Position numbers and translations under genes: made by a program
Source of the DNA: Thermoanaerobaculia bacterium
GTDB taxonomy: Bacteria; Acidobacteriota; Thermoanaerobaculia; Gp7-AA8
Direction of reading: 5' to 3'
DNA: 64,000 bases
NCBI GenBank assembly: GCA_035995985.1
Contig: DASYJY010000155.1
Coordinates: 16,416 to 80,415 of the forward strand
In this document: piece by piece, positions 1-64,000 of the stretch
Numbering within the stretch: position 1 is the stretch's first letter
Layout: every line of letters begins with the position of its first letter
Notes under the pieces: generated by a model
The model's database searches: none
What the model was told of the DNA's origin: nothing
What the model saw: the letters and a program-made list of their open reading frames with translations, nothing else

Positions 1-331
1 TCCAGCGTGCATTGCGCATGGGCGGAAGCAGCGTCCGGATCAGGCGCACTTTCGTGTCGCCTTCGAAACTCAAGGCGACGTTGTCGGATGCTTCCTTCAG
101 CGTCATCTGATCTGGCGCGGTGAGCGTCCGCTCCGCGCTGACCGAGATGACGTTGCCCTCGCCGCCGATGACGTCGATGCTGCCGAACGGGTTGTCGATC
201 CACACCGAGCCGGCCGGATCGACCGGGAACTCGCGGGTGACGCGGCTGCTCGTGGCGAAGCTCGCGCCGAAGAGCTGCGTCGATGACAGCAGCACCGCGA
301 CTGTGATGAATGTTCGGACCGTCGTTCTCAT
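1..331 (-). CDS. secreted protein, 5' part only (gene runs off left edge); DUF4097-like fold is a guess
   Basis: Hand translation of the minus strand from ATG 331-329 gives MRTTVRTFITVAVLLSSTQLFGASFATSSRVTREFPVDPAGSVWIDNPFGSIDVIGGEGN... The N-terminus looks like a signal peptide. The frame stays open to base 1. The gene starts 6 nt after the anti-sigma stop on the same strand. Confidence 0.5.
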   Translation of the reverse strand, partial: MRTTVRTFITVAVLLSSTQLFGASFATSSRVTREFPVDPAGSVWIDNPFGSIDVIGGEGNVISVSAERTLTAPDQMTLKEASDNVALSFEGDTKVRLIRTLLPPMRNARW

Positions 332-337
332 CGTGTT

Positions 338-1360
338 CTATCGGGGTTGAATACTGCTCAGAGCCTCCGCCGCTTTGACGCGGACGTAAACGTTTTCGTC
401 ACCCTGCGAAGCCTTCTTGCGCAGCGTGTCGACCATGTCGGGATCGAGGTTGCCGCCGCTGCGTGCCAGCTTGGCCAGCGCTTCGACGGCCTTGATGCGC
501 ACGGCGGGATTGGGATCGTTCTTCAGCGCTTCCACGAGCGCGGCGCGTGTGCTGTCGGTCATCGTCGACTGCATCGACTGCAGCGTGTCGGCGGCTTTGA
601 TACGCACACCCTGGTTGTCGTCATTGCGCAGCACGTTCGCCAGCGCCTCGGTGATCTCGGGATCGGGATTGCCGACATGCGCGTACGTCGAGCGCACCCA
701 GTCGATGGCGCGCGAGCGCGACGGCGACTGCTTGTCTTCGTTCTCGAGGACGTAGCGCAGCAGGCGAACCATGCTCTTGTCCGTCGGTCGTCCGGTGACG
801 GTGACGTGCGAGGTGATGTCGAAGGAGACACCGATCTGATCGTTCGATGGAGAGGCGTCGGTGAACTGGACGTTCTGGATGTCGGGACGCCCTTCAATCT
901 GCGGGCTGATCGACGCCGCCGGAAGGACGCGCGACTCGGCGATCGAATACGCCGCCTGCGCCGGCATGGCCTGCTGAATGGCGGTGACCTGGGCCGCTGT
1001 CGGAGTCAACTGTACCTGTGGCGTCATGCGATGTCCGCCGTAGAACGCGCCGCCGGCGACGATGACCACGGCCGCTGCCTGCGCCAGCCAGCGAGCCGCC
1101 GTGCGGCGCCGGAACGGAACGACGTTCGTCGTCGCCGCGGCCGGAGAAACTTCCGCGAGGAAGCGCTGCTTCACGCGCGCCGGGACGTCGAGCTCCGGAA
1201 GCGTGTCGAGAATCGACCACGTCTCTTTGTAGGCCGACCATTCCGCGACGCACATCGGGCACGTCTCGATGTGCTGATGCGTGAGCTCGCGCCGGGCCGG
1301 GTCGAGCGACTCGGTCAGCAGCAGCGGCATGTTCTCTCTCATGGAATCGCAGTCAGGCAT
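338..1360 (-). CDS. anti-sigma factor: N-terminal zinc-finger domain, one TM helix, C-terminal HEAT-repeat domain
   Basis: 340-aa ORF with an H-x3-C-x2-C motif (HQHIETCPMCVAEW). Hydrophobic helix AARWLAQAAAVVIVAGGAFYGG. Three HEAT-like repeats (NQGVRIKAADTL, NPAVRIKAVEAL, NVYVRVKAAEAL). GGAGGAG lies 4 nt upstream of ATG 1360. The start overlaps the sigma gene 3' end by 22 nt. Confidence 0.75.
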   Translation of the reverse strand: MPDCDSMRENMPLLLTESLDPARRELTHQHIETCPMCVAEWSAYKETWSILDTLPELDVPARVKQRFLAEVSPAAATTNVVPFRRRTAARWLAQAAAVVIVAGGAFYGGHRMTPQVQLTPTAAQVTAIQQAMPAQAAYSIAESRVLPAASISPQIEGRPDIQNVQFTDASPSNDQIGVSFDITSHVTVTGRPTDKSMVRLLRYVLENEDKQSPSRSRAIDWVRSTYAHVGNPDPEITEALANVLRNDDNQGVRIKAADTLQSMQSTMTDSTRAALVEALKNDPNPAVRIKAVEALAKLARSGGNLDPDMVDTLRKKASQGDENVYVRVKAAEALSSIQPR

Positions 1361-1950
1361 CGGTCTCCTCCACGGGCATCGCCGGTGAGCGCTTTTTTGA
1401 GCACTTCCATGGCGCGGAACACTCTCGTCTTCACCGCCCCCTCGGAGCAGCCGGAGATCTGTGCGATCTCGGCATACGACAGCCCCTGGTAGCGGGAGAG
1501 GAGAATGGCTTCGCGCTGATCCGGCGACAGCAGGGTCAGCGCCTTTTGAATCCGTAGTTCATCTTCGCGGCGTTCCAGATGGCGTTCCGGCGAGAGCTCG
1601 GCCGGCGCGGGAAGCGTGATGAGCACGTCCTCGCCGTCCTTCGACCGGTTCTCAGCTTTTCTCAGGTAATCGCGGCACCAATTCGCCGTAATCGAGAAAA
1701 GCCAGGTCGACAGTTTTGCCCCACCGTGAAACTGGCCCGCGTGCTTCAGCATCTTGACAAAGACTTCCTGGGTCGCGTCTTCCGCCGCCTCGCTGTTCTT
1801 GAGGAAGCGGTACGCAAAGTTGTAAATCCTGCTCGAATAACGATCGTAAATCTCAGACGCGGGAGAGAAATCACCCGCCTGAACGATGCTCATCAACTCC
1901 TGATCGCTCAGGTGTTTCATCTCCCGATCTCGTTCATTCGACGCGCGCAT
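1339..1950 (-). CDS. ECF-type RNA polymerase sigma-70 family factor
   Basis: 203-aa ORF. Region 2-like YNFAYRFLKNSEAAEDATQEVFVKM and region 4 HTH LSYAEIAQISGCSEGAVKTRVFRAM. The start is either ATG 1950 (TAACCT hexamer 7 nt upstream) or ATG 1920. Confidence 0.9.
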   Translation of the reverse strand: MRASNERDREMKHLSDQELMSIVQAGDFSPASEIYDRYSSRIYNFAYRFLKNSEAAEDATQEVFVKMLKHAGQFHGGAKLSTWLFSITANWCRDYLRKAENRSKDGEDVLITLPAPAELSPERHLERREDELRIQKALTLLSPDQREAILLSRYQGLSYAEIAQISGCSEGAVKTRVFRAMEVLKKALTGDARGGDRCLTAIP

Positions 1951-1960
1951 GGTTTAAAGG

Positions 1961-3175
1961 TTACGGACCTGTTTCCGGCAGAACCGAGTCGGGGCGGAGT
2001 TCATTCGGCAGAGGCCGCTCGATGAACGCGATGACGATCGCGAAGATGTCGAGCAGGATCCAGAAGACCTCGGTGTCGCCGAAGTTGAACTCGAACATCC
2101 CCGCCGCCGCCATCGCCACCGCGACCGCCACACCAACCTCGGCGTATCGTGCCCAAGGACCGCCCCAGCCGCGCGCGCATTCGCGCAGGAAAAGGAACTG
2201 AAGAAAGAGGTACGCCACGAGAGCGATTACGCCTCGCTCCGCCCAAAGCTGAATCGCGTTGTTGTGCAGGTGCGGGATGCGGAACCGCGGCGCATCGTGC
2301 TTGCGATAGAGCGGATAGACCTCTTTCACGTTCGCGGGTCCGACGCCGAGGAGCGGGTAGTCCTTGATGATCTCGACGCCAGCCTCTGCCATGCGAATCC
2401 GGTCGAGATTCGACGACTGCTTGATGTCGAAGCTCGAAATGACGCGACTGAAAAACGGCAGCGGCGCCAGACTGATCGCCAGAATCGCCACCGGCACCGC
2501 CCATGCCAGAGCCTTCGGCCATTTCAGAATGAGTAGGATCGCCACCGCGACGATCCATCCCAGCCAAGCGCTGCGCGTGTAGGTGAGCAGCAGCGCTAGG
2601 TGCGTCATCAGCACACCGATGATGAGCACGATACTGCGCATGCTGTGAATCCAGAGGACAAGAAAAGCGAGCGAGGCGGGGAGCAAAAGCCCGGACAGTG
2701 TCATCACATGAGCCGATTGTCCGGTGATGCGGTGCTCGAGATCGTGCCGGCCGTATCGTGCAATATATTGCACCAGTCCATAAGCTGCCGTGAAGATCCC
2801 GAAGATGTAGAACATCTTCACGGCCGTGTAGCGGCTCAGCGGAACGTTGCGAAGAAGAATGAGCGCCGCCGGAAAGAGCAGAATCTTTCCCCACAACGCG
2901 ATCTCGCCGAATGAGTGGATGCGGCGCTCCGCAAAAATCGCGGACAGTGTCGAGACCGCGCCGTACATCGCCAGCGGCACATAAATAATGTGGAACGACG
3001 GCGTGAGCAGCCGGCGATACAGGCAATAGCCGACCATCGCCATCGTCAGAAACGCGAAGCACTCCGAGGAGGCTACCCAACCCTGGCAGAAGATGTGGCC
3101 GATGTAGAAGAGGATCGCGATCGCGACCGGTTGCGGCGTCTCTTCAGGAAGGCCGAGACGTCGCGCGAAAGACAC
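1961..3175 (-). CDS. O-antigen ligase (Wzy_C) family polytopic membrane protein
   Basis: 404-aa ORF with many hydrophobic helices. LTYTRSAWLGWIVAVAILL resembles the O-antigen ligase core motif. Confidence 0.7.
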   Translation of the reverse strand: MSFARRLGLPEETPQPVAIAILFYIGHIFCQGWVASSECFAFLTMAMVGYCLYRRLLTPSFHIIYVPLAMYGAVSTLSAIFAERRIHSFGEIALWGKILLFPAALILLRNVPLSRYTAVKMFYIFGIFTAAYGLVQYIARYGRHDLEHRITGQSAHVMTLSGLLLPASLAFLVLWIHSMRSIVLIIGVLMTHLALLLTYTRSAWLGWIVAVAILLILKWPKALAWAVPVAILAISLAPLPFFSRVISSFDIKQSSNLDRIRMAEAGVEIIKDYPLLGVGPANVKEVYPLYRKHDAPRFRIPHLHNNAIQLWAERGVIALVAYLFLQFLFLRECARGWGGPWARYAEVGVAVAVAMAAAGMFEFNFGDTEVFWILLDIFAIVIAFIERPLPNELRPDSVLPETGP

Positions 3176-3184
3176 AGGCAGGCG

Positions 3185-3424
3185 TCACGCTTCTTCGAAC
3201 GCTTCGTCGACGAGCATGACCGGGATGTCGCTGACGATGGGATAGACGCGATGGCACTTGACGCACTGCAAGCCGTCTTCGACGACCAGCTCTTCGCCGC
3301 GCATTTTGTCGCGGAACTTGTCGCGCACAGTGGCCCGGCGCGCCTCGGAAAGCGGCACCGGCCGGACCTCTTCCTTGCAGATCGGGCAGGCCAGGATTTC
3401 GAGGAGCTGAGGCTGGATTGCCAT
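3185..3424 (-). CDS. Trm112 family small zinc-ribbon protein
   Basis: The internal ATG at 3424 gives MAIQPQLLEILACPICKEEV...CVKCHRVYPIVSDIPVMLVDEA. Two CxxC pairs are typical of Trm112/UPF0434. The longer ORF starting at 3481 would overlap the divergent gene. Confidence 0.8.
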   Translation of the reverse strand: MAIQPQLLEILACPICKEEVRPVPLSEARRATVRDKFRDKMRGEELVVEDGLQCVKCHRVYPIVSDIPVMLVDEAFEEA

Positions 3425-3452
3425 GGCGGCGCGGAGTGTACCATCGCGGCGA

Positions 3453-4508
3453 ATGAAGGTTCTGCACCTCGCTGCCGGCAATCGATGGACCGGCGCCGCC
3501 GCCCCCGCGTTCGCCGAAACCGAGGCGTTGCGCGATGCCGGCGTGGACGCGCATTACGCGTATGTGGGCGGCTACAAGCTACAGCAGAAGCTCGCGCATC
3601 ACGACTTCGCGCACCCGATCATCGCCAAAGCGCAGAACCCGTTTTCGTTCGCGCGGACGGTCAACGCGATCGCGCGGATGGTCGATCACCATCGCTTCGA
3701 TGTCGTGCACGCGCATCTGACGTATGACCATTGGCTCGCCAACGTCGCCACCCGAGGAGCGCGGACGAAGGTCGTTCGAACGTTTCATGCGCGGCGGGTC
3801 CTTCGCGGCGATCCGCTGACACGCTGGCTGGTCGCGCGATCGGCGCGGCTGTGCGTGATCAACGATTCGTTCATCGACGCGCCGGCGATACGCGGACGGA
3901 ATCCCGTCTTCACGCCTCCGCCGCTCGATCATCGCCAATTCGATCCGAACGGCCCCGATGTCCGTGAACGTTACGGCGCGCAAGTCGACGAGCTGCTGCT
4001 CGTTGCGATCGGCAAGTTGTCGAAAGGACGCGGCTTCGAAGACGTGCTGCGAACCTACGCGCTCGTCAAGCGCGATCTCGCAAAGGCGCGTCTGATGATC
4101 CTCGGCCACGGCGAACATCGCGCCGCGCTCGAAGCGCTCGCGCGCGAGTTGAACATCGAGGTGATCTGGGCCGGCTACCACGAGGACGATCTCGCCGAGC
4201 ACTACCGCGCCGCCGACATCCTTCTCTTCACCGCCCGCGGCTCTGACGAAGGCCACCGCGCGGTACTCGAAGCGATGGCCTGCGGCATCGCGCCGGTGAC
4301 GTTTCCCATCGAAGGCGTCTCCGCACTCCTCGGCGATCTCGCGCCGATGTTGATCGCCGAGGCGTCAACGCCGGAAGCCGCAGCGTCGAAAGTGATCGCG
4401 GCCTCGAACGATCTCGCATCACTTCGACGCCGAGCGTACGAGCAGTCGCAGAGCTTCGGATACGCGCAAGCGGCGGCGAGATTGATCGAGGTTTACCTCT
4501 CATCCTGA
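3453..4508 (+). CDS. glycosyltransferase family 4 (GT-B fold)
   Basis: MKVLHLAAGNRWTGAAAP is a typical GT4 N-terminus. The C-terminal EGHRAVLEAMACGIAPV resembles the E-x7-E region. An alternative ATG at 3423 is possible. Confidence 0.8.
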   Translation: MKVLHLAAGNRWTGAAAPAFAETEALRDAGVDAHYAYVGGYKLQQKLAHHDFAHPIIAKAQNPFSFARTVNAIARMVDHHRFDVVHAHLTYDHWLANVATRGARTKVVRTFHARRVLRGDPLTRWLVARSARLCVINDSFIDAPAIRGRNPVFTPPPLDHRQFDPNGPDVRERYGAQVDELLLVAIGKLSKGRGFEDVLRTYALVKRDLAKARLMILGHGEHRAALEALARELNIEVIWAGYHEDDLAEHYRAADILLFTARGSDEGHRAVLEAMACGIAPVTFPIEGVSALLGDLAPMLIAEASTPEAAASKVIAASNDLASLRRRAYEQSQSFGYAQAAARLIEVYLSS

Positions 4509-4523
4509 GCCGCCGAAGCCTGA

Positions 4524-4625
4524 GTCGCGAAGCGACGAATGGCGGAGGACGGTCGAAGGACCCCCCAACCGTCAACCCGGCTGGGAGGCGGTTAGCAGCT
4601 GGGGGTCCTTCACCGTCCTCCGGCG
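4524..4625. repeat. intergenic stem-loop element (small hairpin plus long imperfect inverted repeat)
   Basis: gtcgc-gaa-gcgac hairpin at 4524-4536. Left arm ggaggacggtcgaaggaccccc (4544-4565) pairs with gggggtccttcaccgtcctcc (4601-4621) apart from one indel. The loop is ~35 nt. No T-run follows. Confidence 0.6.
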
Positions 4626-4672
4626 TCTCCGCCTTCGGCTCCGCGCCTCCGGCGGTTCAGGATGACAGTTGA

Positions 4673-4678
4673 TAGACT
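4673..4678 (+). promoter_or_regulatory. -10-like hexamer TAGACT 8 nt upstream of the maeB ATG (candidate leaderless promoter)
   Basis: tagact at 4673-4678, then ccgccgcc, then ATG 4687. No Shine-Dalgarno sequence. Confidence 0.35.
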
Positions 4679-4686
4679 CCGCCGCC

Positions 4687-6948
4687 ATGCCAGACAACGA
4701 CCGCGATGACGCGCTCGAATATCACTCGGGAGGGCGTCCCGGAAAGACGGAAGTCGTCCCGACAAAGCCCACCGCGACGCAGCGCGATCTTGCCCTCGCC
4801 TACACGCCCGGAGTCGCCAAGCCCTGCCTCGAGATCGCCCGTGAGCCCGGCGACGTCTACAAGTACACGAACAAAGGCAATCTCGTCGCCGTCATCTCCA
4901 ACGGCACGGCCGTCCTCGGACTCGGCAACATCGGCGCCGCTGCCGGCAAGCCGGTGATGGAAGGGAAGGCCGTTCTTTTCAAGCGCTTCGCCGACATCGA
5001 CGTTTTCGATCTCGAGCTCGACACGCGCGATACCGAGGCGTTCATCAACGCCGTCAGGATCATGGAGCCGACGTTTGGCGGTATCAACCTCGAAGACATC
5101 GCCGCGCCGGAGTGCTTCGAGATCGAGGAGCGGCTCAAGGCGGTGATGAAGATCCCCGTCTTCCACGACGACCAGCACGGCACGGCCATCATCTCCGCCG
5201 CCGCGCTGAAAAACGCGCTGGAAGTGGCCGGCAAGAACATCGGCGACGTAAGGGTCGTCATCTCCGGCGCCGGCGCCGCGGCCATGGCGTGCCTCCGCCT
5301 CTACATCAAGATGGGATTGCGCAAAGAGAACGTGATCCTGGCCGACAGCAAGGGCGTGATCTACAAAGGGCGCACGGTCGACATGACGCCGTACAAAGAG
5401 GAGTTCGCGGCTGAGACGACGCGGCGAACGCTCACCGAGGCGCTGGAAGGGGCGGACGTGTTCGTCGGCCTTTCCGTCGGCGGCATCGTCAAGCCGAACA
5501 TGCTCCAGTTGATGGCGAAGGATCCGATCGTCTTCGCGATGGCCAATCCCGATCCCGAGATCGGCTACGACGAAGCGATCGCCGCGCGATCCGACGTGAT
5601 CATGGCCACCGGCCGTTCCGATTACCCGAACCAGGTCAACAACGTCCTCGGATTTCCGTTCATCTTCCGCGGCGCGCTCGACTGCCGCGCCACGACCATC
5701 AACGACGAGATGAAGCTGGCCGCGTCACTCGCGCTGGCGGAGCTGGCGAAGGAAGAAGTGCCCGATAACGTGCTGCGCGCGTACGGCAGTTCGAAGTTCA
5801 CGTTCGGACGCGAGTACCTGATCCCGAAGCCGTTCGATTCGCGCGTCCTGCTCAACGTGCCGGTGGCCGTCGCGCGCGCCGCGGCGGAAACGGGCGTCGC
5901 GCAGGAACCGATCACCGACTACGACGCCTACCGCCGCCGTCTCGAGCAGCTCCTCGGCCGCGCGCGCGGCATGATGCACGGCGTTTACGACCGCGCCAAA
6001 CGCGATCCGAAACGGATCGTTTTCCCCGAGGGCGATCAGGAAAAAATCATCCGCGCCGCGAAGATCCTGATCGATGAAGGGCTCGCGCATCCGATCCTGC
6101 TCGTCAAGCGCGAAGTGGTCGCGCCGCTGCTGCAGAAGCATCACGTCGACGAGTCGAAAGTCACCATCATCGATATCGAACGTTGCGCGCAACGCGATCA
6201 GTACGTGCGCCGCTTCGCCGAAATCCGCCAGCGGCACGGAATCACCGTCGCCGACTCCGGACGCATTCTCAACAGCCGCAACTACTTCGCGATGATGATG
6301 GTCGAGGCGGGCGATGCGGACGGCGTCATCGCCGGGCTGCGCGCGTACTACCCGGCCACGATCAAGCCGGCGCTGCAGATCATCAAGACGCGGCCCGGCG
6401 TGAAGAAGGTGTCGGGCGCGTACCTGCTGATGTTCAAGGGACGGATGCTCATCCTCGCCGACACGACCGTCACGATTACGCCGGACGCGAACGATCTCGC
6501 GGAGACCGCCATCCTGACCGCCGAAACCGCGCGGCGCTTCAACATCGAGCCGCGCATCGCCATGATCTCGTTCTCCAATTTCGGTTCGACGCAGCATCCC
6601 GAGGCGGAGAAGGTGGCCCGGGCGGTAGAGATCGTGAAGCAGCGGCGGCCCGACCTCATCATCGAGGGCGAGATGCAGGCGGATGCAGCGGTGGAACCGC
6701 ACATCGCCAGCGCCGACTATCCGTGGAGCCCGATCCAGGGCGACGCAAACGTACTGATTTTCCCCAACCTCGACGCCGCCAACGCCGCTTACAAACTCCT
6801 CTGGCGCCTCGGCGGTGCGGAAGCAATCGGCCCGATTCTGCAGGGGATGGCCAAGCCGGTACACGTGCTGCAGCGCGGCGTTGATGTCAGCGACATCGTC
6901 AACATGGCCGCGATCGCCGTCGTCGACGCGCAGGAAGCGAAGCACTAG
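4687..6948 (+). CDS. maeB: NADP-dependent malic enzyme (malic enzyme domain plus phosphate-acetyltransferase-like domain)
   Basis: ORF of ~753 aa from ATG 4687. [14 protein letters not shown] and [28 protein letters not shown] are typical malic enzyme motifs. The C-terminal ~330 aa is PTA-like. Confidence 0.9.
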
Positions 6949-6956
6949 GAGGACAC

Positions 6957-7292
6957 TTGTCAGACCACTACTACGCTCCCGATCATCTCAAAGCGTTCGG
7001 CACCATCTCCGAAGGCGCGCCGGAATTGGGCAAGAAATTCTTCGAGTATTACTCCGCCGTCTTCGCTGCCGGCGCACTGACAGAACGCGAGAAGGCGCTC
7101 ATCGCGCTGGCCGTCGCGCACACGGTGCAGTGCCCGTATTGCATCGACGCGTACACGACCGAATGCCTGCAGAAAGGCTCCGACGTCGAGCAGATGACCG
7201 AGGCGGTGCATGTGGCCTGCGCGATCCGCGGCGGCGCGTCGCTCGTACACGGAATGCAGATGAAGGAGCACGCCGCCAAGGTGGGGATGTGA
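6957..7292 (+). CDS. carboxymuconolactone decarboxylase-like protein of the type associated with ArsS (peroxidase-like)
   Basis: 111 aa with a TTG start 4 nt after TAGGAGGA. ALTEREKALIALAVAHTVQCPYCIDAYT carries the CxxC of the AhpD/CMD fold. It lies directly upstream of, and overlaps, the radical-SAM gene. Confidence 0.7.
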   Translation: MSDHYYAPDHLKAFGTISEGAPELGKKFFEYYSAVFAAGALTEREKALIALAVAHTVQCPYCIDAYTTECLQKGSDVEQMTEAVHVACAIRGGASLVHGMQMKEHAAKVGM

Positions 7293-8332
7293 CGTCATCC
7301 CTTTCGTCGCGGCGCGCGCCGCTGGCGAATCCGGTCGAGCAGTTGGCCACGCTCGATGCGAGCATGACCGGCCGCGCGACATTCGATGAGGCACTTCGCG
7401 GTGCGGGCTGGAACGGTCTCACACCTGCGACTCTCGAAATCTTCCAGATCAACCTCGGCAAGTTGTGCAACATGACCTGCCGCCACTGCCACGTCGACGC
7501 CGGTCCCGACCGCAGCGACGCCATGATGACGCGCGAAACCGTCGAAGCCTGTCTTCGCGCGCTCGACCAGACCGCGGCGCACACGGTCGACATCACCGGC
7601 GGCGCGCCGGAACTGCATCCCGAGTTTCGATACCTCGTCGATGAAGCGCACAAACGCGGCAAGCACGTCATCGATCGTTGCAACCTTTCGGTGCTCCTGC
7701 TTCCGCGTAACGACGGACTGGCCGAATGGCTCGGCGATCGCGGCGTCGAGATTGTCGCCTCGCTCCCGCACTACCGCCAGCGCAACACCGATGCGCAACG
7801 CGGCGACGGCGCCTTCGAAAAGTCGATCGCCGCGTTACGTTTGCTCAACGCCGCCGGTTACGGACAGGGCGATCCGCGTCGCATCCTGTCGCTGATGACA
7901 AATCCCGCCGGCGCGTTCCTCGCCGCTCCACAAGCGAGCATCGAGAACGAATGGAAGACCGCGCTCAAACGCGACTTCGGCATCACCTTCGACCGCCTCC
8001 TCGCGCTGAACAACATGCCCATCTCGCGCTTCCTCGAATGGCTGATCGAATCGGGGAACCTCGATTCCTACATGTCGCGCCTCGTCGATGGATTCAATCC
8101 AGCCGCGATCACCGGCGTGATGTGCCGCAACACGATCTCCATCTCCTGGGAGGGCCGCCTCTTCGACTGCGACTTCAACCAGATGCTCGACCTCGATGCC
8201 GTCACCGCCAGCGCGATGACCATCGAGACCTTCGACGACGCCGCCTGGCAGCAACGCAACGTCGTCACCCGCGCGCACTGCTTCGGCTGCACAGCCGGAG
8301 CGGGGAGCTCGTGCGGCGGCGCGACCGCGTAG
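7289..8332 (+). CDS. arsS: radical SAM / Cys-rich protein of the ArsS (arsenosugar biosynthesis) type
   Basis: CX3CX2C cluster motif CNMTCRHC. C-terminal Cys-rich HCFGCTAGAGSSCGG. GTG 7289 overlaps the upstream stop (GTGA). ATG 7364 is an alternative start. The ORF-track start at 6815 is rejected. Confidence 0.7.
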   Translation: MTSSLSSRRAPLANPVEQLATLDASMTGRATFDEALRGAGWNGLTPATLEIFQINLGKLCNMTCRHCHVDAGPDRSDAMMTRETVEACLRALDQTAAHTVDITGGAPELHPEFRYLVDEAHKRGKHVIDRCNLSVLLLPRNDGLAEWLGDRGVEIVASLPHYRQRNTDAQRGDGAFEKSIAALRLLNAAGYGQGDPRRILSLMTNPAGAFLAAPQASIENEWKTALKRDFGITFDRLLALNNMPISRFLEWLIESGNLDSYMSRLVDGFNPAAITGVMCRNTISISWEGRLFDCDFNQMLDLDAVTASAMTIETFDDAAWQQRNVVTRAHCFGCTAGAGSSCGGATA

Positions 8333-8337
8333 GCGTT

Positions 8338-8832
8338 TCACGCCTTTTGATGCGTTCGCGCGAGGTTCGAAGCGACGGCACAGAGAAACGCGCTGACGCC
8401 GAGCGTTGTGCGCACCGCGTGAGCGCGCGACCAGTTCTTCGCCAGCGATTGCGAGCGGTCGCTCGGATAGTCGGTCGGCGCTTGTCCTTCCAGCTCCTTG
8501 TTGATCGGAACGGTGACCATGATCGTCGCCGCGAGCACGCCGGCGAGGCTGATCGCAGACGCGGCGTCGAGAATCCGCTTGACCGGCTTCACGCCGCTCG
8601 AGGCGACTGCGAGCGTAACGGCCGTCCCGAGGGCGACCGGGCCGATGGCGTTGAAGTAATTCGCAGCGTCGGTCAGCGCAGCGATCGCGCGGGCGCGATG
8701 ATCGCCTTGGTGCGGCAGTTCATTGCGCCAGCCGGGGACGAGCGCCTGCTCGCCGAAGCCGAGCGAGCCGGCCAATAACCCCGAGGTGGTCAGGTTGACG
8801 AAGCGAAGAAGCGATTCGAGCGTGTTGTTCAT
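8338..8832 (-). CDS. small membrane protein, DUF1772-like (anthrone oxygenase family) guess
   Basis: 164 aa with about four hydrophobic segments. The VPINKELEG motif resembles DUF1772. Confidence 0.45.
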   Translation of the reverse strand: MNNTLESLLRFVNLTTSGLLAGSLGFGEQALVPGWRNELPHQGDHRARAIAALTDAANYFNAIGPVALGTAVTLAVASSGVKPVKRILDAASAISLAGVLAATIMVTVPINKELEGQAPTDYPSDRSQSLAKNWSRAHAVRTTLGVSAFLCAVASNLARTHQKA

Positions 8833-11717
8833 CGGCGGACGTCTTCGAGCTGTTTGATGCGATTGAGGATGTCGCGATACTTCGGATTCAAACTGTAAAC
8901 CTCCGCGAACGCTTTCTGCGCATTATCCGTGTCGCCGACCTCCAGGTACGCAGATCCGAGGTCGTAAAGCAGGCCGACGTTTTCCTCGGCGAGGATCTCC
9001 GGCATCTCGATTCCTTTGCGGTACCACTTGATCGCAAGTTGCGGCATGCCCTTTTCGAGAAAGCAGAGGCCGAGCATCGACGCGCACTCGACGGCGCGCT
9101 TCGGGTCCTTCGAGGCGAGCTGGAACTCGCCGATCGCTTCGTCGATCAGGCCCATTTCCTTGTACGCAATGCCGAGGTTGTAATGGGTGTCGTAATCCTC
9201 GGAATCGAGTTGCTGCTCGACACCCTTCTTGAACTCCTTGAAGATCTCCTCGAGCGACTGCTCCTCTTCACTGAGAGAGACTTCTTCCGATTCTTCCTCG
9301 AGCTCGGACTCCAGTTCGGCGGCCAGATCGAAGAAATCGTCCTCGTCGGCGAAGAGATTTTCTTCGTGGAGTGGCGGCGGTGGTGGTGCGGCCGCAGGCT
9401 GAGGCGGCGGTGCGGGCGTAAAGAAATCTTCGTCGTCGTCGGGAAGAGCGGACAGCAGCTCGCTCTCGATTTCGTCGCGCGAAAGAACGGCTGGTGCGAA
9501 GGCATCCGGCGTGGGCGTTGGAGCCGCGGTGATCGCGTCCATCGCCAATTTGAAGCGCGTCCGCCGCTCGGTGACGGCGGCGTTGTCTGGAAAGAGCACG
9601 GCCAGCGCGTCGAGTTTCTGGCGCGCTTCATCGAACAACTCCTGCTCGATGTAGAAATCGAGCTCGCGAAGCTCCTCGGCCGAGGGAGCGTCAATGAAAG
9701 GCTCTGGCGCGAAAACCGGCTGCTCGGTTGGTGTGTCGAACGAAAACTCCTCCGCGGCAAGAGGCGTGTCGAATGTGAGTGCCGGCTCCGGCTCGAATGA
9801 CGGAATCGCGACCGAGGGCGCCGGTACGTCGAAGGAAAACGAAGGCTCCGGCTCGATGGCCGGCATACCGAATTCGGCCGCGCCCGAGTCGAGATCGAAA
9901 CTCAGCTCTTCGTCGACTTCCAGCGGCGGCAACGGACGCTCGATGGTCGGAATGCTCGGCTGCGGCGCAGGTGGCGCCGGCGGCAACAGCGAATGGCCGC
10001 GCATCAGGAACTCGTCCTGGATGTTGCTGACGCCCGAGGTATCGCCCTTTTCCTGCAGGATGGCCATGTATTGATTGGCCGCCGCGCGGGCGCCTTGGAC
10101 GTCACTGTCGTCGAGCAGGAGGCGGTACAGCTTTTCGTGCGCGGCGAGATGTTTCGGCGCGCGTTCGATGATGGCGCGCAGATGCTCGGTCGCTTTTTCG
10201 GTCAGGCCGTATTTCGCGAAAACCTCGGCCTCGGTGAGGTGCTCGGTGACGAAGTCGAGATCCTCGCCGCCGTCCTCCGCATCGAGATCCATTGCCGCCA
10301 ATTCGACCGCCGACTGCATGCGCGATAACGTCGGTATTCGCGCGGGTGGTGGCGGAGGGGGAGCGACTGGCAGCGGTTCGAAGCTGGTATCGAGCTCGAG
10401 ATCGAGCGGCTCGGAGGCGTCGAGGTCGAAGGAGAGCGCGGGCCCGTCGTCGAAGGAATCGAACGACGGCACCGGCTCATCGATCTCCATCGACAGTGGC
10501 GCGACGGGGACGTCCGCCGGCCGCGCCGGCATCGTGTCTACGCCGCCGATCTGCGTGCGGACAAACTGCAGCTTCGTTCGATGCTGCGCGTTCTGCGGCT
10601 CGCGCTGGATCAGTTTCTCGAGCACCTCAGCCGCGTTTTCAAACCGTCCTCGCGCGACGTGGGCCTCGGCCAGGCTGCTCATCGCGGAGAGGACGTTCGT
10701 CTCTTCGTTGAGCCGCACGTAGAGGGCGACCAGGCGTTCCAGCGTCGGCGCGTGGCCGGCATCGACGCGCAGGATGCGGTTGAACAGCTCGACGGCCGCG
10801 CCGCGTTCGCCGCGTCCAACCGCTTTTTCGACGACCGGCGTGAGCATCTCGAGCGCGCCGTCGGCATTGCCGGTGCGGAGATGAAGATCGGCCAGCGTCT
10901 CGCGGACGCCGGAATCGTTCGGATCGCTGGCGAGGGCGCGTTCGAGCGCGGCGCGCGCGGCGCGCGCGTCGCCTTTGGCGAGCAGGATGCGGCCGTAGAT
11001 CGAGAGCATTCGCGCGTTTTCGCCCGCCGATTCGAGCGACGCCTGCACGATCTGGATGGCGTTGTCGTAGTCCTTCGCCTCGAGTAGCGCGGTGACGAGC
11101 GACTCGACCAGCTCGATGTTGCTCGAATCGATCTTCAGCGCTTTTTTGAAAACCTGGACGGCCTCGTCGAGCATGCCGCGCTTGAGCAGCATCCGTCCGA
11201 CGCGGTCATATTCTTTGAGCGCGTCTTTGGTCTGGTTGTTCTGCGAGTAGAGGTCGGCCAGCTTGACGTGGACGTTGATCGAGTTCGGATCGAGCTCGGA
11301 GATCTTCCGGTAAATCGCCAGCGCGTTCCCCGGATCGCCGTGCTTGAGGTAATAGTCGGCGAGGACCTGATACTGGCTCTTGGCCTCCATGGCCAGCCCT
11401 TGCTTGCCGTAAAGATCGGCCAGCTTGGCGTAAATGTCGAGCTTGGAGGGATCGAGCTTGTTGATCTTTTTGTAGATGGCGATGGCTTTGAGGAAGAAGC
11501 CGTCGCGCGAGTAGTGGTCGGCGATCCTGCCGAAAACTTTGACCGCTTCGTCGTTGCGGTTGATGCGCACCCAGAGATCGCCGATGCGATTCAGGGTGTT
11601 GACGTCGCTGGGGTTATCGTCGAGAAGGCGCTCGTATTCTTTGATCGCCGGCTCGATCTTCCCCTTCGCAACCAGCTTCTCGGCGCTGGCGATGATTTTA
11701 TCGCGTTGGATCGCCAT
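8829..11717 (-). CDS. large tetratricopeptide-repeat protein with three acidic/proline-rich disordered linkers
   Basis: 962 aa. TPR-like helices at aa 1-390 and 826-962, with shorter helical islands at ~490-570 and ~685-725. The linkers are rich in P, E, D and repeated S/T-F-D/E motifs. The start overlaps the rnhB stop by 20 nt. Confidence 0.8.
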   Translation of the reverse strand: MAIQRDKIIASAEKLVAKGKIEPAIKEYERLLDDNPSDVNTLNRIGDLWVRINRNDEAVKVFGRIADHYSRDGFFLKAIAIYKKINKLDPSKLDIYAKLADLYGKQGLAMEAKSQYQVLADYYLKHGDPGNALAIYRKISELDPNSINVHVKLADLYSQNNQTKDALKEYDRVGRMLLKRGMLDEAVQVFKKALKIDSSNIELVESLVTALLEAKDYDNAIQIVQASLESAGENARMLSIYGRILLAKGDARAARAALERALASDPNDSGVRETLADLHLRTGNADGALEMLTPVVEKAVGRGERGAAVELFNRILRVDAGHAPTLERLVALYVRLNEETNVLSAMSSLAEAHVARGRFENAAEVLEKLIQREPQNAQHRTKLQFVRTQIGGVDTMPARPADVPVAPLSMEIDEPVPSFDSFDDGPALSFDLDASEPLDLELDTSFEPLPVAPPPPPPARIPTLSRMQSAVELAAMDLDAEDGGEDLDFVTEHLTEAEVFAKYGLTEKATEHLRAIIERAPKHLAAHEKLYRLLLDDSDVQGARAAANQYMAILQEKGDTSGVSNIQDEFLMRGHSLLPPAPPAPQPSIPTIERPLPPLEVDEELSFDLDSGAAEFGMPAIEPEPSFSFDVPAPSVAIPSFEPEPALTFDTPLAAEEFSFDTPTEQPVFAPEPFIDAPSAEELRELDFYIEQELFDEARQKLDALAVLFPDNAAVTERRTRFKLAMDAITAAPTPTPDAFAPAVLSRDEIESELLSALPDDDEDFFTPAPPPQPAAAPPPPPLHEENLFADEDDFFDLAAELESELEEESEEVSLSEEEQSLEEIFKEFKKGVEQQLDSEDYDTHYNLGIAYKEMGLIDEAIGEFQLASKDPKRAVECASMLGLCFLEKGMPQLAIKWYRKGIEMPEILAEENVGLLYDLGSAYLEVGDTDNAQKAFAEVYSLNPKYRDILNRIKQLEDVRR

Positions 11718-12333
11718 CGGCTCCGTTCCGCACGAACAGCAACATCGGTTCGTCCACCCCTTCGAACGATCTGCGGTGAATCGGCGAGGGGCCGTAGAGT
11801 TTCAGCGCTGCCTGATGCCCCTCAGTCGCATACCCTCGGTTGTGTCGAAAATCGTAAACAGGGTAGAGGTCATGATACGACTCCATCAACAGATCGCGAT
11901 AGACCTTCGCGACGATCGATGCCGCCGCGATGGAGACGCTGCGCCGATCGCCCCCGATCAGCGGAACCTGCGGCAGATCCATGTCGATGGTAACGGCATC
12001 GAGGAGCAGGATGTCGGGACGGACTTCGAGGTTCTCCACCGCCGCGATCATCGCCCGTTTGCTGGCCTGCAGAATGTTGATAGCGTCGATGGTCTTCGGC
12101 TCGATGACGCCGACGGCGCAGGCGCGGGCGCGGCGGAGGATCAGCCGGCAGACGTCGATGCGGTCGTCATGATCGACGAGCTTGGAGTCGTTGACGCCGA
12201 CGAGGGTCGGCTCGGTGTCGAGGATCACGCAAGCGGCGACGACGGGACCGGCCAGACATCCGCGGCCGACTTCGTCCGTGCCGGCAATGGCCCGGAAACC
12301 AGAATCGCGGAGCCGGCGCTCGATCGCTGACAT
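11698..12333 (-). CDS. rnhB: ribonuclease HII
   Basis: GTDEVGRGCLAGPVVAACV and DSKLV motifs. The start is taken at ATG 12333 because the longer ORF overlaps rplS. Confidence 0.85.
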   Translation of the reverse strand: MSAIERRLRDSGFRAIAGTDEVGRGCLAGPVVAACVILDTEPTLVGVNDSKLVDHDDRIDVCRLILRRARACAVGVIEPKTIDAINILQASKRAMIAAVENLEVRPDILLLDAVTIDMDLPQVPLIGGDRRSVSIAAASIVAKVYRDLLMESYHDLYPVYDFRHNRGYATEGHQAALKLYGPSPIHRRSFEGVDEPMLLFVRNGADGDPTR

Positions 12334-12394
12334 CTCAGCGACCCGCGCCAACTCCGCGAAGAGGTTTCTGACCAGCCGTTCGGCCGGCTTGAGC

Positions 12395-12748
12395 TTAGCG
12401 TTTGCGCTTTTCTTCGATGCGGGCTGCTTTACCGCGGAGATCCCGGAGGTAGTAGAGCTTCGCGCGGCGGACCCGGCCATGGCGTTCAACCTCGATGTGA
12501 TCGATGCTGGGGGAGTTCAGAGGGAACATGCGCTCCACCCCGATTCCGCCGGAGATTTTGCGGACGGTGAACATCTGCCGTGCGCCGCCGCCTTTTCGCG
12601 CGATGACCAGACCCTGAAAGATCTGGATGCGCTCTTTGTCGCCTTCTTTGACCTTGACGTGAACCTTGATCGTGTCGCCGGGGGCGAAGTTGGGCATGTC
12701 GGTCCGCGCTTCACGCGATTCGACGAGTTTCATGAAATCCTGAGCCAT
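12395..12748 (-). CDS. rplS: 50S ribosomal protein L19
   Basis: 117 aa. [35 protein letters not shown] is a classic L19 sequence. Confidence 0.95.
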
Positions 12749-12845
12749 TTTGACAACCTTCCTGTGTTCTGAAGCGAGCCCGCAAGGATCGCCGATTTGG
12801 GTTCTTTAATCAACAGCCCGGCGTAGAACGGCAGTGGGAGGGGAC

Positions 12846-13562
12846 TCATTCCTCCCGAATCCGCTTGAGCATCGCCCGCGCTTCGGCGTCGAGTTCAGCG
12901 GAGTCCAGAAGGTCCGGCCGTTTCGCCAGGGTGGCGCGCAAACTCTGCTCCTTCCGCCACTTACGAATCTTCTCGTGATGCCCCGACATGAGAATGTCCG
13001 GCACGCGCATCCCCCGCAGCTCCTCCGGACGCGTGTAGTGCGGATAGTCGAGCAGCCCGCGAAAGAAGGAGTCCTCCTCCACCGATCCGCTGTTGCCGAC
13101 CACCCCTTCGACCATCCGCCCGACCGCATCGGCAATGAGCATGGCCGGCAATTCGCCGCCGGAAACGACGAAATCGCCGATCGAAATCTCGTCCGGCTGG
13201 AGCGCCTCGCGAATCCGTTCGTCGAATCCTTCGTAACGGCCGCAGAGGATGACGATGTGGCCCTTCTCCGCCAGCTCCAGTGCAACGCTTTGCGTGAAGA
13301 TCCGTCCCTGCGGAGACGTCATAACGACGTGCCCAGCGCCAATCGCATCGACACATCGCAACACCGGCTCGGCCAGCATCACCATCCCAGGCCCGCCGCC
13401 GTACGCCTCGTCATCAGTCGACCGGTGGCGATCGGTGGCGTAGTCGCGCAAATCCCAAACGCGAACATCGAGCAACCCCTGCTTCACGCCGCGCGCAATG
13501 ATCCCCTCCGCCAGCAGCGGATCGAACATCCTCGGGAAGATCGTGACGAAATCAATCCTCAA
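12846..13562 (-). CDS. trmD: tRNA (guanine37-N1)-methyltransferase
   Basis: MRIDFVTIFPRMFDPLL and CGRYEGFDERI motifs. Confidence 0.95.
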   Translation of the reverse strand: MRIDFVTIFPRMFDPLLAEGIIARGVKQGLLDVRVWDLRDYATDRHRSTDDEAYGGGPGMVMLAEPVLRCVDAIGAGHVVMTSPQGRIFTQSVALELAEKGHIVILCGRYEGFDERIREALQPDEISIGDFVVSGGELPAMLIADAVGRMVEGVVGNSGSVEEDSFFRGLLDYPHYTRPEELRGMRVPDILMSGHHEKIRKWRKEQSLRATLAKRPDLLDSAELDAEARAMLKRIREE

Positions 13563-13606
13563 GCCGTTCTCCGCCCCTCCGCGTCTCCGCGTGAACCGTC
13601 TCTCTG

Positions 13607-14125
13607 TTAGAGATCCTCGATGCCGTCTGGAAGATTCACGACGATCGTCTTCGCCTCGAGGTCGACCTTCGTGCAGATGTCCGCTGCGAACGGAACATCG
13701 AAGCGACGACGCGGCCCTTCGACGACGAGCAGCACTCCAGCACCTGTTTCTTCGATCGCGATCACCTTTCCGCGTGGAGCGCCGTCGGCGTCGATCAACG
13801 TAAGGCCGACAAGGTCGTGGAGAAAGTATTCGTCGTCATCCAGCTTTCGCGCCTCGGACGAAGGGACTTCCACCGTCCAGTTCTGCAGCAACTGCACTTC
13901 CTCGGGTGACTCGATTCCGGAGAACTTCACCAACGCGCGGCCGGCGTGAATGCGGACGGATTCAATCGTGGCGTCGCGCGTTGACGATTCATCCGGCGAC
14001 CCGAGCGTCACCGACGACACTTTGGTGAATCGCTCCGGAGAATCGGACCACGCTTCGACACTCGCTTCCCCGCGGACACCGTGCGCTTTGCGGATGATGC
14101 CGAGGGCGATGCGGTCGCCAGGCAT
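13607..14125 (-). CDS. rimM: 16S rRNA processing protein RimM
   Basis: 172 aa with GIIRKAHGVRGE at the N-terminus. It sits at the conserved position between the KH gene and trmD. Confidence 0.85.
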   Translation of the reverse strand: MPGDRIALGIIRKAHGVRGEASVEAWSDSPERFTKVSSVTLGSPDESSTRDATIESVRIHAGRALVKFSGIESPEEVQLLQNWTVEVPSSEARKLDDDEYFLHDLVGLTLIDADGAPRGKVIAIEETGAGVLLVVEGPRRRFDVPFAADICTKVDLEAKTIVVNLPDGIEDL

Positions 14126-14128
14126 GCG

Positions 14129-14359
14129 TCAGTCGACGATGTCGAGGGTGTAGCGGCGGCGCGATTTATGGCCGGCGGCGGTGAGGAGCGTGCGCATGGC
14201 GCGCGCGGTCCGGCCCTGGCGGCCGATCACCTTGCCGAGGTCGGCCTGCGCCACTTCCAGCTCGACGACAGTTTGATCGCCGCGGTTGTAGACGTGGGTG
14301 TTCACCGCCTCGGCATCATCGACGAGCGACTTGGCGACGAACTCGATCAGCTCTTCCAT
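14129..14359 (-). CDS. KH-domain RNA-binding protein (UPF0109 family)
   Basis: 76 aa with GKVIGRQGRTARAMRTLL (GxxG KH motif). Conserved position after rpsP. Confidence 0.8.
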   Translation of the reverse strand: MEELIEFVAKSLVDDAEAVNTHVYNRGDQTVVELEVAQADLGKVIGRQGRTARAMRTLLTAAGHKSRRRYTLDIVD

Positions 14360-14368
14360 GGGAGGAAG

Positions 14369-14608
14369 TTACGCGACTTTGTTCTTCTTGAGAAGCGACT
14401 TGACGGTCGGCGAGAGCTGGGCGCCCTTGCTGACCCAGTAATCGACGCGAGCCTTGTCGATCTTCACGTCGGCGGGGTTCTTCTTCGGATCGTAGTGCCC
14501 GATTTGTTCGACCGTGGCATTGCTCGGCGTCTTGAGCGAGTCGGAAACAACGACGCGGTAGAACGGCGAGTGGGTCGCGCCTTGGCGACGCAGGCGAATC
14601 TTCAACAT
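14369..14608 (-). CDS. rpsP: 30S ribosomal protein S16
   Basis: MLKIRLRRQGATHSPFYRVVVSDS. Confidence 0.95.
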   Translation of the reverse strand: MLKIRLRRQGATHSPFYRVVVSDSLKTPSNATVEQIGHYDPKKNPADVKIDKARVDYWVSKGAQLSPTVKSLLKKNKVA

Positions 14609-14656
14609 GTCGTGTGATGCTCCCTTGATTGAACTGCGATGTGATTCGGGCCGGCT

Positions 14657-14686
14657 ATCCTACCGAACCGGGGCGTGAAACCGCAA
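14657..14686 (-). promoter_or_regulatory. candidate sigma-70 promoter of the rpsP operon
   Basis: On the minus strand: TTGCGG (14686-14681), an 18-nt spacer, then TAGGAT (14662-14657). This lies ~50 nt upstream of the rpsP ATG, which has an AAGGGAG Shine-Dalgarno sequence. Confidence 0.35.
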
Positions 14687-14709
14687 CCGGGGCAGTGTCA
14701 TTCCGAGCG

Positions 14710-16050
<1,341 letters not shown>

Positions 16051-16078
16051 GCCGCGCTTGTAACGCGGGCCGTGGCAT

Positions 16079-16978
16079 TTGTCATCCCGGACGGCCGTTT
16101 TGCACCCCGTGGCAGAGCTGGCGAAGAGACTTCCCGACAACGTCCCTGGCGATTTCTATGTTGACTCGACCTGCATCGATTGCGACGCCTGCCGCATTTT
16201 CGCGCCGACGGTTTTCAGCGACACCGGCGATCAGTCGGCCGTGTTTCATCAGCCGAAATCGGACGACGAACTGCTCGCTGCGCAGAAGGCGCTGATCTCG
16301 TGTCCGACGGCATCGATCGGTACGGTGACGAGAAACGACATGCGTCCGGCGCTGGCATCGCTGCCGGAGTTGGTCGATGGCGACGTCTATCGCTGCGGCT
16401 ACGCCTCGGAGGCCTCATTCGGCGCGATCAGCTATCTCGTTCGCAAGCCGCAGGGCAATATCCTCATCGACTCGCCGCGCTTTTCCGGACCGCTGGTGAA
16501 GAACATCGCGGCGATGGGCGGCGCGTCGCGGATGCTGCTCACGCATCAGGACGACGTCGCCGATCACGCCCGTTTCGCGGCTCGATTCGGCTGCGAGCGC
16601 GTTCTGCATCGCGATGACGTCCACGCGCGCATGGCAGCGATCGAGGTGCAACCGGCCGGAGTTGATCCGATCGATCTCGGCGGCGGCATCGTCATGATCC
16701 CAACGCCCGGCCACACGAAAGGCCACGCTGTTTTTCTCGATCGCGAGACGTACCTTTTCACCGGCGATCACCTCGCCTGGAGCGAGCGGCTCGGACACCT
16801 CTACGCGTTTCGCAGCGCGTGCTGGTATTCGTGGAAGGAGCAGATCCGTTCGATGGAGCGTCTGCTCGACTACCGCTTCGAATGGGTGCTGCCAGGCCAC
16901 GGCCGGCCGATCCATCTCGACGCCGCGGCGATGCACGCGAGCCTGGAACGCTGCGTAGCCTGGATGAACGAGCGCTAA
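16079..16978 (+). CDS. fusion protein: N-terminal ferredoxin-like Fe-S domain plus MBL-fold metallo-hydrolase
   Basis: GDFYVDSTCIDCDACRIFAP...CP forms the cluster-binding pattern. The MBL region carries LLTHQDDVADH and PTPGHTKGH. The annotated start is TTG, so the start is uncertain. Confidence 0.7.
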   Translation: MSSRTAVLHPVAELAKRLPDNVPGDFYVDSTCIDCDACRIFAPTVFSDTGDQSAVFHQPKSDDELLAAQKALISCPTASIGTVTRNDMRPALASLPELVDGDVYRCGYASEASFGAISYLVRKPQGNILIDSPRFSGPLVKNIAAMGGASRMLLTHQDDVADHARFAARFGCERVLHRDDVHARMAAIEVQPAGVDPIDLGGGIVMIPTPGHTKGHAVFLDRETYLFTGDHLAWSERLGHLYAFRSACWYSWKEQIRSMERLLDYRFEWVLPGHGRPIHLDAAAMHASLERCVAWMNER

Positions 16979-17020
16979 ATCGTAGCGGTCGGCATCCTCC
17001 GTGCTGAGCGAATCGCGGAC

Positions 17021-17860
17021 ATGCTGTTTCTTGCGTTCATCGCCACCTTCCTGGTTCTTTGGGCTGTCGTTTACGCCACGCTGCCGGCGATCCGTCACAT
17101 CGGACGGTTGCTCGCGCGCGCCATCGCCCGCAGCGCGCGCGTGACGCGGATCGTTTCAACAGCGCACGAGCGTTCGAAGAATTACCTGCCGGTGGCGGCG
17201 ATCCTCATCGCCGGAACGCTCTTCACCGCGTGGGCCGGAGATGCATTCCTCGACCTCGCGGAGAAAGTACACGGCAAAAACGCGGCGCTGCAGAAGATCG
17301 ACGGATCGATTCACGACTGGGCCGTGAGCGAGCGAACTTCCGGCGCGACGATGTTCTTCACGGCCATGACGACGATCGGCAGTCCGATTGGACTCGCAAT
17401 TCTGCTGTCGATCATCGGCATCATTCTGATCATCCGCCGCCGCTGGAGTTGGCTGATCTACCTCGCGGTCACGTTCGCCGGAGGGTGGCTGCTGGACCTG
17501 GAGTTGAAACGCTATTTCGCCCGCGCCCGTCCTGTTGCCGCCGAAATGCTGCGGCGCGCGAATGGCTACTCGTTTCCGAGCGGGCACGCGCTGGGCTCGG
17601 CCGTCGCGTTCGGTGCGCTGGCGTATCTCGCCTTCCGCGCGATCCGCAGCTGGCCGGCGAAAACCGCCGTCATCGCATTCCTCTACACGCTCGTCGCGTC
17701 CGTCGCGCTCTCCCGCGTCTACCTCGGCGTCCACTGGATTTCAGACGTGCTGGCCGGCGTCACCGTCGGAACGGTGTGGGTGACGACGACGACGGTCGCC
17801 TACGAGACTACGCGGCGCATCCGGCGAATGCGAAGGCAACGGATCGACGATGGGTCATGA
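17021..17860 (+). CDS. PAP2 family phosphatase (membrane)
   Basis: SFPSGHALGS and SRVYLGVHWISDVLAG motifs, with several TM helices. Confidence 0.8.
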   Translation: MLFLAFIATFLVLWAVVYATLPAIRHIGRLLARAIARSARVTRIVSTAHERSKNYLPVAAILIAGTLFTAWAGDAFLDLAEKVHGKNAALQKIDGSIHDWAVSERTSGATMFFTAMTTIGSPIGLAILLSIIGIILIIRRRWSWLIYLAVTFAGGWLLDLELKRYFARARPVAAEMLRRANGYSFPSGHALGSAVAFGALAYLAFRAIRSWPAKTAVIAFLYTLVASVALSRVYLGVHWISDVLAGVTVGTVWVTTTTVAYETTRRIRRMRRQRIDDGS

Positions 17861-19303
17861 CAACGGATGGACAGGCACATCGCCTGCCGGCAGATCGTTC
17901 GCGCGCGCCGGTGCCCGGTTGCCGTACAGCTCGCGCACGAGTTGGCCGATCGTGTGGTGATCGAGCGCGTTGTCCATGCACGTGCTGAGCTTCGTGAAGA
18001 GACTGCCGATCACGGTGCGCTCGTTGTCTTCCATGTGAATCTCGGGAACGTCGCGCTTCAACCCCTCAACCTGCGCGACGACCTCTTCGATGGTGATGCG
18101 GTCGGGATCGCAGCCCGGGACGAAGCCTGTCCAGTCTCCGCCGATCTCCTTCACGAGTTGCGCATCTTCGAGTTTGCGAAGCACGCGCAGCATCTGCGAA
18201 TCGGTCGTCCCGAATTGCTCGGCGAGGCGATACGACGACGGCGCTTCCTCGCGGCGATCGAAGCGGCGGGCGATCTCGATCAACGCGCGCAGGCCGAAGT
18301 AGAGATCGAACCGCGGCTCGTCCTGAACCTGCTGCTCGCTGGCGCGCAGCAGTCCGTAGAGATTCTGGTAGACGAAGCTGATCTCCACGCCGAGGAGGAT
18401 GACTACCCAGAGAATCTGGATGGCGATGAGGAAGATGATCGCCAAGCCGAGCGCGCCGTAGATCAGATTGAAGCGTCCGTGGAAAAGGTGGTCGGCGTAA
18501 ATCCCGAAGCCGAAGCGGACGAGCGAAAAGAGCGCCGTCGTCACGATCGCGCCGACGGCCGCCGAGCTGAAGCGAACGCGCGTCGATGGCACCAGCCAGA
18601 ACAGCATCGTAAAAGCGATGAACAGCACCACGACCGGCGCGATATGGAAAATGATGTCCTGCTTGAACAAAACGCGCAGGTAACGGTTCTTCTCCAGAGT
18701 GCTGGTGGTGGTGAAGGAGATGGCCATCAGCACCGGCCCCCAGAAAAAGAGCATCGTGAAAGCGATGATCTTCTGCCGGTACCCGCGCACGCTGCGCACC
18801 TTCCAGATCTGATTGATGGTCGCCTCGACTGCCAGGAAGAGACGAAACGTGATGACGATGAAAATGATCACGCCGAATGCCGACGCTGCCTGCGCGTTCT
18901 CTGCGAATTTGGCGATGTGATACGAGATGACCGGCGACTGATACGGGATGACGTTGTTGAGGATGTTGTCGATCTGCGATTGCGAATTGGGGAAGAGGTT
19001 GCGGAAGTAGAGCTGCAGCGCATGTGTGAACGCGACCAGCAGCGGGATGAGCGAGAGCAGCGTGGTGTAGGCGAGCGACGCCGCGCGCGACGTTCCTTCG
19101 ATGTCGTAGAACTCGCGCGTCAATTCGCGGATGAAGAGGAAAAATTCGACCGTCGTGACGCGGGCGCGTTTCCGTCCATGCGCCTCGCGGCGGTAGAGCA
19201 GGACGGCCGGATCGGTCAGCCAGCTCCAGACCACCTGGCGCGCCAGCGCGAACTCGGTCTTGAACTTTGCGCGCCGTTGGCCTTCCCGGCGGATTTCGGT
19301 CAT
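17855..19303 (-). CDS. YihY/BrkB family membrane protein with ~150-aa C-terminal winged-helix-like extension
   Basis: 482 aa. AASLAYTTLLSLIPLLV is a typical YihY core. The C-terminal SSYRLAEQFGTTDSQMLRVLRKLEDAQLVKEI looks like an Rrf2/MarR-type wHTH. Confidence 0.75.
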   Translation of the reverse strand: MTEIRREGQRRAKFKTEFALARQVVWSWLTDPAVLLYRREAHGRKRARVTTVEFFLFIRELTREFYDIEGTSRAASLAYTTLLSLIPLLVAFTHALQLYFRNLFPNSQSQIDNILNNVIPYQSPVISYHIAKFAENAQAASAFGVIIFIVITFRLFLAVEATINQIWKVRSVRGYRQKIIAFTMLFFWGPVLMAISFTTTSTLEKNRYLRVLFKQDIIFHIAPVVVLFIAFTMLFWLVPSTRVRFSSAAVGAIVTTALFSLVRFGFGIYADHLFHGRFNLIYGALGLAIIFLIAIQILWVVILLGVEISFVYQNLYGLLRASEQQVQDEPRFDLYFGLRALIEIARRFDRREEAPSSYRLAEQFGTTDSQMLRVLRKLEDAQLVKEIGGDWTGFVPGCDPDRITIEEVVAQVEGLKRDVPEIHMEDNERTVIGSLFTKLSTCMDNALDHHTIGQLVRELYGNRAPARANDLPAGDVPVHPLS

Positions 19304-19309
19304 GACTCA

Positions 19310-19315
19310 ACTATA
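19310..19315 (-). promoter_or_regulatory. -10-like hexamer TATAGT 6 nt upstream of the YihY-family ATG; the same AT-rich block reads TATAAA on the plus strand
   Basis: The plus strand reads actataaa at 19310-19317. The minus-strand ATG is at 19303. Confidence 0.3.
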
Positions 19316-19356
19316 AAGGCAAGGAGTGAGCCTGCGCGGCCGGATGCGATAACGTT

Positions 19357-20178
19357 ATGGCGATGGAAATCCGCCCGCCCGCAGTCGCCGGCACCTTCTA
19401 CGAGGGGACTACGGAGCGGTTGGCCGCGCAGGTTGCGGCCTGCGTCGCCGAAAATCCGGAGCCGGAGTCGAAGGAGCGCTTCATCGGGGCGGTCGTGCCG
19501 CACGCTGGATTGATGTACAGCGGCCACGTGGCCGCGGCGTTCTATTCGGCCGCCGATCTGCCGCGCCGGTTCATCATCCTTTGCCCGAATCACACCGGCT
19601 TCGGCCACTTCGCTGCGATCAACCGTTCCGGTCAGTGGTCGACGCCGCTGGGCAGCGTCTCGATCGATACGCCGCTTGCCGACGCGCTCATGCAGCAGTC
19701 GCAGCTTCTTGCCGAGGACTCGCGTGCGCACGCGCGAGAGCATTCGCTGGAAGTTCAGCTCCCCTTCCTCCAGCAACTTCTCGGCGATTTCACCTTCGTC
19801 CCGATCTGCCTCGGCGCGAACCGATACGACTACTGCGAACAGATCGGCCACGCCATCGCCACCGTGGTTGCAGCGGCCGGCGAGCCGGTCGGAATCCTGG
19901 CCAGCTCGGACCTCAATCACTACGAGGACCAGAAGACGACGTTGCGCAAGGACCAGCTCGCGATCGATGAAGTGCTCAAGCTCGATCCGCGGGCGTTGTG
20001 GCGCGTCGTCGAAGAGTCCGACATCTCCATGTGCGGCTTCATCCCGACGACGACGATGCTCATCGCCGCGAAACAACTCGGCGCGAAAGAAGCAACGCTG
20101 CTCAAGCACGCCACGAGCGGCGACATCAACGGCGACTATTCGCACGTGGTGGGTTACGCCGCGATCGTTGTCGTTTGA
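19357..20178 (+). CDS. MEMO1 / AmmeMemoRadiSam system protein B family
   Basis: IRPPAVAGTFYEG and GAVVPHAGLMYSGHVAA motifs. Confidence 0.8.
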   Translation: MAMEIRPPAVAGTFYEGTTERLAAQVAACVAENPEPESKERFIGAVVPHAGLMYSGHVAAAFYSAADLPRRFIILCPNHTGFGHFAAINRSGQWSTPLGSVSIDTPLADALMQQSQLLAEDSRAHAREHSLEVQLPFLQQLLGDFTFVPICLGANRYDYCEQIGHAIATVVAAAGEPVGILASSDLNHYEDQKTTLRKDQLAIDEVLKLDPRALWRVVEESDISMCGFIPTTTMLIAAKQLGAKEATLLKHATSGDINGDYSHVVGYAAIVVV

Positions 20179-20181
20179 ACC

Positions 20182-21648
20182 ATGAAGATCCTCTTCGCAA
20201 GCGCCGAGGTTTCTCCGATCGCGAAGACCGGCGGATTGGGCGATGTGTGCGGATCGCTGCCGAAGGCGCTGGCGAAGCTGGGACATGACGTCACGATCTT
20301 CATGCCTTGCTATCGGCAGGCGCGCGAGTGGTTTTCGAACAACGGAATCGAGCTCGAAGAGGCGCTGCCAGCGACGCGCGTGGCGTGGGCGAATTGGGCG
20401 GCCGAGGCGAATTTTCTGAGGACGACACTGCCGGGAACGGACATCTCGCTGATTCTCGTCGCCAACGATTACTACTTTCGGCGTCCGCAGATTTATTCGC
20501 CGCGTGTCGACGGCTACGACGACGGCATCGACCGCTTCACGTTCTTCTGCCGCGCCGTCATCCGCGGATGCGAGCTCCTCGGCATCGCGCCGGACATCGT
20601 CCACGCCCACGACTGGCACACCGCGCTGCTGCCGGTCTATCTGCACTCCGGGCTGAGCGGGAGCGATTACTTTCGCGCGGCGCGTTCGGTCTACACGATC
20701 CACAATCTCAACTACCAGGGCATCAGCGGCGCCGAACGATTTGGCACCCTCGGGTTATACAGCCGCTACTGGGCGCCGGACGCCGTCGAGCATTTCGGCG
20801 ACATCAATCTGATGAAGGGCGGCATCATCCTGGCGGACCAGGTCACGACGGTTTCGCCGACCTACGCGAAGGAAATCCAGACGCACGAACATGGCGCGGG
20901 ACTGGACGGAATTCTGCGCAGCCTTTCGTTCAAGCTGCAAGGCATCGTGAACGGCATCGACGTAGAGGAGTGGGATTCGGAGACCGATCCGCACCTCCGC
21001 TCGCATTTTTCGGCGCAGCGGCTGGCGGGCAAGAACCTGTCGAAACGCGCGCTGCTCCGTGAGTTGAAACTGCCGCTCAAGGCGAAGACGCCGCTGCTGT
21101 CATTCATCTCGCGGCTCGTTGATCAGAAGGGGATCGATCTCCTGATCGAGGCGCTCCCGCACATGCTCGCCGCCGGAGCGCAGGCCATCATCCTCGGCTC
21201 AGGCGAACCGCGTTACGAAGATGCGCTGCAGCAGATCGCGGCGCAGTTTCCCGATTCCTGCCGCGTCGTCATCGGCTTCGACAACGCGCTCGCGCATCGC
21301 ATCTACGCCGGAGCCGACATCCTGCTCATGCCGTCGATGTACGAGCCGTGCGGTCTCAATCAAATGTACGCGCTGCGCTACGGCACGGTGCCTGTCGTGC
21401 GGATGACCGGCGGTCTGGCTGACACCGTGATCCCGTTTTACGGCGCGAATCTCGAAACGGCCAACGGCTTCGGATTTCTCTCGACGAATGCCGCCGACTT
21501 TTTCACTGCCACATGGCTGGCGATGCTCAACTACCGCGAACCGAAAACGTGGCGCCGCCTGCAGGCAAACGGCATGGCCGCCGATTTTTCGTGGGAACGT
21601 TCGGCGCGCGAATACGAGTCGGTCTACCATCGCGCGCTCAACTCATGA
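20182..21648 (+). CDS. glgA: glycogen synthase (ADP-glucose type)
   Basis: MKILFASAEVSPIAKTGGLGDVCGSLPKAL and PSMYEPCGLNQMYALRYGT. Confidence 0.9.
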   Translation: MKILFASAEVSPIAKTGGLGDVCGSLPKALAKLGHDVTIFMPCYRQAREWFSNNGIELEEALPATRVAWANWAAEANFLRTTLPGTDISLILVANDYYFRRPQIYSPRVDGYDDGIDRFTFFCRAVIRGCELLGIAPDIVHAHDWHTALLPVYLHSGLSGSDYFRAARSVYTIHNLNYQGISGAERFGTLGLYSRYWAPDAVEHFGDINLMKGGIILADQVTTVSPTYAKEIQTHEHGAGLDGILRSLSFKLQGIVNGIDVEEWDSETDPHLRSHFSAQRLAGKNLSKRALLRELKLPLKAKTPLLSFISRLVDQKGIDLLIEALPHMLAAGAQAIILGSGEPRYEDALQQIAAQFPDSCRVVIGFDNALAHRIYAGADILLMPSMYEPCGLNQMYALRYGTVPVVRMTGGLADTVIPFYGANLETANGFGFLSTNAADFFTATWLAMLNYREPKTWRRLQANGMAADFSWERSAREYESVYHRALNS

Positions 21649-22109
21649 AAGCCGCCGCATACGAAGAATGCTTTCAGTCCATCGCTGCGATCTGGCGGGA
21701 TGAAGACGGTCAGTCGCTCGACGACATCGCGTTGATGGCGACGATCAACTCCGTCCTCTCGCATCGTTTCCCGCATTTTTACTGGACCGGCTTCTATCGC
21801 ATCTGCGGCACGCGGCTGATCGTCGGCCCGTACATCGGAACGGTCGGCTGCCTGCAGATCGAAATCGGCCAGGGGGTCTGCGGAACGGCGGCCGCGAAGC
21901 GCGAAACGGTCATCGTTGCGGACGTGAACCAGTTTCCCGGCCACATCGCCTGCGATCCGAATTCGAAGTCGGAGATCGTCGTGCCGGTCTCCGGTCCCGA
22001 GGGTGAGTTGATCGCGGTGCTGGACGTCGATTCCAACCAGCTCGACTCGTTCGACGAAGACGATCAGCGCGGACTGGAAAAAATCATCGCGCTCTTTCGA
22101 GAACTGTAG
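21645..22109 (+). CDS. GAF-domain protein (free methionine-R-sulfoxide reductase family)
   Basis: ATG 21645 overlaps the glgA stop (ATGA). FYWTGFYR and GQGVCGTAAAKRETVIVADVNQFPGHIACD motifs. Confidence 0.8.
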   Translation: MKAAAYEECFQSIAAIWRDEDGQSLDDIALMATINSVLSHRFPHFYWTGFYRICGTRLIVGPYIGTVGCLQIEIGQGVCGTAAAKRETVIVADVNQFPGHIACDPNSKSEIVVPVSGPEGELIAVLDVDSNQLDSFDEDDQRGLEKIIALFREL

Positions 22110-22130
22110 GGCCGCCGTTTCCGGCGGCCC
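22109..22130. terminator. GC-rich hairpin between convergent genes (no T-run)
   Basis: gggccgccg-tttc-cggcggccc immediately after the GAF gene stop. Confidence 0.4.
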
Positions 22131-22140
22131 TGATCGAACG

Positions 22141-22557
22141 TCAGGCGGTGGCGAGTTGAGAGGAGCGTGAGTCACCGAAACCGAGGATCGGAAAGAAGAC
22201 GAACGGCAGCAGCCACAGACCGATCCCGAAGCCCGTGCCTTTGTCGAATCTCGCTGCGATCGCGAGACATACCAGGAGCCACACGATGAAGTTGACGCCC
22301 GGGATGATCATCAGAATGATCCACCACAGAGGCTTTCCAGCGATTTCGAGCGCGACGATGATGTTGTAAATCGGGATGATCGCGGCCCAACCGGGCTTGC
22401 CGGCTTTTGTAAAGACCTTCCACATGCCGATGATCATCAGGAGGACGACCGCCAGATAGCAGATCATCACTCCCATGCCGAGGCCGGCGCCGAGCGGCGA
22501 AATGCCTGTGGTGGTCGTGGTCTCCTGTAATAACGCGAGCGGCAACAGAGTGTTCAT
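22141..22557 (-). CDS. small membrane protein, DUF5684-like
   Basis: 138 aa. WKVFTKAGKPGWAAIIPIYNIIVALEIAGKPLWW matches my recollection of DUF5684. Confidence 0.55.
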   Translation of the reverse strand: MNTLLPLALLQETTTTTGISPLGAGLGMGVMICYLAVVLLMIIGMWKVFTKAGKPGWAAIIPIYNIIVALEIAGKPLWWIILMIIPGVNFIVWLLVCLAIAARFDKGTGFGIGLWLLPFVFFPILGFGDSRSSQLATA

Positions 22558-22634
22558 ATCCTTCTCCTTCTTCTTCCCGTTTTGGTGGACGAGTGGCGAC
22601 AGTACACCGGACTCTGCCGCAAATATAGTGACGG

Positions 22635-23198
22635 TTAACCAGCGATCACACTGAGCTCGTCGACGATGTCGCGAAGTGAGTGAAAACGGATCGATTCCGG
22701 GCCGGCGATCAGCGCGTTCAGCGACGGAGTTTCAAAGCCGGCGGCAAGGAGTTGTCGCGCGATCGGGATGGCTTCTTCGCGCAGCACCTCCGGCGGATGC
22801 GGCAATTCCTCTGCGGCGCCTTCGACAAACGTCTGCCGCTCGACCGCCTTCATCCGCTCCCGCAGTTTCGACTGAAACGCGCGGATCTGCGCGATCACTG
22901 TCGGATCGAGCGCCGTCGCAGCCGCGAGCGCGTCGATGTCGCGGCGCAGTCTCGCCATCATCGGCGCAAGGCGATCGGCGTCGAGCTGCGGCAACTCATC
23001 GACGGCCGTGCTCAGATCGTTGAACGCGAATTCGATATCGCTCGCGACCGATGCGTTGACGCCGTCGCGCCCGGCCGCGATCGCATTCGCCAGAATGTTG
23101 ATGCTCAATCCCAGTTGCGGCGCGACCTCCGGATCGATGTCGCTCGCGGCCGCGCGCAACTGGAACAGCGCCGCCTCGAGCATCACAACGTCAGTCAT
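22635..23198 (-). CDS. hypothetical acidic, predicted all-helical protein coupled to the SPFH gene
   Basis: ATG 23198 overlaps the SPFH stop (ATGA). 187 aa, no TM segment, no motif I recognise. The longer ORF-track version to 23504 overlaps the SPFH gene and is rejected. Confidence 0.55.
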
Positions 23199-23950
23199 TC
23201 TTTGTTGAGGAACTTCGTCAGTCCGGTGAGGATGTCGATCGGCAGCGGGAAGACGATGGTGGTGTTCTTCTCCACGCCGATCTCCGTCAATGTCTGCAGG
23301 TAGCGGAGCTGCAGGGCTGTCGGCTGCGTGGCCAGAACGTGAGCCGCATCCGCCAGTCTCTGCGACGCCGCGAACTCGCCCTCGGCATGGATCAACTTCG
23401 CCCGCTTCTCGCGCTCGGCCTCGGCCTGCTTGGCCATCGCGCGCAGCATCGACTCCGGCAGATCGACCTGCTTGACCTCGACGTTCGTCACCTTCACGCC
23501 CCACGGCTCGGTGTGCTGATCGAGAATCGTCTGGATGCGCGCGTTGAGCGCGTCGCGATGCGCGAGCAACTCGTCAAGCTCCACTTCGCCGAGAACGGAG
23601 CGAAGCGTGGTCTGTGCGAACTGCGACGTCTGATAGCGGTAGTCGAACACTTCGACGACGGCCCGCCGCGGCTCGATGACGCGCAGGAAAACGACCGCGT
23701 TCACCTTCAGCGTGACGTTGTCGCGCGTGATGATGTCCTGCGGCGGAACTTCGAACGCTTCCTGCCGCAGCGAGACGCGCACGATGCGATCGATCGGCGC
23801 GAAGACGAGAAAGATGCCGGGACCTTTCGCCTCGGAGAGCAGGCGGCCGAGACGAAAAATGACGCCGCGTTCGTACTCGGGGAGGATCTTGATCGAGCTG
23901 AGAAGGTAGAGACCAACAATGATGACGATGATGAGCAGACCGAGATTCAT
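23195..23950 (-). CDS. SPFH/band-7 (stomatin-like) protein
   Basis: ATG 23950 gives [38 protein letters not shown] and [16 protein letters not shown]. Confidence 0.9.
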
Positions 23951-23991
23951 GGAAGCCTCCGCGCGGACGTTCAGCGTAGCGCGATTGTAGG

Positions 23992-25257
23992 CTACTCGGC
24001 GGGCTCGACCACGAGATGCAGCCCGTTCACGCTCGCCACACGCACGCGCGTTCCCTCCGCGATCGCGTCGCTGGTGACCGCGTTCCACAGCTCGCCGTGA
24101 ACGAACACTTTTCCGTCCGGTCCGAGCGGCGTGCGCGCAATTCCAATCAAACCGACCATCCCTTCTTTGCCCGTGGCGATCTTCCCGTGCCGCGCTTTGA
24201 GAACGAGCGTAGTCAGGAAAACGGCAATCACGCCGATTGGAATGCTCACCGCAATCGCCGTGATGATGTTCACGCGCATCTGCGGAATCGGCCCGTCGAC
24301 AAGAAACAGAGCGCCGATGACCATACTGACGATGCCGCCGATGACGAGGACACCGTGCGAGGCGAACTTCGCCTCGAGCGCGAACAGCGCGAATGCGACA
24401 AGCAGCAGCGCCAGCGCGGCGAACCGCGTCGGGAGAAAATTCAGCGCGAAAAGCGCAAGCACGATGGCGATCACGCCGACCACGCCCGGAATCACCGCGC
24501 CGGGATGATTGAACTCCGCGAAGATTGCCAGCCCGCCAAGGACCAGCAGCAGGAAGGCGATGTTCGGATCCATCAGCGACGACATCAGCCGCTGCCGCAC
24601 CGTCATCTCGATGGTATTGATCTGCGCGTTGGCCACGTGCAGCGTTACGTTCGAGCCGTCGTAGCGCTTGAACGTGCGGCCATCGATCGCCCGCAGGAGC
24701 GCCTGCTCATTCGGCGCGATCACGTCGATCAACTTCAGCTGCAGTGCCTCCTGCTCGGTGAATGACTTCGACTCGCGTACCGCGCTCTCGGCCACGGCGA
24801 CGTTGCGTCCGCGTCTGTTCGCGATCGTGCGCATGAAGGCGGCGGCATCGTTCTCCATCTTCGCCTTCATGATCTCGTCCATCTTTTCGCCGAGAAGGAC
24901 GGGATGCGCCGCGCCGGTGTTCGTGCCGGGCGCCATCGCCGCTACGTCCGCCGATTCGAGGATGAAGAATCCCGCCGATGCGGCACGGCTCCCGGCCGGC
25001 GCGACATAGACGATCACCGGCACGCGAGATGTCATGATCTTCTCCACGATCGAACGCGTGGAGTCGAGCAGCCCGCCGGGTGTGGTGAGCATGATGATGA
25101 CGGCGTCGTCGTGTTCCCGCTGCGCCTGATCGATTGCGCGTCCGATGAACTCGTCGCTGATCGGATGAATCGTGTCGTTGATCGTTAGCCGCAGCACGTT
25201 GGCGTGCAATTGAACGGCGGCGGCAAACAACGCGGCGAGAACAAGAGCGCGTCTCAT
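23992..25257 (-). CDS. NfeD family membrane-bound ClpP-class serine protease
   Basis: Signal peptide [17 protein letters not shown]. ClpP-like domain ([16 protein letters not shown]). TM block. C-terminal NfeD OB domain ([14 protein letters not shown]). Confidence 0.85.
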
Positions 25258-25303
25258 GGCCGATGATCGTACTCCTGATGCCAAATCACCTCACGTCGCA
25301 GGT

Positions 25304-26701
25304 CTACTGTGGCCCGTAGTCCGGCGTCGGCTCGTAGTTGAAGAACTTGGTGATGTCGTTTCGAAAGACGAGCTTGAAATCGCCGATCGGACCGTTGCGC
25401 TGTTTGCCGATGATGATCTCGGCGATCCCCTTCTCCTCGGTGTCCTTGTTGTAGACCTCATCGCGGTAGATGAAGCAGACAACGTCGGCGTCCTGCTCGA
25501 TGGATCCCGATTCGCGAAGGTCGGAGAGTTGCGGACGGTGATCGCCCGTGCGCTGCTCGGGACGGCGGGAGAGCTGCGACAGCGCGATGAGCGGAACGTT
25601 CAGTTCCTTCGCGATCGCTTTCAAGCCGCGCGAGATCTGCGAAACCTCCTGGTTGCGCGACTCGACCTTCCCCTTGACCGACATGAGCTGAAGATAGTCG
25701 ACCATGATCATGTCGAGACCCGCCTCCATCTTCAGACGCCTAGCCTTGGCGCGCATTTCCATGATGTCGATGCCCGGCGTGTCATCGATGAAGATCTTGG
25801 CCTTGGCCAAGCGCGCGGAGGCGTCGGCGAGATCGCGCCAGTTCCGCTCGCTGAGCATGCCCGCGCGGATGAGGTGATTGGAAACGCCCGACTCCGACGA
25901 AAGGATACGAAGTCCGATCTGCTCCTTTGACATTTCGAGCGAGAAAACGCCGACCGCGTACAGCCGCTGCGACGGCGCCCGCGGCTCGCCGGAGCGGTCG
26001 GGGATGGCGATCGATTCGGCCATGTTCATCATAAAACTGGTCTTTCCCATGCTGGGTCTCGCCGCGATGATGATCAGATCCTGCGCCTGGAATCCCGAGG
26101 TGAACTCGTTGAATCGGTCGTAGCCGGTGGGGATGCCGGTGATCAGTTTTCCGGCGTGCTGCAACTGCTCGATCGCGGTCATGTTTGCGCGCGTGATTCG
26201 ATCGAGCGCGACGAAGCCCTTTTCGATCGATCCCTCCGCGATTTCGTAGATCGACTTCTCGGCGATGTTGAGCACGTCCGCCGGCTCGCCCGGCGAATCG
26301 AGCGCCGCGCGCATGACGGAGTTGCCCATCACGATCAGCCGCCGCAGCGTGGATTTTTCTTTGACGATGTGCGCGTACCGCTCGACGTTGGCGATGTCCG
26401 GAATGCCGTCGATGAGCGATGCGACGTACGCCGTTCCGCCGACCTGCTCGAGCTGAGCGTTCTTCGCCAATTCTTCGCGCAAGGTGAGCAGATCGATCTC
26501 GCGGCTCTGCTCCGCCAGCCGCCGCATCGTGGCAAAAATCGTGCGATGCGCGTCTCGGAAAAAATCCTCGGTATTGATCGTGCTGACCACGCGGTAGAAC
26601 GCATGGTTGTTGATCAGAATCGACCCTAGAACTGCGCGCTCCGCATCCGGAGACTGCGGCAACGGCCGGTCGAGCGCGACATCGAGTTGAGCTACGGACA
26701 T
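25304..26701 (-). CDS. dnaB: replicative DNA helicase
   Basis: DAERAVLGSILINN, AARPSMGKTSF (Walker A) and IDYLQLM-type motifs. The start is taken at ATG 26701. Confidence 0.9.
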   Translation of the reverse strand: MSVAQLDVALDRPLPQSPDAERAVLGSILINNHAFYRVVSTINTEDFFRDAHRTIFATMRRLAEQSREIDLLTLREELAKNAQLEQVGGTAYVASLIDGIPDIANVERYAHIVKEKSTLRRLIVMGNSVMRAALDSPGEPADVLNIAEKSIYEIAEGSIEKGFVALDRITRANMTAIEQLQHAGKLITGIPTGYDRFNEFTSGFQAQDLIIIAARPSMGKTSFMMNMAESIAIPDRSGEPRAPSQRLYAVGVFSLEMSKEQIGLRILSSESGVSNHLIRAGMLSERNWRDLADASARLAKAKIFIDDTPGIDIMEMRAKARRLKMEAGLDMIMVDYLQLMSVKGKVESRNQEVSQISRGLKAIAKELNVPLIALSQLSRRPEQRTGDHRPQLSDLRESGSIEQDADVVCFIYRDEVYNKDTEEKGIAEIIIGKQRNGPIGDFKLVFRNDITKFFNYEPTPDYGPQ

Positions 26702-26815
26702 TGGATGAGGGGGCGCAGTGTGGAGAAGCGCCGACGAAAAAGCATCAGCAGATTGATGCACAGCTTTTACGACGACGATCGCATGCTAAGTCTCATCAGA
26801 TCAATAGGAAGCACG

Positions 26816-26824
26816 TTATCCTCA
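26816..26824 (+). promoter_or_regulatory. DnaA-box-like 9-mer TTATCCTCA (one mismatch to TTATCCACA)
   Basis: Read directly in the dnaB/PPIase divergent intergenic region. Confidence 0.35.
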
Positions 26825-26852
26825 GAGGACGCTATGTGCTCTGTCTACGCCC

Positions 26853-26861
26853 TGTGGATAA
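26853..26861 (-). promoter_or_regulatory. consensus DnaA box (TGTGGATAA on the plus strand, TTATCCACA on the minus strand)
   Basis: Perfect 9-mer, 28 nt from the near-consensus box, in a relatively AT-rich 230-nt intergenic region. Confidence 0.45.
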
Positions 26862-26930
26862 CGGAATGGCTCCTCCGGTAACCCTGTTGGTCAGCGCGCC
26901 GTCTGATACCGCAGTCTGGAGGATTTTCAT

Positions 26931-27911
26931 TTGATCAAGCGAACACTCATTCCGCTGTTGCTGCTGGTTTCGGCGGCATTCGCGCAGCAGGCGCCGCCGG
27001 CGCAAAACGCGCCCGCTCCGCAGTCGACAGCTGCGGCCAACGTCGATGATGCCAAGCGGCCGGTGGCCGTCGTCAACGGTGAAACCATCACTGTCGAAAA
27101 GCTCAACCGCATGTACGCCAACCTCAGCACGCAGATGCGGACCAACTACGACCAGAACGGCGGCAAGGGCGCCTTCCTTGAGAACTACGTCCGCAAGCGT
27201 CTTCTGCTTCAGGAAGCGTTCAAGACCGGCTTCGACAAGAAGCCGGAAGTCGTGGCCACCGTGGAGTCGGCGCGCGAGTCGGCGCTCTTCGACCGGTATG
27301 TGCGCGACGTGGTCGCTTCAGGGATCGTGACCGACAAAGAGATTCGCGACTACTACGACGCGCATCCCGACGATTTCGCCACGCCGGAGAAGGTTCACGT
27401 GCGGCACATCGTCATTGCTGTGACGAACGCCGGACCCGCTCCGAAGACGGATGGCCAGGCAATCGAGCAGATCAGCAAGATCGCCGCGGAGCTGCGCGCG
27501 TCCGACGTCGCGTCAGCGATGGGGAAACCCGACCTGGCAACATTGGCCAAACTGCGCCTGGCGCATTTTGAAGAGGCCGCGAAGAAGTACTCCGAGGATG
27601 GCTCCGCGGCGAGCGGCGGCGACCTTGGATGGATGTCCAAAGGCCAGCTCGATCCCGCGTTCGAAGCGGCCGCCTGGGGGCTGAAGCCGGGAGTGATCAG
27701 CGGCATCGTGCACACGAAGTTCGGCTATCACCTGATCCTTGTCGAAGGGAAAGAGCCGGCCGGTACCGAGCCGTTCGACGCCGTGAAGAACGGCGTGCGC
27801 GAGTACCTCATGACGCAGAAGGCGACCGATGTCGTGAACGCGGTCGCGCGGCTGACGAACGAGCTGAAGGCGAACAGCCGCATCAGCGTTTTCCCTGAGA
27901 ACATCAAGTAG
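26931..27911 (+). CDS. PpiC/parvulin-type peptidyl-prolyl isomerase with SurA/PrsA-like chaperone region, secreted
   Basis: TTG start after GGAGGA. Signal peptide MIKRTLIPLLLLVSAAFAQ. Parvulin motif GGDLGWMSKGQLDPAFEAAAW...FGYHLILVEG. Confidence 0.85.
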   Translation: MIKRTLIPLLLLVSAAFAQQAPPAQNAPAPQSTAAANVDDAKRPVAVVNGETITVEKLNRMYANLSTQMRTNYDQNGGKGAFLENYVRKRLLLQEAFKTGFDKKPEVVATVESARESALFDRYVRDVVASGIVTDKEIRDYYDAHPDDFATPEKVHVRHIVIAVTNAGPAPKTDGQAIEQISKIAAELRASDVASAMGKPDLATLAKLRLAHFEEAAKKYSEDGSAASGGDLGWMSKGQLDPAFEAAAWGLKPGVISGIVHTKFGYHLILVEGKEPAGTEPFDAVKNGVREYLMTQKATDVVNAVARLTNELKANSRISVFPENIK

Positions 27912-27922
27912 CTACTGAATAC

Positions 27923-27953
27923 AAAAACGCCCGCGGAAACGCGGGCGTTTTTC
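27923..27953. terminator. bidirectional rho-independent terminator
   Basis: aaaaa-cgcccgcg-gaaa-cgcgggcg-ttttt between convergent genes. Confidence 0.8.
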
Positions 27954-27975
27954 GTGTGGCACAGACTGTCTGTGC

Positions 27976-28986
27976 TTACGACGCCGCGCTGGCAGCGGCC
28001 GGGGCGCCGTGGGCGGCGTCCCACTCGTCGGCTTCGGTTGAGAAGAGATTGATGCGCGCCTTCTTGTATTCGCGGGTCGGATAGAGCGCCTGTTTCTCGT
28101 TGACGCCGGTGTCGATGGCGATGTCGTTGATGATCGACTCGCACTCGTCGACCGAACGTCCGTGAACGATCGTGTAGAGGTTGTACGGCCAGTCGTCGTA
28201 AACAGGGCGGAGGTAGCAATGTGAGACCGCTTTGTTCTGCGACATCTTCACGCCGATTGCATCAACGCCGTCGCCCTTGACGGCCCAGACGCCCATCGCG
28301 CTGGCGCCGAAGCCCGCCTTACGCGCTGGCACGACGGCGCCGTAGCGCCGGATGTAGCCGCGTTTGAGCAACGACTTCGCCGCGGCCAGCAGCTCGTCGG
28401 CAGCGACTCCGTTCGTACGCGCCATGGCCTCGAACGGCCGCGGCTGAAGCGGCAGATCGCGTTGCAGCAGGCGGACGGATTCAATCTCGACCGGCGTCAG
28501 CTGTGAGAACTCGGCATCGCCGTGCGAATCGTCCGTGTCGCTGCTTCCTTTGAATTGCTTCAGCGTTGGCAGTGGACGGACGGCGTCGCATCCCGCTTCA
28601 TCGCCGAGGAGCTCGACGGTCTTGTCGAGGCCGAGAATTGATGTCGGCGCGACGGCGATCGTGAACCACAGATTGAAGTCGTTGTTGCGCCGGTAATTCT
28701 GCGTCACGCCGGGATGTGCGTTGATTGTCGCGGCCGCGTCGTCAATTCGTTCGGGATCGACTTTGGCGGCAACGAGGCACGATCGGTAGCCGAGAGCGCG
28801 CGCGTCGAATTGCGCGGCCACCTGGCGCACGAGACCGTCGCGCTTCAGGCGCTCGATGCGCTTGATGACTTCTTTTTCCGACATGTCGATCGCCTGTCCG
28901 ATGAGAGCGAACGGCGTTGAAACCAGGGGAATCTCACTTTGCAGGGCACCCAGCAGCTCACGGTCCCGTTGATCGATTTCCTGCAT
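27976..28986 (-). CDS. fused two-module AsnC/Lrp-like protein of the siroheme decarboxylase (AhbA/AhbB, NirD/L) type
   Basis: Two tandem halves. The first has DRELLGALQSEIPLVSTPFALIGQAIDMSEKEVIKRIERLKRDGLVRQ ... HPGVTQNYRRNNDFNLWFT. The second has VSHCYLRPVYDDWPYNLYTIVHGRS. GAGGA SD; TACAAT ~45 nt upstream. Confidence 0.65.
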   Translation of the reverse strand: MQEIDQRDRELLGALQSEIPLVSTPFALIGQAIDMSEKEVIKRIERLKRDGLVRQVAAQFDARALGYRSCLVAAKVDPERIDDAAATINAHPGVTQNYRRNNDFNLWFTIAVAPTSILGLDKTVELLGDEAGCDAVRPLPTLKQFKGSSDTDDSHGDAEFSQLTPVEIESVRLLQRDLPLQPRPFEAMARTNGVAADELLAAAKSLLKRGYIRRYGAVVPARKAGFGASAMGVWAVKGDGVDAIGVKMSQNKAVSHCYLRPVYDDWPYNLYTIVHGRSVDECESIINDIAIDTGVNEKQALYPTREYKKARINLFSTEADEWDAAHGAPAAASAAS

Positions 28987-29056
28987 TTGGATCCTCGGCT
29001 ACTTGTGGCGTTCGGTTGGTGGGGATGCGCCGGATTGTATGAGATCGGGCGCTGCT

Positions 29057-29503
29057 TCACCAGTGTTCAAATGGCGGCATCGGCGAGTCGTCGAGCAAAA
29101 TTTGCGGGAACTCGGAGGGATCGAGCCGCTTGTCGGTCGCACTCTGCACAAGAAGCGTTGCAACCCACTCTCGGTGACGTCGCGCGGCCTCTTCGACCGA
29201 GGTCCGATCGATGCCGCACCAACGCTTGGGGAAGTCGTTCAACTTCTCCAGCGCGGCGTCGAACAGGCGGAGTCCGCCGGGGTACGTGCCGCGCTTCACA
29301 TGGTGATACGCGGCCGCGAGTTGGATGAGTCCCTGGAGAAAACGGTGGACGTCAGACTCCGCTTCGAGCCAGATCGTCTCCCACGACTCATGCGCATCCC
29401 AGAACTCGGCGGCGTTGAAATGATCGAGGCCGGCGCGAAAGTGGGAGACGAAGTCAGGCTTGTTCAGTCGTCCGCCCTCGTGCCGCGGCGGAGCGTCTCG
29501 CAC
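29057..29503 (-). CDS. DUF309 domain protein
   Basis: FNAAEFWDAHESWETIWLEA and LQGLIQLAAAYHHVKRG motifs. The start is uncertain because it overlaps the upstream gene end by 40 nt. Confidence 0.65.
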   Translation of the reverse strand: MRDAPPRHEGGRLNKPDFVSHFRAGLDHFNAAEFWDAHESWETIWLEAESDVHRFLQGLIQLAAAYHHVKRGTYPGGLRLFDAALEKLNDFPKRWCGIDRTSVEEAARRHREWVATLLVQSATDKRLDPSEFPQILLDDSPMPPFEHW

Positions 29504-30492
29504 ATCGCCGTCGTGAAGTCGGCAGTCGTACCGGTTCCGCCGATGTCGCGCGTGCGATGCTCCGGACCGGAATCGAGCACCTTCACGATCGCGTCTTCGA
29601 CGCGTTTGGCCGCGCCCGTTTCGCCGATGTGATGCATCATCAGGACGGCCGACTTCAGCAGCGCCAGCGGATTGGCCTTGTTCTGACCGGCGATGTCGGG
29701 CGCACTGCCGTGTACCGCTTCGAAGACCGCACCGGCTTCGCCAATGTTCGCGCCGGCGACGACGCCCAGCCCTCCCACAAGGCCTGCCGCGAGATCCGAG
29801 ACGATGTCGCCGTAGAGATTCTCAAGCAGGAGGATGTCGAACTGCTGCGGGTTCATCACCATCTGCATGCAGAGGTTGTCGACGATCTTGTCGTCGGCTT
29901 CGACGTTCGGGTACTCCTTGGCGACGTTGCGGAAGCACTGCAGAAAAAGGCCGTCCGACAACTTCATGATGTTGGCCTTGTGCACCGCGGTCACGCGCTT
30001 GCGTCCGTGCGTGCGCGCGTACTCGAACGCGAACCGGGCGATGCGCGTGGACGCCTTCTCGGTGATGATCTTGATCGACTCGACCACGCCGGGGACGACT
30101 TCATGTTCCAGTCCGCTGTAGAGGTCCTCAGTGTTCTCGCGCACGACGATGATGTCGACGTTTTCGAAGCGCGTGATGATGTTCGGCATCGACTTCACTG
30201 GTCGCAGATTCGCGTAGAGGTCGAGCGTCTTGCGGAGCCGGACGTTGATCGACGAGAAGCCGGTGCCGATGGGCGTCGTGACCGGACCCTTGAGCGCGAC
30301 CTTGTTGCGGAGAATCGATTCGAGCACTCCGGGCGGTAGCGGGTCGCCGAAACGCGAGATCGCTTCGGCACCGACAAAGTACTTCTCCCATTCGACGTCG
30401 ACGCCGGCGCATTCGATGATCGAGACCACCGAGGCGGTGACCTCGGGGCCGATGCCGTCACCGGGGAGCAGCGTGATCTTGTGTTGAGCCAT
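29464..30492 (-). CDS. isocitrate/isopropylmalate dehydrogenase family enzyme, most like NAD-dependent isocitrate dehydrogenase
   Basis: ATG 30492 gives MAQHKITLLPGDGIGPEV. LYANLRP, NLYGDIVSDL and GSAPDIAG motifs. Confidence 0.85.
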   Translation of the reverse strand: MAQHKITLLPGDGIGPEVTASVVSIIECAGVDVEWEKYFVGAEAISRFGDPLPPGVLESILRNKVALKGPVTTPIGTGFSSINVRLRKTLDLYANLRPVKSMPNIITRFENVDIIVVRENTEDLYSGLEHEVVPGVVESIKIITEKASTRIARFAFEYARTHGRKRVTAVHKANIMKLSDGLFLQCFRNVAKEYPNVEADDKIVDNLCMQMVMNPQQFDILLLENLYGDIVSDLAAGLVGGLGVVAGANIGEAGAVFEAVHGSAPDIAGQNKANPLALLKSAVLMMHHIGETGAAKRVEDAIVKVLDSGPEHRTRDIGGTGTTADFTTAMCETLRRGTRADD

Positions 30493-31513
30493 GGTGAATC
30501 CTTTCCGCTCGCTCACGCGCCTCCGCTACGGAGAAGTCGATCGGCAGCAGCGATCTGAGCGCGCCGTACTCGGGCAGCTCATCGATGCAGCGATGGACGC
30601 TCTCCAGCGTCGGAGGGATGAAGTCGAGGTAACTCATGCGGCCGCGGACGAGCGGCTGTTTTGAAAACGTGCCGAGGATTTTGAGAGAGCGCTGCAGGAG
30701 GGTCTCGAAGTAGCGGCGGCGCATCGAACGCCGTTCGCCTTGCGGCAGCTCGGTGCGCGCCGGTAATCCGTGCACGCGCCAGTCCGCATAGTAGTCGACG
30801 AGTTCCAGCTCCGTCTCTTCGCCGAGGATGCGGGCCACGCCACGGTCGCGCAGGAGCGAAGCGATGTCGTACGTGTCGGGACCCATTCTGAGATCCTGAT
30901 AGTCGATCAGATAAAGCTTCTCGTTAAGAATGTGTATATTTTGTCCATGGTAATCACGATGACATAGAACGTATGGATGTCTCGATACGTTATCAGCGAG
31001 CCTTCTAAGCAACGGTTTCAACGCCGCCGTCGCGTCGGGCGGTGCGTCCATCAGCTTCTCGAAATAGAACTCCCGCGACATCTCCAGCTCGTTGAAAAAG
31101 AAGTCGCCTGTGAACGGCGGGTTGATGTCGAGAGCGCCGGCCTTCTGAAAGTAGACCAACAACGTGATTGCCTTGCGGTACCAACGAATGCCTTCATCGC
31201 GGTCGTGGTGCAGTAGGTCGAAGAGGGTCGTGTCTCCGACGTCCTCCTGCAGCATGGCCGCATCGCTGTGCTGGATCAGCTTCGGGAGGTAGGCATGCTT
31301 CGACGCCGCGTGGTAGGCAGACAGCACCCGCGCAAGATCGCGCCGCACTTCGTCGGGATACAAGGCCAGCATGTGCGTGCCGCCGCCGGGAAGGCTCACG
31401 CGGAAGTAGCGCCGGACGGAGGCGTCGCCCGGCAGCGCCCGCGCCGACCAACCCTCCCCGACACACTCGGTGAGAAACGCCGCAGCGTCGTCGGGGAGGG
31501 ATACGTCGGTCAT
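30458..31513 (-). CDS. aminoglycoside-phosphotransferase-fold kinase (AmgK-like sugar kinase guess)
   Basis: Catalytic loop CHRDYHGQNI and LIDYQD metal-binding motif. Confidence 0.6.
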   Translation of the reverse strand: MTDVSLPDDAAAFLTECVGEGWSARALPGDASVRRYFRVSLPGGGTHMLALYPDEVRRDLARVLSAYHAASKHAYLPKLIQHSDAAMLQEDVGDTTLFDLLHHDRDEGIRWYRKAITLLVYFQKAGALDINPPFTGDFFFNELEMSREFYFEKLMDAPPDATAALKPLLRRLADNVSRHPYVLCHRDYHGQNIHILNEKLYLIDYQDLRMGPDTYDIASLLRDRGVARILGEETELELVDYYADWRVHGLPARTELPQGERRSMRRRYFETLLQRSLKILGTFSKQPLVRGRMSYLDFIPPTLESVHRCIDELPEYGALRSLLPIDFSVAEARERAERIHHGSTQDHAAPR

Positions 31514-31541
31514 CGGCTACCGCAGTTGCAAGAACCGGGGG

Positions 31542-32267
31542 CTATTTCGGCGCTGGTCCCTGCTCGTCGGGCTTGGCGTCGCGGATCACGATCTTGTCGA
31601 TGCTCGTCGGATTGATCGGCCGGTCCTGCGCTCCGGTCGGCGCGCCAACGATCTTGTCGGCGATGTCCATCCCCTTCGTCACCTGGCCAAAGACGCTGTA
31701 CTGGCCATTGAGCGACGGGTAGTCGGCGACCATGATGAAGAACTGCGAGGAGGCGCTGTCGGGAGCGCTGGACCGCGCCATCGAGACGATGCCGCGCACG
31801 TGCTTGACCGAATTGAACTCGGCACCGACGTTCTTGCCCGAACCGCCCGTCCCCCACGTCGAGGGAGAGCCGGAAACGGTATTCGGATCGCCGCCCTGGA
31901 TCATGAAGCCCGGGATGACGCGGTGGAACTTCGTGCCGTTGTAGAAGCCCTTCTCGGCAAGGTCGATGAAGTTCTTGACGTGATTCGGGGCGACGTCGGG
32001 AAAAAAGCGGATGTCGATTTCGCCGGCGCTGGTGTGCAGTTCGGCGACTTTGTTCTCGTACTGGCTCATCGGTCTGTTCTCCTCTGCCGCGGCGGTCGAT
32101 GTCGTGGCCGGCGGTACGGTGGCCTCGGTCGCTGTCGCGCTGCTGGTCGTCGTGGTGATGGTGGTATCGGTCTGTGCGGCTGTCGTCTCGTTGTTCGCGG
32201 TGTTGGTGCGGGTGCACGAAACAACGGCCACGGCCAGCAGCGCGTAGATGACGTTCTTCAAGAGCAA
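31542..32267 (-). CDS. cyclophilin-type peptidyl-prolyl isomerase, lipoprotein
   Basis: Lipobox AVVSC. FHRVIPGFMIQGGDP. TTG start; a second TTG 6 nt downstream has better SD spacing. Confidence 0.9.
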   Translation of the reverse strand: MLLKNVIYALLAVAVVSCTRTNTANNETTAAQTDTTITTTTSSATATEATVPPATTSTAAAEENRPMSQYENKVAELHTSAGEIDIRFFPDVAPNHVKNFIDLAEKGFYNGTKFHRVIPGFMIQGGDPNTVSGSPSTWGTGGSGKNVGAEFNSVKHVRGIVSMARSSAPDSASSQFFIMVADYPSLNGQYSVFGQVTKGMDIADKIVGAPTGAQDRPINPTSIDKIVIRDAKPDEQGPAPK

Positions 32268-32310
32268 TCCTCCTCGCGTAGTCTCGGGCGCGAATCCTAC
32301 TACGCGACGG

Positions 32311-33645
32311 CTACGGCCTGCGCCGTCCGCGATCGGAGAATTGCGGACGTGAATTTACCGCCGTCCGTCCATTGCCGCCGGAAGGACGCGACGGTGCTGC
32401 GGGTCGCGAGCTGCCATACGTATTCGGGCGCGGCGGGCGCGGCGCGGCGTTGCGCGCGGGCGGGCGCGACGGCCGCCACGAAGTCAATGGCGCCGCGACA
32501 GCTTTGTACGCGTTCGCATCAAATCCCTCGGCCACTTTGCGGGGGATGCCTCGGGAGATGAAGCGCTCCAGATCGCGCAGGTTGCCGCGGTCGTCGGGCG
32601 TGACGAAGCTGATGGCGTCGCCGACGGCTTTCGCACGTCCGGTGCGGCCGATGCGATGGACGTAATCCTCGGGCTGCGGCGGAAAGTCGTAGTTGACGAC
32701 GTGCGAGATGCCCTCGACGTCGATACCGCGTGCGGCGATGTCGGTGGCGACGAGCACGCGCACCGTTCCGGCCTTGAACGCCTTCAGCGCGGCGATGCGC
32801 TGGCTCTGGCTGCGGTTCGAGTGCAGCGTGGCCGTGTTGATGCCGGACGACGCCAGCTTGCGCGCGATCTTGTCGGCGCCGTGTTTGGTGCGGGAGAAGA
32901 CGAGGACGGAGTCGAGCGTCTCATCGCGCAGCAGATGAAGCAGCAGCGGCAGCTTTGCTTCCTTCGTCGTTTCGTAGACGAATTGCGTGACCAGCTCGGC
33001 CGGATTGGCGCGGCGGCCGATCTGGACGATTTCGGCATCGACGAGAAACTCATTAGTCAGCGTCTCGATTTCTTTTGAGAGCGTCGCCGAGAACATCATC
33101 GTCTGCCGCTGTTTCGGCAGCGCTTTGACGATGCGGCGCATGGCTGGAAGAAAGCCCATGTCCAGCATGCGATCGGCTTCGTCGAGCACGGCTACTTCGA
33201 GGCCGGAGAAATCGACGTGGCCCTGGTCCATCAGATCGATAAGGCGTCCCGGCGTGGCGATGACGATTTCGGTTCCGGCGCGAAGGGCCTGGATCTGCGG
33301 CCGCTCGCCGACGCCGCCGTAAACGGTGGCGATGCGCAGGTGGAGATGGCGCGCGTACTTGCGGACGTTCTCTTCGATCTGTACGACCAGCTCGCGCGTC
33401 GGGGCGATGACGATGGCGCGCATGCAGCGGCGGTTCGTGGCCGAGCCGCGGGTCGAAAGGCGCTGCAGAATCGGCAGTACGAAGGCGGCGGTCTTGCCGG
33501 TGCCGGTCTGCGCGATTCCGATGACGTCGGATCCGCGCAGCACGAGCGGGATTGCTTTGGTTTGGATTGGGGTCGGTTCCGTGTAGCCGGCTTCGCGCAC
33601 GGCTTTGGCGATTTTCGGGTCGAGCCCGAGTGCTTCAAAAGGCAT
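32311..33645 (-). CDS. rhlE: DEAD-box ATP-dependent RNA helicase with Arg/Pro-rich tail
   Basis: Q-motif GYTEPTPIQ, then AQTGTGKTAAF, DEAD, SAT and HRIGRTGRA. Confidence 0.9.
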   Translation of the reverse strand: MPFEALGLDPKIAKAVREAGYTEPTPIQTKAIPLVLRGSDVIGIAQTGTGKTAAFVLPILQRLSTRGSATNRRCMRAIVIAPTRELVVQIEENVRKYARHLHLRIATVYGGVGERPQIQALRAGTEIVIATPGRLIDLMDQGHVDFSGLEVAVLDEADRMLDMGFLPAMRRIVKALPKQRQTMMFSATLSKEIETLTNEFLVDAEIVQIGRRANPAELVTQFVYETTKEAKLPLLLHLLRDETLDSVLVFSRTKHGADKIARKLASSGINTATLHSNRSQSQRIAALKAFKAGTVRVLVATDIAARGIDVEGISHVVNYDFPPQPEDYVHRIGRTGRAKAVGDAISFVTPDDRGNLRDLERFISRGIPRKVAEGFDANAYKAVAAPLTSWRPSRPPARNAAPRPPRPNTYGSSRPAAPSRPSGGNGRTAVNSRPQFSDRGRRRP

Positions 33646-33744
33646 TGGTGTGTCCGTTCCTGTCAGAGTATTTGTTCAGCTCTGACGCTCGGACAGAGGT
33701 GAAGCAGTGTGCGATCCAACCCGGTGAGGGTGGAAAAAATTGCC

Positions 33745-34611
33745 CTAACGCTTGAACACGAACGGCTTACTGATCGCATTGCCGTCGCCGTCGAAGAAGC
33801 GGACGATCATCGAAAGCGCATCGAGTTCGATGGTGGCGAATCCGAGTTGGCGGGTGGCTTCGGACGGATAGATCGTCCGCTTGTGCGGGACAAGCGGCGG
33901 GACTGGATCGGAGCCGGCGCCGCTGATGAGAAGACGCGGATTCGCATCGATCAACTCGAGGTGGTGGTCGTGACCGCAGATGTAGAGGTCGACCTTCGCG
34001 CGGCGCATGAGCGGATCGAGCGTGACCATGCGCAGGTGCTGGTCGCGCGGGAAGTGGCCGTGGTAGCCGGAGGAGATGATCGGATGATGTCCGGCGGCGA
34101 TCCGCCAGGGCGTCGTTTTCTTCACGGCGAATGTCCGGCGCAGCGCATCGGCCGCGTCGTCGTTGCGAGCATTTGCGTACGGCGTCGTGTCGAGCATCAA
34201 CAGTTCGGCGACGGTTGAATCGATGACGTATTGCCGGGCCGGGAACTGCCAGTGCGGAACGGCCATCGCGCCGATCTGCGCGGCCGGCTGCGACTTCCCG
34301 CAGAAATCGTGATTGCCGAGGACGGGGAAAAGCGGCACGCCGATTCGGCTGAGGGCGCGGACGCGATTCCATTGCGGATCGCCCGTGGACGATGGTCCGC
34401 ACGGATAAAACGCGTCGCCCGTGATGACGACGGCGTCGAGCGGCGTTCGCGCGTGGAGTTTGGCGATGCCGTTCGCAACACGATCCGATCCTTCGCCCGT
34501 GTCGCCCACCACCGCGATGCGCAGCGTCGCCGCGTGCGGCGCGAGCGGCACGTGCGGAAGCGGCGCGCCGAGGGTGAGCGCCGCGAAAAGCAGATAGAGT
34601 GGTGCGATCAT
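33745..34611 (-). CDS. calcineurin-like metallophosphoesterase, probably secreted
   Basis: VVGDTGEG, GDAFY, GNHDF and GHDHHLE motifs. Hydrophobic N-terminus. Confidence 0.75.
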   Translation of the reverse strand: MIAPLYLLFAALTLGAPLPHVPLAPHAATLRIAVVGDTGEGSDRVANGIAKLHARTPLDAVVITGDAFYPCGPSSTGDPQWNRVRALSRIGVPLFPVLGNHDFCGKSQPAAQIGAMAVPHWQFPARQYVIDSTVAELLMLDTTPYANARNDDAADALRRTFAVKKTTPWRIAAGHHPIISSGYHGHFPRDQHLRMVTLDPLMRRAKVDLYICGHDHHLELIDANPRLLISGAGSDPVPPLVPHKRTIYPSEATRQLGFATIELDALSMIVRFFDGDGNAISKPFVFKR

Positions 34612-34987
34612 GCCGTTGGTGAAAATTTACGCGCCGAAAACCAAATCCGTTCACGAACTTCGCAAGATCTCCCACGGTGTTCACGACGCGCTCGTCGCTC
34701 ACGCGAACGTTCCGTCCGACGACCGGTTCCACATCCTCAATCGTCTCGAACGTGACGAGATCGTTGCAGACCCATCGTACGGCGGTGTGACCCGTTCCGA
34801 GAACCTGATCGTCATCGAGATCACGTTGAATGCCGGCCGGACCGTCGAGATCAAGAAGGCGCTTTACGCCGGAATCGCCTCACGGCTGGAGAGCGCCGGC
34901 GTCAGACCGGACGACGTCCTGATCTCCCTGATCGAGGTGGCGAAAGAGAATTGGTCATTTGGCGGCGGCCGGGCCACGTACGCGTGA
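34610..34987 (+). CDS. tautomerase superfamily protein (4-oxalocrotonate tautomerase-like, long form)
   Basis: MPLVKIYAPK places the catalytic Pro directly after the initiator Met. 125 aa. Confidence 0.7.
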   Translation: MPLVKIYAPKTKSVHELRKISHGVHDALVAHANVPSDDRFHILNRLERDEIVADPSYGGVTRSENLIVIEITLNAGRTVEIKKALYAGIASRLESAGVRPDDVLISLIEVAKENWSFGGGRATYA

Positions 34988-35154
34988 GAGACGGCGCCTG
35001 AGATCAGTTTGCTAGAATGCGCCGCCGCTTTGGTCTGTTGTGGGCGCCCGCGTGACTTGTGTCCGGGTTCGCACGTCAATAGGTCGACAGGCTGCAAATG
35101 CTCCGGAACGCGTTCGACTGAGCTTCAGTCCGTCACCGCCCCACCAGACAAACT

Positions 35155-37662
35155 ATGAACCGAACCTTTTCGCTCTGCCTAACGGCCGTCCTCGTTGCCG
35201 GGAGCGCTCTCGCGCAGACCGCGCCACCGGTGCCGCCGCCCGACCAACCAAAAGCCGGCACCATCATCGACCGGCCCGACGCGGGAAAGATCACGTCCGA
35301 GCCGGCATTGACTCCGGCGCCGGCTCCCTCGTCCGTGACCCCGCAAGCCGGAACGCCCCAGACTGGGAAGCGCATCGAGCGCTTCGAAGCCGTCGGAAAC
35401 ACGAGCGTCGCCTCCGACACGATTCGCGTTTACCTCAGCGTGAATCCCGGCGAGCCCTACGATCCCGCCGCGCTGCAGCGTAACTTTCTCAATCTCTGGC
35501 AGACCGGTCTCTTCGATGACATCCGCATCGAAACCGACAACGGTCCGAACGGCGGCGTCATTGTCCGGGTCGTGGTCAAAGAGCGTCCGCGCATCGGTGC
35601 CGTCGAGTATCGCGGCAACAAAGAGCTGAACGCCGCCAAGATCACCGAGCAACTCGACAAGGACAAGATCGACCTGCACGTCGGCAACACTCTCGAGCAG
35701 ACCCTGGTCCGTCGCGCGGCCGAGTCGATCAAGAAGGCGTACTCCGAGGGCGGATTCGAAGGCGTCACCGTCGACACGACGCTCGAAGACATGAGCGAAA
35801 GTGACAAAAAAATCGTCTTCAATGTCAGCGAAGGCATCAAGGCCACCGTCGCGCGCATCGTCTTCACCGGCAATCAGCACTTCTCTTCCCGCCGTCTGAA
35901 AAAGCAGATGAAGGAAGTGAAGGAAAACAACATCGTTACCTGGGTTCGCAAGAAGAACCTCTACATCCCGTCGAAGCTGGACGAGGACCTCGAGCACATC
36001 AAGAACTACTATCAGGACTACGGCTACACGAACGTTGCGTTCGGCGAGCCGCAGCTGACGACGATCGGAACGGCGAAGAAACCGCGCGTGCGGATCACCA
36101 TCCCGATCAAAGAAGGAGCGATCCATCGTCTCGGCGACGTCACCGTCACCGGCACGACCGTCTTCAAGCCGGAAGCGTTCACCGGCAACTTCCCCGTCAA
36201 GAAGGGCGACGTCCTGCGGCGCAAGCCGATTCAGGACCGCATCGACGCGCTCGATGAGCTGTACCGCATGCGCGGCTTCATCTACTCGTACATCAATCCC
36301 GAGTACGTCGAGCGCGAGAACAACGTCGTCGACATCCACTTCGCGGTCTTCGAAGGTGAGCAGTTCCGCCTCGGCCGGCTGGAGTTCCAGGGCAACACGA
36401 CCACGAAAGACAAAGTCCTCCGCCGCGAAATCTTCCTCGAAGAGGGAGAGATCATGGACATGGAAACGTTCAAGCAGTCGATCTACAAGCTCGGCCAGCT
36501 CGGCTACTTCAAGGTCAACGACAACCCTGACTTCAAGGTGAACCAGGAGAAGAAGTCGGTCGACGTGACCGTGAAGGGCACCGAGGAGGGGAAGAACGAC
36601 GTGCAGTTCGGCGGCGGCTACTCCGAGGGCACCGGCTTCTTCGTGCAGACGCAGTTCTCGACGCGCAACTTCCTCGGCGAGGGAGAAAACCTCGGCCTCA
36701 GTTTCCAGCGCGGCAACCGGCAGAATTTCTATTCGCTTTCGTACGCCGATCCCTGGTTCATGGATACGCCGAACAGCTTTGGCGTGTCGCTCTTCAACCG
36801 CAACACCGACTTCCCTCTCTCGGTCGGCTACCAGGAGCGCAGCCGAGGCGGATCGATCGCCTACGGCTACCGCCTGCACCGCTTCGACAGCCTCTCGCTC
36901 GTCTACGGCCTCGAGCACGTGCGGACGCATGAAGAGACGAACGTGCTGCCGGACGTCAACGGCAACGTGCCGATCTCCGACATCTCTGATCTGACCTACA
37001 CCTCATCTTCGATCGCGCCTTCGTACTCGTTCGACTCGCGCGACAATCCGTTCGATACGACTCGCGGCGGCCGCGTCAGCGCGGGCATGACCTTCTCCGG
37101 TGGCGCGCTGGGCGGAACGATTCACGCGATCCGGCCGACGTTTGCGGCGACGAAGTTCTTCAAGCTGTCGCGCAAGTCGTCATTCAGTTTGAACGTTGAC
37201 CTCGGCTACCTCCGTCCGCTCGATTACGGCAAAGGTTGCGCGCTGACCTACGACGACTATGTCGATCAGAACAGCAAACTCTGCGTGCCCAAGGGGCAAC
37301 GCTTTTTCGTCGGCGGCGAGTATTCGGTGCGCGGATTCGAGTACGGAACGCTCGGTCCGACCGAGAAGTTCGGCGGCGTCGAGCAGATCGCCGGCGGCTA
37401 TAAACAGGCGTTCTTCAACTCCGAGTACATCTACCGCATCAACGATCCGCTGCGGCTGGTCTTCTTCGCGGACGGCGGCTGGGCGTACGGCTACAACGAC
37501 AAACTCGACCCCCGCAAATTGCGTTATTCAACGGGCGCGGAGCTTCGTATTTTCCTGCCCGTGTTCCAGTTCCCGATCCGCTTCATCTACGCCATCAACC
37601 CTGCTTCGAAGCCCGGCGATAAGTTCAAGACGTTCAACTTCACCATCGGGAATACCTACTAA
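35155..37662 (+). CDS. bamA: outer membrane protein assembly factor BamA
   Basis: 835 aa. Signal peptide, repeated POTRA-like modules, and a C-terminal beta-barrel ending in aromatic FNFTIGNTY. Confidence 0.9.
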   Translation: MNRTFSLCLTAVLVAGSALAQTAPPVPPPDQPKAGTIIDRPDAGKITSEPALTPAPAPSSVTPQAGTPQTGKRIERFEAVGNTSVASDTIRVYLSVNPGEPYDPAALQRNFLNLWQTGLFDDIRIETDNGPNGGVIVRVVVKERPRIGAVEYRGNKELNAAKITEQLDKDKIDLHVGNTLEQTLVRRAAESIKKAYSEGGFEGVTVDTTLEDMSESDKKIVFNVSEGIKATVARIVFTGNQHFSSRRLKKQMKEVKENNIVTWVRKKNLYIPSKLDEDLEHIKNYYQDYGYTNVAFGEPQLTTIGTAKKPRVRITIPIKEGAIHRLGDVTVTGTTVFKPEAFTGNFPVKKGDVLRRKPIQDRIDALDELYRMRGFIYSYINPEYVERENNVVDIHFAVFEGEQFRLGRLEFQGNTTTKDKVLRREIFLEEGEIMDMETFKQSIYKLGQLGYFKVNDNPDFKVNQEKKSVDVTVKGTEEGKNDVQFGGGYSEGTGFFVQTQFSTRNFLGEGENLGLSFQRGNRQNFYSLSYADPWFMDTPNSFGVSLFNRNTDFPLSVGYQERSRGGSIAYGYRLHRFDSLSLVYGLEHVRTHEETNVLPDVNGNVPISDISDLTYTSSSIAPSYSFDSRDNPFDTTRGGRVSAGMTFSGGALGGTIHAIRPTFAATKFFKLSRKSSFSLNVDLGYLRPLDYGKGCALTYDDYVDQNSKLCVPKGQRFFVGGEYSVRGFEYGTLGPTEKFGGVEQIAGGYKQAFFNSEYIYRINDPLRLVFFADGGWAYGYNDKLDPRKLRYSTGAELRIFLPVFQFPIRFIYAINPASKPGDKFKTFNFTIGNTY

Positions 37663-37716
37663 ACAGCGGGCGATTACGCCCATGTCCAAAGGCCCGATCA
37701 CTTTAAGGAGATTTTC

Positions 37717-38259
37717 ATGAAGAAGGTACTCATTTCGCTCGCGGTAGCAGCGCTCGCGGCGCCGATGTTTGCGCAGAGTGCGCCGGCTCGCGTCGCGGTC
37801 GTCGACGTCAACAAGGTCCTGATGAACTCCCCCGCCGGGAAAGCGGCGTATGAGCGCCTGAAGAAAATGCAGGACGATCGCATCGCCAAGGCTCAGGCCA
37901 TGAACGATGAAATCGCCAAGCTCGACAACGACATCAACACGAAGAAGATGTCGCTCAGCGAAGACAAGCTGGCCGACATGGCCAAGCAGCTCTCCGACAA
38001 GAAGATCGCCGCGCAGCGCTTCGCGCAGGACGCCGATCGCGAAGTGGGCGAGGCTCGCGACAAGACGCTCCTCGACCTCGAGAACAAGATCAAGCCGGTC
38101 ATCGACGCGGTCGGTAAAGAGATGGGCCTTGCGGCCATCTTCAACAAGTTCGAGTCGGGTCTGGTCTACGCATCGGACGCGATCGACATCACCGACACGG
38201 TCATCAAGAAGTTCGGCGACAACGCTCCGGCCGCTCCGGCCGCCGCGAAGAAGCCGTAA
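37717..38259 (+). CDS. skp: OmpH/Skp family periplasmic chaperone
   Basis: Signal peptide, coiled-coil K/E/D-rich body, position directly after bamA, AAGGAG SD. Confidence 0.85.
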   Translation: MKKVLISLAVAALAAPMFAQSAPARVAVVDVNKVLMNSPAGKAAYERLKKMQDDRIAKAQAMNDEIAKLDNDINTKKMSLSEDKLADMAKQLSDKKIAAQRFAQDADREVGEARDKTLLDLENKIKPVIDAVGKEMGLAAIFNKFESGLVYASDAIDITDTVIKKFGDNAPAAPAAAKKP

Positions 38260-38281
38260 CTCAAACGACAACGCTCACTCG

Positions 38282-38310
38282 AAAGCCTCCCGACGCGGGA
38301 GGCTTTTTTC
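38282..38310 (+). terminator. rho-independent terminator after skp
   Basis: gcctcccg-acg-cgggaggc followed by tttttt. Confidence 0.75.
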
Positions 38311-38323
38311 GTTTGCGGCGACA

Positions 38324-38329
38324 TACAAT
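38324..38329 (+). promoter_or_regulatory. -10-like hexamer TACAAT 10 nt upstream of the preferred lpxD ATG
   Basis: tacaat at 38324-38329, then gcgcgcccga, then ATG 38340. No SD. Confidence 0.35.
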
Positions 38330-38339
38330 GCGCGCCCGA

Positions 38340-39329
38340 ATGCCCGCGGTCCCGATCTCCGAAATCGTCGCGCACGCAGGCGGCCGCTATGACGGTCCGG
38401 CCGGCCGGATGATCGAAGGCGTGGCGCCGCTCGCGGACGCGAGCGAGACGCAGCTGGCCTTTCTGTCCAATCCCAAATACGCGCCGCAGCTCGCGTCGAC
38501 GAAGGCCGCGGCGATCCTCGTGCCCGAAAATACCGCCGGCGATGATGACCGTTTCATCCGTGTCGGCGATCCGTACTTCGCGGTCGCGCAGATCCTGACG
38601 AAATTCTTCGCGTTCCGTTCAGTGCCCGACGGAATCTCGCCGCGCGCCTCGATCGCGGCGACGGCGAGAATCGGCGAAGGCGTTTCCGTCGGACCCTTTT
38701 CCACGATTGCGGACGACGTCATCCTCGGCGACGGTGTGATCGTCTTTCAGAACGTCTCCATCGAAGCCGGCTCGGTCATCGGAGATGGCACGATCATCTA
38801 TCCGCACGTTTCGATCTACGAACGCTCGATCGTCGGCCGGCGCTGCATCATTCACAGCGACACCGTGATCGGCGCGGATGGTTACGGCTTCGCCACGCAT
38901 GGCGGACGGCATCACAAGATCCCGCAGATCGGCATCGTGCGCATCGGCGATGACGTCGAGATCGGCGCCGGCTGCACGATCGACCGCGCCGCGCTCGGCG
39001 AGACGTCGATCGGCGACGGGACCAAGATCGACGACCAGGTGATGATCGCGCACAACGTGAAGGTCGGAAAGCACTGCCTGCTCGTCGCGCAGGTCGGCAT
39101 CGCCGGCTCGACGGAACTTGGCGACTACGTCGTCGTGGCCGGCCAGTCCGGGTTCGCCGGCCACCTCACCATCGGCAGCCGCGTCCAGGTTGCCGCAAAA
39201 AGCGCGGTGCTCGGCGATGTCGGAGAAGGCGAGAAAGTGATGGGCATTCCTGCGGTACCGTTCCGCGAATTCGCGCGCCGCGAAGCGATGATGCGCCGCA
39301 TGGCGCGGCGCACTACGGAGAAGAAATGA
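38340..39329 (+). CDS. lpxD: UDP-3-O-acylglucosamine N-acyltransferase
   Basis: MPAVPISEIVAHAGG N-terminus and hexapeptide repeats. Alternative starts are TTG 38313 and ATG 38328. Confidence 0.9.
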   Translation: MPAVPISEIVAHAGGRYDGPAGRMIEGVAPLADASETQLAFLSNPKYAPQLASTKAAAILVPENTAGDDDRFIRVGDPYFAVAQILTKFFAFRSVPDGISPRASIAATARIGEGVSVGPFSTIADDVILGDGVIVFQNVSIEAGSVIGDGTIIYPHVSIYERSIVGRRCIIHSDTVIGADGYGFATHGGRHHKIPQIGIVRIGDDVEIGAGCTIDRAALGETSIGDGTKIDDQVMIAHNVKVGKHCLLVAQVGIAGSTELGDYVVVAGQSGFAGHLTIGSRVQVAAKSAVLGDVGEGEKVMGIPAVPFREFARREAMMRRMARRTTEKK

Positions 39330-39769
39330 GCGTCCTCACCATCACCGAAATTATGAAGCTGCTGCCGCATCGCTATCCGATGCTGCTGGTCGACCGCGTG
39401 GTCGAGATCGAAGACGGCAAGCGCATCGTCGGCCTGAAAAACGTCTCGGCCAACGAGCAGTTCTTCCAGGGGCACTTTCCCGGCAATCCCGTCATGCCCG
39501 GCGTCCTCATCGTCGAGGCGATGGCGCAATGCGCGGCCATCCTCGGCCTTCGCGAAATGCCCGACCGCGAGAAAAAGCTGTTCCTCTTCGGCGGCGTCGA
39601 CAAGGCACGGTTCCGGCGCCCGGTCGTTCCCGGCGATCAGCTGAAGCTCGAGTGCGTCGTTCTCCACCGCCGCGCCACCTCGGTGAAAATCCATGGCAAG
39701 GCAACCGTCGACGGCCAACTGGTTGCTGAGGCCGAGCTGTTCAGCGTCTTGATCGACAGACCCGAGTGA
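39326..39769 (+). CDS. fabZ: 3-hydroxyacyl-ACP dehydratase
   Basis: LLPHRYPMLLVDRV and FFQGHFPGNPVMPGVL. ATGA overlap with lpxD. Confidence 0.95.
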   Translation: MSVLTITEIMKLLPHRYPMLLVDRVVEIEDGKRIVGLKNVSANEQFFQGHFPGNPVMPGVLIVEAMAQCAAILGLREMPDREKKLFLFGGVDKARFRRPVVPGDQLKLECVVLHRRATSVKIHGKATVDGQLVAEAELFSVLIDRPE

Positions 39770-40554
39770 TGACGATGCCGGAAATCGACTCGACAGCAAT
39801 CGTCAGCTCCAACGCCCTTCTCGCGCCCGACGTCGTCGTCGGCGCGTATGCAGTCATCGGCGCGAACGTCACGATCGGCAGCGGCTGCGTCATCGGTCCG
39901 TTCACGCGCATCGAAGGTCCGACCGCGATCGGCGAGCGCAACCAGTTCTACGGCCATGCATCGATCGGCGGCCCGCCGCAGGACCTCAAATACAAAGGCG
40001 AGCACACCGAGCTGGCCATCGGTAACGACAACGTCTTCCGCGAGTTCGTCACCATCAATCGCGGCACCACCGGCGGCGGCGGCAAAACGTCGATCGGCAA
40101 CGAGAACTTTTTCATGGCCTACTCGCACGTCGCGCACGATTGCCATGTCGGCTCGCACACGATCTTCGCCAACAACGCCACGCTGGCCGGCCACGTCGAG
40201 ATCGCCGATCACGCCACGATCGGCGCGTTCAGCGCCGTGCACCAGTTCTGCCGCGTCGGCGAGCACGCCTTCGTCGGCGGCGGCTCGATGATCACGCAGG
40301 ACGTGATGCCGTACGCGAAGACCGTGGCCAGCCGCGACAACCGCTCGTATGGCATCAACACCATCGGCCTGGAGCGGAAAGGTTTTTCGAAGGAAACAGT
40401 CGAAGCGTTGCAGCGCGCCTACAAACTCCTGATCCGCTCGAAACTGCGCGCCGACGAAGCGCTGCAGAAGATCGAAGACGAGCTCGGACTGTTCCCCGAG
40501 GCGCGGTATCTGGTCGAGTTCGTGCGCGCGTCGAAGCGGGGCATCATCCGATGA
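39766..40554 (+). CDS. lpxA: acyl-ACP--UDP-N-acetylglucosamine O-acyltransferase
   Basis: Hexapeptide repeats. MAYSHVAHDCHVGSHTIFANNATLAGH. Overlaps the fabZ stop. Confidence 0.95.
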   Translation: MMTMPEIDSTAIVSSNALLAPDVVVGAYAVIGANVTIGSGCVIGPFTRIEGPTAIGERNQFYGHASIGGPPQDLKYKGEHTELAIGNDNVFREFVTINRGTTGGGGKTSIGNENFFMAYSHVAHDCHVGSHTIFANNATLAGHVEIADHATIGAFSAVHQFCRVGEHAFVGGGSMITQDVMPYAKTVASRDNRSYGINTIGLERKGFSKETVEALQRAYKLLIRSKLRADEALQKIEDELGLFPEARYLVEFVRASKRGIIR

Positions 40555-41585
40555 GTGAATCAGGGACGAGGGACGAGGGACGAGGGAAAGACAAATCCGG
40601 AGCGGCTCAAAGTGAGGTTCAAACGTTCCCTCGTCCCTCGTCCCTCGTCCCTGCCGTCGGTGTCGTCGGCACCGGCTACCTCGGCCGGCTGCACGCGCGG
40701 ATCCTGACGGAGATGGCGGAAGCGGAAGTCATCGGCTTCGTCGAGCCGGATGACGCGATCGCAGCAGACATCGCCGAAACTCTGAAACTGAAGCGCTTCG
40801 ATTCCGTGGCCGCGCTTGCACGCGAGATCGACTGTGCCGTCGTCGCCACTCCCACCACGACCCATTTCGACGTCGCCCGCGAACTCCTCGAAGCCGGGTG
40901 CGACGTGATGGTCGAGAAGCCGATCACACCGACGGTTGACGACGCGCGGCGCCTTATCGACATCGCGAATTCGAACAATCGCATCCTCCAGGTCGGCCAC
41001 GTCGAGCGCTACAACCCGGCCATCACCGCGGTCGCCCCGATTCTAAAGAACGTTCTCTACGTCGAAGCCGAACGCCTCGGCGTTTTCGTCGGCCGTTCGC
41101 TCGACATCGACGTGCTTCTCGACCTGATGATCCACGACCTCAACCTCGTCCTCTCCTTCCTCGGCCAGCGCGTCGTCGACGTACGCGCGGTCGGCGTGGC
41201 GGTGATGACGGAGAAGGTGGACATCACCAACGTCCGCATCGAGTTCGAGAACGGCGCCGTCGCCAACCTCACCGCCAGCCGCGTCTCGCAGGACCGCGTC
41301 CGAAAAATCCGCTTCTTCAGCCGCGAGGCGTACATCTCCGTCGACACGAAAGAGCAGGAAGTGAAGGGCTACCGGCTGGCCGGAAAAACGGTGCTGCCGA
41401 TCGACGTCACCGTCACGAAGCAGGAGCCGTTGCGCGCCGAGTTGGAAGCGTTCGTGGAGTGCGTTCGCACCCGCACGCGGCCCCTCGTGAGCGGCGAGGA
41501 TGGATTGGCGGCGGTAGAACTGGCGATCCGCGTGGCGAAGGCAATCGAGGAATCGCTTCGGCGGTTTCAAATCCCCGAATCCTGA
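40551..41585 (+). CDS. Gfo/Idh/MocA family NAD-dependent oxidoreductase (GnnA-like position in the lipid A cluster)
   Basis: ATG 40551 overlaps the lpxA stop (ATGA). Rossmann motif VGVVGTGYLGRLHA at aa ~36. EKPI motif (VMVEKPITPT). The ORF-track start at 40140 is rejected. Confidence 0.8.
   Translation: MSESGTRDEGRGKDKSGAAQSEVQTFPRPSSLVPAVGVVGTGYLGRLHARILTEMAEAEVIGFVEPDDAIAADIAETLKLKRFDSVAALAREIDCAVVATPTTTHFDVARELLEAGCDVMVEKPITPTVDDARRLIDIANSNNRILQVGHVERYNPAITAVAPILKNVLYVEAERLGVFVGRSLDIDVLLDLMIHDLNLVLSFLGQRVVDVRAVGVAVMTEKVDITNVRIEFENGAVANLTASRVSQDRVRKIRFFSREAYISVDTKEQEVKGYRLAGKTVLPIDVTVTKQEPLRAELEAFVECVRTRTRPLVSGEDGLAAVELAIRVAKAIEESLRRFQIPES
40561..40653. repeat. perfect 28-nt inverted repeat made of GGGACGA heptamers (hairpin or G-quadruplex motif) inside coding sequence
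   Basis: The left arm caGGGacgaGGGacgaGGGacgaGGGaa (40561-40588) is the exact reverse complement of ttCCCtcgtCCCtcgtCCCtcgtCCCtg (40626-40653). The loop is 37 nt. Confidence 0.95.
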
Positions 41586-41706
41586 CTGGCCCGCGAAGCG
41601 AGCCTCGTCAGGATCTCCGGTGATACCGCTCAAACCCAACTACAAAATGCAATTCCCGCGGCGCCACCGGAGATCCTGACGGCCCGCTTCGCGGCCCGCA
41701 GGATTG
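41578..41706. repeat. long imperfect inverted repeat filling the convergent intergenic region (probable bidirectional terminator or REP-like element)
   Basis: Core gtcaggatctccggtg (41607-41622) pairs perfectly with caccggagatcctgac (41665-41680). The flanks aatcctgactggcccgcgaagcgagcctc and ggcccgcttcgcggcccgcaggatt pair with a few mismatches or indels. The loop is 42 nt. Confidence 0.7.
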
Positions 41707-41716
41707 GGATTTCGCC

Positions 41717-43596
<1,880 letters not shown>

Positions 43597-43608
43597 AATC
43601 CGCCCACC

Positions 43609-45570
<1,962 letters not shown>

Positions 45571-45575
45571 CTCTG

Positions 45576-46271
45576 ATGCCGACCGCGCTCATTACCGGCG
45601 GCGCCCGCGGCATCGGACACGCGGTTGTGGAGCGTCTCGCGCGCGATGGCTGGAACGTCGCGTTCACGTACGTGGCGTCGACCGATCTTCCGGACGGTCT
45701 GGCGTTGCAGGGCGACGTGCGCGATGGAACGCGCAACGCGGCAATCGTCGAGGAAGTGATCGCGAAATTCGGATCGCTTGACGCGCTCGTGAACAACGCC
45801 GGCATCCGCCGCGATGCGCTCCTCTACAACATGACCGATGACGACTGGCGCGATGTGATGCAGACGAACCTCGACGGCGCGATGTCGATGACGAAGTCCG
45901 CGCTGACGCCGATGATGAAGCAGCGCCGCGGCGCGATCGTCAACGTCGCATCCCTCAGCGGATTGCACGGAGTCGTCGGCCAGACCAACTACGCCGCCGC
46001 GAAAGGCGCGCTGATCGCGATGACGAAATCGCTGGCACGCGAAGTCGCCCGCAGCGGCATCCGCGTCAATTGCGTCGCGCCGGGCCTCGTCGAGACCGAC
46101 ATGATCGCCACGCTCGACGCCGAGGTGAAGAAAGAGATGATTCGCGCCATCCCGATGCGCAGGGCGGTGAAGCCGGCGGAGGTCGCGTCCACGATCGCCT
46201 TCCTACTCGGCGATGACGCGAGCGCGATCACGGGGCAGGTGGTCTGCGTGGATGGCGGGGCGTCGGCGTAA
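45576..46271 (+). CDS. short-chain dehydrogenase, 3-oxoacyl-ACP reductase-like
   Basis: TGGARGIGHAV, NNAGI and YAAAKGA (YxxxK). Confidence 0.85.
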   Translation: MPTALITGGARGIGHAVVERLARDGWNVAFTYVASTDLPDGLALQGDVRDGTRNAAIVEEVIAKFGSLDALVNNAGIRRDALLYNMTDDDWRDVMQTNLDGAMSMTKSALTPMMKQRRGAIVNVASLSGLHGVVGQTNYAAAKGALIAMTKSLAREVARSGIRVNCVAPGLVETDMIATLDAEVKKEMIRAIPMRRAVKPAEVASTIAFLLGDDASAITGQVVCVDGGASA

Positions 46272-46385
46272 GCGGTCCTGAAACGTCGAACGCCTTCAAT
46301 GCCTTACGCTGAGCTTCGATTTCCCTCTCAACTTGGCCTCCCGCTTGCGATACACAGCCCCAGCACCGCAAGAAAAGGAGACTCT

Positions 46386-47021
46386 ATGTTCAATACAAAG
46401 CGTTTCGCCCGCAACATGGCACTGGCTGGAGCGTTGCCGCTTCTGGTCGCATCGTCCGCTTTCGCGCAATATGGAAACTATCCGGGGACATACCGCACGG
46501 CCAACCGCGGATACGCCAATCGCACCGTTGAAGGTACGGTCGCGTCTGTCGCCGTTGCCCGCAATGGAGGCGAACACGTCCGCCTGACGAACGGAATGGA
46601 TGTGGTCGTCCCGCCGTCGATCACCGGGATGTATCAGAACCGGCGTTATCAGGCCGCCATGCTCGTGCCTGGCGACGTCGTCCGACTCAACGTCTACAGC
46701 CGTGAAGGCGATGGACGCGACGCGCAGGTTCGCTCGATGGAGATCCTGTCGCGTTACAGCAACAACGGCTACGGCAACAACGGCAATAACGGATACCGCA
46801 ACGGTAACAACGGCTACAACGATCGTCTGATCACAGGCACCGTCGTTTCGTACGACCGCCGCAGCAATCTGGCAGTCATCCAGACTAACAACGGCCGCAC
46901 GGTCAATGTCAACGTCAACGCGTACGGCGGCCGCAACGCCTTCCGCCGCGGCGACCGCGTCAACATCTCCGGCCGGATGGACCGCGGCACGTTCATCGCC
47001 GACGGCATCCGCGTTCAGTAA
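46386..47021 (+). CDS. hypothetical secreted protein with internal Asn/Gly/Tyr low-complexity linker
   Basis: ATG 46386 follows AAAGGAG. Signal peptide MFNTKRFARNMALAGALPLLVASSAFAQ. Two similar beta-rich halves are separated by YSNNGYGNNGNNGYRNGNNGYN. Confidence 0.6.
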   Translation: MFNTKRFARNMALAGALPLLVASSAFAQYGNYPGTYRTANRGYANRTVEGTVASVAVARNGGEHVRLTNGMDVVVPPSITGMYQNRRYQAAMLVPGDVVRLNVYSREGDGRDAQVRSMEILSRYSNNGYGNNGNNGYRNGNNGYNDRLITGTVVSYDRRSNLAVIQTNNGRTVNVNVNAYGGRNAFRRGDRVNISGRMDRGTFIADGIRVQ

Positions 47022-47044
47022 ACGTTTCTTTTCGCAGTTCGAAA

Positions 47045-47079
47045 ACGCCGGAGGGCTTCGCGCCCTCCGGCTTTTTTTG
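47045..47079 (+). terminator. rho-independent terminator
   Basis: gccggagggc-ttcgc-gccctccggc followed by ttttttt. Confidence 0.8.
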
Positions 47080-47132
47080 CGCCGCACGACGTCTCCGGAA
47101 TGGTCTACGATCACCGTTCTTAGGAGATTTCG

Positions 47133-49025
47133 ATGAAGCGATCTGCATTCCTTCTGGCGCTGCTCCTCACGGCCTTCGCGCTTTCCGCCGCACCGATCAC
47201 GTTGCGCGTCGATGCGACAAATGTGGCGTCGAACATCTACCACGCGCACCTCAACATTCCGGCCGCGCCTGGCCCGATGACGCTCTTCTATCCGAAATGG
47301 ATCCCCGGCGAGCATGGGCCCACCGGACCGATCAATGGTCTGGCCGGGTTGCGCATCACCGCGAATGGACAGCCTGTGACGTGGCTTCGCGATCCGGTGG
47401 AGATGTTCGCGCTTAATGTGGACGTTCCGGCCGGCGCGACGTCGCTCGACGTCGACCTCGACTTCCTCGCGCCCGCGCCCGGCGCGAATTTCACCGCCGG
47501 CGCGTCAACCACTCCTCGGCTCGCGCTACTCAGCTGGAACACCGTCCTTCTTTACCCACGCGGTGTGGCCAGCGACACGATTCAGGTCGATGCCTCGCTG
47601 CGAATCCCGGCCGGCTGGCTTTATGCGACCGCGCTGGAGACCCGCGGACGCACCGGCGACGAGATCCACTTCGAGCCAGCCACGCTCACCACAGTCGTCG
47701 ACTCGCCCGTTGAGATCGGACAGGTGCTGCGCAAGATCGATCTGGTCAGCAATTCGCCGCTGCGTCACACACTGAACCTGCTGTCGGACAGTGCCGAGGC
47801 GACTGTGACACCGGATGACTTCGCGACGCAGTATGGAAGGCTCGTCGACGAAACCACGGCCGTCTTCGGCGCGAATCACTATCGCCACTACGACTGGCTG
47901 CTCACGCTCAGCGACAACGTCGCGCACTTCGGACTCGAACATCACGAGTCGAGCGACGACCGCGTCGAAGAATCGACTCTACGCGAGGACACAAGCCGCA
48001 AGTGGGTTTCGGGCCTGATGGCGCACGAGTTCGTTCACTCGTGGAACGGCAAGTATCGCCGTCCGGCCGGTCTGGCCACGAACAATTACGACAAGCCGAT
48101 GACCGGCGAGCTCCTCTGGGTCTACGAAGGCCTCACCGAATACCTCGGCGATCTTCTTCCGGTACGCAGCGGAATCCTGAGTGCCGACGACTATCGCGAA
48201 AATCTGGCGTTGACCGCCGCCCAGATGACGCAGCACGTCGGACGCACATGGCGTCCGCTGCTCGACACCGCCGTCGCCGCGCAGCTGTTGTACGAGGCAC
48301 CGGGAGCATCGACCAACTGGCGCCGCAGCGTCGACTACTACCCCGAAGGCGAGCTGCTGTGGCTCGACGCCGACATGACCATCCGTTCGGTCACCGGCGG
48401 GAAGAAGTCGCTCGACGATTTCACGCGTTCGTTCTACGGCGGCGCCACCGGGCATGCTGATCTCAAGCCGTACACGTTCGACGACATCGTGAACGCGCTG
48501 AACGCCGTCGCTCCGTACGACTGGCGCGCATTTCTGAACCAACGCCTGACGTCAATGTCCGCGACGCCTCCGCTCGGTGGCATCGAGCAATCCGGCTGGC
48601 ATCTCATCTACAACGACAAGCCGAATACCGCGCTGCAGTATCAGGAAGGGCGATCCAAAGGCGCGGATCTCAACGCGTCCCTCGGCTTCAAAATCCGCGA
48701 CAACGGCTCGATCGGCGACGTCGTCCCGGAGTCGATCGCCGCCCGCGCCGGCATTGCGCCGGGAGCGCGAATTGTCGCCGTCAACGGCCGCGCGTACAGC
48801 ACCGCGCGGTTGCGCGACGCGTTGAAAGCGTCCAGCAAGGCCACGACGCCGATGACGCTCATCGTGCAGAACGGCGAGTTCTTCACGACGGCATCAATCG
48901 ATTATCACGGCGGCGAACGCTATCCCCATCTTGAGCGGACGACGGGCAAGCCGGATTGGATGGAGACGCTGATCAAGCCGCTCGCACCACCAGCGCCAGC
49001 GCCAGCGGTTGCGAAGAAAAAGTGA
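47133..49025 (+). CDS. M61 family (glycyl aminopeptidase-like) metallopeptidase with C-terminal PDZ domain, secreted
   Basis: AGGAG SD. Signal peptide. HEFVHSWNGK zinc motif. PDZ-like GDVVPESIAARAGIAPGARIVAVNG. Confidence 0.85.
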   Translation: MKRSAFLLALLLTAFALSAAPITLRVDATNVASNIYHAHLNIPAAPGPMTLFYPKWIPGEHGPTGPINGLAGLRITANGQPVTWLRDPVEMFALNVDVPAGATSLDVDLDFLAPAPGANFTAGASTTPRLALLSWNTVLLYPRGVASDTIQVDASLRIPAGWLYATALETRGRTGDEIHFEPATLTTVVDSPVEIGQVLRKIDLVSNSPLRHTLNLLSDSAEATVTPDDFATQYGRLVDETTAVFGANHYRHYDWLLTLSDNVAHFGLEHHESSDDRVEESTLREDTSRKWVSGLMAHEFVHSWNGKYRRPAGLATNNYDKPMTGELLWVYEGLTEYLGDLLPVRSGILSADDYRENLALTAAQMTQHVGRTWRPLLDTAVAAQLLYEAPGASTNWRRSVDYYPEGELLWLDADMTIRSVTGGKKSLDDFTRSFYGGATGHADLKPYTFDDIVNALNAVAPYDWRAFLNQRLTSMSATPPLGGIEQSGWHLIYNDKPNTALQYQEGRSKGADLNASLGFKIRDNGSIGDVVPESIAARAGIAPGARIVAVNGRAYSTARLRDALKASSKATTPMTLIVQNGEFFTTASIDYHGGERYPHLERTTGKPDWMETLIKPLAPPAPAPAVAKKK

Positions 49026-49046
49026 AGTAGATCGACTAATCCACTG

Positions 49047-49077
49047 CCAAACGAAAAGGGCGCGGTCGCCCGCGCCC
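49047..49077 (-). terminator. rho-independent terminator of the minus-strand lipoprotein gene (the hairpin also closes the plus-strand gene)
   Basis: gggcgcgg-tcgc-ccgcgccc at 49058-49077. The minus strand continues with ttttcgttt. Confidence 0.6.
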
Positions 49078-49105
49078 TGCCGTACTGCGTTAACCGACCA
49101 GCGAA

Positions 49106-49732
49106 TTAGTCTTTGTGCATCCGGCGATGATGCTTCGTGGTCGTCTTGGCCGTCGTGTCGGTAGTGGTAGTCGTGGTGTCGGTCGTGGTCGACTGCGTTT
49201 CCGTGGTGCTGGAACTCATCGGAGCGGGCGTCTCCACAATTACGGGAGCCGGAGCCGGCGTCTCGACGATCACAGGCGTCGGTGCCGTTTCGACGACGAC
49301 GGGGGCAGGCGCCGGCGTAATCACCGTCGTCTCCGTCGTCTCGACCGTCGCCGGCGACTGCGTGACGACTACGTTCGAGCTGCTGCTCTTGGGGATGAGG
49401 TTTACGTTCGTGTTCGTGCCGATGCCGGAGCCGTTGCCGGTCGCGCCGACCGAGCTGCTCGTGTAGGCGCGTCCGCTGTTGTCAACCGCCGCCGGGCCGG
49501 AGATCACTGCCGGAGTGGAGGAGGTGCCGACGCCTTCCGTGTTTGCGGGCGCCTGAACCGTCCCCACCGTCGCTCCACTCACATCCGCGGTGGCCGGCGC
49601 CTCAGTGCGGATCTGGCCGTATCCCTGCGCATCCGCCGCTACATCGTGGTGTGCACATGCGCTCATCGCGATTACGAGCGCCGCCGACCCCAAGCCGGCA
49701 ACTGCTTTCTTAAGAATCGATTCTGTTCTCAT
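49106..49732 (-). CDS. hypothetical lipoprotein, Thr/Pro/Val-rich with tandem PAPxPV(I/V)VET repeats
   Basis: ATG 49732 follows AGGAGCAGGAA. Lipobox LVIAMSAC. C-terminal repeats PAPAPVVVET / APTPVIVET / PAPAPVIVET, then a poly-Thr stretch and a basic KHHRRMHKD end. Confidence 0.6.
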   Translation of the reverse strand: MRTESILKKAVAGLGSAALVIAMSACAHHDVAADAQGYGQIRTEAPATADVSGATVGTVQAPANTEGVGTSSTPAVISGPAAVDNSGRAYTSSSVGATGNGSGIGTNTNVNLIPKSSSSNVVVTQSPATVETTETTVITPAPAPVVVETAPTPVIVETPAPAPVIVETPAPMSSSTTETQSTTTDTTTTTTDTTAKTTTKHHRRMHKD

Positions 49733-49836
49733 TTTCCTGCTCCTTGCTGCCTTCGAACGGCAGCCGTCAATGCCTTGCGGCAGTGAACGGAAGAGCAACT
49801 AGCTTGCCTGAATTGATTTCAATAACATGTGTCGCC

Positions 49837-51138
49837 ATGGCCGAGCGCGTCTGGAAAGTAAGTGAGCTCATCCGTCAAATCAACGTCGACCTCTTTCGTT
49901 ACAACGACATAAGCGTCGAAGGCGAAGCAACCAATGTGGTCCGTTCCGCCGCCGGTCATATTTATTTTTCGATCAAAGATTCGCGGGCGCAGATGCGGGT
50001 GGTGCTCTTCGCCACCAATTCGCGCTTTCTCCGTTTCCGCATCGAGAACGGTTTGCAGCTCGTCGTCCGCGGCCGCTTGGCGTTGTACGAGCAAAAGGGG
50101 GAGTTCCAGCTCAACGCTGTCGCCGTCGAGCCGGCCGGCCTCGGCGCACTACAACTGGCGTTCGAGCAGCTCAAGAAACAGCTCGCCGATGAAGGCCTCT
50201 TCGATTCGGCACGCAAGAAACCGATTCCGATGCTGCCGCAGCGAATCGCCATCGTCACCAGTCCAACCGGCGCCGCGATCCGCGACGTCCTCAACGTCCT
50301 CGGGCGCCGCTTTGCGGGGCTGAGCGTTCAGATTTATCCGGTGCGCGTGCAAGGCCGCGACGCCGCGCGCGAGATCACCATCGCCATTCGTCGCCTGTCG
50401 CGCTGGCAGTTGCACGACGTCGTGCTGATCTGCCGCGGCGGAGGATCGCTAGAAGACCTCTGGGCATTCAACGAGGAGTCGCTCGCGCGCGCCGTCGCTG
50501 CCTGCTCGATTCCGACGATTTCCGCTATCGGCCACGAAACCGACTTCACCATCTGCGACTTCGTAGCCGACCTACGCGCGCCGACGCCGTCCGCCGCCGC
50601 CGAAATTGTGATTCGCGCCAAGAGCGAGATTTGTATGCAGATCGATCACATGACGCGGCGCGTGCGTCACGTGGTCGAGTCGCGCGTTCGCAACTACCGC
50701 CACGAGCTTCGCCATCTCGCGTCGTCCGATCGGCTCGGCCTCCTGCCCCGCCGCATCGCATCGCGCCGCGAACGCCTCGACCGCAGCCGCGTCACGCTCT
50801 TCCGCATGCTCGAAGCGCGCGCCCGCTCGATGCGCGCGCGACTGGCCGCCGTCAACGCACCGCTGCTGCGCTTTCCGTCGCAAGTCGCCCGCGAACGCGA
50901 ACGCCTCCGCTCCACCGCCGCCACCCTCGGCGCTGTCTCGCCACTCTCCGTCCTCTCCCGTGGCTACGCCATCGCCTTCTCGCGCACGAAACGCGGCAAA
51001 CGGAAGCCGATCATGGACGTCGCCTCCGTCGCGATCGGCGAACCGATCGAAGTTCAGTTGAAGACAGGCCGGCTCGAATGCACGGTTGACGCAAAGACGA
51101 TGGGGCTTGAGACTGTGTGGCCCACAACAGGGGAGTGA
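49837..51138 (+). CDS. xseA: exodeoxyribonuclease VII large subunit
   Basis: ATG 49837 gives MAERVWKVSELIRQIN...ISVEGEATNVVRSAAGHIYFSIKD. GRGGGSLEDLWAFN motif. Confidence 0.9.
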   Translation: MAERVWKVSELIRQINVDLFRYNDISVEGEATNVVRSAAGHIYFSIKDSRAQMRVVLFATNSRFLRFRIENGLQLVVRGRLALYEQKGEFQLNAVAVEPAGLGALQLAFEQLKKQLADEGLFDSARKKPIPMLPQRIAIVTSPTGAAIRDVLNVLGRRFAGLSVQIYPVRVQGRDAAREITIAIRRLSRWQLHDVVLICRGGGSLEDLWAFNEESLARAVAACSIPTISAIGHETDFTICDFVADLRAPTPSAAAEIVIRAKSEICMQIDHMTRRVRHVVESRVRNYRHELRHLASSDRLGLLPRRIASRRERLDRSRVTLFRMLEARARSMRARLAAVNAPLLRFPSQVARERERLRSTAATLGAVSPLSVLSRGYAIAFSRTKRGKRKPIMDVASVAIGEPIEVQLKTGRLECTVDAKTMGLETVWPTTGE

Positions 51139-51413
51139 TGGCCCGCAAGTCGAACGAATTCGAAAAAGCCTTTCAGCATCTCGAGACGATCGTGAAGCGT
51201 CTGGAGTCGGAGGAGATGCCGCTCGATGAGTCGCTGCAACTCTTCGAGGAGGGCATCCGGCTCTCTCGCTTCTGCAATCAGAAGCTGGAAGAGGTGGAGA
51301 AGAAGATCGAACTGATTCTCGCCGACGCCAAGGGACAGCCGCGCATCGAGCCGTTCGAGAGCGAGGAGCTCGACGAGCAGTCCGAGTTGCCAGCCGAGGA
51401 CGATGAGGAGTGA
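51138..51413 (+). CDS. xseB: exodeoxyribonuclease VII small subunit
   Basis: The ATG overlaps the xseA stop (TGATG). FEKAFQHLETIVKRLESEEMPLDESLQLFEEG. Confidence 0.9.
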   Translation: MARKSNEFEKAFQHLETIVKRLESEEMPLDESLQLFEEGIRLSRFCNQKLEEVEKKIELILADAKGQPRIEPFESEELDEQSELPAEDDEE

Positions 51414-52300
51414 GTGAGCTCGGCGACTATTTGAATTCGAAACGGCAACTCGTCGATCGCGTGCTCGACGCGAACCTTCCTCCGGGCGACATAGAACCAA
51501 CGGTCATTCATGAAGCGATGCGTTACGCCGTTCTCGGCGGCGGCAAACGGATCCGGCCGATCGTCGCCATCGCCGCAGCGGAAGCGTGCGGCGCCCACGT
51601 CGATGACCTTCTGCTTCCCATCGCGGCGCTGGAGCTGATCCACACCTACTCGCTGGTCCACGACGATCTCCCTGCCCTCGATGACGACGACCTTCGCCGC
51701 GGACGGAAGACCACGCACGTAGTTTTCGGCGAAGCGATCGGCATCCTCACCGGCGACGCGTTGCTCACCGAGGCGTTCTCGTGGCTGGCGCGGCCTGTCG
51801 TCGGAGTGGACGCGGCGCATCAGCTTCGCGCCATCCGCCAAGTCGCGATCGCCGTCGATTCGAAAGGGATGATCGGCGGCCAGGTTGCCGACATCATCGC
51901 CACCGGCACGGACAAATCGACGCCCGAGCTGCTCGACTTCATCCATCGCAACAAAACCGGCAAGCTGTTGACGGCGTCCGTCGTCCTCGGCGGGCTGCTG
52001 GCAAACGCTTCCGACGACAAGATTGAGGCGCTGCGGAGTTACGGCAATGCGGTCGGCCTGGCGTTCCAGATCGTCGACGACCTGCTCGATCAGGAAGAAG
52101 ACGCGGCCACGCTCGGCAAGACGGCTGGGAAGGATGTTGCACAAGGGAAGCTCACCTACCCCGCACTTTTCGGCACGGATGCAGCACGGGCCAGGGTCGA
52201 GTCGCTCCTCAGCGAGGCCCTCAGCAACGCTGCTATCATCGCCGGCCGTGTGAACTATCTCCCCGGAATCGCGCGTTTCATCTGCGAACGGCGATCCTGA
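51410..52300 (+). CDS. ispA: polyprenyl (farnesyl/geranylgeranyl) diphosphate synthase
   Basis: The GTG overlaps the xseB stop. First DDxxD region LVHDDLPALDDDDLRRG. Second motif FQIVDDLLD. Confidence 0.9.
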   Translation: MSELGDYLNSKRQLVDRVLDANLPPGDIEPTVIHEAMRYAVLGGGKRIRPIVAIAAAEACGAHVDDLLLPIAALELIHTYSLVHDDLPALDDDDLRRGRKTTHVVFGEAIGILTGDALLTEAFSWLARPVVGVDAAHQLRAIRQVAIAVDSKGMIGGQVADIIATGTDKSTPELLDFIHRNKTGKLLTASVVLGGLLANASDDKIEALRSYGNAVGLAFQIVDDLLDQEEDAATLGKTAGKDVAQGKLTYPALFGTDAARARVESLLSEALSNAAIIAGRVNYLPGIARFICERRS

Positions 52301-52317
52301 GAGGCGCCGCACCTGCC

Positions 52318-54348
52318 ATGACGCTCCTCGACACCATCAACTCACCGCAAGACCTCCGCAAACTCGATCGGAAGCAGCTGCACCAGCTCGCGGACGAGAT
52401 CCGCCACCGCATCATCGAAGTCGTTTCGAAAATCGGCGGCCATTTCGGCGGCAACCTCGGCATCGTTGAGCTGACGCTGGCACTCCACTACGTCTTCGAT
52501 ACGCCGCGCGATCAGGTCGTCTTCGATACCGGCCATCAGACCTATCCGCACAAACTCATCACCGGCCGCCGCGATACGTTCGACACCATCCGCATGCACG
52601 GCGGCATTTCCGGCTTCTGCAAGCGCGAAGAGTCGGAGTACGACGTCTTCAACGCCGGCCACGCGTCGACGTCGATCTCGGCCGCCCTCGGCATCGCCGT
52701 CGCGCGCGACATCAAACACGATGACTACCGCGTCGTTGCCATCATCGGCGACGGGGCACTGTCCGGCGGTCTCGCACTCGAAGGGCTGAATCAAGCCGGT
52801 CATCTCAAGCGCAAGCTGATGATCATCCTCAACGACAACGACATGTCGATCTCGACGAACGTCGGCGCGATGTCCGGCTACCTCAACGGGATCATCAAGG
52901 GGCAGACTTACAACAAGGGGAAGGATCTGGCGCGCGGCATCATGGATCGCATCCCGCTCGTCGGCGGCAAGCTTCACGGCATGGCCAGCGACATGGAGCA
53001 GCTCTTCAAACACATGATCGTGCCGGGCACGCTCTTCGAGGAGCTCGGCTTCAAATACCTCGGGCCCTTCGACGGCCACGATCTCGATTTCCTCATCGAC
53101 CTCTTCGAGAAAAACAAGGACTACAACGGCCCGCTCCTCGTCCACGTGATCACGAAAAAAGGGAAGGGCTACGTGCCGGCGGAGAATCGTCCGATCTGGT
53201 CACACGGCGTCTCGCCGTTCGATATCGACTCGGGCGATGTAGTGAAGTCGACGAAGGCGTCGCCACCGAGCTACACCGCTGTTTTCGCGGAGACCCTGAT
53301 CGAGCTCGCCAAGCGTGATCCGAAAATCGTCGGCATCACCGCGGCGATGCCGGACGGCACGGGGATGGACAAGTTTGCGAAGGCCTTCCCGGAACGCGCA
53401 TTCGACGTCGGCATCGCCGAAGAGCATGCGGTGACGTTCTGCGGCGGGTTGGCAACGCAGGGGATGAAGCCGATCGCGGCGATCTATTCGACGTTCCTGC
53501 AGCGCGCGTTCGATCAGGTCTTCCACGACGTGGCGATCATGGATCTGCCGGTGGTCTTCGCGCTCGACCGCGGCGGCATCGCCGGCGCTGACGGGCCGAC
53601 GCACCACGGCATCTATGACATGGCTTACCTGCGCATTTTCCCGAACATGGTCTGCATGGCGCCGAAGGACGAGAACGAGCTGCGGCACATGCTGAAGACG
53701 TCGTTCGAAACCGGCCATCCGACGTCACTGCGCTACCCGCGCGGCAACGGCTTCGGCGTGATGATGGACGCGGAGCTGCAGTCGCTACCGATCGGCAAAG
53801 GCGAGGTCATGCGCGAAGGAAACGCCGGCGCGATCTTCGCCATCGGCAACGAAGTCTGGCCGTCGATGCAGGCGGCCGAGATGCTTGCCAAAGAAGGAAT
53901 CGAAGTCGCCGTCATCAACGCGCGCTTCATCAAGCCGCTCGACGACGAGCTGATCGCGAAGTACTGCCGCCCCTTCACGAAAATCATCACCGTCGAAGAA
54001 GGCTCTCTCGCCGGCGGCTTCGGCGCGGCGATCATGGAGCGCGTCCAGCAACTCGGTATCCGCGACGTCGCCTTCCACCGCATCGGCATCCCCGACGAAT
54101 ACGTGCATCACGGCGCCCAGGAAGTCCTGCGCGCGCAGTACGACCTCGACGCGAATGGGATCGCGAAGCGGGTTCGGGAGTTTGTGGGGAAACAAAAGTC
54201 CGGTACGCTTGCTGATCTCGGTGCGATTCTCGACGAAGCGGGGAGCCGCATCCCGGACGCCGATCTGAAGCGAATGCACGACCGTGGTGTTGATTCCGAC
54301 CATATCGACGAGGTCGTATATGGCCTACGGCGACGCGTCGCGAAGTGA
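52318..54348 (+). CDS. dxs: 1-deoxy-D-xylulose-5-phosphate synthase carrying a ~50-aa non-Dxs C-terminal tail
   Basis: GGHFGGNLGIVELTLALH and IGDGALSGGLALEGLN (TPP motif). The Dxs-like sequence ends near ...DANGIAKRVREFVGKQ (aa ~626). The frame then continues through SGTLADLGAILDEAGSRIPDADLKRMHDRGVDSDHIDEVVYGLRRRVAK. Confidence 0.9.
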   Translation: MTLLDTINSPQDLRKLDRKQLHQLADEIRHRIIEVVSKIGGHFGGNLGIVELTLALHYVFDTPRDQVVFDTGHQTYPHKLITGRRDTFDTIRMHGGISGFCKREESEYDVFNAGHASTSISAALGIAVARDIKHDDYRVVAIIGDGALSGGLALEGLNQAGHLKRKLMIILNDNDMSISTNVGAMSGYLNGIIKGQTYNKGKDLARGIMDRIPLVGGKLHGMASDMEQLFKHMIVPGTLFEELGFKYLGPFDGHDLDFLIDLFEKNKDYNGPLLVHVITKKGKGYVPAENRPIWSHGVSPFDIDSGDVVKSTKASPPSYTAVFAETLIELAKRDPKIVGITAAMPDGTGMDKFAKAFPERAFDVGIAEEHAVTFCGGLATQGMKPIAAIYSTFLQRAFDQVFHDVAIMDLPVVFALDRGGIAGADGPTHHGIYDMAYLRIFPNMVCMAPKDENELRHMLKTSFETGHPTSLRYPRGNGFGVMMDAELQSLPIGKGEVMREGNAGAIFAIGNEVWPSMQAAEMLAKEGIEVAVINARFIKPLDDELIAKYCRPFTKIITVEEGSLAGGFGAAIMERVQQLGIRDVAFHRIGIPDEYVHHGAQEVLRAQYDLDANGIAKRVREFVGKQKSGTLADLGAILDEAGSRIPDADLKRMHDRGVDSDHIDEVVYGLRRRVAK

Positions 54349-54752
54349 TGCCGGAATACTTCGTCGACACTTGGTACCTTATTGCGCGCATTGATCGCTT
54401 TGACGCGCATCACTCGCAGGCTCGCCGTCTTGAATCCCGGTTGAAGCTCGCGACGCTCGTCACGCATGACGCCGTTCTGACTGAACTCCTGGCGTACTTC
54501 TCGGGTGAGGGAGCAAACGCCCGCATCGAGGCAGTTCATGCGGTCCGCGAGGTCGCCGCAACGTTGATCGTCATTCCAGGCAGCCGCGATCTTTTCGAGC
54601 GAGCACTGAATCTTTACGAACGTCGTCCCGATAAGGAGTACTCGCTCGTCGACTGCATGTCGATGACGCTCACGCGCGAGCGCGGGATCACGCACGTCCT
54701 CACGAACGACCATCACTTCCGCCAGGAAGGGTTCACCGTCGTTAACGAATGA
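54348..54752 (+). CDS. PIN-domain (VapC-like) ribonuclease toxin
   Basis: MPEYFVDTWYLIARI... has the four PIN acidic positions (VDT, LTELL, LVDCMS, TNDHHF). ATG 54348 shares one base with the dxs stop (TGATG), or GTG 54345 overlaps it. The stop overlaps the tlyA ATG (ATGA). Confidence 0.8.
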   Translation: MPEYFVDTWYLIARIDRFDAHHSQARRLESRLKLATLVTHDAVLTELLAYFSGEGANARIEAVHAVREVAATLIVIPGSRDLFERALNLYERRPDKEYSLVDCMSMTLTRERGITHVLTNDHHFRQEGFTVVNE

Positions 54753-55492
54753 AGAAGCAGCGGCTGGACGTCGCCCTCGTCGAACGCGGACTTTGTGAAA
54801 CGCGGTCGAAGGCGCAGTCGCTGATCATGGCCCGGCGGATACTCGTCAACGGCCGGCATGTCGACAAGGCGGGAGCGAACGTCGCCGATGACGATGAGTT
54901 GCGCATCGAGGCGCTGGAGCACCCCTGGGTCGGACGCGGTGGGATGAAGCTCGCGCATGCGCTGCGCGAATTCGGGATCAGCGTCGAAGGGAAGGTCTGC
55001 GCCGACATCGGCGCGTCGACCGGCGGCTTCACCGACGTCATGCTCAAGAACGGCGCGAAGAAGGTTTACGCAATCGACGTCGGCTACGGACAGATCGACG
55101 TTTCGCTTCGCAATGATCCGCGGGTGATCAATCGCGAGAAGGTCAACGCGCGTTATCTCACCGCGGCGGATTTTGACGAGGTCATCGAATTCGTTGCCAT
55201 AGACGTCTCCTTCATTCCGCTCAAGCTGATCCTGCCGGCCGTGGCCACGTTTCTTCACGGCGATCTCGTTGCGCTGATCAAACCGCAGTTCGAAGTCGGC
55301 AAGGCCGACGTCGGAAAAGGCGGGATCGTTCGCGACGAAATCAAGCGTGCGGCGGCCGTCGATGCCGTCGTCGCGTTCGCGCGCGAGATCGGTTTCGAGG
55401 TTCGCGGCGTCATCGAGAGTCCGGTCAAGGGCGCCGAGGGAAATGTCGAATATCTGATGTCCGCAGGAAATTTGGCGAATCGGGCCATCTAA
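54749..55492 (+). CDS. tlyA: TlyA family rRNA 2'-O-methyltransferase
   Basis: N-terminal S4 domain RLDVALVERGLCETRSKAQSLI. DIGASTGGFTD SAM motif. Confidence 0.9.
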   Translation: MKKQRLDVALVERGLCETRSKAQSLIMARRILVNGRHVDKAGANVADDDELRIEALEHPWVGRGGMKLAHALREFGISVEGKVCADIGASTGGFTDVMLKNGAKKVYAIDVGYGQIDVSLRNDPRVINREKVNARYLTAADFDEVIEFVAIDVSFIPLKLILPAVATFLHGDLVALIKPQFEVGKADVGKGGIVRDEIKRAAAVDAVVAFAREIGFEVRGVIESPVKGAEGNVEYLMSAGNLANRAI

Positions 55493-55572
55493 TCAGGGCA
55501 GCCGGATTCCGGCGGTGGAGCTGCGCTTCGTCTGGGTCGCGTGGCTTCGCCAATGGGTCCGGCTGCACTTTT

Positions 55573-56427
55573 TTACGGTCGCAGCCGCAGATACTCGCGC
55601 AATCCCTCTTCCCACGACTCCGGTTTCAGGCCGGTGATTCGTTCGTAGCGTTCCGTCGAAAGGACCGAGTACGAAGGTCTCTTCGCCGGCCGTTTGAAAG
55701 CGTCGCTCGAAACGCGGAGCACGGTTGCGTCGTCGCCGACGAACGCCTGCGCGAAGTCAAACCACGTGCACTCCGGCTCATCCGCGTAGTGCACGATGCC
55801 TCGCGCGTTCTCGTCGCCGTGCGCTCGTTGCGCGAGCCGGACAATCGCGTCCGCGAGATGCGGCGTGTACGTGGGACGGCCGCGCTGGTCGTTGACGACG
55901 CGCAGCGGGTTCGTTCCTTTGCGAATTTGACTGCAGATCGCTTCGACGAAGTTCGGACCGTGAACTCCGAACAGCCACGCCGTTCGCAGGATGATGTGCT
56001 TTCGCGCGACGCTCGCAGCTTCTTCGCCGGCGAGTTTCGACCGCCCGTATGCGGACAGCGGCGCCGGCACGTCGTCGACTTCGTACGGCGTCTGTTTCGA
56101 ACCATCGAAAACAAAGTCGGTCGAGATGTGGACGAGCAGCGCGTCAGCCTCATTCGCCGCGTCGGCGAGGAACTCGACCGCGGATCCGTTGATGGCAGTC
56201 GCCAGCTGCTCGTTTGCTTCCGCGTCGTCGACCTTCGTGTACGCCGCGCAATTAACGATGATGTCGGGGTTCGCGCCGAGCACTGCCTCGTGCACCGCGG
56301 CGGCATCGGTGATGTCGAGATCGGACTTCGTCAGCGGCAGGACGGTGTCACCGCGTGACTCCAGCGCGGCGCAAACATCGTGGCCGACCATCCCACCCGC
56401 TCCCGTGACGAGCCAGCGCAGCGTCAC
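55573..56427 (-). CDS. rfbD: dTDP-4-dehydrorhamnose reductase
   Basis: LVTGAGGMVG, NCAAYTKVD and YGRSKLAGE. Confidence 0.9.
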   Translation of the reverse strand: MTLRWLVTGAGGMVGHDVCAALESRGDTVLPLTKSDLDITDAAAVHEAVLGANPDIIVNCAAYTKVDDAEANEQLATAINGSAVEFLADAANEADALLVHISTDFVFDGSKQTPYEVDDVPAPLSAYGRSKLAGEEAASVARKHIILRTAWLFGVHGPNFVEAICSQIRKGTNPLRVVNDQRGRPTYTPHLADAIVRLAQRAHGDENARGIVHYADEPECTWFDFAQAFVGDDATVLRVSSDAFKRPAKRPSYSVLSTERYERITGLKPESWEEGLREYLRLRP

Positions 56428-57197
56428 GCGTACTTGCCGCCGTCGGTTTTGAGCTGGACTTTGATCTGCCGCGGCTCGCGCGGAACGATCAGGCCGAGGG
56501 CGAAGAACGCGTAGAGAATGCGCGCGTTGTCCGCGGACGCCAGCGGCGGCGTGTTCACCAGCTCGTAGAGGACCTTGCGTCCGTCAACCGCGTCGAGCAG
56601 TCGCTGCTCCTCCGCATCGAGCACCAGCCCCTCGGTGTGACCTGCCGAGCGGCCGAAGAGCGTCGTCTTGATGCCGAGACGCGCCACGAGTGCGCGTGCG
56701 TCGGCCACGCGCCGGACGCCGTGCAGGATCGCCATCGGCACGGGGATGTCGACCTTGATGAACTCCAGCCGTTTGTCACGTCCGGCGGTGAAACTGACGA
56801 TGCCCGAGTCCCAGCCGAAGATCGGCCAGATGATTTCTTCGATCTGTCCGCGGACCGCGGTGAAGAGCTCTTCCGCCGAAAGCGCCTTCATCTCCACGAG
56901 CGTGGTGCCGTGGCGGTTGCCGGTCTCTCTCGCGCGCGTGACGCTTTCCTCGTACTGCCGCCGCGTGATGCGGCCTTCGCGGAGGAGCTTGTCGCCGAGT
57001 GATTCGGCGAGCTGGTTGGTCGTCGCGAAAACGATCTGCCCGTGATCGAGGTAGATCCGCTTGACCTCATCGCCGCGTTTGCAATCGACGCGTCCCGGCG
57101 CACGGTATCGATGGATCTTTACCAGCACCTCGGCCAGAGGCATCTGGGAGATCTCCGTTTGATACAGAGGTGCTGCGGGTTCCGGCGTCAGTGGCAA
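56424..57197 (-). CDS. DUF4388 domain protein
   Basis: ISQMPLAEVLVKIHRYRAPGRVDCKRGDEVKRIYLDHGQIVFATTNQLAESLGDKLLREGRIT matches my recollection of the DUF4388 pattern. A second domain of unknown type follows. Confidence 0.55.
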   Translation of the reverse strand: MPLTPEPAAPLYQTEISQMPLAEVLVKIHRYRAPGRVDCKRGDEVKRIYLDHGQIVFATTNQLAESLGDKLLREGRITRRQYEESVTRARETGNRHGTTLVEMKALSAEELFTAVRGQIEEIIWPIFGWDSGIVSFTAGRDKRLEFIKVDIPVPMAILHGVRRVADARALVARLGIKTTLFGRSAGHTEGLVLDAEEQRLLDAVDGRKVLYELVNTPPLASADNARILYAFFALGLIVPREPRQIKVQLKTDGGKYA

Positions 57198-57217
57198 AGC
57201 GCGCCCTTCGAAAGCTG

Positions 57218-57400
57218 TTACGCGTCCTTCTTCTCTTCGACTTGTGGCGCTTTCTTTTCTTCGCGGCCCTTGAGACCGTCGCGGAAATTCGAAATGCCTT
57301 CGCCGAGGCCCTTACCGAGCTGCGGAAGTTTCCCCGCGCCGAAAATGACGATGACGATGACGAGGATGAGGGCGAGCTCAGGAAATCCCAGACCAAACAT
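57218..57400 (-). CDS. tatA: twin-arginine translocase subunit TatA/E
   Basis: [43 protein letters not shown]. Confidence 0.9.
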
Positions 57401-57541
57401 TAGTAAGCCTCCGAGTTGGTTGCCGCGGCGGCCCCTGGCTCCCGCATCGACGAACCTGCAAAGTGTAGTACGAATCGATGATTTGCCAACAGAACAAGGC
57501 GCGATGGCGAGTGGATTTCGCCTCGGAAAACGACTGTTACC

Positions 57542-59917
57542 ATGCGCCCAATGATCGACCTCACCGGACTAAACCCGCAGCAGCGCGAAGCCGTAACGCA
57601 CGGCGAAGGGCCGCTGCTCGTCCTGGCCGGAGCGGGGTCCGGAAAGACGCGCGTGATCACGTATCGCATCGCGTGGCTGATCGGCGAGCTCGGTGTGCAT
57701 CCGACGAACATCCTGGCCGTCACGTTTACGAACAAGGCCGCCAGCGAGATGGTGAGCCGCGTCGGCCACCTCGTGCCGGGCAGCGGCGCGCGCGCGCACG
57801 GAAACCTCTGGATCGGCACGTTTCACTCGACGTCGCTCCGGATGCTGCGCCGCTACGCCGACCGCCTCGGCTACACGAAGTCGTTCGCCGTTTACGACAC
57901 CTCGGATCAACTCACGCTCGTCCGCCGCTGCATGCGCGAGCTGCAGATGAACGATGAGGCGTTCCCGCCGCGATCGATCCTGAACCGCATTTCGGCGTCG
58001 AAGAATGAGCTGATTGGACCGGCCGAGTACGAGAAAGGGAACCTCGACTTCTTCGGGTCGCGAGTGTCCGAGGTCTATCGGATGTATCAGCGCCGGCTCA
58101 AAGAGTACGACGCCATGGATTTCGATGACCTCATCGGAAACTACGTCGCGCTGATCGAGAAGAACGAAGACATCGCGGAAGAGATCCACAACCGTTTTCA
58201 ACACCTGCTGATCGACGAATATCAGGACACGAACCGCGCGCAGTACATGCTCATCAAGGCGCTGGCCGGCAAGAAGCAGAACATCGTCGCAGTCGGCGAT
58301 GAGGATCAGTCGATCTACAAGTTCCGCGGCGCGGACATCAACAACATCCTCAATTTTGAGCGCGATTTTCCCGGCGCGCGAATTATCAAACTCGAACAGA
58401 ACTACCGCTCCACCGGCAACATCCTCGACGCCGCGACCGGCGTCGTCGCGAACAACATTGCCCGGAAAGGGAAAACGCTTTTCACCGACTCCGGCAGCGG
58501 CGAACCGGTACGCGTGGTGACATGCAGCAACGAGCGCGAGGAAGCGACGTTCGTCATCGACAAGATGACCAGCATGCGCGGGCGCTACAAGCTGTCCGAC
58601 TACGCGATTCTGTTTCGCACGAACGCGCAGTCGCGGCCGTTTGAAGAAGAGCTGCTGCGCGGCAACATTCCGTACTCCGTCGTCGGCGGCGTGAAGTTTT
58701 ACGAACGCGCCGAGATCAAGGACGTGCTTTCGTTTCTGCGGCTAGCCATCCGTCCGCACGACACGCCGTCGATCGAGCGCGTGATCAACGTGCCGTCGCG
58801 CGGCATCGGCGACACGACCATGAAGGCGCTCAACGATCAGTCGACGGAGCAGAACGTGACGCTGTGGACGGTTATCGAGGGCAGTCTCTCCTTCCTGCCG
58901 CCGCGGGCGTCGAAGGCGGTGAAGGAGTTCCGCGACATCGTGCACGACCTGCAGCGCGCGGCGAACAATCCGCTCCCCGAGCTTTATGACTATCTGCTAC
59001 TGCGCACCGGCTACCGACGCATGCTGTCGGAATCGCGCGACGTTCAGGACGAGTCGCGCCTGCAGAACATCGACGAAATGATGAACTCCGCCCGCGAGTA
59101 CACGGAGCAGAACCCGGGCGCAACTCTCGGCGACTACCTCGACTCGCTGACGCTGATGTCGGATCTCGACAAGTACGAGTCGCAGAAGGGCGTCACGCTG
59201 ATGACACTGCATGCCGCGAAGGGCCTCGAGTTCAAAGTGGTCTTCCTCACCGGCATGGAGGAAGGGATCCTGCCGCACTCGCAGTCGAAGGATTCGAATG
59301 AGGATCTCGAGGAAGAACGCCGCCTCTGCTACGTCGGCATGACGCGGGCCCGCGAACAACTCTGGTGCGTGCACTGCCTGGAGCGGCGGCTGCACGGGCA
59401 GTTCCGCGAGCAGAGTCCGTCGCCGTTCCTCACCGAGATTCCGGAGAAGGTGCGCGAGGAAGTGCGCATGGCGCGCGCGCGGTACGTTCCCGATGCGCCG
59501 TTGTGGCGTGAGCGGCCGATGAAGCAGAGCGATCGCTACAGCGACCGGTATTCGGGCGAGCCGCGCCGTACGCAACAGTCGGCGTATTCGCGTCCGGCTT
59601 CACCGCCGCCGCGCATCGCGTCACCCGCTCCCGCGCCGCCTCCTCCGCGCAAGAACGACTCCGTCAACGGCGTGTTGTCATTTTTCAAAGAGTCGCCGGT
59701 GCAACTCGATCCCGCCGCACTCCGTCCTGCCACGCCGCCGAGCGGCGCACCGGCGGCGTTGAAGCGCGGTCAACGCGTTCGCCACGAACAATTCGGCGAC
59801 GGCACGATCCTGACGATGGAAGGCTCCGGCCCCGAGGCCAAGCTCACGGTTTACTTCGACCGCGGCATTGGCTCGAAGAAGTTCATCGCCAAGTACGCGA
59901 AGTTAATGCGGCTCTGA
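57542..59917 (+). CDS. uvrD: UvrD/PcrA-type ATP-dependent DNA helicase with proline-rich linker and C-terminal Tudor-like domain
   Basis: [24 protein letters not shown] and VGMTRAR motifs. The C-terminus is [19 protein letters not shown]... Confidence 0.9.
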
Positions 59918-60238
59918 ATTCGCGGGCAGGAGGTAGATCACCTCGCCACGCTTCGACATGCCCAGGTCCTCGCGCGCGATGCGCTCCACGGCGAAGGTCG
60001 ACTTCTTCACGCTGTCGATTTCCGCGCGGAGGCGGGCGTTCTCTTTTTCCAGCTGACGGATCTCGGCGTTGAGCGACTCCATCCGTTTGCGCGACTGCTG
60101 CAACTCCGAGGTGGCGCGGCCGGTGACGAAGAGCGAGGCGATGCCGCCGAGGATAAGAATCGCCACGAGCATCACCGCGATACGGCGGATCGCTTGCGTG
60201 GCGCGGCGCGGAGAGCGCGTGGAGACGGCCGGCTGCAT
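59903..60238 (-). CDS. ftsB: FtsB/DivIC family septum formation initiator
   Basis: ATG 60238. One TM helix (IAVMLVAILILGGIASLF), then a coiled coil (LNAEIRQLEKENARLRAEIDS) and REDLGMSKRGEVIY. Confidence 0.75.
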   Translation of the reverse strand: MQPAVSTRSPRRATQAIRRIAVMLVAILILGGIASLFVTGRATSELQQSRKRMESLNAEIRQLEKENARLRAEIDSVKKSTFAVERIAREDLGMSKRGEVIYLLPANSEPH

Positions 60239-60282
60239 GTGTGAAGGTAGTGTCGCGGGTCGGTGCGACGGTGTCAACGCCG

Positions 60283-60288
60283 TATAAT
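60283..60288 (+). promoter_or_regulatory. perfect TATAAT box 8 nt upstream of the purB GTG
   Basis: cgTATAATtcgccgcgGTG. No SD. GTG 60297 is the only canonical start upstream of the conserved NERY segment. Confidence 0.4.
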
Positions 60289-60296
60289 TCGCCGCG

Positions 60297-61733
60297 GTGA
60301 CGCGCGACGCCGCACAGAACCCTCTCAACGAGCGGTACGCCTCGAAGGAGATGTCGTACCTCTTCTCCGCCGACTACAAATTCCGGACGTGGCGGAAGCT
60401 CTGGATTGCACTGGCCGAGGCGGAGAAAGAGTTGGGGTTGTCGATCAGCGATGCACAGATCGCCGAGCTGAAAGCCGTCGCGAACGACATCAACTACGCC
60501 GACGCCGAACGCCGCGAGCGCGAAATCCGCCACGACGTGATGTCGCATATTTATGCGTTCGGTCTCCAGGCGCCGTCCGCCAAAGGCATCATCCACCTCG
60601 GCGCGACCTCCGCCTTCGTCACCGACAACACCGACATCCTTCAGATGCGCGAAGCGCTCGGTATCATCCGTCGGCGCCTCATCAACCTGATGGCCAAGCT
60701 GCGCGACTTCGCCTGGAAATGGCGCGGCACACCGGCGCTGGCGTTTACGCACTTCCAGCCTGCGCAGCTGACAACCGTTGGTAAGCGCGGGACACTCTGG
60801 CTGCACGATCTGCTGCTCGATTTCCGCGAAGTCGACTTCCGCCTCTCCCAACTCGCGCTCCTCGGCGTGAAAGGTGCGACCGGCACGCAGGCGTCGTTTC
60901 TCAGCCTCTTCGATGGCGACGAATCGAAAGTGAATCGACTCGAACAGCTCGTCGCAGAAAAAGTCGGAATGCAGCGCAGCTATCCCGTTTCCGGGCAGAC
61001 GTATTCGCGCAAGGTCGACTCGCAGGCGGTCAACGTGCTCTCCGGTTTCGCGCAATCGGCGTCGAAGTTCGCGTACGACATGCGCCTGCTCCAGCACCTG
61101 CGCGAGATCGAGGAGCCGTTCGAAGCCGAGCAGGTCGGCTCGTCGGCGATGGCGTACAAGCGCAATCCGATGCGCGCGGAACGGATGGACGGGCTGGCGC
61201 GGCACCTCATCATCAACGCGCTCAATCCCGCGTTCACCGCCGCCACGCAATGGTTCGAACGGACGCTCGACGACTCCGCCAACCGGCGCATCGCAATCCC
61301 CGAGGCGTTTCTGGCGGCGGATGCGATCGCGCTGATCTATGACAACATCGCGGCCGGACTGGTCGTGCACGAAGAAGTGATCGCGGCCAACGTCCGGCGG
61401 GAGCTGCCGTTCATGATGACCGAGAACCTGATGATGGAAGGAACGCGGCGCGGCGGCGACCGGCAGGTGTTGCACGAGCGCGTACGCATCCATTCGCAGG
61501 CCGCGGCCGACGCGTTGAAGTCGGGCGCGAGCGAGAACGATCTGTTCGATCGAATCGCCGCCGACGAGCTGTTCGGCGTCGATCGGGCATCGATCGAGAA
61601 CCTGGCGCAGCCGGAAAATTACACTGGGCTTTCGAAGCAACAGACGGAACGTTTTCTCATCCAGGATGTCGATCCCATTCTCAACGCAGAGCGGTCACAT
61701 ATCGGAACAGAAGTCGGCGAGGTGCGGGTATGA
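60297..61733 (+). CDS. purB: adenylosuccinate lyase
   Basis: PLNERYASKEMSYLFS N-terminus. SSAMAYKRNP signature. Confidence 0.9.
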   Translation: MTRDAAQNPLNERYASKEMSYLFSADYKFRTWRKLWIALAEAEKELGLSISDAQIAELKAVANDINYADAERREREIRHDVMSHIYAFGLQAPSAKGIIHLGATSAFVTDNTDILQMREALGIIRRRLINLMAKLRDFAWKWRGTPALAFTHFQPAQLTTVGKRGTLWLHDLLLDFREVDFRLSQLALLGVKGATGTQASFLSLFDGDESKVNRLEQLVAEKVGMQRSYPVSGQTYSRKVDSQAVNVLSGFAQSASKFAYDMRLLQHLREIEEPFEAEQVGSSAMAYKRNPMRAERMDGLARHLIINALNPAFTAATQWFERTLDDSANRRIAIPEAFLAADAIALIYDNIAAGLVVHEEVIAANVRRELPFMMTENLMMEGTRRGGDRQVLHERVRIHSQAAADALKSGASENDLFDRIAADELFGVDRASIENLAQPENYTGLSKQQTERFLIQDVDPILNAERSHIGTEVGEVRV

Positions 61734-62683
61734 AACGAGTTCTCCTGTCGTTGGCCGCGGTGACACTGGCAGCATGTTCGATTAACCCCGCGCCCGATTC
61801 GAATCCAACACCGGCGCAGATCGCAGCGGCCAACGCGCCGACGTCGTCATCTGCAGCGACACCGCAAATGTCGGCGCACGGTCTGGCCGGCTGGGTCGGG
61901 CAGGAGTTCGCCGGACGGACGACCGCGAACGGCGAGATCTTCGATCCGATGCTGATGACGGCATCGCACCGCACGCTTCCGTTCGGAACGATGCTCGACG
62001 TTCACAACTCGAAGACGGGCCAGACGGTACGCGTCCGCGTGAACGATCGCGGACCCTACGTCGGCGACCGGCTGATCGACCTTTCGTACGCCGCGGCGCA
62101 ACAGATCGGCATCGCCGACAGCGGCGGCGGCGAGATCGACATCAATGTGGTCAAGATGGGCCGCGGCGATCGCGAGCCGCCTGCCGCGTTCAATGTGACG
62201 GTGCCCGACACGAGCGCCGTCGCGGCGACTCCGACTCCTGCTCCCGTTCCCGCGCCGGCGATGCCGCAACCGGCCGCGCCGGCCACCGTGGAGAGCGTTC
62301 AGGTAACCGAAGAACATGCGGGCGTCGAGACGCGGCGGCAGGTTGCCGCAAACGGCACCACGATCGAGGACGTGCCGGTGAAGACGTCGCCGCTACCGGC
62401 CACGCCGGCGCCCACTCCCCGCGTGACGCCACAGCCGCAACCGCAACCGCGCGCCACCATGCCGCGCACGGGACGTTACGTCGTCCAGGTCGGCGCGTTT
62501 TCGCAGGAAGCGAATGCGAAGGCGTTGCAGAAGAAGCTCGCCAGCATCGGCCAGGATGCGACGATCGATCACGCGTCGCTCTATCTCGTCCGCATCGGCC
62601 CGTTCGAAACGCGCGATCAGGCAGCGAGCGTCCGCGCGAAGCTGGAAGCGGCCGGCATCTCCGCGATCATCACGACGCAGTAG
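61730..62683 (+). CDS. rlpA: RlpA family septal lytic transglycosylase lipoprotein with C-terminal SPOR domain
   Basis: Lipobox TLAACS. DPBB region GRTTANGEIFDP...VRVNDRGPYV. SPOR region YVVQVGAFSQEANAKAL. ATGA overlap with purB. Confidence 0.85.
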   Translation: MKRVLLSLAAVTLAACSINPAPDSNPTPAQIAAANAPTSSSAATPQMSAHGLAGWVGQEFAGRTTANGEIFDPMLMTASHRTLPFGTMLDVHNSKTGQTVRVRVNDRGPYVGDRLIDLSYAAAQQIGIADSGGGEIDINVVKMGRGDREPPAAFNVTVPDTSAVAATPTPAPVPAPAMPQPAAPATVESVQVTEEHAGVETRRQVAANGTTIEDVPVKTSPLPATPAPTPRVTPQPQPQPRATMPRTGRYVVQVGAFSQEANAKALQKKLASIGQDATIDHASLYLVRIGPFETRDQAASVRAKLEAAGISAIITTQ

Positions 62684-62737
62684 CGCGACGGTGGTACACG
62701 GTAAACTTCGCTCGTCCAAACCGACGAGGTGAACGTG

Positions 62738-64000
62738 ATGACTTTCCGCGCCATTGCCGCGTTTTTCATAGCCGCGCTTCCGCTTGGGCTCGCTGCACAA
62801 ACGCCGCAGACGCCGAAAGCGATCGGCGAAGTCACTCTCTTCGGCGAAGAGCAGCTCAAAGTCGAAGCGGCGACGAAGACCGAGATCCCGATCTCCAAAG
62901 CGCCGAGCGCGGTCACGGTCGTCACGGCCAAGCAGATCGCCGAATCGGGCGCGCGCACCGTTCCGGATCTGCTCCGGCTCGTCGCCGGCGTCAACGTCCG
63001 CTGGAATCCGATGGTGCAGACCATCGACATTCGCGGGTTTGGCGAGAACCCGTTCTCGAATCGCATCCTGCTGCTCATCGACGGATTGCCGTACAACTCC
63101 GGCGACACGGGCGGACTGCCGCTCAGCCCCGCGTTCGATTTTTTTCCGGTGCAGAACATCAAGCGCGTCGAAGTCGTGCGCGGACCGGGATCGTCGCTCT
63201 ACGGCGAGAACGCGTACTGGGGCGTGATCAACATCGTGACGCTCTCCGGTGAGGATCTCGCCGGCGGCGACGTGCAACTCTACGGCGGCAGCCGCACGAC
63301 GGGCGAAGTCAGCGCGCAATTCGGGCAGCGCTTCAGCCGCGGCTCGATCCTCGGCGCGGTGCGATTCCTGCGCACGATGTTCCCGCAGGAGTTCTGGCTT
63401 GACGACCGCTCGAAGTTCCGCGCCTCGGACATTTTCCTGAAAGCCTCACTCGGCGACTGGCAGGCCTCGGCCTATCGGCACGACGATCGTCTCGACGGTT
63501 TCGACGAGGAGTTCCCGGCCGGCGTCGGCCTTCCGCCGACATCGGCGTTCGTGTCGGCCCACACGCTGAAGCAGACGATGGATGCGGTCACGCTGAAGTA
63601 CAACCACGCTCCGGCCGACGCGCCGGTCACGTATTCGGCGGACTTTTCGTGGTCGCATCGCTTCGGCATGCACTGCGCGGGATGTCACGCCGCGCAGGAG
63701 AAGCCGGAGTTCGCCAAGCCGGCCGACCACGGCTACCAGGCCATCGGCGATTTTCGCGCCGGCCTGCACATGATTCCCGGTCACGACATCCTCGCCGGCA
63801 TCGAAGCGCGACGTCTCGATCGCGCCGAGCACAAGGTCGAGTTGTCGGATGACGCGGAAGTGGTGGCCGGATACAACAAGGTCGCGGTCTACGCGCAGGA
63901 TCAATTCGACATCGTCAAGAACCTGCTTCGCGCGGTGGCGGGTGTCCGCTACGACGGCAGGACGAAGCTGTTCGACGCCAAGACGTCGCCGCGTTTGTCG
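62738..64000 (+). CDS. TonB-dependent receptor, 5' part (runs off right edge)
   Basis: Hand translation from ATG 62738 (GAGG SD): signal peptide MTFRAIAAFFIAALPLGLAAQ. Plug domain: VVTAKQIAESGARTVPDLLRLVAGV, IDIRGFG, LIDGLP, IKRVEVVRGPGSSLYGENA. The frame is open to 64000. Not in the ORF track because no stop codon lies in the window. Confidence 0.8.
   Translation, partial: MTFRAIAAFFIAALPLGLAAQTPQTPKAIGEVTLFGEEQLKVEAATKTEIPISKAPSAVTVVTAKQIAESGARTVPDLLRLVAGVNVRWNPMVQTIDIRGFGENPFSNRILLLIDGLPYNSGDTGGLPLSPAFDFFPVQNIKRVEVVRGPGSSLYGENAYWGVINIVTLSGEDLAGGDVQLYGGSRTTGEVSAQFGQRFSRGSILGAVRFLRTMFPQEFWLDDRSKFRASDIFLKASLGDWQASAYRHDDRLDGFDEEFPAGVGLPPTSAFVSAHTLKQTMDAVTLKYNHAPADAPVTYSADFSWSHRFGMHCAGCHAAQEKPEFAKPADHGYQAIGDFRAGLHMIPGHDILAGIEARRLDRAEHKVELSDDAEVVAGYNKVAVYAQDQFDIVKNLLRAVAGVRYDGRTKLFDAKTSPRLS

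What the first reader, a model, noticed from the sequence alone, without database searches (positions are those of the whole stretch)
54184..54752. PIN toxin gene inserted into the xseAB-ispA-dxs-tlyA operon, with the antitoxin-like partner encoded as an in-frame tail of Dxs
- **Insertion into a conserved operon.** The order xseA-xseB-ispA-dxs-tlyA is also known from Bacillus. Here a 134-aa PIN-domain gene with all four acidic PIN positions sits between dxs and tlyA. Its start overlaps the dxs stop (TGATG or GTGA) and its stop overlaps the tlyA start (ATGA).
- **No separate antitoxin.** PIN toxins normally follow a small antitoxin gene, but no separate ORF exists here in any frame.
- **Dxs tail.** The Dxs frame runs ~50 codons past where Dxs-like sequence ends (…GIAKRVREFVGKQ). 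The tail is SGTLADLGAILDEAGSRIPDADLKRMHDRGVDSDHIDEVVYGLRRRVAK, which resembles short helical antitoxins.
- **Shared codon usage.** The tail and the PIN gene both use visibly more A/T-ending codons (ctt, gct, gat, ggt, att, gtt, cat, gta, tat) than the flanking genes. This looks like a TA cassette that landed on the dxs stop codon.
- **Possible internal start.** An in-frame GTG at 54184, preceded by GGGAG, could also yield a free 54-aa antitoxin nested in dxs.
- **Consequence.** Either way an essential isoprenoid enzyme would be physically or translationally tied to a toxin.
Basis: partly seen in the sequence, partly recalled or inferred. Interest (0 to 1): 0.7.

Follow-up and report, generated by a model that had tools for sequence, protein, structure and literature searches.

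The report
Antitoxin tail fused to Dxs enzyme
In a group of soil Acidobacteria, the essential isoprenoid enzyme Dxs ends in a short tail that matches the toxin-binding end of small antitoxin proteins, and the matching PIN RNase toxin gene follows directly, so a core metabolic enzyme appears to act as the antidote carrier of a toxin-antitoxin pair.

Summary
The dxs ORF (52318-54348) runs 53 codons past the Dxs family model. A 134-aa PIN gene (54348-54752) overlaps the dxs stop and the tlyA start.

- **Conservation.** The same in-frame tail plus PIN occurs in 43 further species-level Thermoanaerobaculia genomes. No intact PIN was found without a tail. Seven loci have lost the PIN but keep a tail or a tail scar.
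- **Homology of the tail.** Its profile matches the C-terminal module of free-standing small proteins (hhalign 97-98%). These proteins carry ParD-RHH, HicB-like, AbrB-like or helical N-termini. They sit directly upstream of, and overlap, PIN genes 35-46% identical to this one, including on plasmids of cultured bacteria.
- **Nature of the PIN.** It has invariant D-E-D-D residues and is closest to M. tuberculosis VapC20 and VapC26, which cleave the sarcin-ricin loop.
- **Cassette behaviour.** Tail and PIN evolve together and separately from the Dxs core and tlyA. Nucleotide identity to the nearest relatives is about 92% in the flanks and 46-68% across the tail plus the first three quarters of the PIN.

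Verdict: a VapBC-type toxin-antitoxin pair whose antitoxin has lost its own N-terminal domain and is expressed as a Dxs extension. This is a new variant of a known kind. Binding, toxicity and physiological role are inferred, not shown.

The parts
49744..51138 (+). xseA (exonuclease VII large subunit), first gene of the operon. The true start may lie downstream of the first TTG.
   Evidence: PF02601 E=8.9e-92, PF13742; ORF list
51117..51413 (+). xseB (exonuclease VII small subunit)
   Evidence: PF02609 E=4e-22
51410..52300 (+). ispA-type polyprenyl synthase
   Evidence: PF00348 E=1.7e-55
52318..54186 (+). Dxs catalytic core (aa 1-623)
   Evidence: TIGR00204 833.6 bits, aa 6-623; the three Pfam Dxs/transketolase domains
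54176..54186 (+). GGGAG-TTT-GTG: candidate internal start (V623) for a free 54-aa antitoxin. Judged unlikely.
   Evidence: Sequence. The motif is present in 24/43 tail-bearing and 5/36 tail-less loci, but it encodes the Dxs residues R-E-F-V and the spacing is 3 nt.
54187..54348 (+). Antitoxin-like tail of Dxs (aa 624-676 plus the stop codon). It comprises a helix (TLADLGAILDEAG), then IPDADL, then DSDHIDEVVYG, then a basic end (RRRVAK).
   Evidence: No Pfam, NCBIfam or PDB match. Conserved in frame in 43 further loci. hhalign 98.2% and 96.9% to the C-terminal module of free-standing PIN-linked small proteins. dN/dS 0.08-0.23.
54345..54350 (+). GTGATG junction where the dxs stop codon overlaps the PIN start codon (translational coupling)
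   Evidence: Sequence. The PIN start overlaps or abuts the dxs stop in every tail-bearing locus, most often by 4 nt.
54348..54752 (+). VapC-type PIN-domain RNase (putative toxin), 134 aa
   Evidence: PF01850 E=4e-10. D7/E46/D102/D121 invariant. Only PDB sequence hit is VapC20, E=5.6e-8. AF2 pLDDT >90 over the PIN part; Foldseek best hits VapC20 (TM 0.88, rmsd 1.9 A) then 5x3t_B.
54180..54650 (.). Hypervariable cassette: the tail plus about the first 100 codons of the PIN. Boundaries are approximate to within 90 nt.
   Evidence: Nucleotide identity to L001, L002, L004 and L005 is about 88-98% in the dxs core and tlyA, but 46-68% here. Tail and PIN distance matrices correlate (r=0.53, Mantel 0/2000), while tail against core gives 0.16.
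54749..55492 (+). tlyA (rRNA 2'-O-methyltransferase). Its start overlaps the PIN stop (ATGA).
   Evidence: TIGR00478 244 bits; PF01728 and PF01479

Best explanation
This is a type II, VapBC-like toxin-antitoxin pair embedded in the xseA-xseB-ispA-dxs-tlyA operon. Its antitoxin has been reduced to the toxin-binding C-terminal module and is made as the last 53 residues of the essential enzyme Dxs.

**Shown**
- The tail is a conserved, selected, in-frame part of Dxs.
- It is homologous to the C-terminal module of free-standing small proteins that precede PINs of this subfamily.
- The PIN has an intact active site and is closest to the sarcin-ricin-loop RNases VapC20 and VapC26.
- Tail and PIN are inherited, exchanged and lost as a unit.

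**Inferred**
- The tail wraps over the PIN active-site face. The conserved D-E-x-V-Y-G motif and the basic residues after it are the likely contacts. This would keep the RNase inactive while it is docked on the Dxs dimer.
- The PIN is translated by termination-reinitiation at the overlapping GTGATG. It would therefore be made only after a full Dxs-tail and in lower amounts.
- There is no DNA-binding domain, so the pair cannot autoregulate. It relies on the operon promoter.
- Clipping or degradation of the exposed tail, or imbalance after expression stops, would free the RNase. It would then cut rRNA (probably the 23S sarcin-ricin loop) or tRNA and halt translation.
- Fusion to an essential gene also makes the antidote hard to lose by deletion.
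For: **Conserved fusion**
- 43 further species-level genomes have a 49-94-aa in-frame tail and an adjacent PIN.
- Linkers between core and tail vary in length but are never out of frame and never interrupted by a stop codon.

**Co-occurrence and asymmetric decay**
- No intact PIN occurs without a tail.
- The PIN is deleted or truncated while a tail or scar remains in L001, L030, L039, L040, L064, L011 and L010.

**Homology of the tail**
- An exhaustive HMMER search of 1.84 billion representatives with the tail profile found free-standing 60-130-aa proteins with the same module.
- hhalign gives 98.2% (E=5e-14) and 96.9% (E=1.6e-10).

**Partners of those free-standing proteins**
- L090 and L094 carry an overlapping PIN, 46% identical to the window PIN (E=3e-34; HMM E=1e-37 to 1e-38).
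- L099 carries a ParD-RHH + module protein followed by an overlapping PIN 42% identical (E=4e-33).
- Plasmids of Microcystis, Stanieria and Salinibacter carry PINs 35-43% identical. Each is preceded by an overlapping small gene with a HicB-like or AbrB-like N-terminus and a C-terminal ...HDHY[IL]YG[ST]PK end.

**Toxin-like PIN**
- Four invariant acidic residues.
- VapC20 is the only PDB sequence hit and the best structural match, followed by 5x3t_B.
- VapC20 and VapC26 cleave the SRL (PMC5175351).

**Unit behaviour and selection**
- Tail against PIN r=0.53 (Mantel 0/2000); tail against core 0.16; core against tlyA 0.68.
- A sharp identity trough falls over 54180-54650.
- dN/dS is below 0.3 for both tail and PIN.
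Against: - No direct evidence of binding or neutralisation.
- The one usable AF2 run (tail joined to PIN, with alignment depth only for the PIN) gave only pLDDT 54-74 for the tail. No coordinates or PAE were available to inspect docking.
- Toxicity of this PIN subfamily is untested.
- Two of six free-standing homolog contexts have no PIN (L089, L091), and one has a frameshifted PIN (L092/L093).
- An antitoxin welded to a presumably stable enzyme does not fit the labile-antitoxin paradigm.
- Long vertical retention in a housekeeping operon is unusual for TA modules and could indicate domestication.
- The loss asymmetry (7 against 0) is only suggestive, because the PIN is the larger mutational target.
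Confidence: 0.7

Rival explanations
1. Domesticated module. The pair descends from a TA cassette, but the PIN is no longer a growth-arresting toxin. It would be a Dxs-docked housekeeping or regulatory RNase (for example acting on rRNA alongside TlyA, or on operon mRNA), and the tail would be a docking peptide rather than an inhibitor.
For: - The arrangement is retained vertically in a conserved operon across two large Dxs clades.
- The PIN is under purifying selection.
- No promoter-like or terminator-like site separates it from dxs or tlyA.
- It has no PADLOC defence match.
Against: - The PIN has been lost repeatedly without loss of dxs or tlyA.
- The tail and the N-terminal part of the PIN are hypervariable and are swapped between close relatives. 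This is typical of conflict or specificity systems, not of housekeeping partners.
- Homologs are two-gene modules on plasmids with classical antitoxin N-terminal domains.
Confidence: 0.15
2. Nested gene. The functional antitoxin is a free peptide of about 54 aa, initiated at the in-frame GTG 54184 (or another internal start). The fusion to Dxs would be incidental, or the locus makes both products.
For: GGAG-N3-GTG at codon 623 occurs in 24/43 tail-bearing loci against 5/36 tail-less loci.
Against: - The motif encodes the Dxs residues R-E-F-V, so its conservation is confounded by protein coding.
- The 3-nt spacing between GGAG and GTG is too short for a good Shine-Dalgarno interaction.
- 19/43 tail-bearing loci lack the full motif, 13 of them have no GTG at that codon, and they share no other conserved start.
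- No lineage has a stop codon between core and tail, although linker lengths vary from about 0 to 45 aa and are always in frame.
Confidence: 0.1
3. Artefact. The tail results from a missed stop codon, a frameshift or a chimeric assembly, or it is a chance ORF extension.
For: None found. Only a few short, low-coverage metagenome contigs (L084, L085, L088) look chimeric.
Against: - The same continuous frame recurs in 43 independent assemblies, including multi-megabase contigs.
- The motif is conserved and dN/dS is 0.08-0.23.
Confidence: 0.01

Closest known systems
VapBC20 and VapBC26 of Mycobacterium tuberculosis (type II TA; the PIN toxin cleaves the 23S rRNA sarcin-ricin loop)
   Same: - VapC20 is the only PDB sequence hit of this PIN (E=5.6e-8) and its best structural neighbour (TM 0.88, rmsd 1.9 A, 30% identity).
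- 5x3t_B comes next. That this entry is VapBC26 is from my own knowledge.
- The four acidic residues align.
- The antidote coding sequence lies immediately upstream and overlaps the toxin start (PMC5175351).
   Different: - VapB20 and VapB26 are separate small proteins. That they carry an N-terminal DNA-binding domain is from my own knowledge and was not tested here.
- Here the antidote has no DNA-binding domain and is the C-terminus of a 74-kDa enzyme.
- The tail profile finds no VapB chain in the PDB.
- The RNA target was not tested here.
Unnamed PIN / '...DHY[IL]YG.PK'-module antitoxin pairs (Chloroflexota, Planctomycetota and cyanobacterial, Salinibacter and haloarchaeal plasmids)
   Same: - The PIN belongs to the same subfamily (35-46% identity).
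- The C-terminal antitoxin module is homologous (hhalign 97-98%).
- The gene overlap is the same 4 nt.
   Different: There the module sits on small proteins of 60-105 aa with ParD-RHH, HicB-like, AbrB-like, AF2212-like or 'MTAKEAL' helical N-termini. Here the N-terminal partner is the whole Dxs enzyme. The module has no Pfam or NCBIfam model.
Single-polypeptide fused toxin-antitoxins (such as CapRel-type and EzeT; listed from my own knowledge, with CapRel as a fused TA also noted in PMC9712102 and PMC13423816)
   Same: An antitoxin element is covalently attached to a larger protein instead of being a free labile peptide.
   Different: In those systems the antitoxin is fused to its own toxin. 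Here the toxin stays a separate ORF and the antitoxin is fused to an unrelated essential metabolic enzyme.
Canonical Dxs (TIGR00204), as in the Bacillus-type xseA-xseB-ispA-dxs-tlyA cluster
   Same: The Dxs core is full-length and high-scoring, and it occupies the same operon position. That this gene order is known from Bacillus is from my own knowledge.
   Different: Tail-less relatives end 11-22 aa after residue 623, and tlyA follows directly. This Dxs carries a 53-aa tail of foreign origin.

Membership tests
Type II VapBC toxin-antitoxin system | Toxin is a PIN-domain protein with the conserved acidic quartet | tested here: met
   PF01850 E=4e-10. D7, E46, D102 and D121 are invariant in 80 sequences. 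VapC fold, TM 0.88 to VapC20.
Type II VapBC toxin-antitoxin system | Antitoxin coding sequence lies immediately upstream of the toxin gene, is co-transcribed, and usually overlaps it | tested here: met
   The tail codons end at the TGA that overlaps the PIN start. The same junction is found in all tail-bearing loci. Difference: the antitoxin is not a separate gene.
Type II VapBC toxin-antitoxin system | Antitoxin has an N-terminal DNA-binding domain (RHH, AbrB, HTH or Phd) that autoregulates the operon | tested here: not met
   The tail has no such domain. The Dxs core precedes it. Free-standing relatives do have ParD-RHH, AbrB-like or HicB-like N-termini.
Type II VapBC toxin-antitoxin system | Antitoxin C-terminal region binds and neutralises the cognate toxin | not testable with these tools
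   Only indirect evidence: homology to the C-terminal module of PIN-linked small proteins, tail-PIN co-evolution and co-occurrence. AF2 gave pLDDT 54-74 for the tail and no contact data.
Type II VapBC toxin-antitoxin system | Free toxin inhibits growth; the antitoxin is more labile than the toxin | not testable with these tools
   Needs experiments. The loss pattern (PIN lost 7 times with a tail or scar kept, tail never lost first) is consistent but not significant on its own.
VapC20/VapC26 sarcin-ricin-loop-cleaving subgroup | Closest sequence and structure relatives are VapC20 and VapC26 | tested here: met
   phmmer against the PDB finds only VapC20. Foldseek ranks 1-3 are VapC20 and rank 4 is 5x3t_B.
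VapC20/VapC26 sarcin-ricin-loop-cleaving subgroup | Cleaves the 23S rRNA SRL | not testable with these tools
   Inferred only from the finding that phylogeny predicts VapC targets (PMC5175351). Identity to VapC20 is only about 30%.
Dxs (1-deoxy-D-xylulose-5-phosphate synthase, TIGR00204 equivalog) | Full-length match above the curated cut-off, with the three transketolase-like domains | tested here: met
   833.6 bits against a cut-off of 465.95, aa 6-623. PF13292, PF02779 and PF02780 are all present.
Single-chain fused toxin-antitoxin | Toxin and antitoxin domains lie in one polypeptide | tested here: not met
   The PIN is in a different reading frame and starts after the dxs stop codon.

The most novel reading that the evidence does not exclude
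The Dxs-tail/PIN pair is a working checkpoint or a new addiction strategy. A VapC20-like ribosome-cutting RNase would be held inactive only while bound to the C-terminus of the first enzyme of the MEP isoprenoid pathway. The integrity or abundance of Dxs would then gate translation. The selfish cassette would have made its antidote undeletable by welding it to an essential gene, and competing tail/PIN alleles would replace one another by recombination through the flanking dxs and tlyA (and conserved PIN 3' end) sequences.
Probability: 0.3. Interest if true: 0.85.

Novelty: new variant of a known kind. Interest (0 to 1): 0.72.

Why it matters
- **New architecture for TA systems.** Type II antitoxins are understood as small, labile, self-regulating proteins. 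Here the neutralising module appears to have been moved onto a large, essential, presumably stable metabolic enzyme and kept there across dozens of species. If confirmed, this shows that a TA system can dispense with autoregulation and with a dedicated antitoxin gene.
- **Testable physiology.** It offers a natural case in which toxin control is tied to a central biosynthetic enzyme.
- **Evolutionary dynamics.** It documents allelic replacement of a cognate tail/toxin cassette inside a housekeeping operon.
- **Unnamed antitoxin module.** It defines a widespread PIN-binding antitoxin module (...IP-E-E...D-[EH]-x-[VY]-[VIL]-Y-G-x-[KR]) that joins to many different N-terminal domains and has no family model.
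- **Annotation.** Pipelines will call these loci 'Dxs' plus an orphan 'PIN domain protein' and miss the pairing.

Tried and rejected
1. **Word-indexed search with the tail profile.** It returned only 14 short proteins. All proved to be Dxs C-terminal fragments at contig ends or in frameshifted contigs. It also failed to list the full-length fusions, so its negative result was not trusted.
2. **Short contigs with non-Dxs sequence before the tail.** L084, L085 and L088 are low-coverage, rearranged or chimeric contigs. They were rejected as evidence for free-standing copies.
3. **Metagenome scan with the 'MTAKEAL' family alignment.**
   - The second gave only 5 loci, of which 1 was informative (L094).
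4. **Structure prediction of a tail-PIN complex.**
   - A single-sequence run on the joined chain gave pLDDT 43 and was useless.
   - MAFFT misaligned tail fragments onto the PIN.
   - The final run had alignment depth only for the PIN, and no coordinates were available.
5. **Tail profile against PDB sequences.** Only designed coiled coils were hit, which is noise.
6. **Other searches with no result.**
   - PADLOC gave no hit.
   - The promoter/terminator scan found nothing between dxs, PIN and tlyA.
   - The window and the 80 loci hold no paralogous tail or PIN copies.
7. **Literature.** Searches found no paper linking Dxs with an antitoxin or PIN partner.
Full report
**Observation**

The + strand of the window carries xseA (49744-51138), xseB (51117-51413), ispA (51410-52300), dxs (52318-54348), a PIN gene (54348-54752) and tlyA (54749-55492). 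The Dxs equivalog model TIGR00204 covers residues 6-623 at 833.6 bits. The last 53 residues (GKQKSGTLADLGAILDEAGSRIPDADLKRMHDRGVDSDHIDEVVYGLRRRVAK) match no Pfam or NCBIfam family.

The dxs stop overlaps the PIN start (GTGATG), and the PIN stop overlaps the tlyA start (ATGA). No separate + strand ORF precedes the PIN. GTG 54184 is in frame (V623) and is preceded by GGGAG with 3 nt of spacing. GC3 is 0.62 for the tail and 0.71 for the PIN, against 0.85 for the Dxs core. No 53-codon window of the core falls below 0.75.

**Not an error and not a one-off**

A scan of one genome per species with this Dxs returned 80 loci. All are from Thermoanaerobaculia or other Acidobacteriota MAGs. Local tblastn and ORF tracing gave the following:
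- 43 loci have a 49-94-aa extension in the Dxs frame and an intact PIN directly after it. The PIN start overlaps or abuts the dxs stop.
- One further locus (L016) has the tail, with its PIN cut by the contig end.
- The tails share a clear motif: T-x-G-E-helix, [DQ]-I-P-x-E-E-L, then either RMHEKGxDSDHIDE[VF]VYG or KLPGSDRIDEVVYG, then a basic end.
- Linker length between core and tail varies by up to about 45 residues but is never out of frame and never interrupted by a stop.
- About 29 loci have an ordinary Dxs end (11-22 residues after position 623) and no PIN.
- No locus has an intact PIN without a tail.
- Seven loci keep a tail or a recognisable scar while the PIN is truncated or gone. These are L001, L030 and L039 (PIN remnants of 15-36 codons inside contigs), L040, L064, L011 and probably L010.
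- dN/dS in close pairs is 0.08-0.23 for the tail and 0.08-0.30 for the PIN.

**What the tail is**

The word-indexed search with a tail profile found only Dxs C-terminal fragments at contig ends. The exhaustive HMMER search of 1.84 billion representatives additionally found free-standing proteins of 60-130 aa whose C-termini carry the same module, for example ...IWEVIREIMADVPDEVLATIPSSDRIDEIVYG... and ...IWADVPEEEWAKLPSDLSDNLDHYLYGTPK. A further profile search enlarged this set.

The module is attached to several different N-termini:
- a ParD-type ribbon-helix-helix (P0182: PF03693 E=4.7e-8, TIGR02606 E=1.2e-11; P0186: TIGR02606 E=1.3e-4);
- an AF2212-like segment;
- a short 'MTAKEAL...' helix.

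Profile-profile comparison of the Dxs tails with these two groups gives 98.2% (E=5e-14) and 96.9% (E=1.6e-10). The module itself has no Pfam, NCBIfam or PDB match.

**What those proteins sit next to**

- In L090 and L094 the small gene overlaps a PIN gene. That PIN scores E=1e-38 and 1.6e-37 against an HMM built only from Dxs-linked PINs. The L090 PIN is 46% identical to the window PIN.
- In L099/L100 the RHH + module protein overlaps by 4 nt a 135-aa protein 42% identical to the window PIN (E=4e-33).
- In L092/L093 the PIN is present but frameshifted, in two independent samples.
- L089 and L091 are orphans.
- In annotated plasmids of cultured organisms, tblastn with the window PIN finds 35-43% identical PINs. 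Each is preceded by an overlapping 'hypothetical protein'. The plasmids are Microcystis aeruginosa NIES-2481 p1, Stanieria PCC 7437 pSTA7437.01 and Salinibacter ruber pSR66. The upstream protein has a HicB-like or AbrB-like N-terminus and a C-terminus such as ...LPTDGAEEHDHYLYGSPKK.

The pair 'module + this PIN subfamily' is therefore a widespread, partly plasmid-borne two-gene unit with classical antitoxin architecture. In the Thermoanaerobaculia clade, Dxs replaces the N-terminal domain.

**The PIN**

D7, E46, D102 and D121 are invariant in 80 homologs. The only PDB chain detectable by sequence is M. tuberculosis VapC20 (E=5.6e-8). An AlphaFold2 model (PIN part pLDDT >90) superposes best on VapC20 (TM 0.88, rmsd 1.9 A), followed by 5x3t_B. 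That 5x3t is VapBC26 is from my own knowledge. VapC20 and VapC26 both cleave the 23S rRNA sarcin-ricin loop, and VapC phylogeny predicts the target (PMC5175351). SRL cleavage is therefore a reasonable but untested guess. That the gene downstream is an rRNA methyltransferase may be coincidence.

**Tail and PIN behave as one unit, distinct from their flanks**

- Pairwise identity matrices over 41 loci correlate for Dxs core against TlyA (r=0.68) and for tail against PIN (r=0.53; Mantel 0 of 2000 permutations; partial r given core 0.51).
- They correlate only weakly for tail against core (0.16) and tail against TlyA (0.13).
- The closest relatives of the window are L001, L002, L004 and L005, with Dxs cores 97-99% identical in protein. 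Against them, nucleotide identity is about 88-98% through dxs and tlyA.
- Identity falls to 46-68% from about 54180 to about 54650 (the tail plus the first three quarters of the PIN) and returns to 93-98% in the last 30 or so PIN codons.
- That depth of divergence cannot have arisen in place, so the cassette has been replaced by recombination. P0121/L083, with two complete tail modules in tandem, may be a footprint of such an event.
- Lower GC3 of tail and PIN relative to the Dxs core holds in 43/43 loci.

**Distribution**

On a Dxs NJ tree the tail + PIN state fills two large clades. It is absent from a third clade and is lost sporadically elsewhere. This fits an old acquisition with losses, possibly helped by recombination.

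**Internal start**

GGAG-N3-GTG at codon 623 is commoner in tail-bearing loci (24/43) than in tail-less loci (5/36). However, it encodes the Dxs residues R-E-F-V and the spacing is poor. Nineteen tail-bearing loci lack the full motif, and 13 of those have no GTG at that codon. No other start is conserved. The unbroken frame through variable linkers argues that the fusion product is the selected one. A minor free peptide cannot be excluded.

**Mechanism (inferred)**

- Dxs-tail docks and inhibits the PIN.
- The PIN is translated by coupling at GTGATG.
- Without a DNA-binding domain there is no autoregulation.
- Release would need clipping or turnover of the tail.
- No promoter-like or terminator-like site separates the genes, and there is no PADLOC match.

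**Limits**

- Binding, toxicity, the RNA target and the in vivo products are untested.
- The complex could not be modelled properly with the tools allowed.
- Whether the genome has a second dxs is unknown.
- The loss asymmetry is only suggestive.

**Novelty**

Searches of the held literature found no report linking Dxs with an antitoxin or PIN partner. I file this as a new variant of the VapBC kind. It meets the toxin, gene-order and homology criteria. It fails the 'antitoxin with its own DNA-binding domain, separate gene' criterion.

Noticed in passing
L050:7902-8348 (+); L048:7919-9625 (-); the same 420-460-nt gap in L038, L046, L058, L061, L065 and L079: In tail-less relatives the dxs-tlyA junction holds other inserted genes. 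One is a 148-aa non-PIN ORF. In L048 it is a 568-aa membrane-protein ORF on the opposite strand. The junction looks like a recurrent insertion spot.
   Followed up: partly
L083:3-266 (protein P0121); also the Dxs tails of L005 and L032: A Dxs C-terminal fragment carries two complete tail modules in tandem (an 'RMHEKGHDSDHIDEV' type followed by an 'RLPGSDHVDEVVYG' type). L005 and L032 have partial duplications of the first helix. These may be footprints of cassette replacement.
   Followed up: no
L004 PIN (starts at 3509), residue about 121: The fourth acidic active-site residue is Ala (LTNAHHF instead of LTNDHHF), while the tail is intact. This may be an inactivated toxin allele, or an assembly error.
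   Followed up: no
L092:2501-3165 and L093:1330-1994: The free-standing antitoxin-like gene (P0149) is followed by a same-family PIN split by a frameshift. The split is identical in two independent samples, and gene callers missed the PIN.
   Followed up: partly
L089:2236-2716: Two tandem genes for tail-module proteins (73 and 72 aa) lie after an H+-pyrophosphatase gene, with no PIN nearby. L091 is likewise an orphan copy whose syntenic relative L090 has the PIN.
   Followed up: partly
Proteins P0140 and P0145: In these short metagenome proteins the tail module follows non-Dxs sequence (a PSCyt-like segment and a LuxR-type HTH-like segment). They could be chimeric contigs or fusions of the module to other proteins.
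   Followed up: no
window 49106-49798 (-): A 230-aa ORF rich in Thr, Pro and Val has repeated 'TPAPAPV(V/I)VE' units and a lipoprotein-like N-terminus. It lies just upstream of xseA on the opposite strand.
   Followed up: no
window 54658-54752 and the same region in the loci: The last 30 or so codons of the PIN (…THVLTNDHHFRQEGFTVVNE) are nearly invariant. They stay at flank-level nucleotide identity even between different cassette types. PIN deletions in L001 and L039 spare this end, which may carry tlyA translation signals or serve as a recombination anchor.
   Followed up: partly
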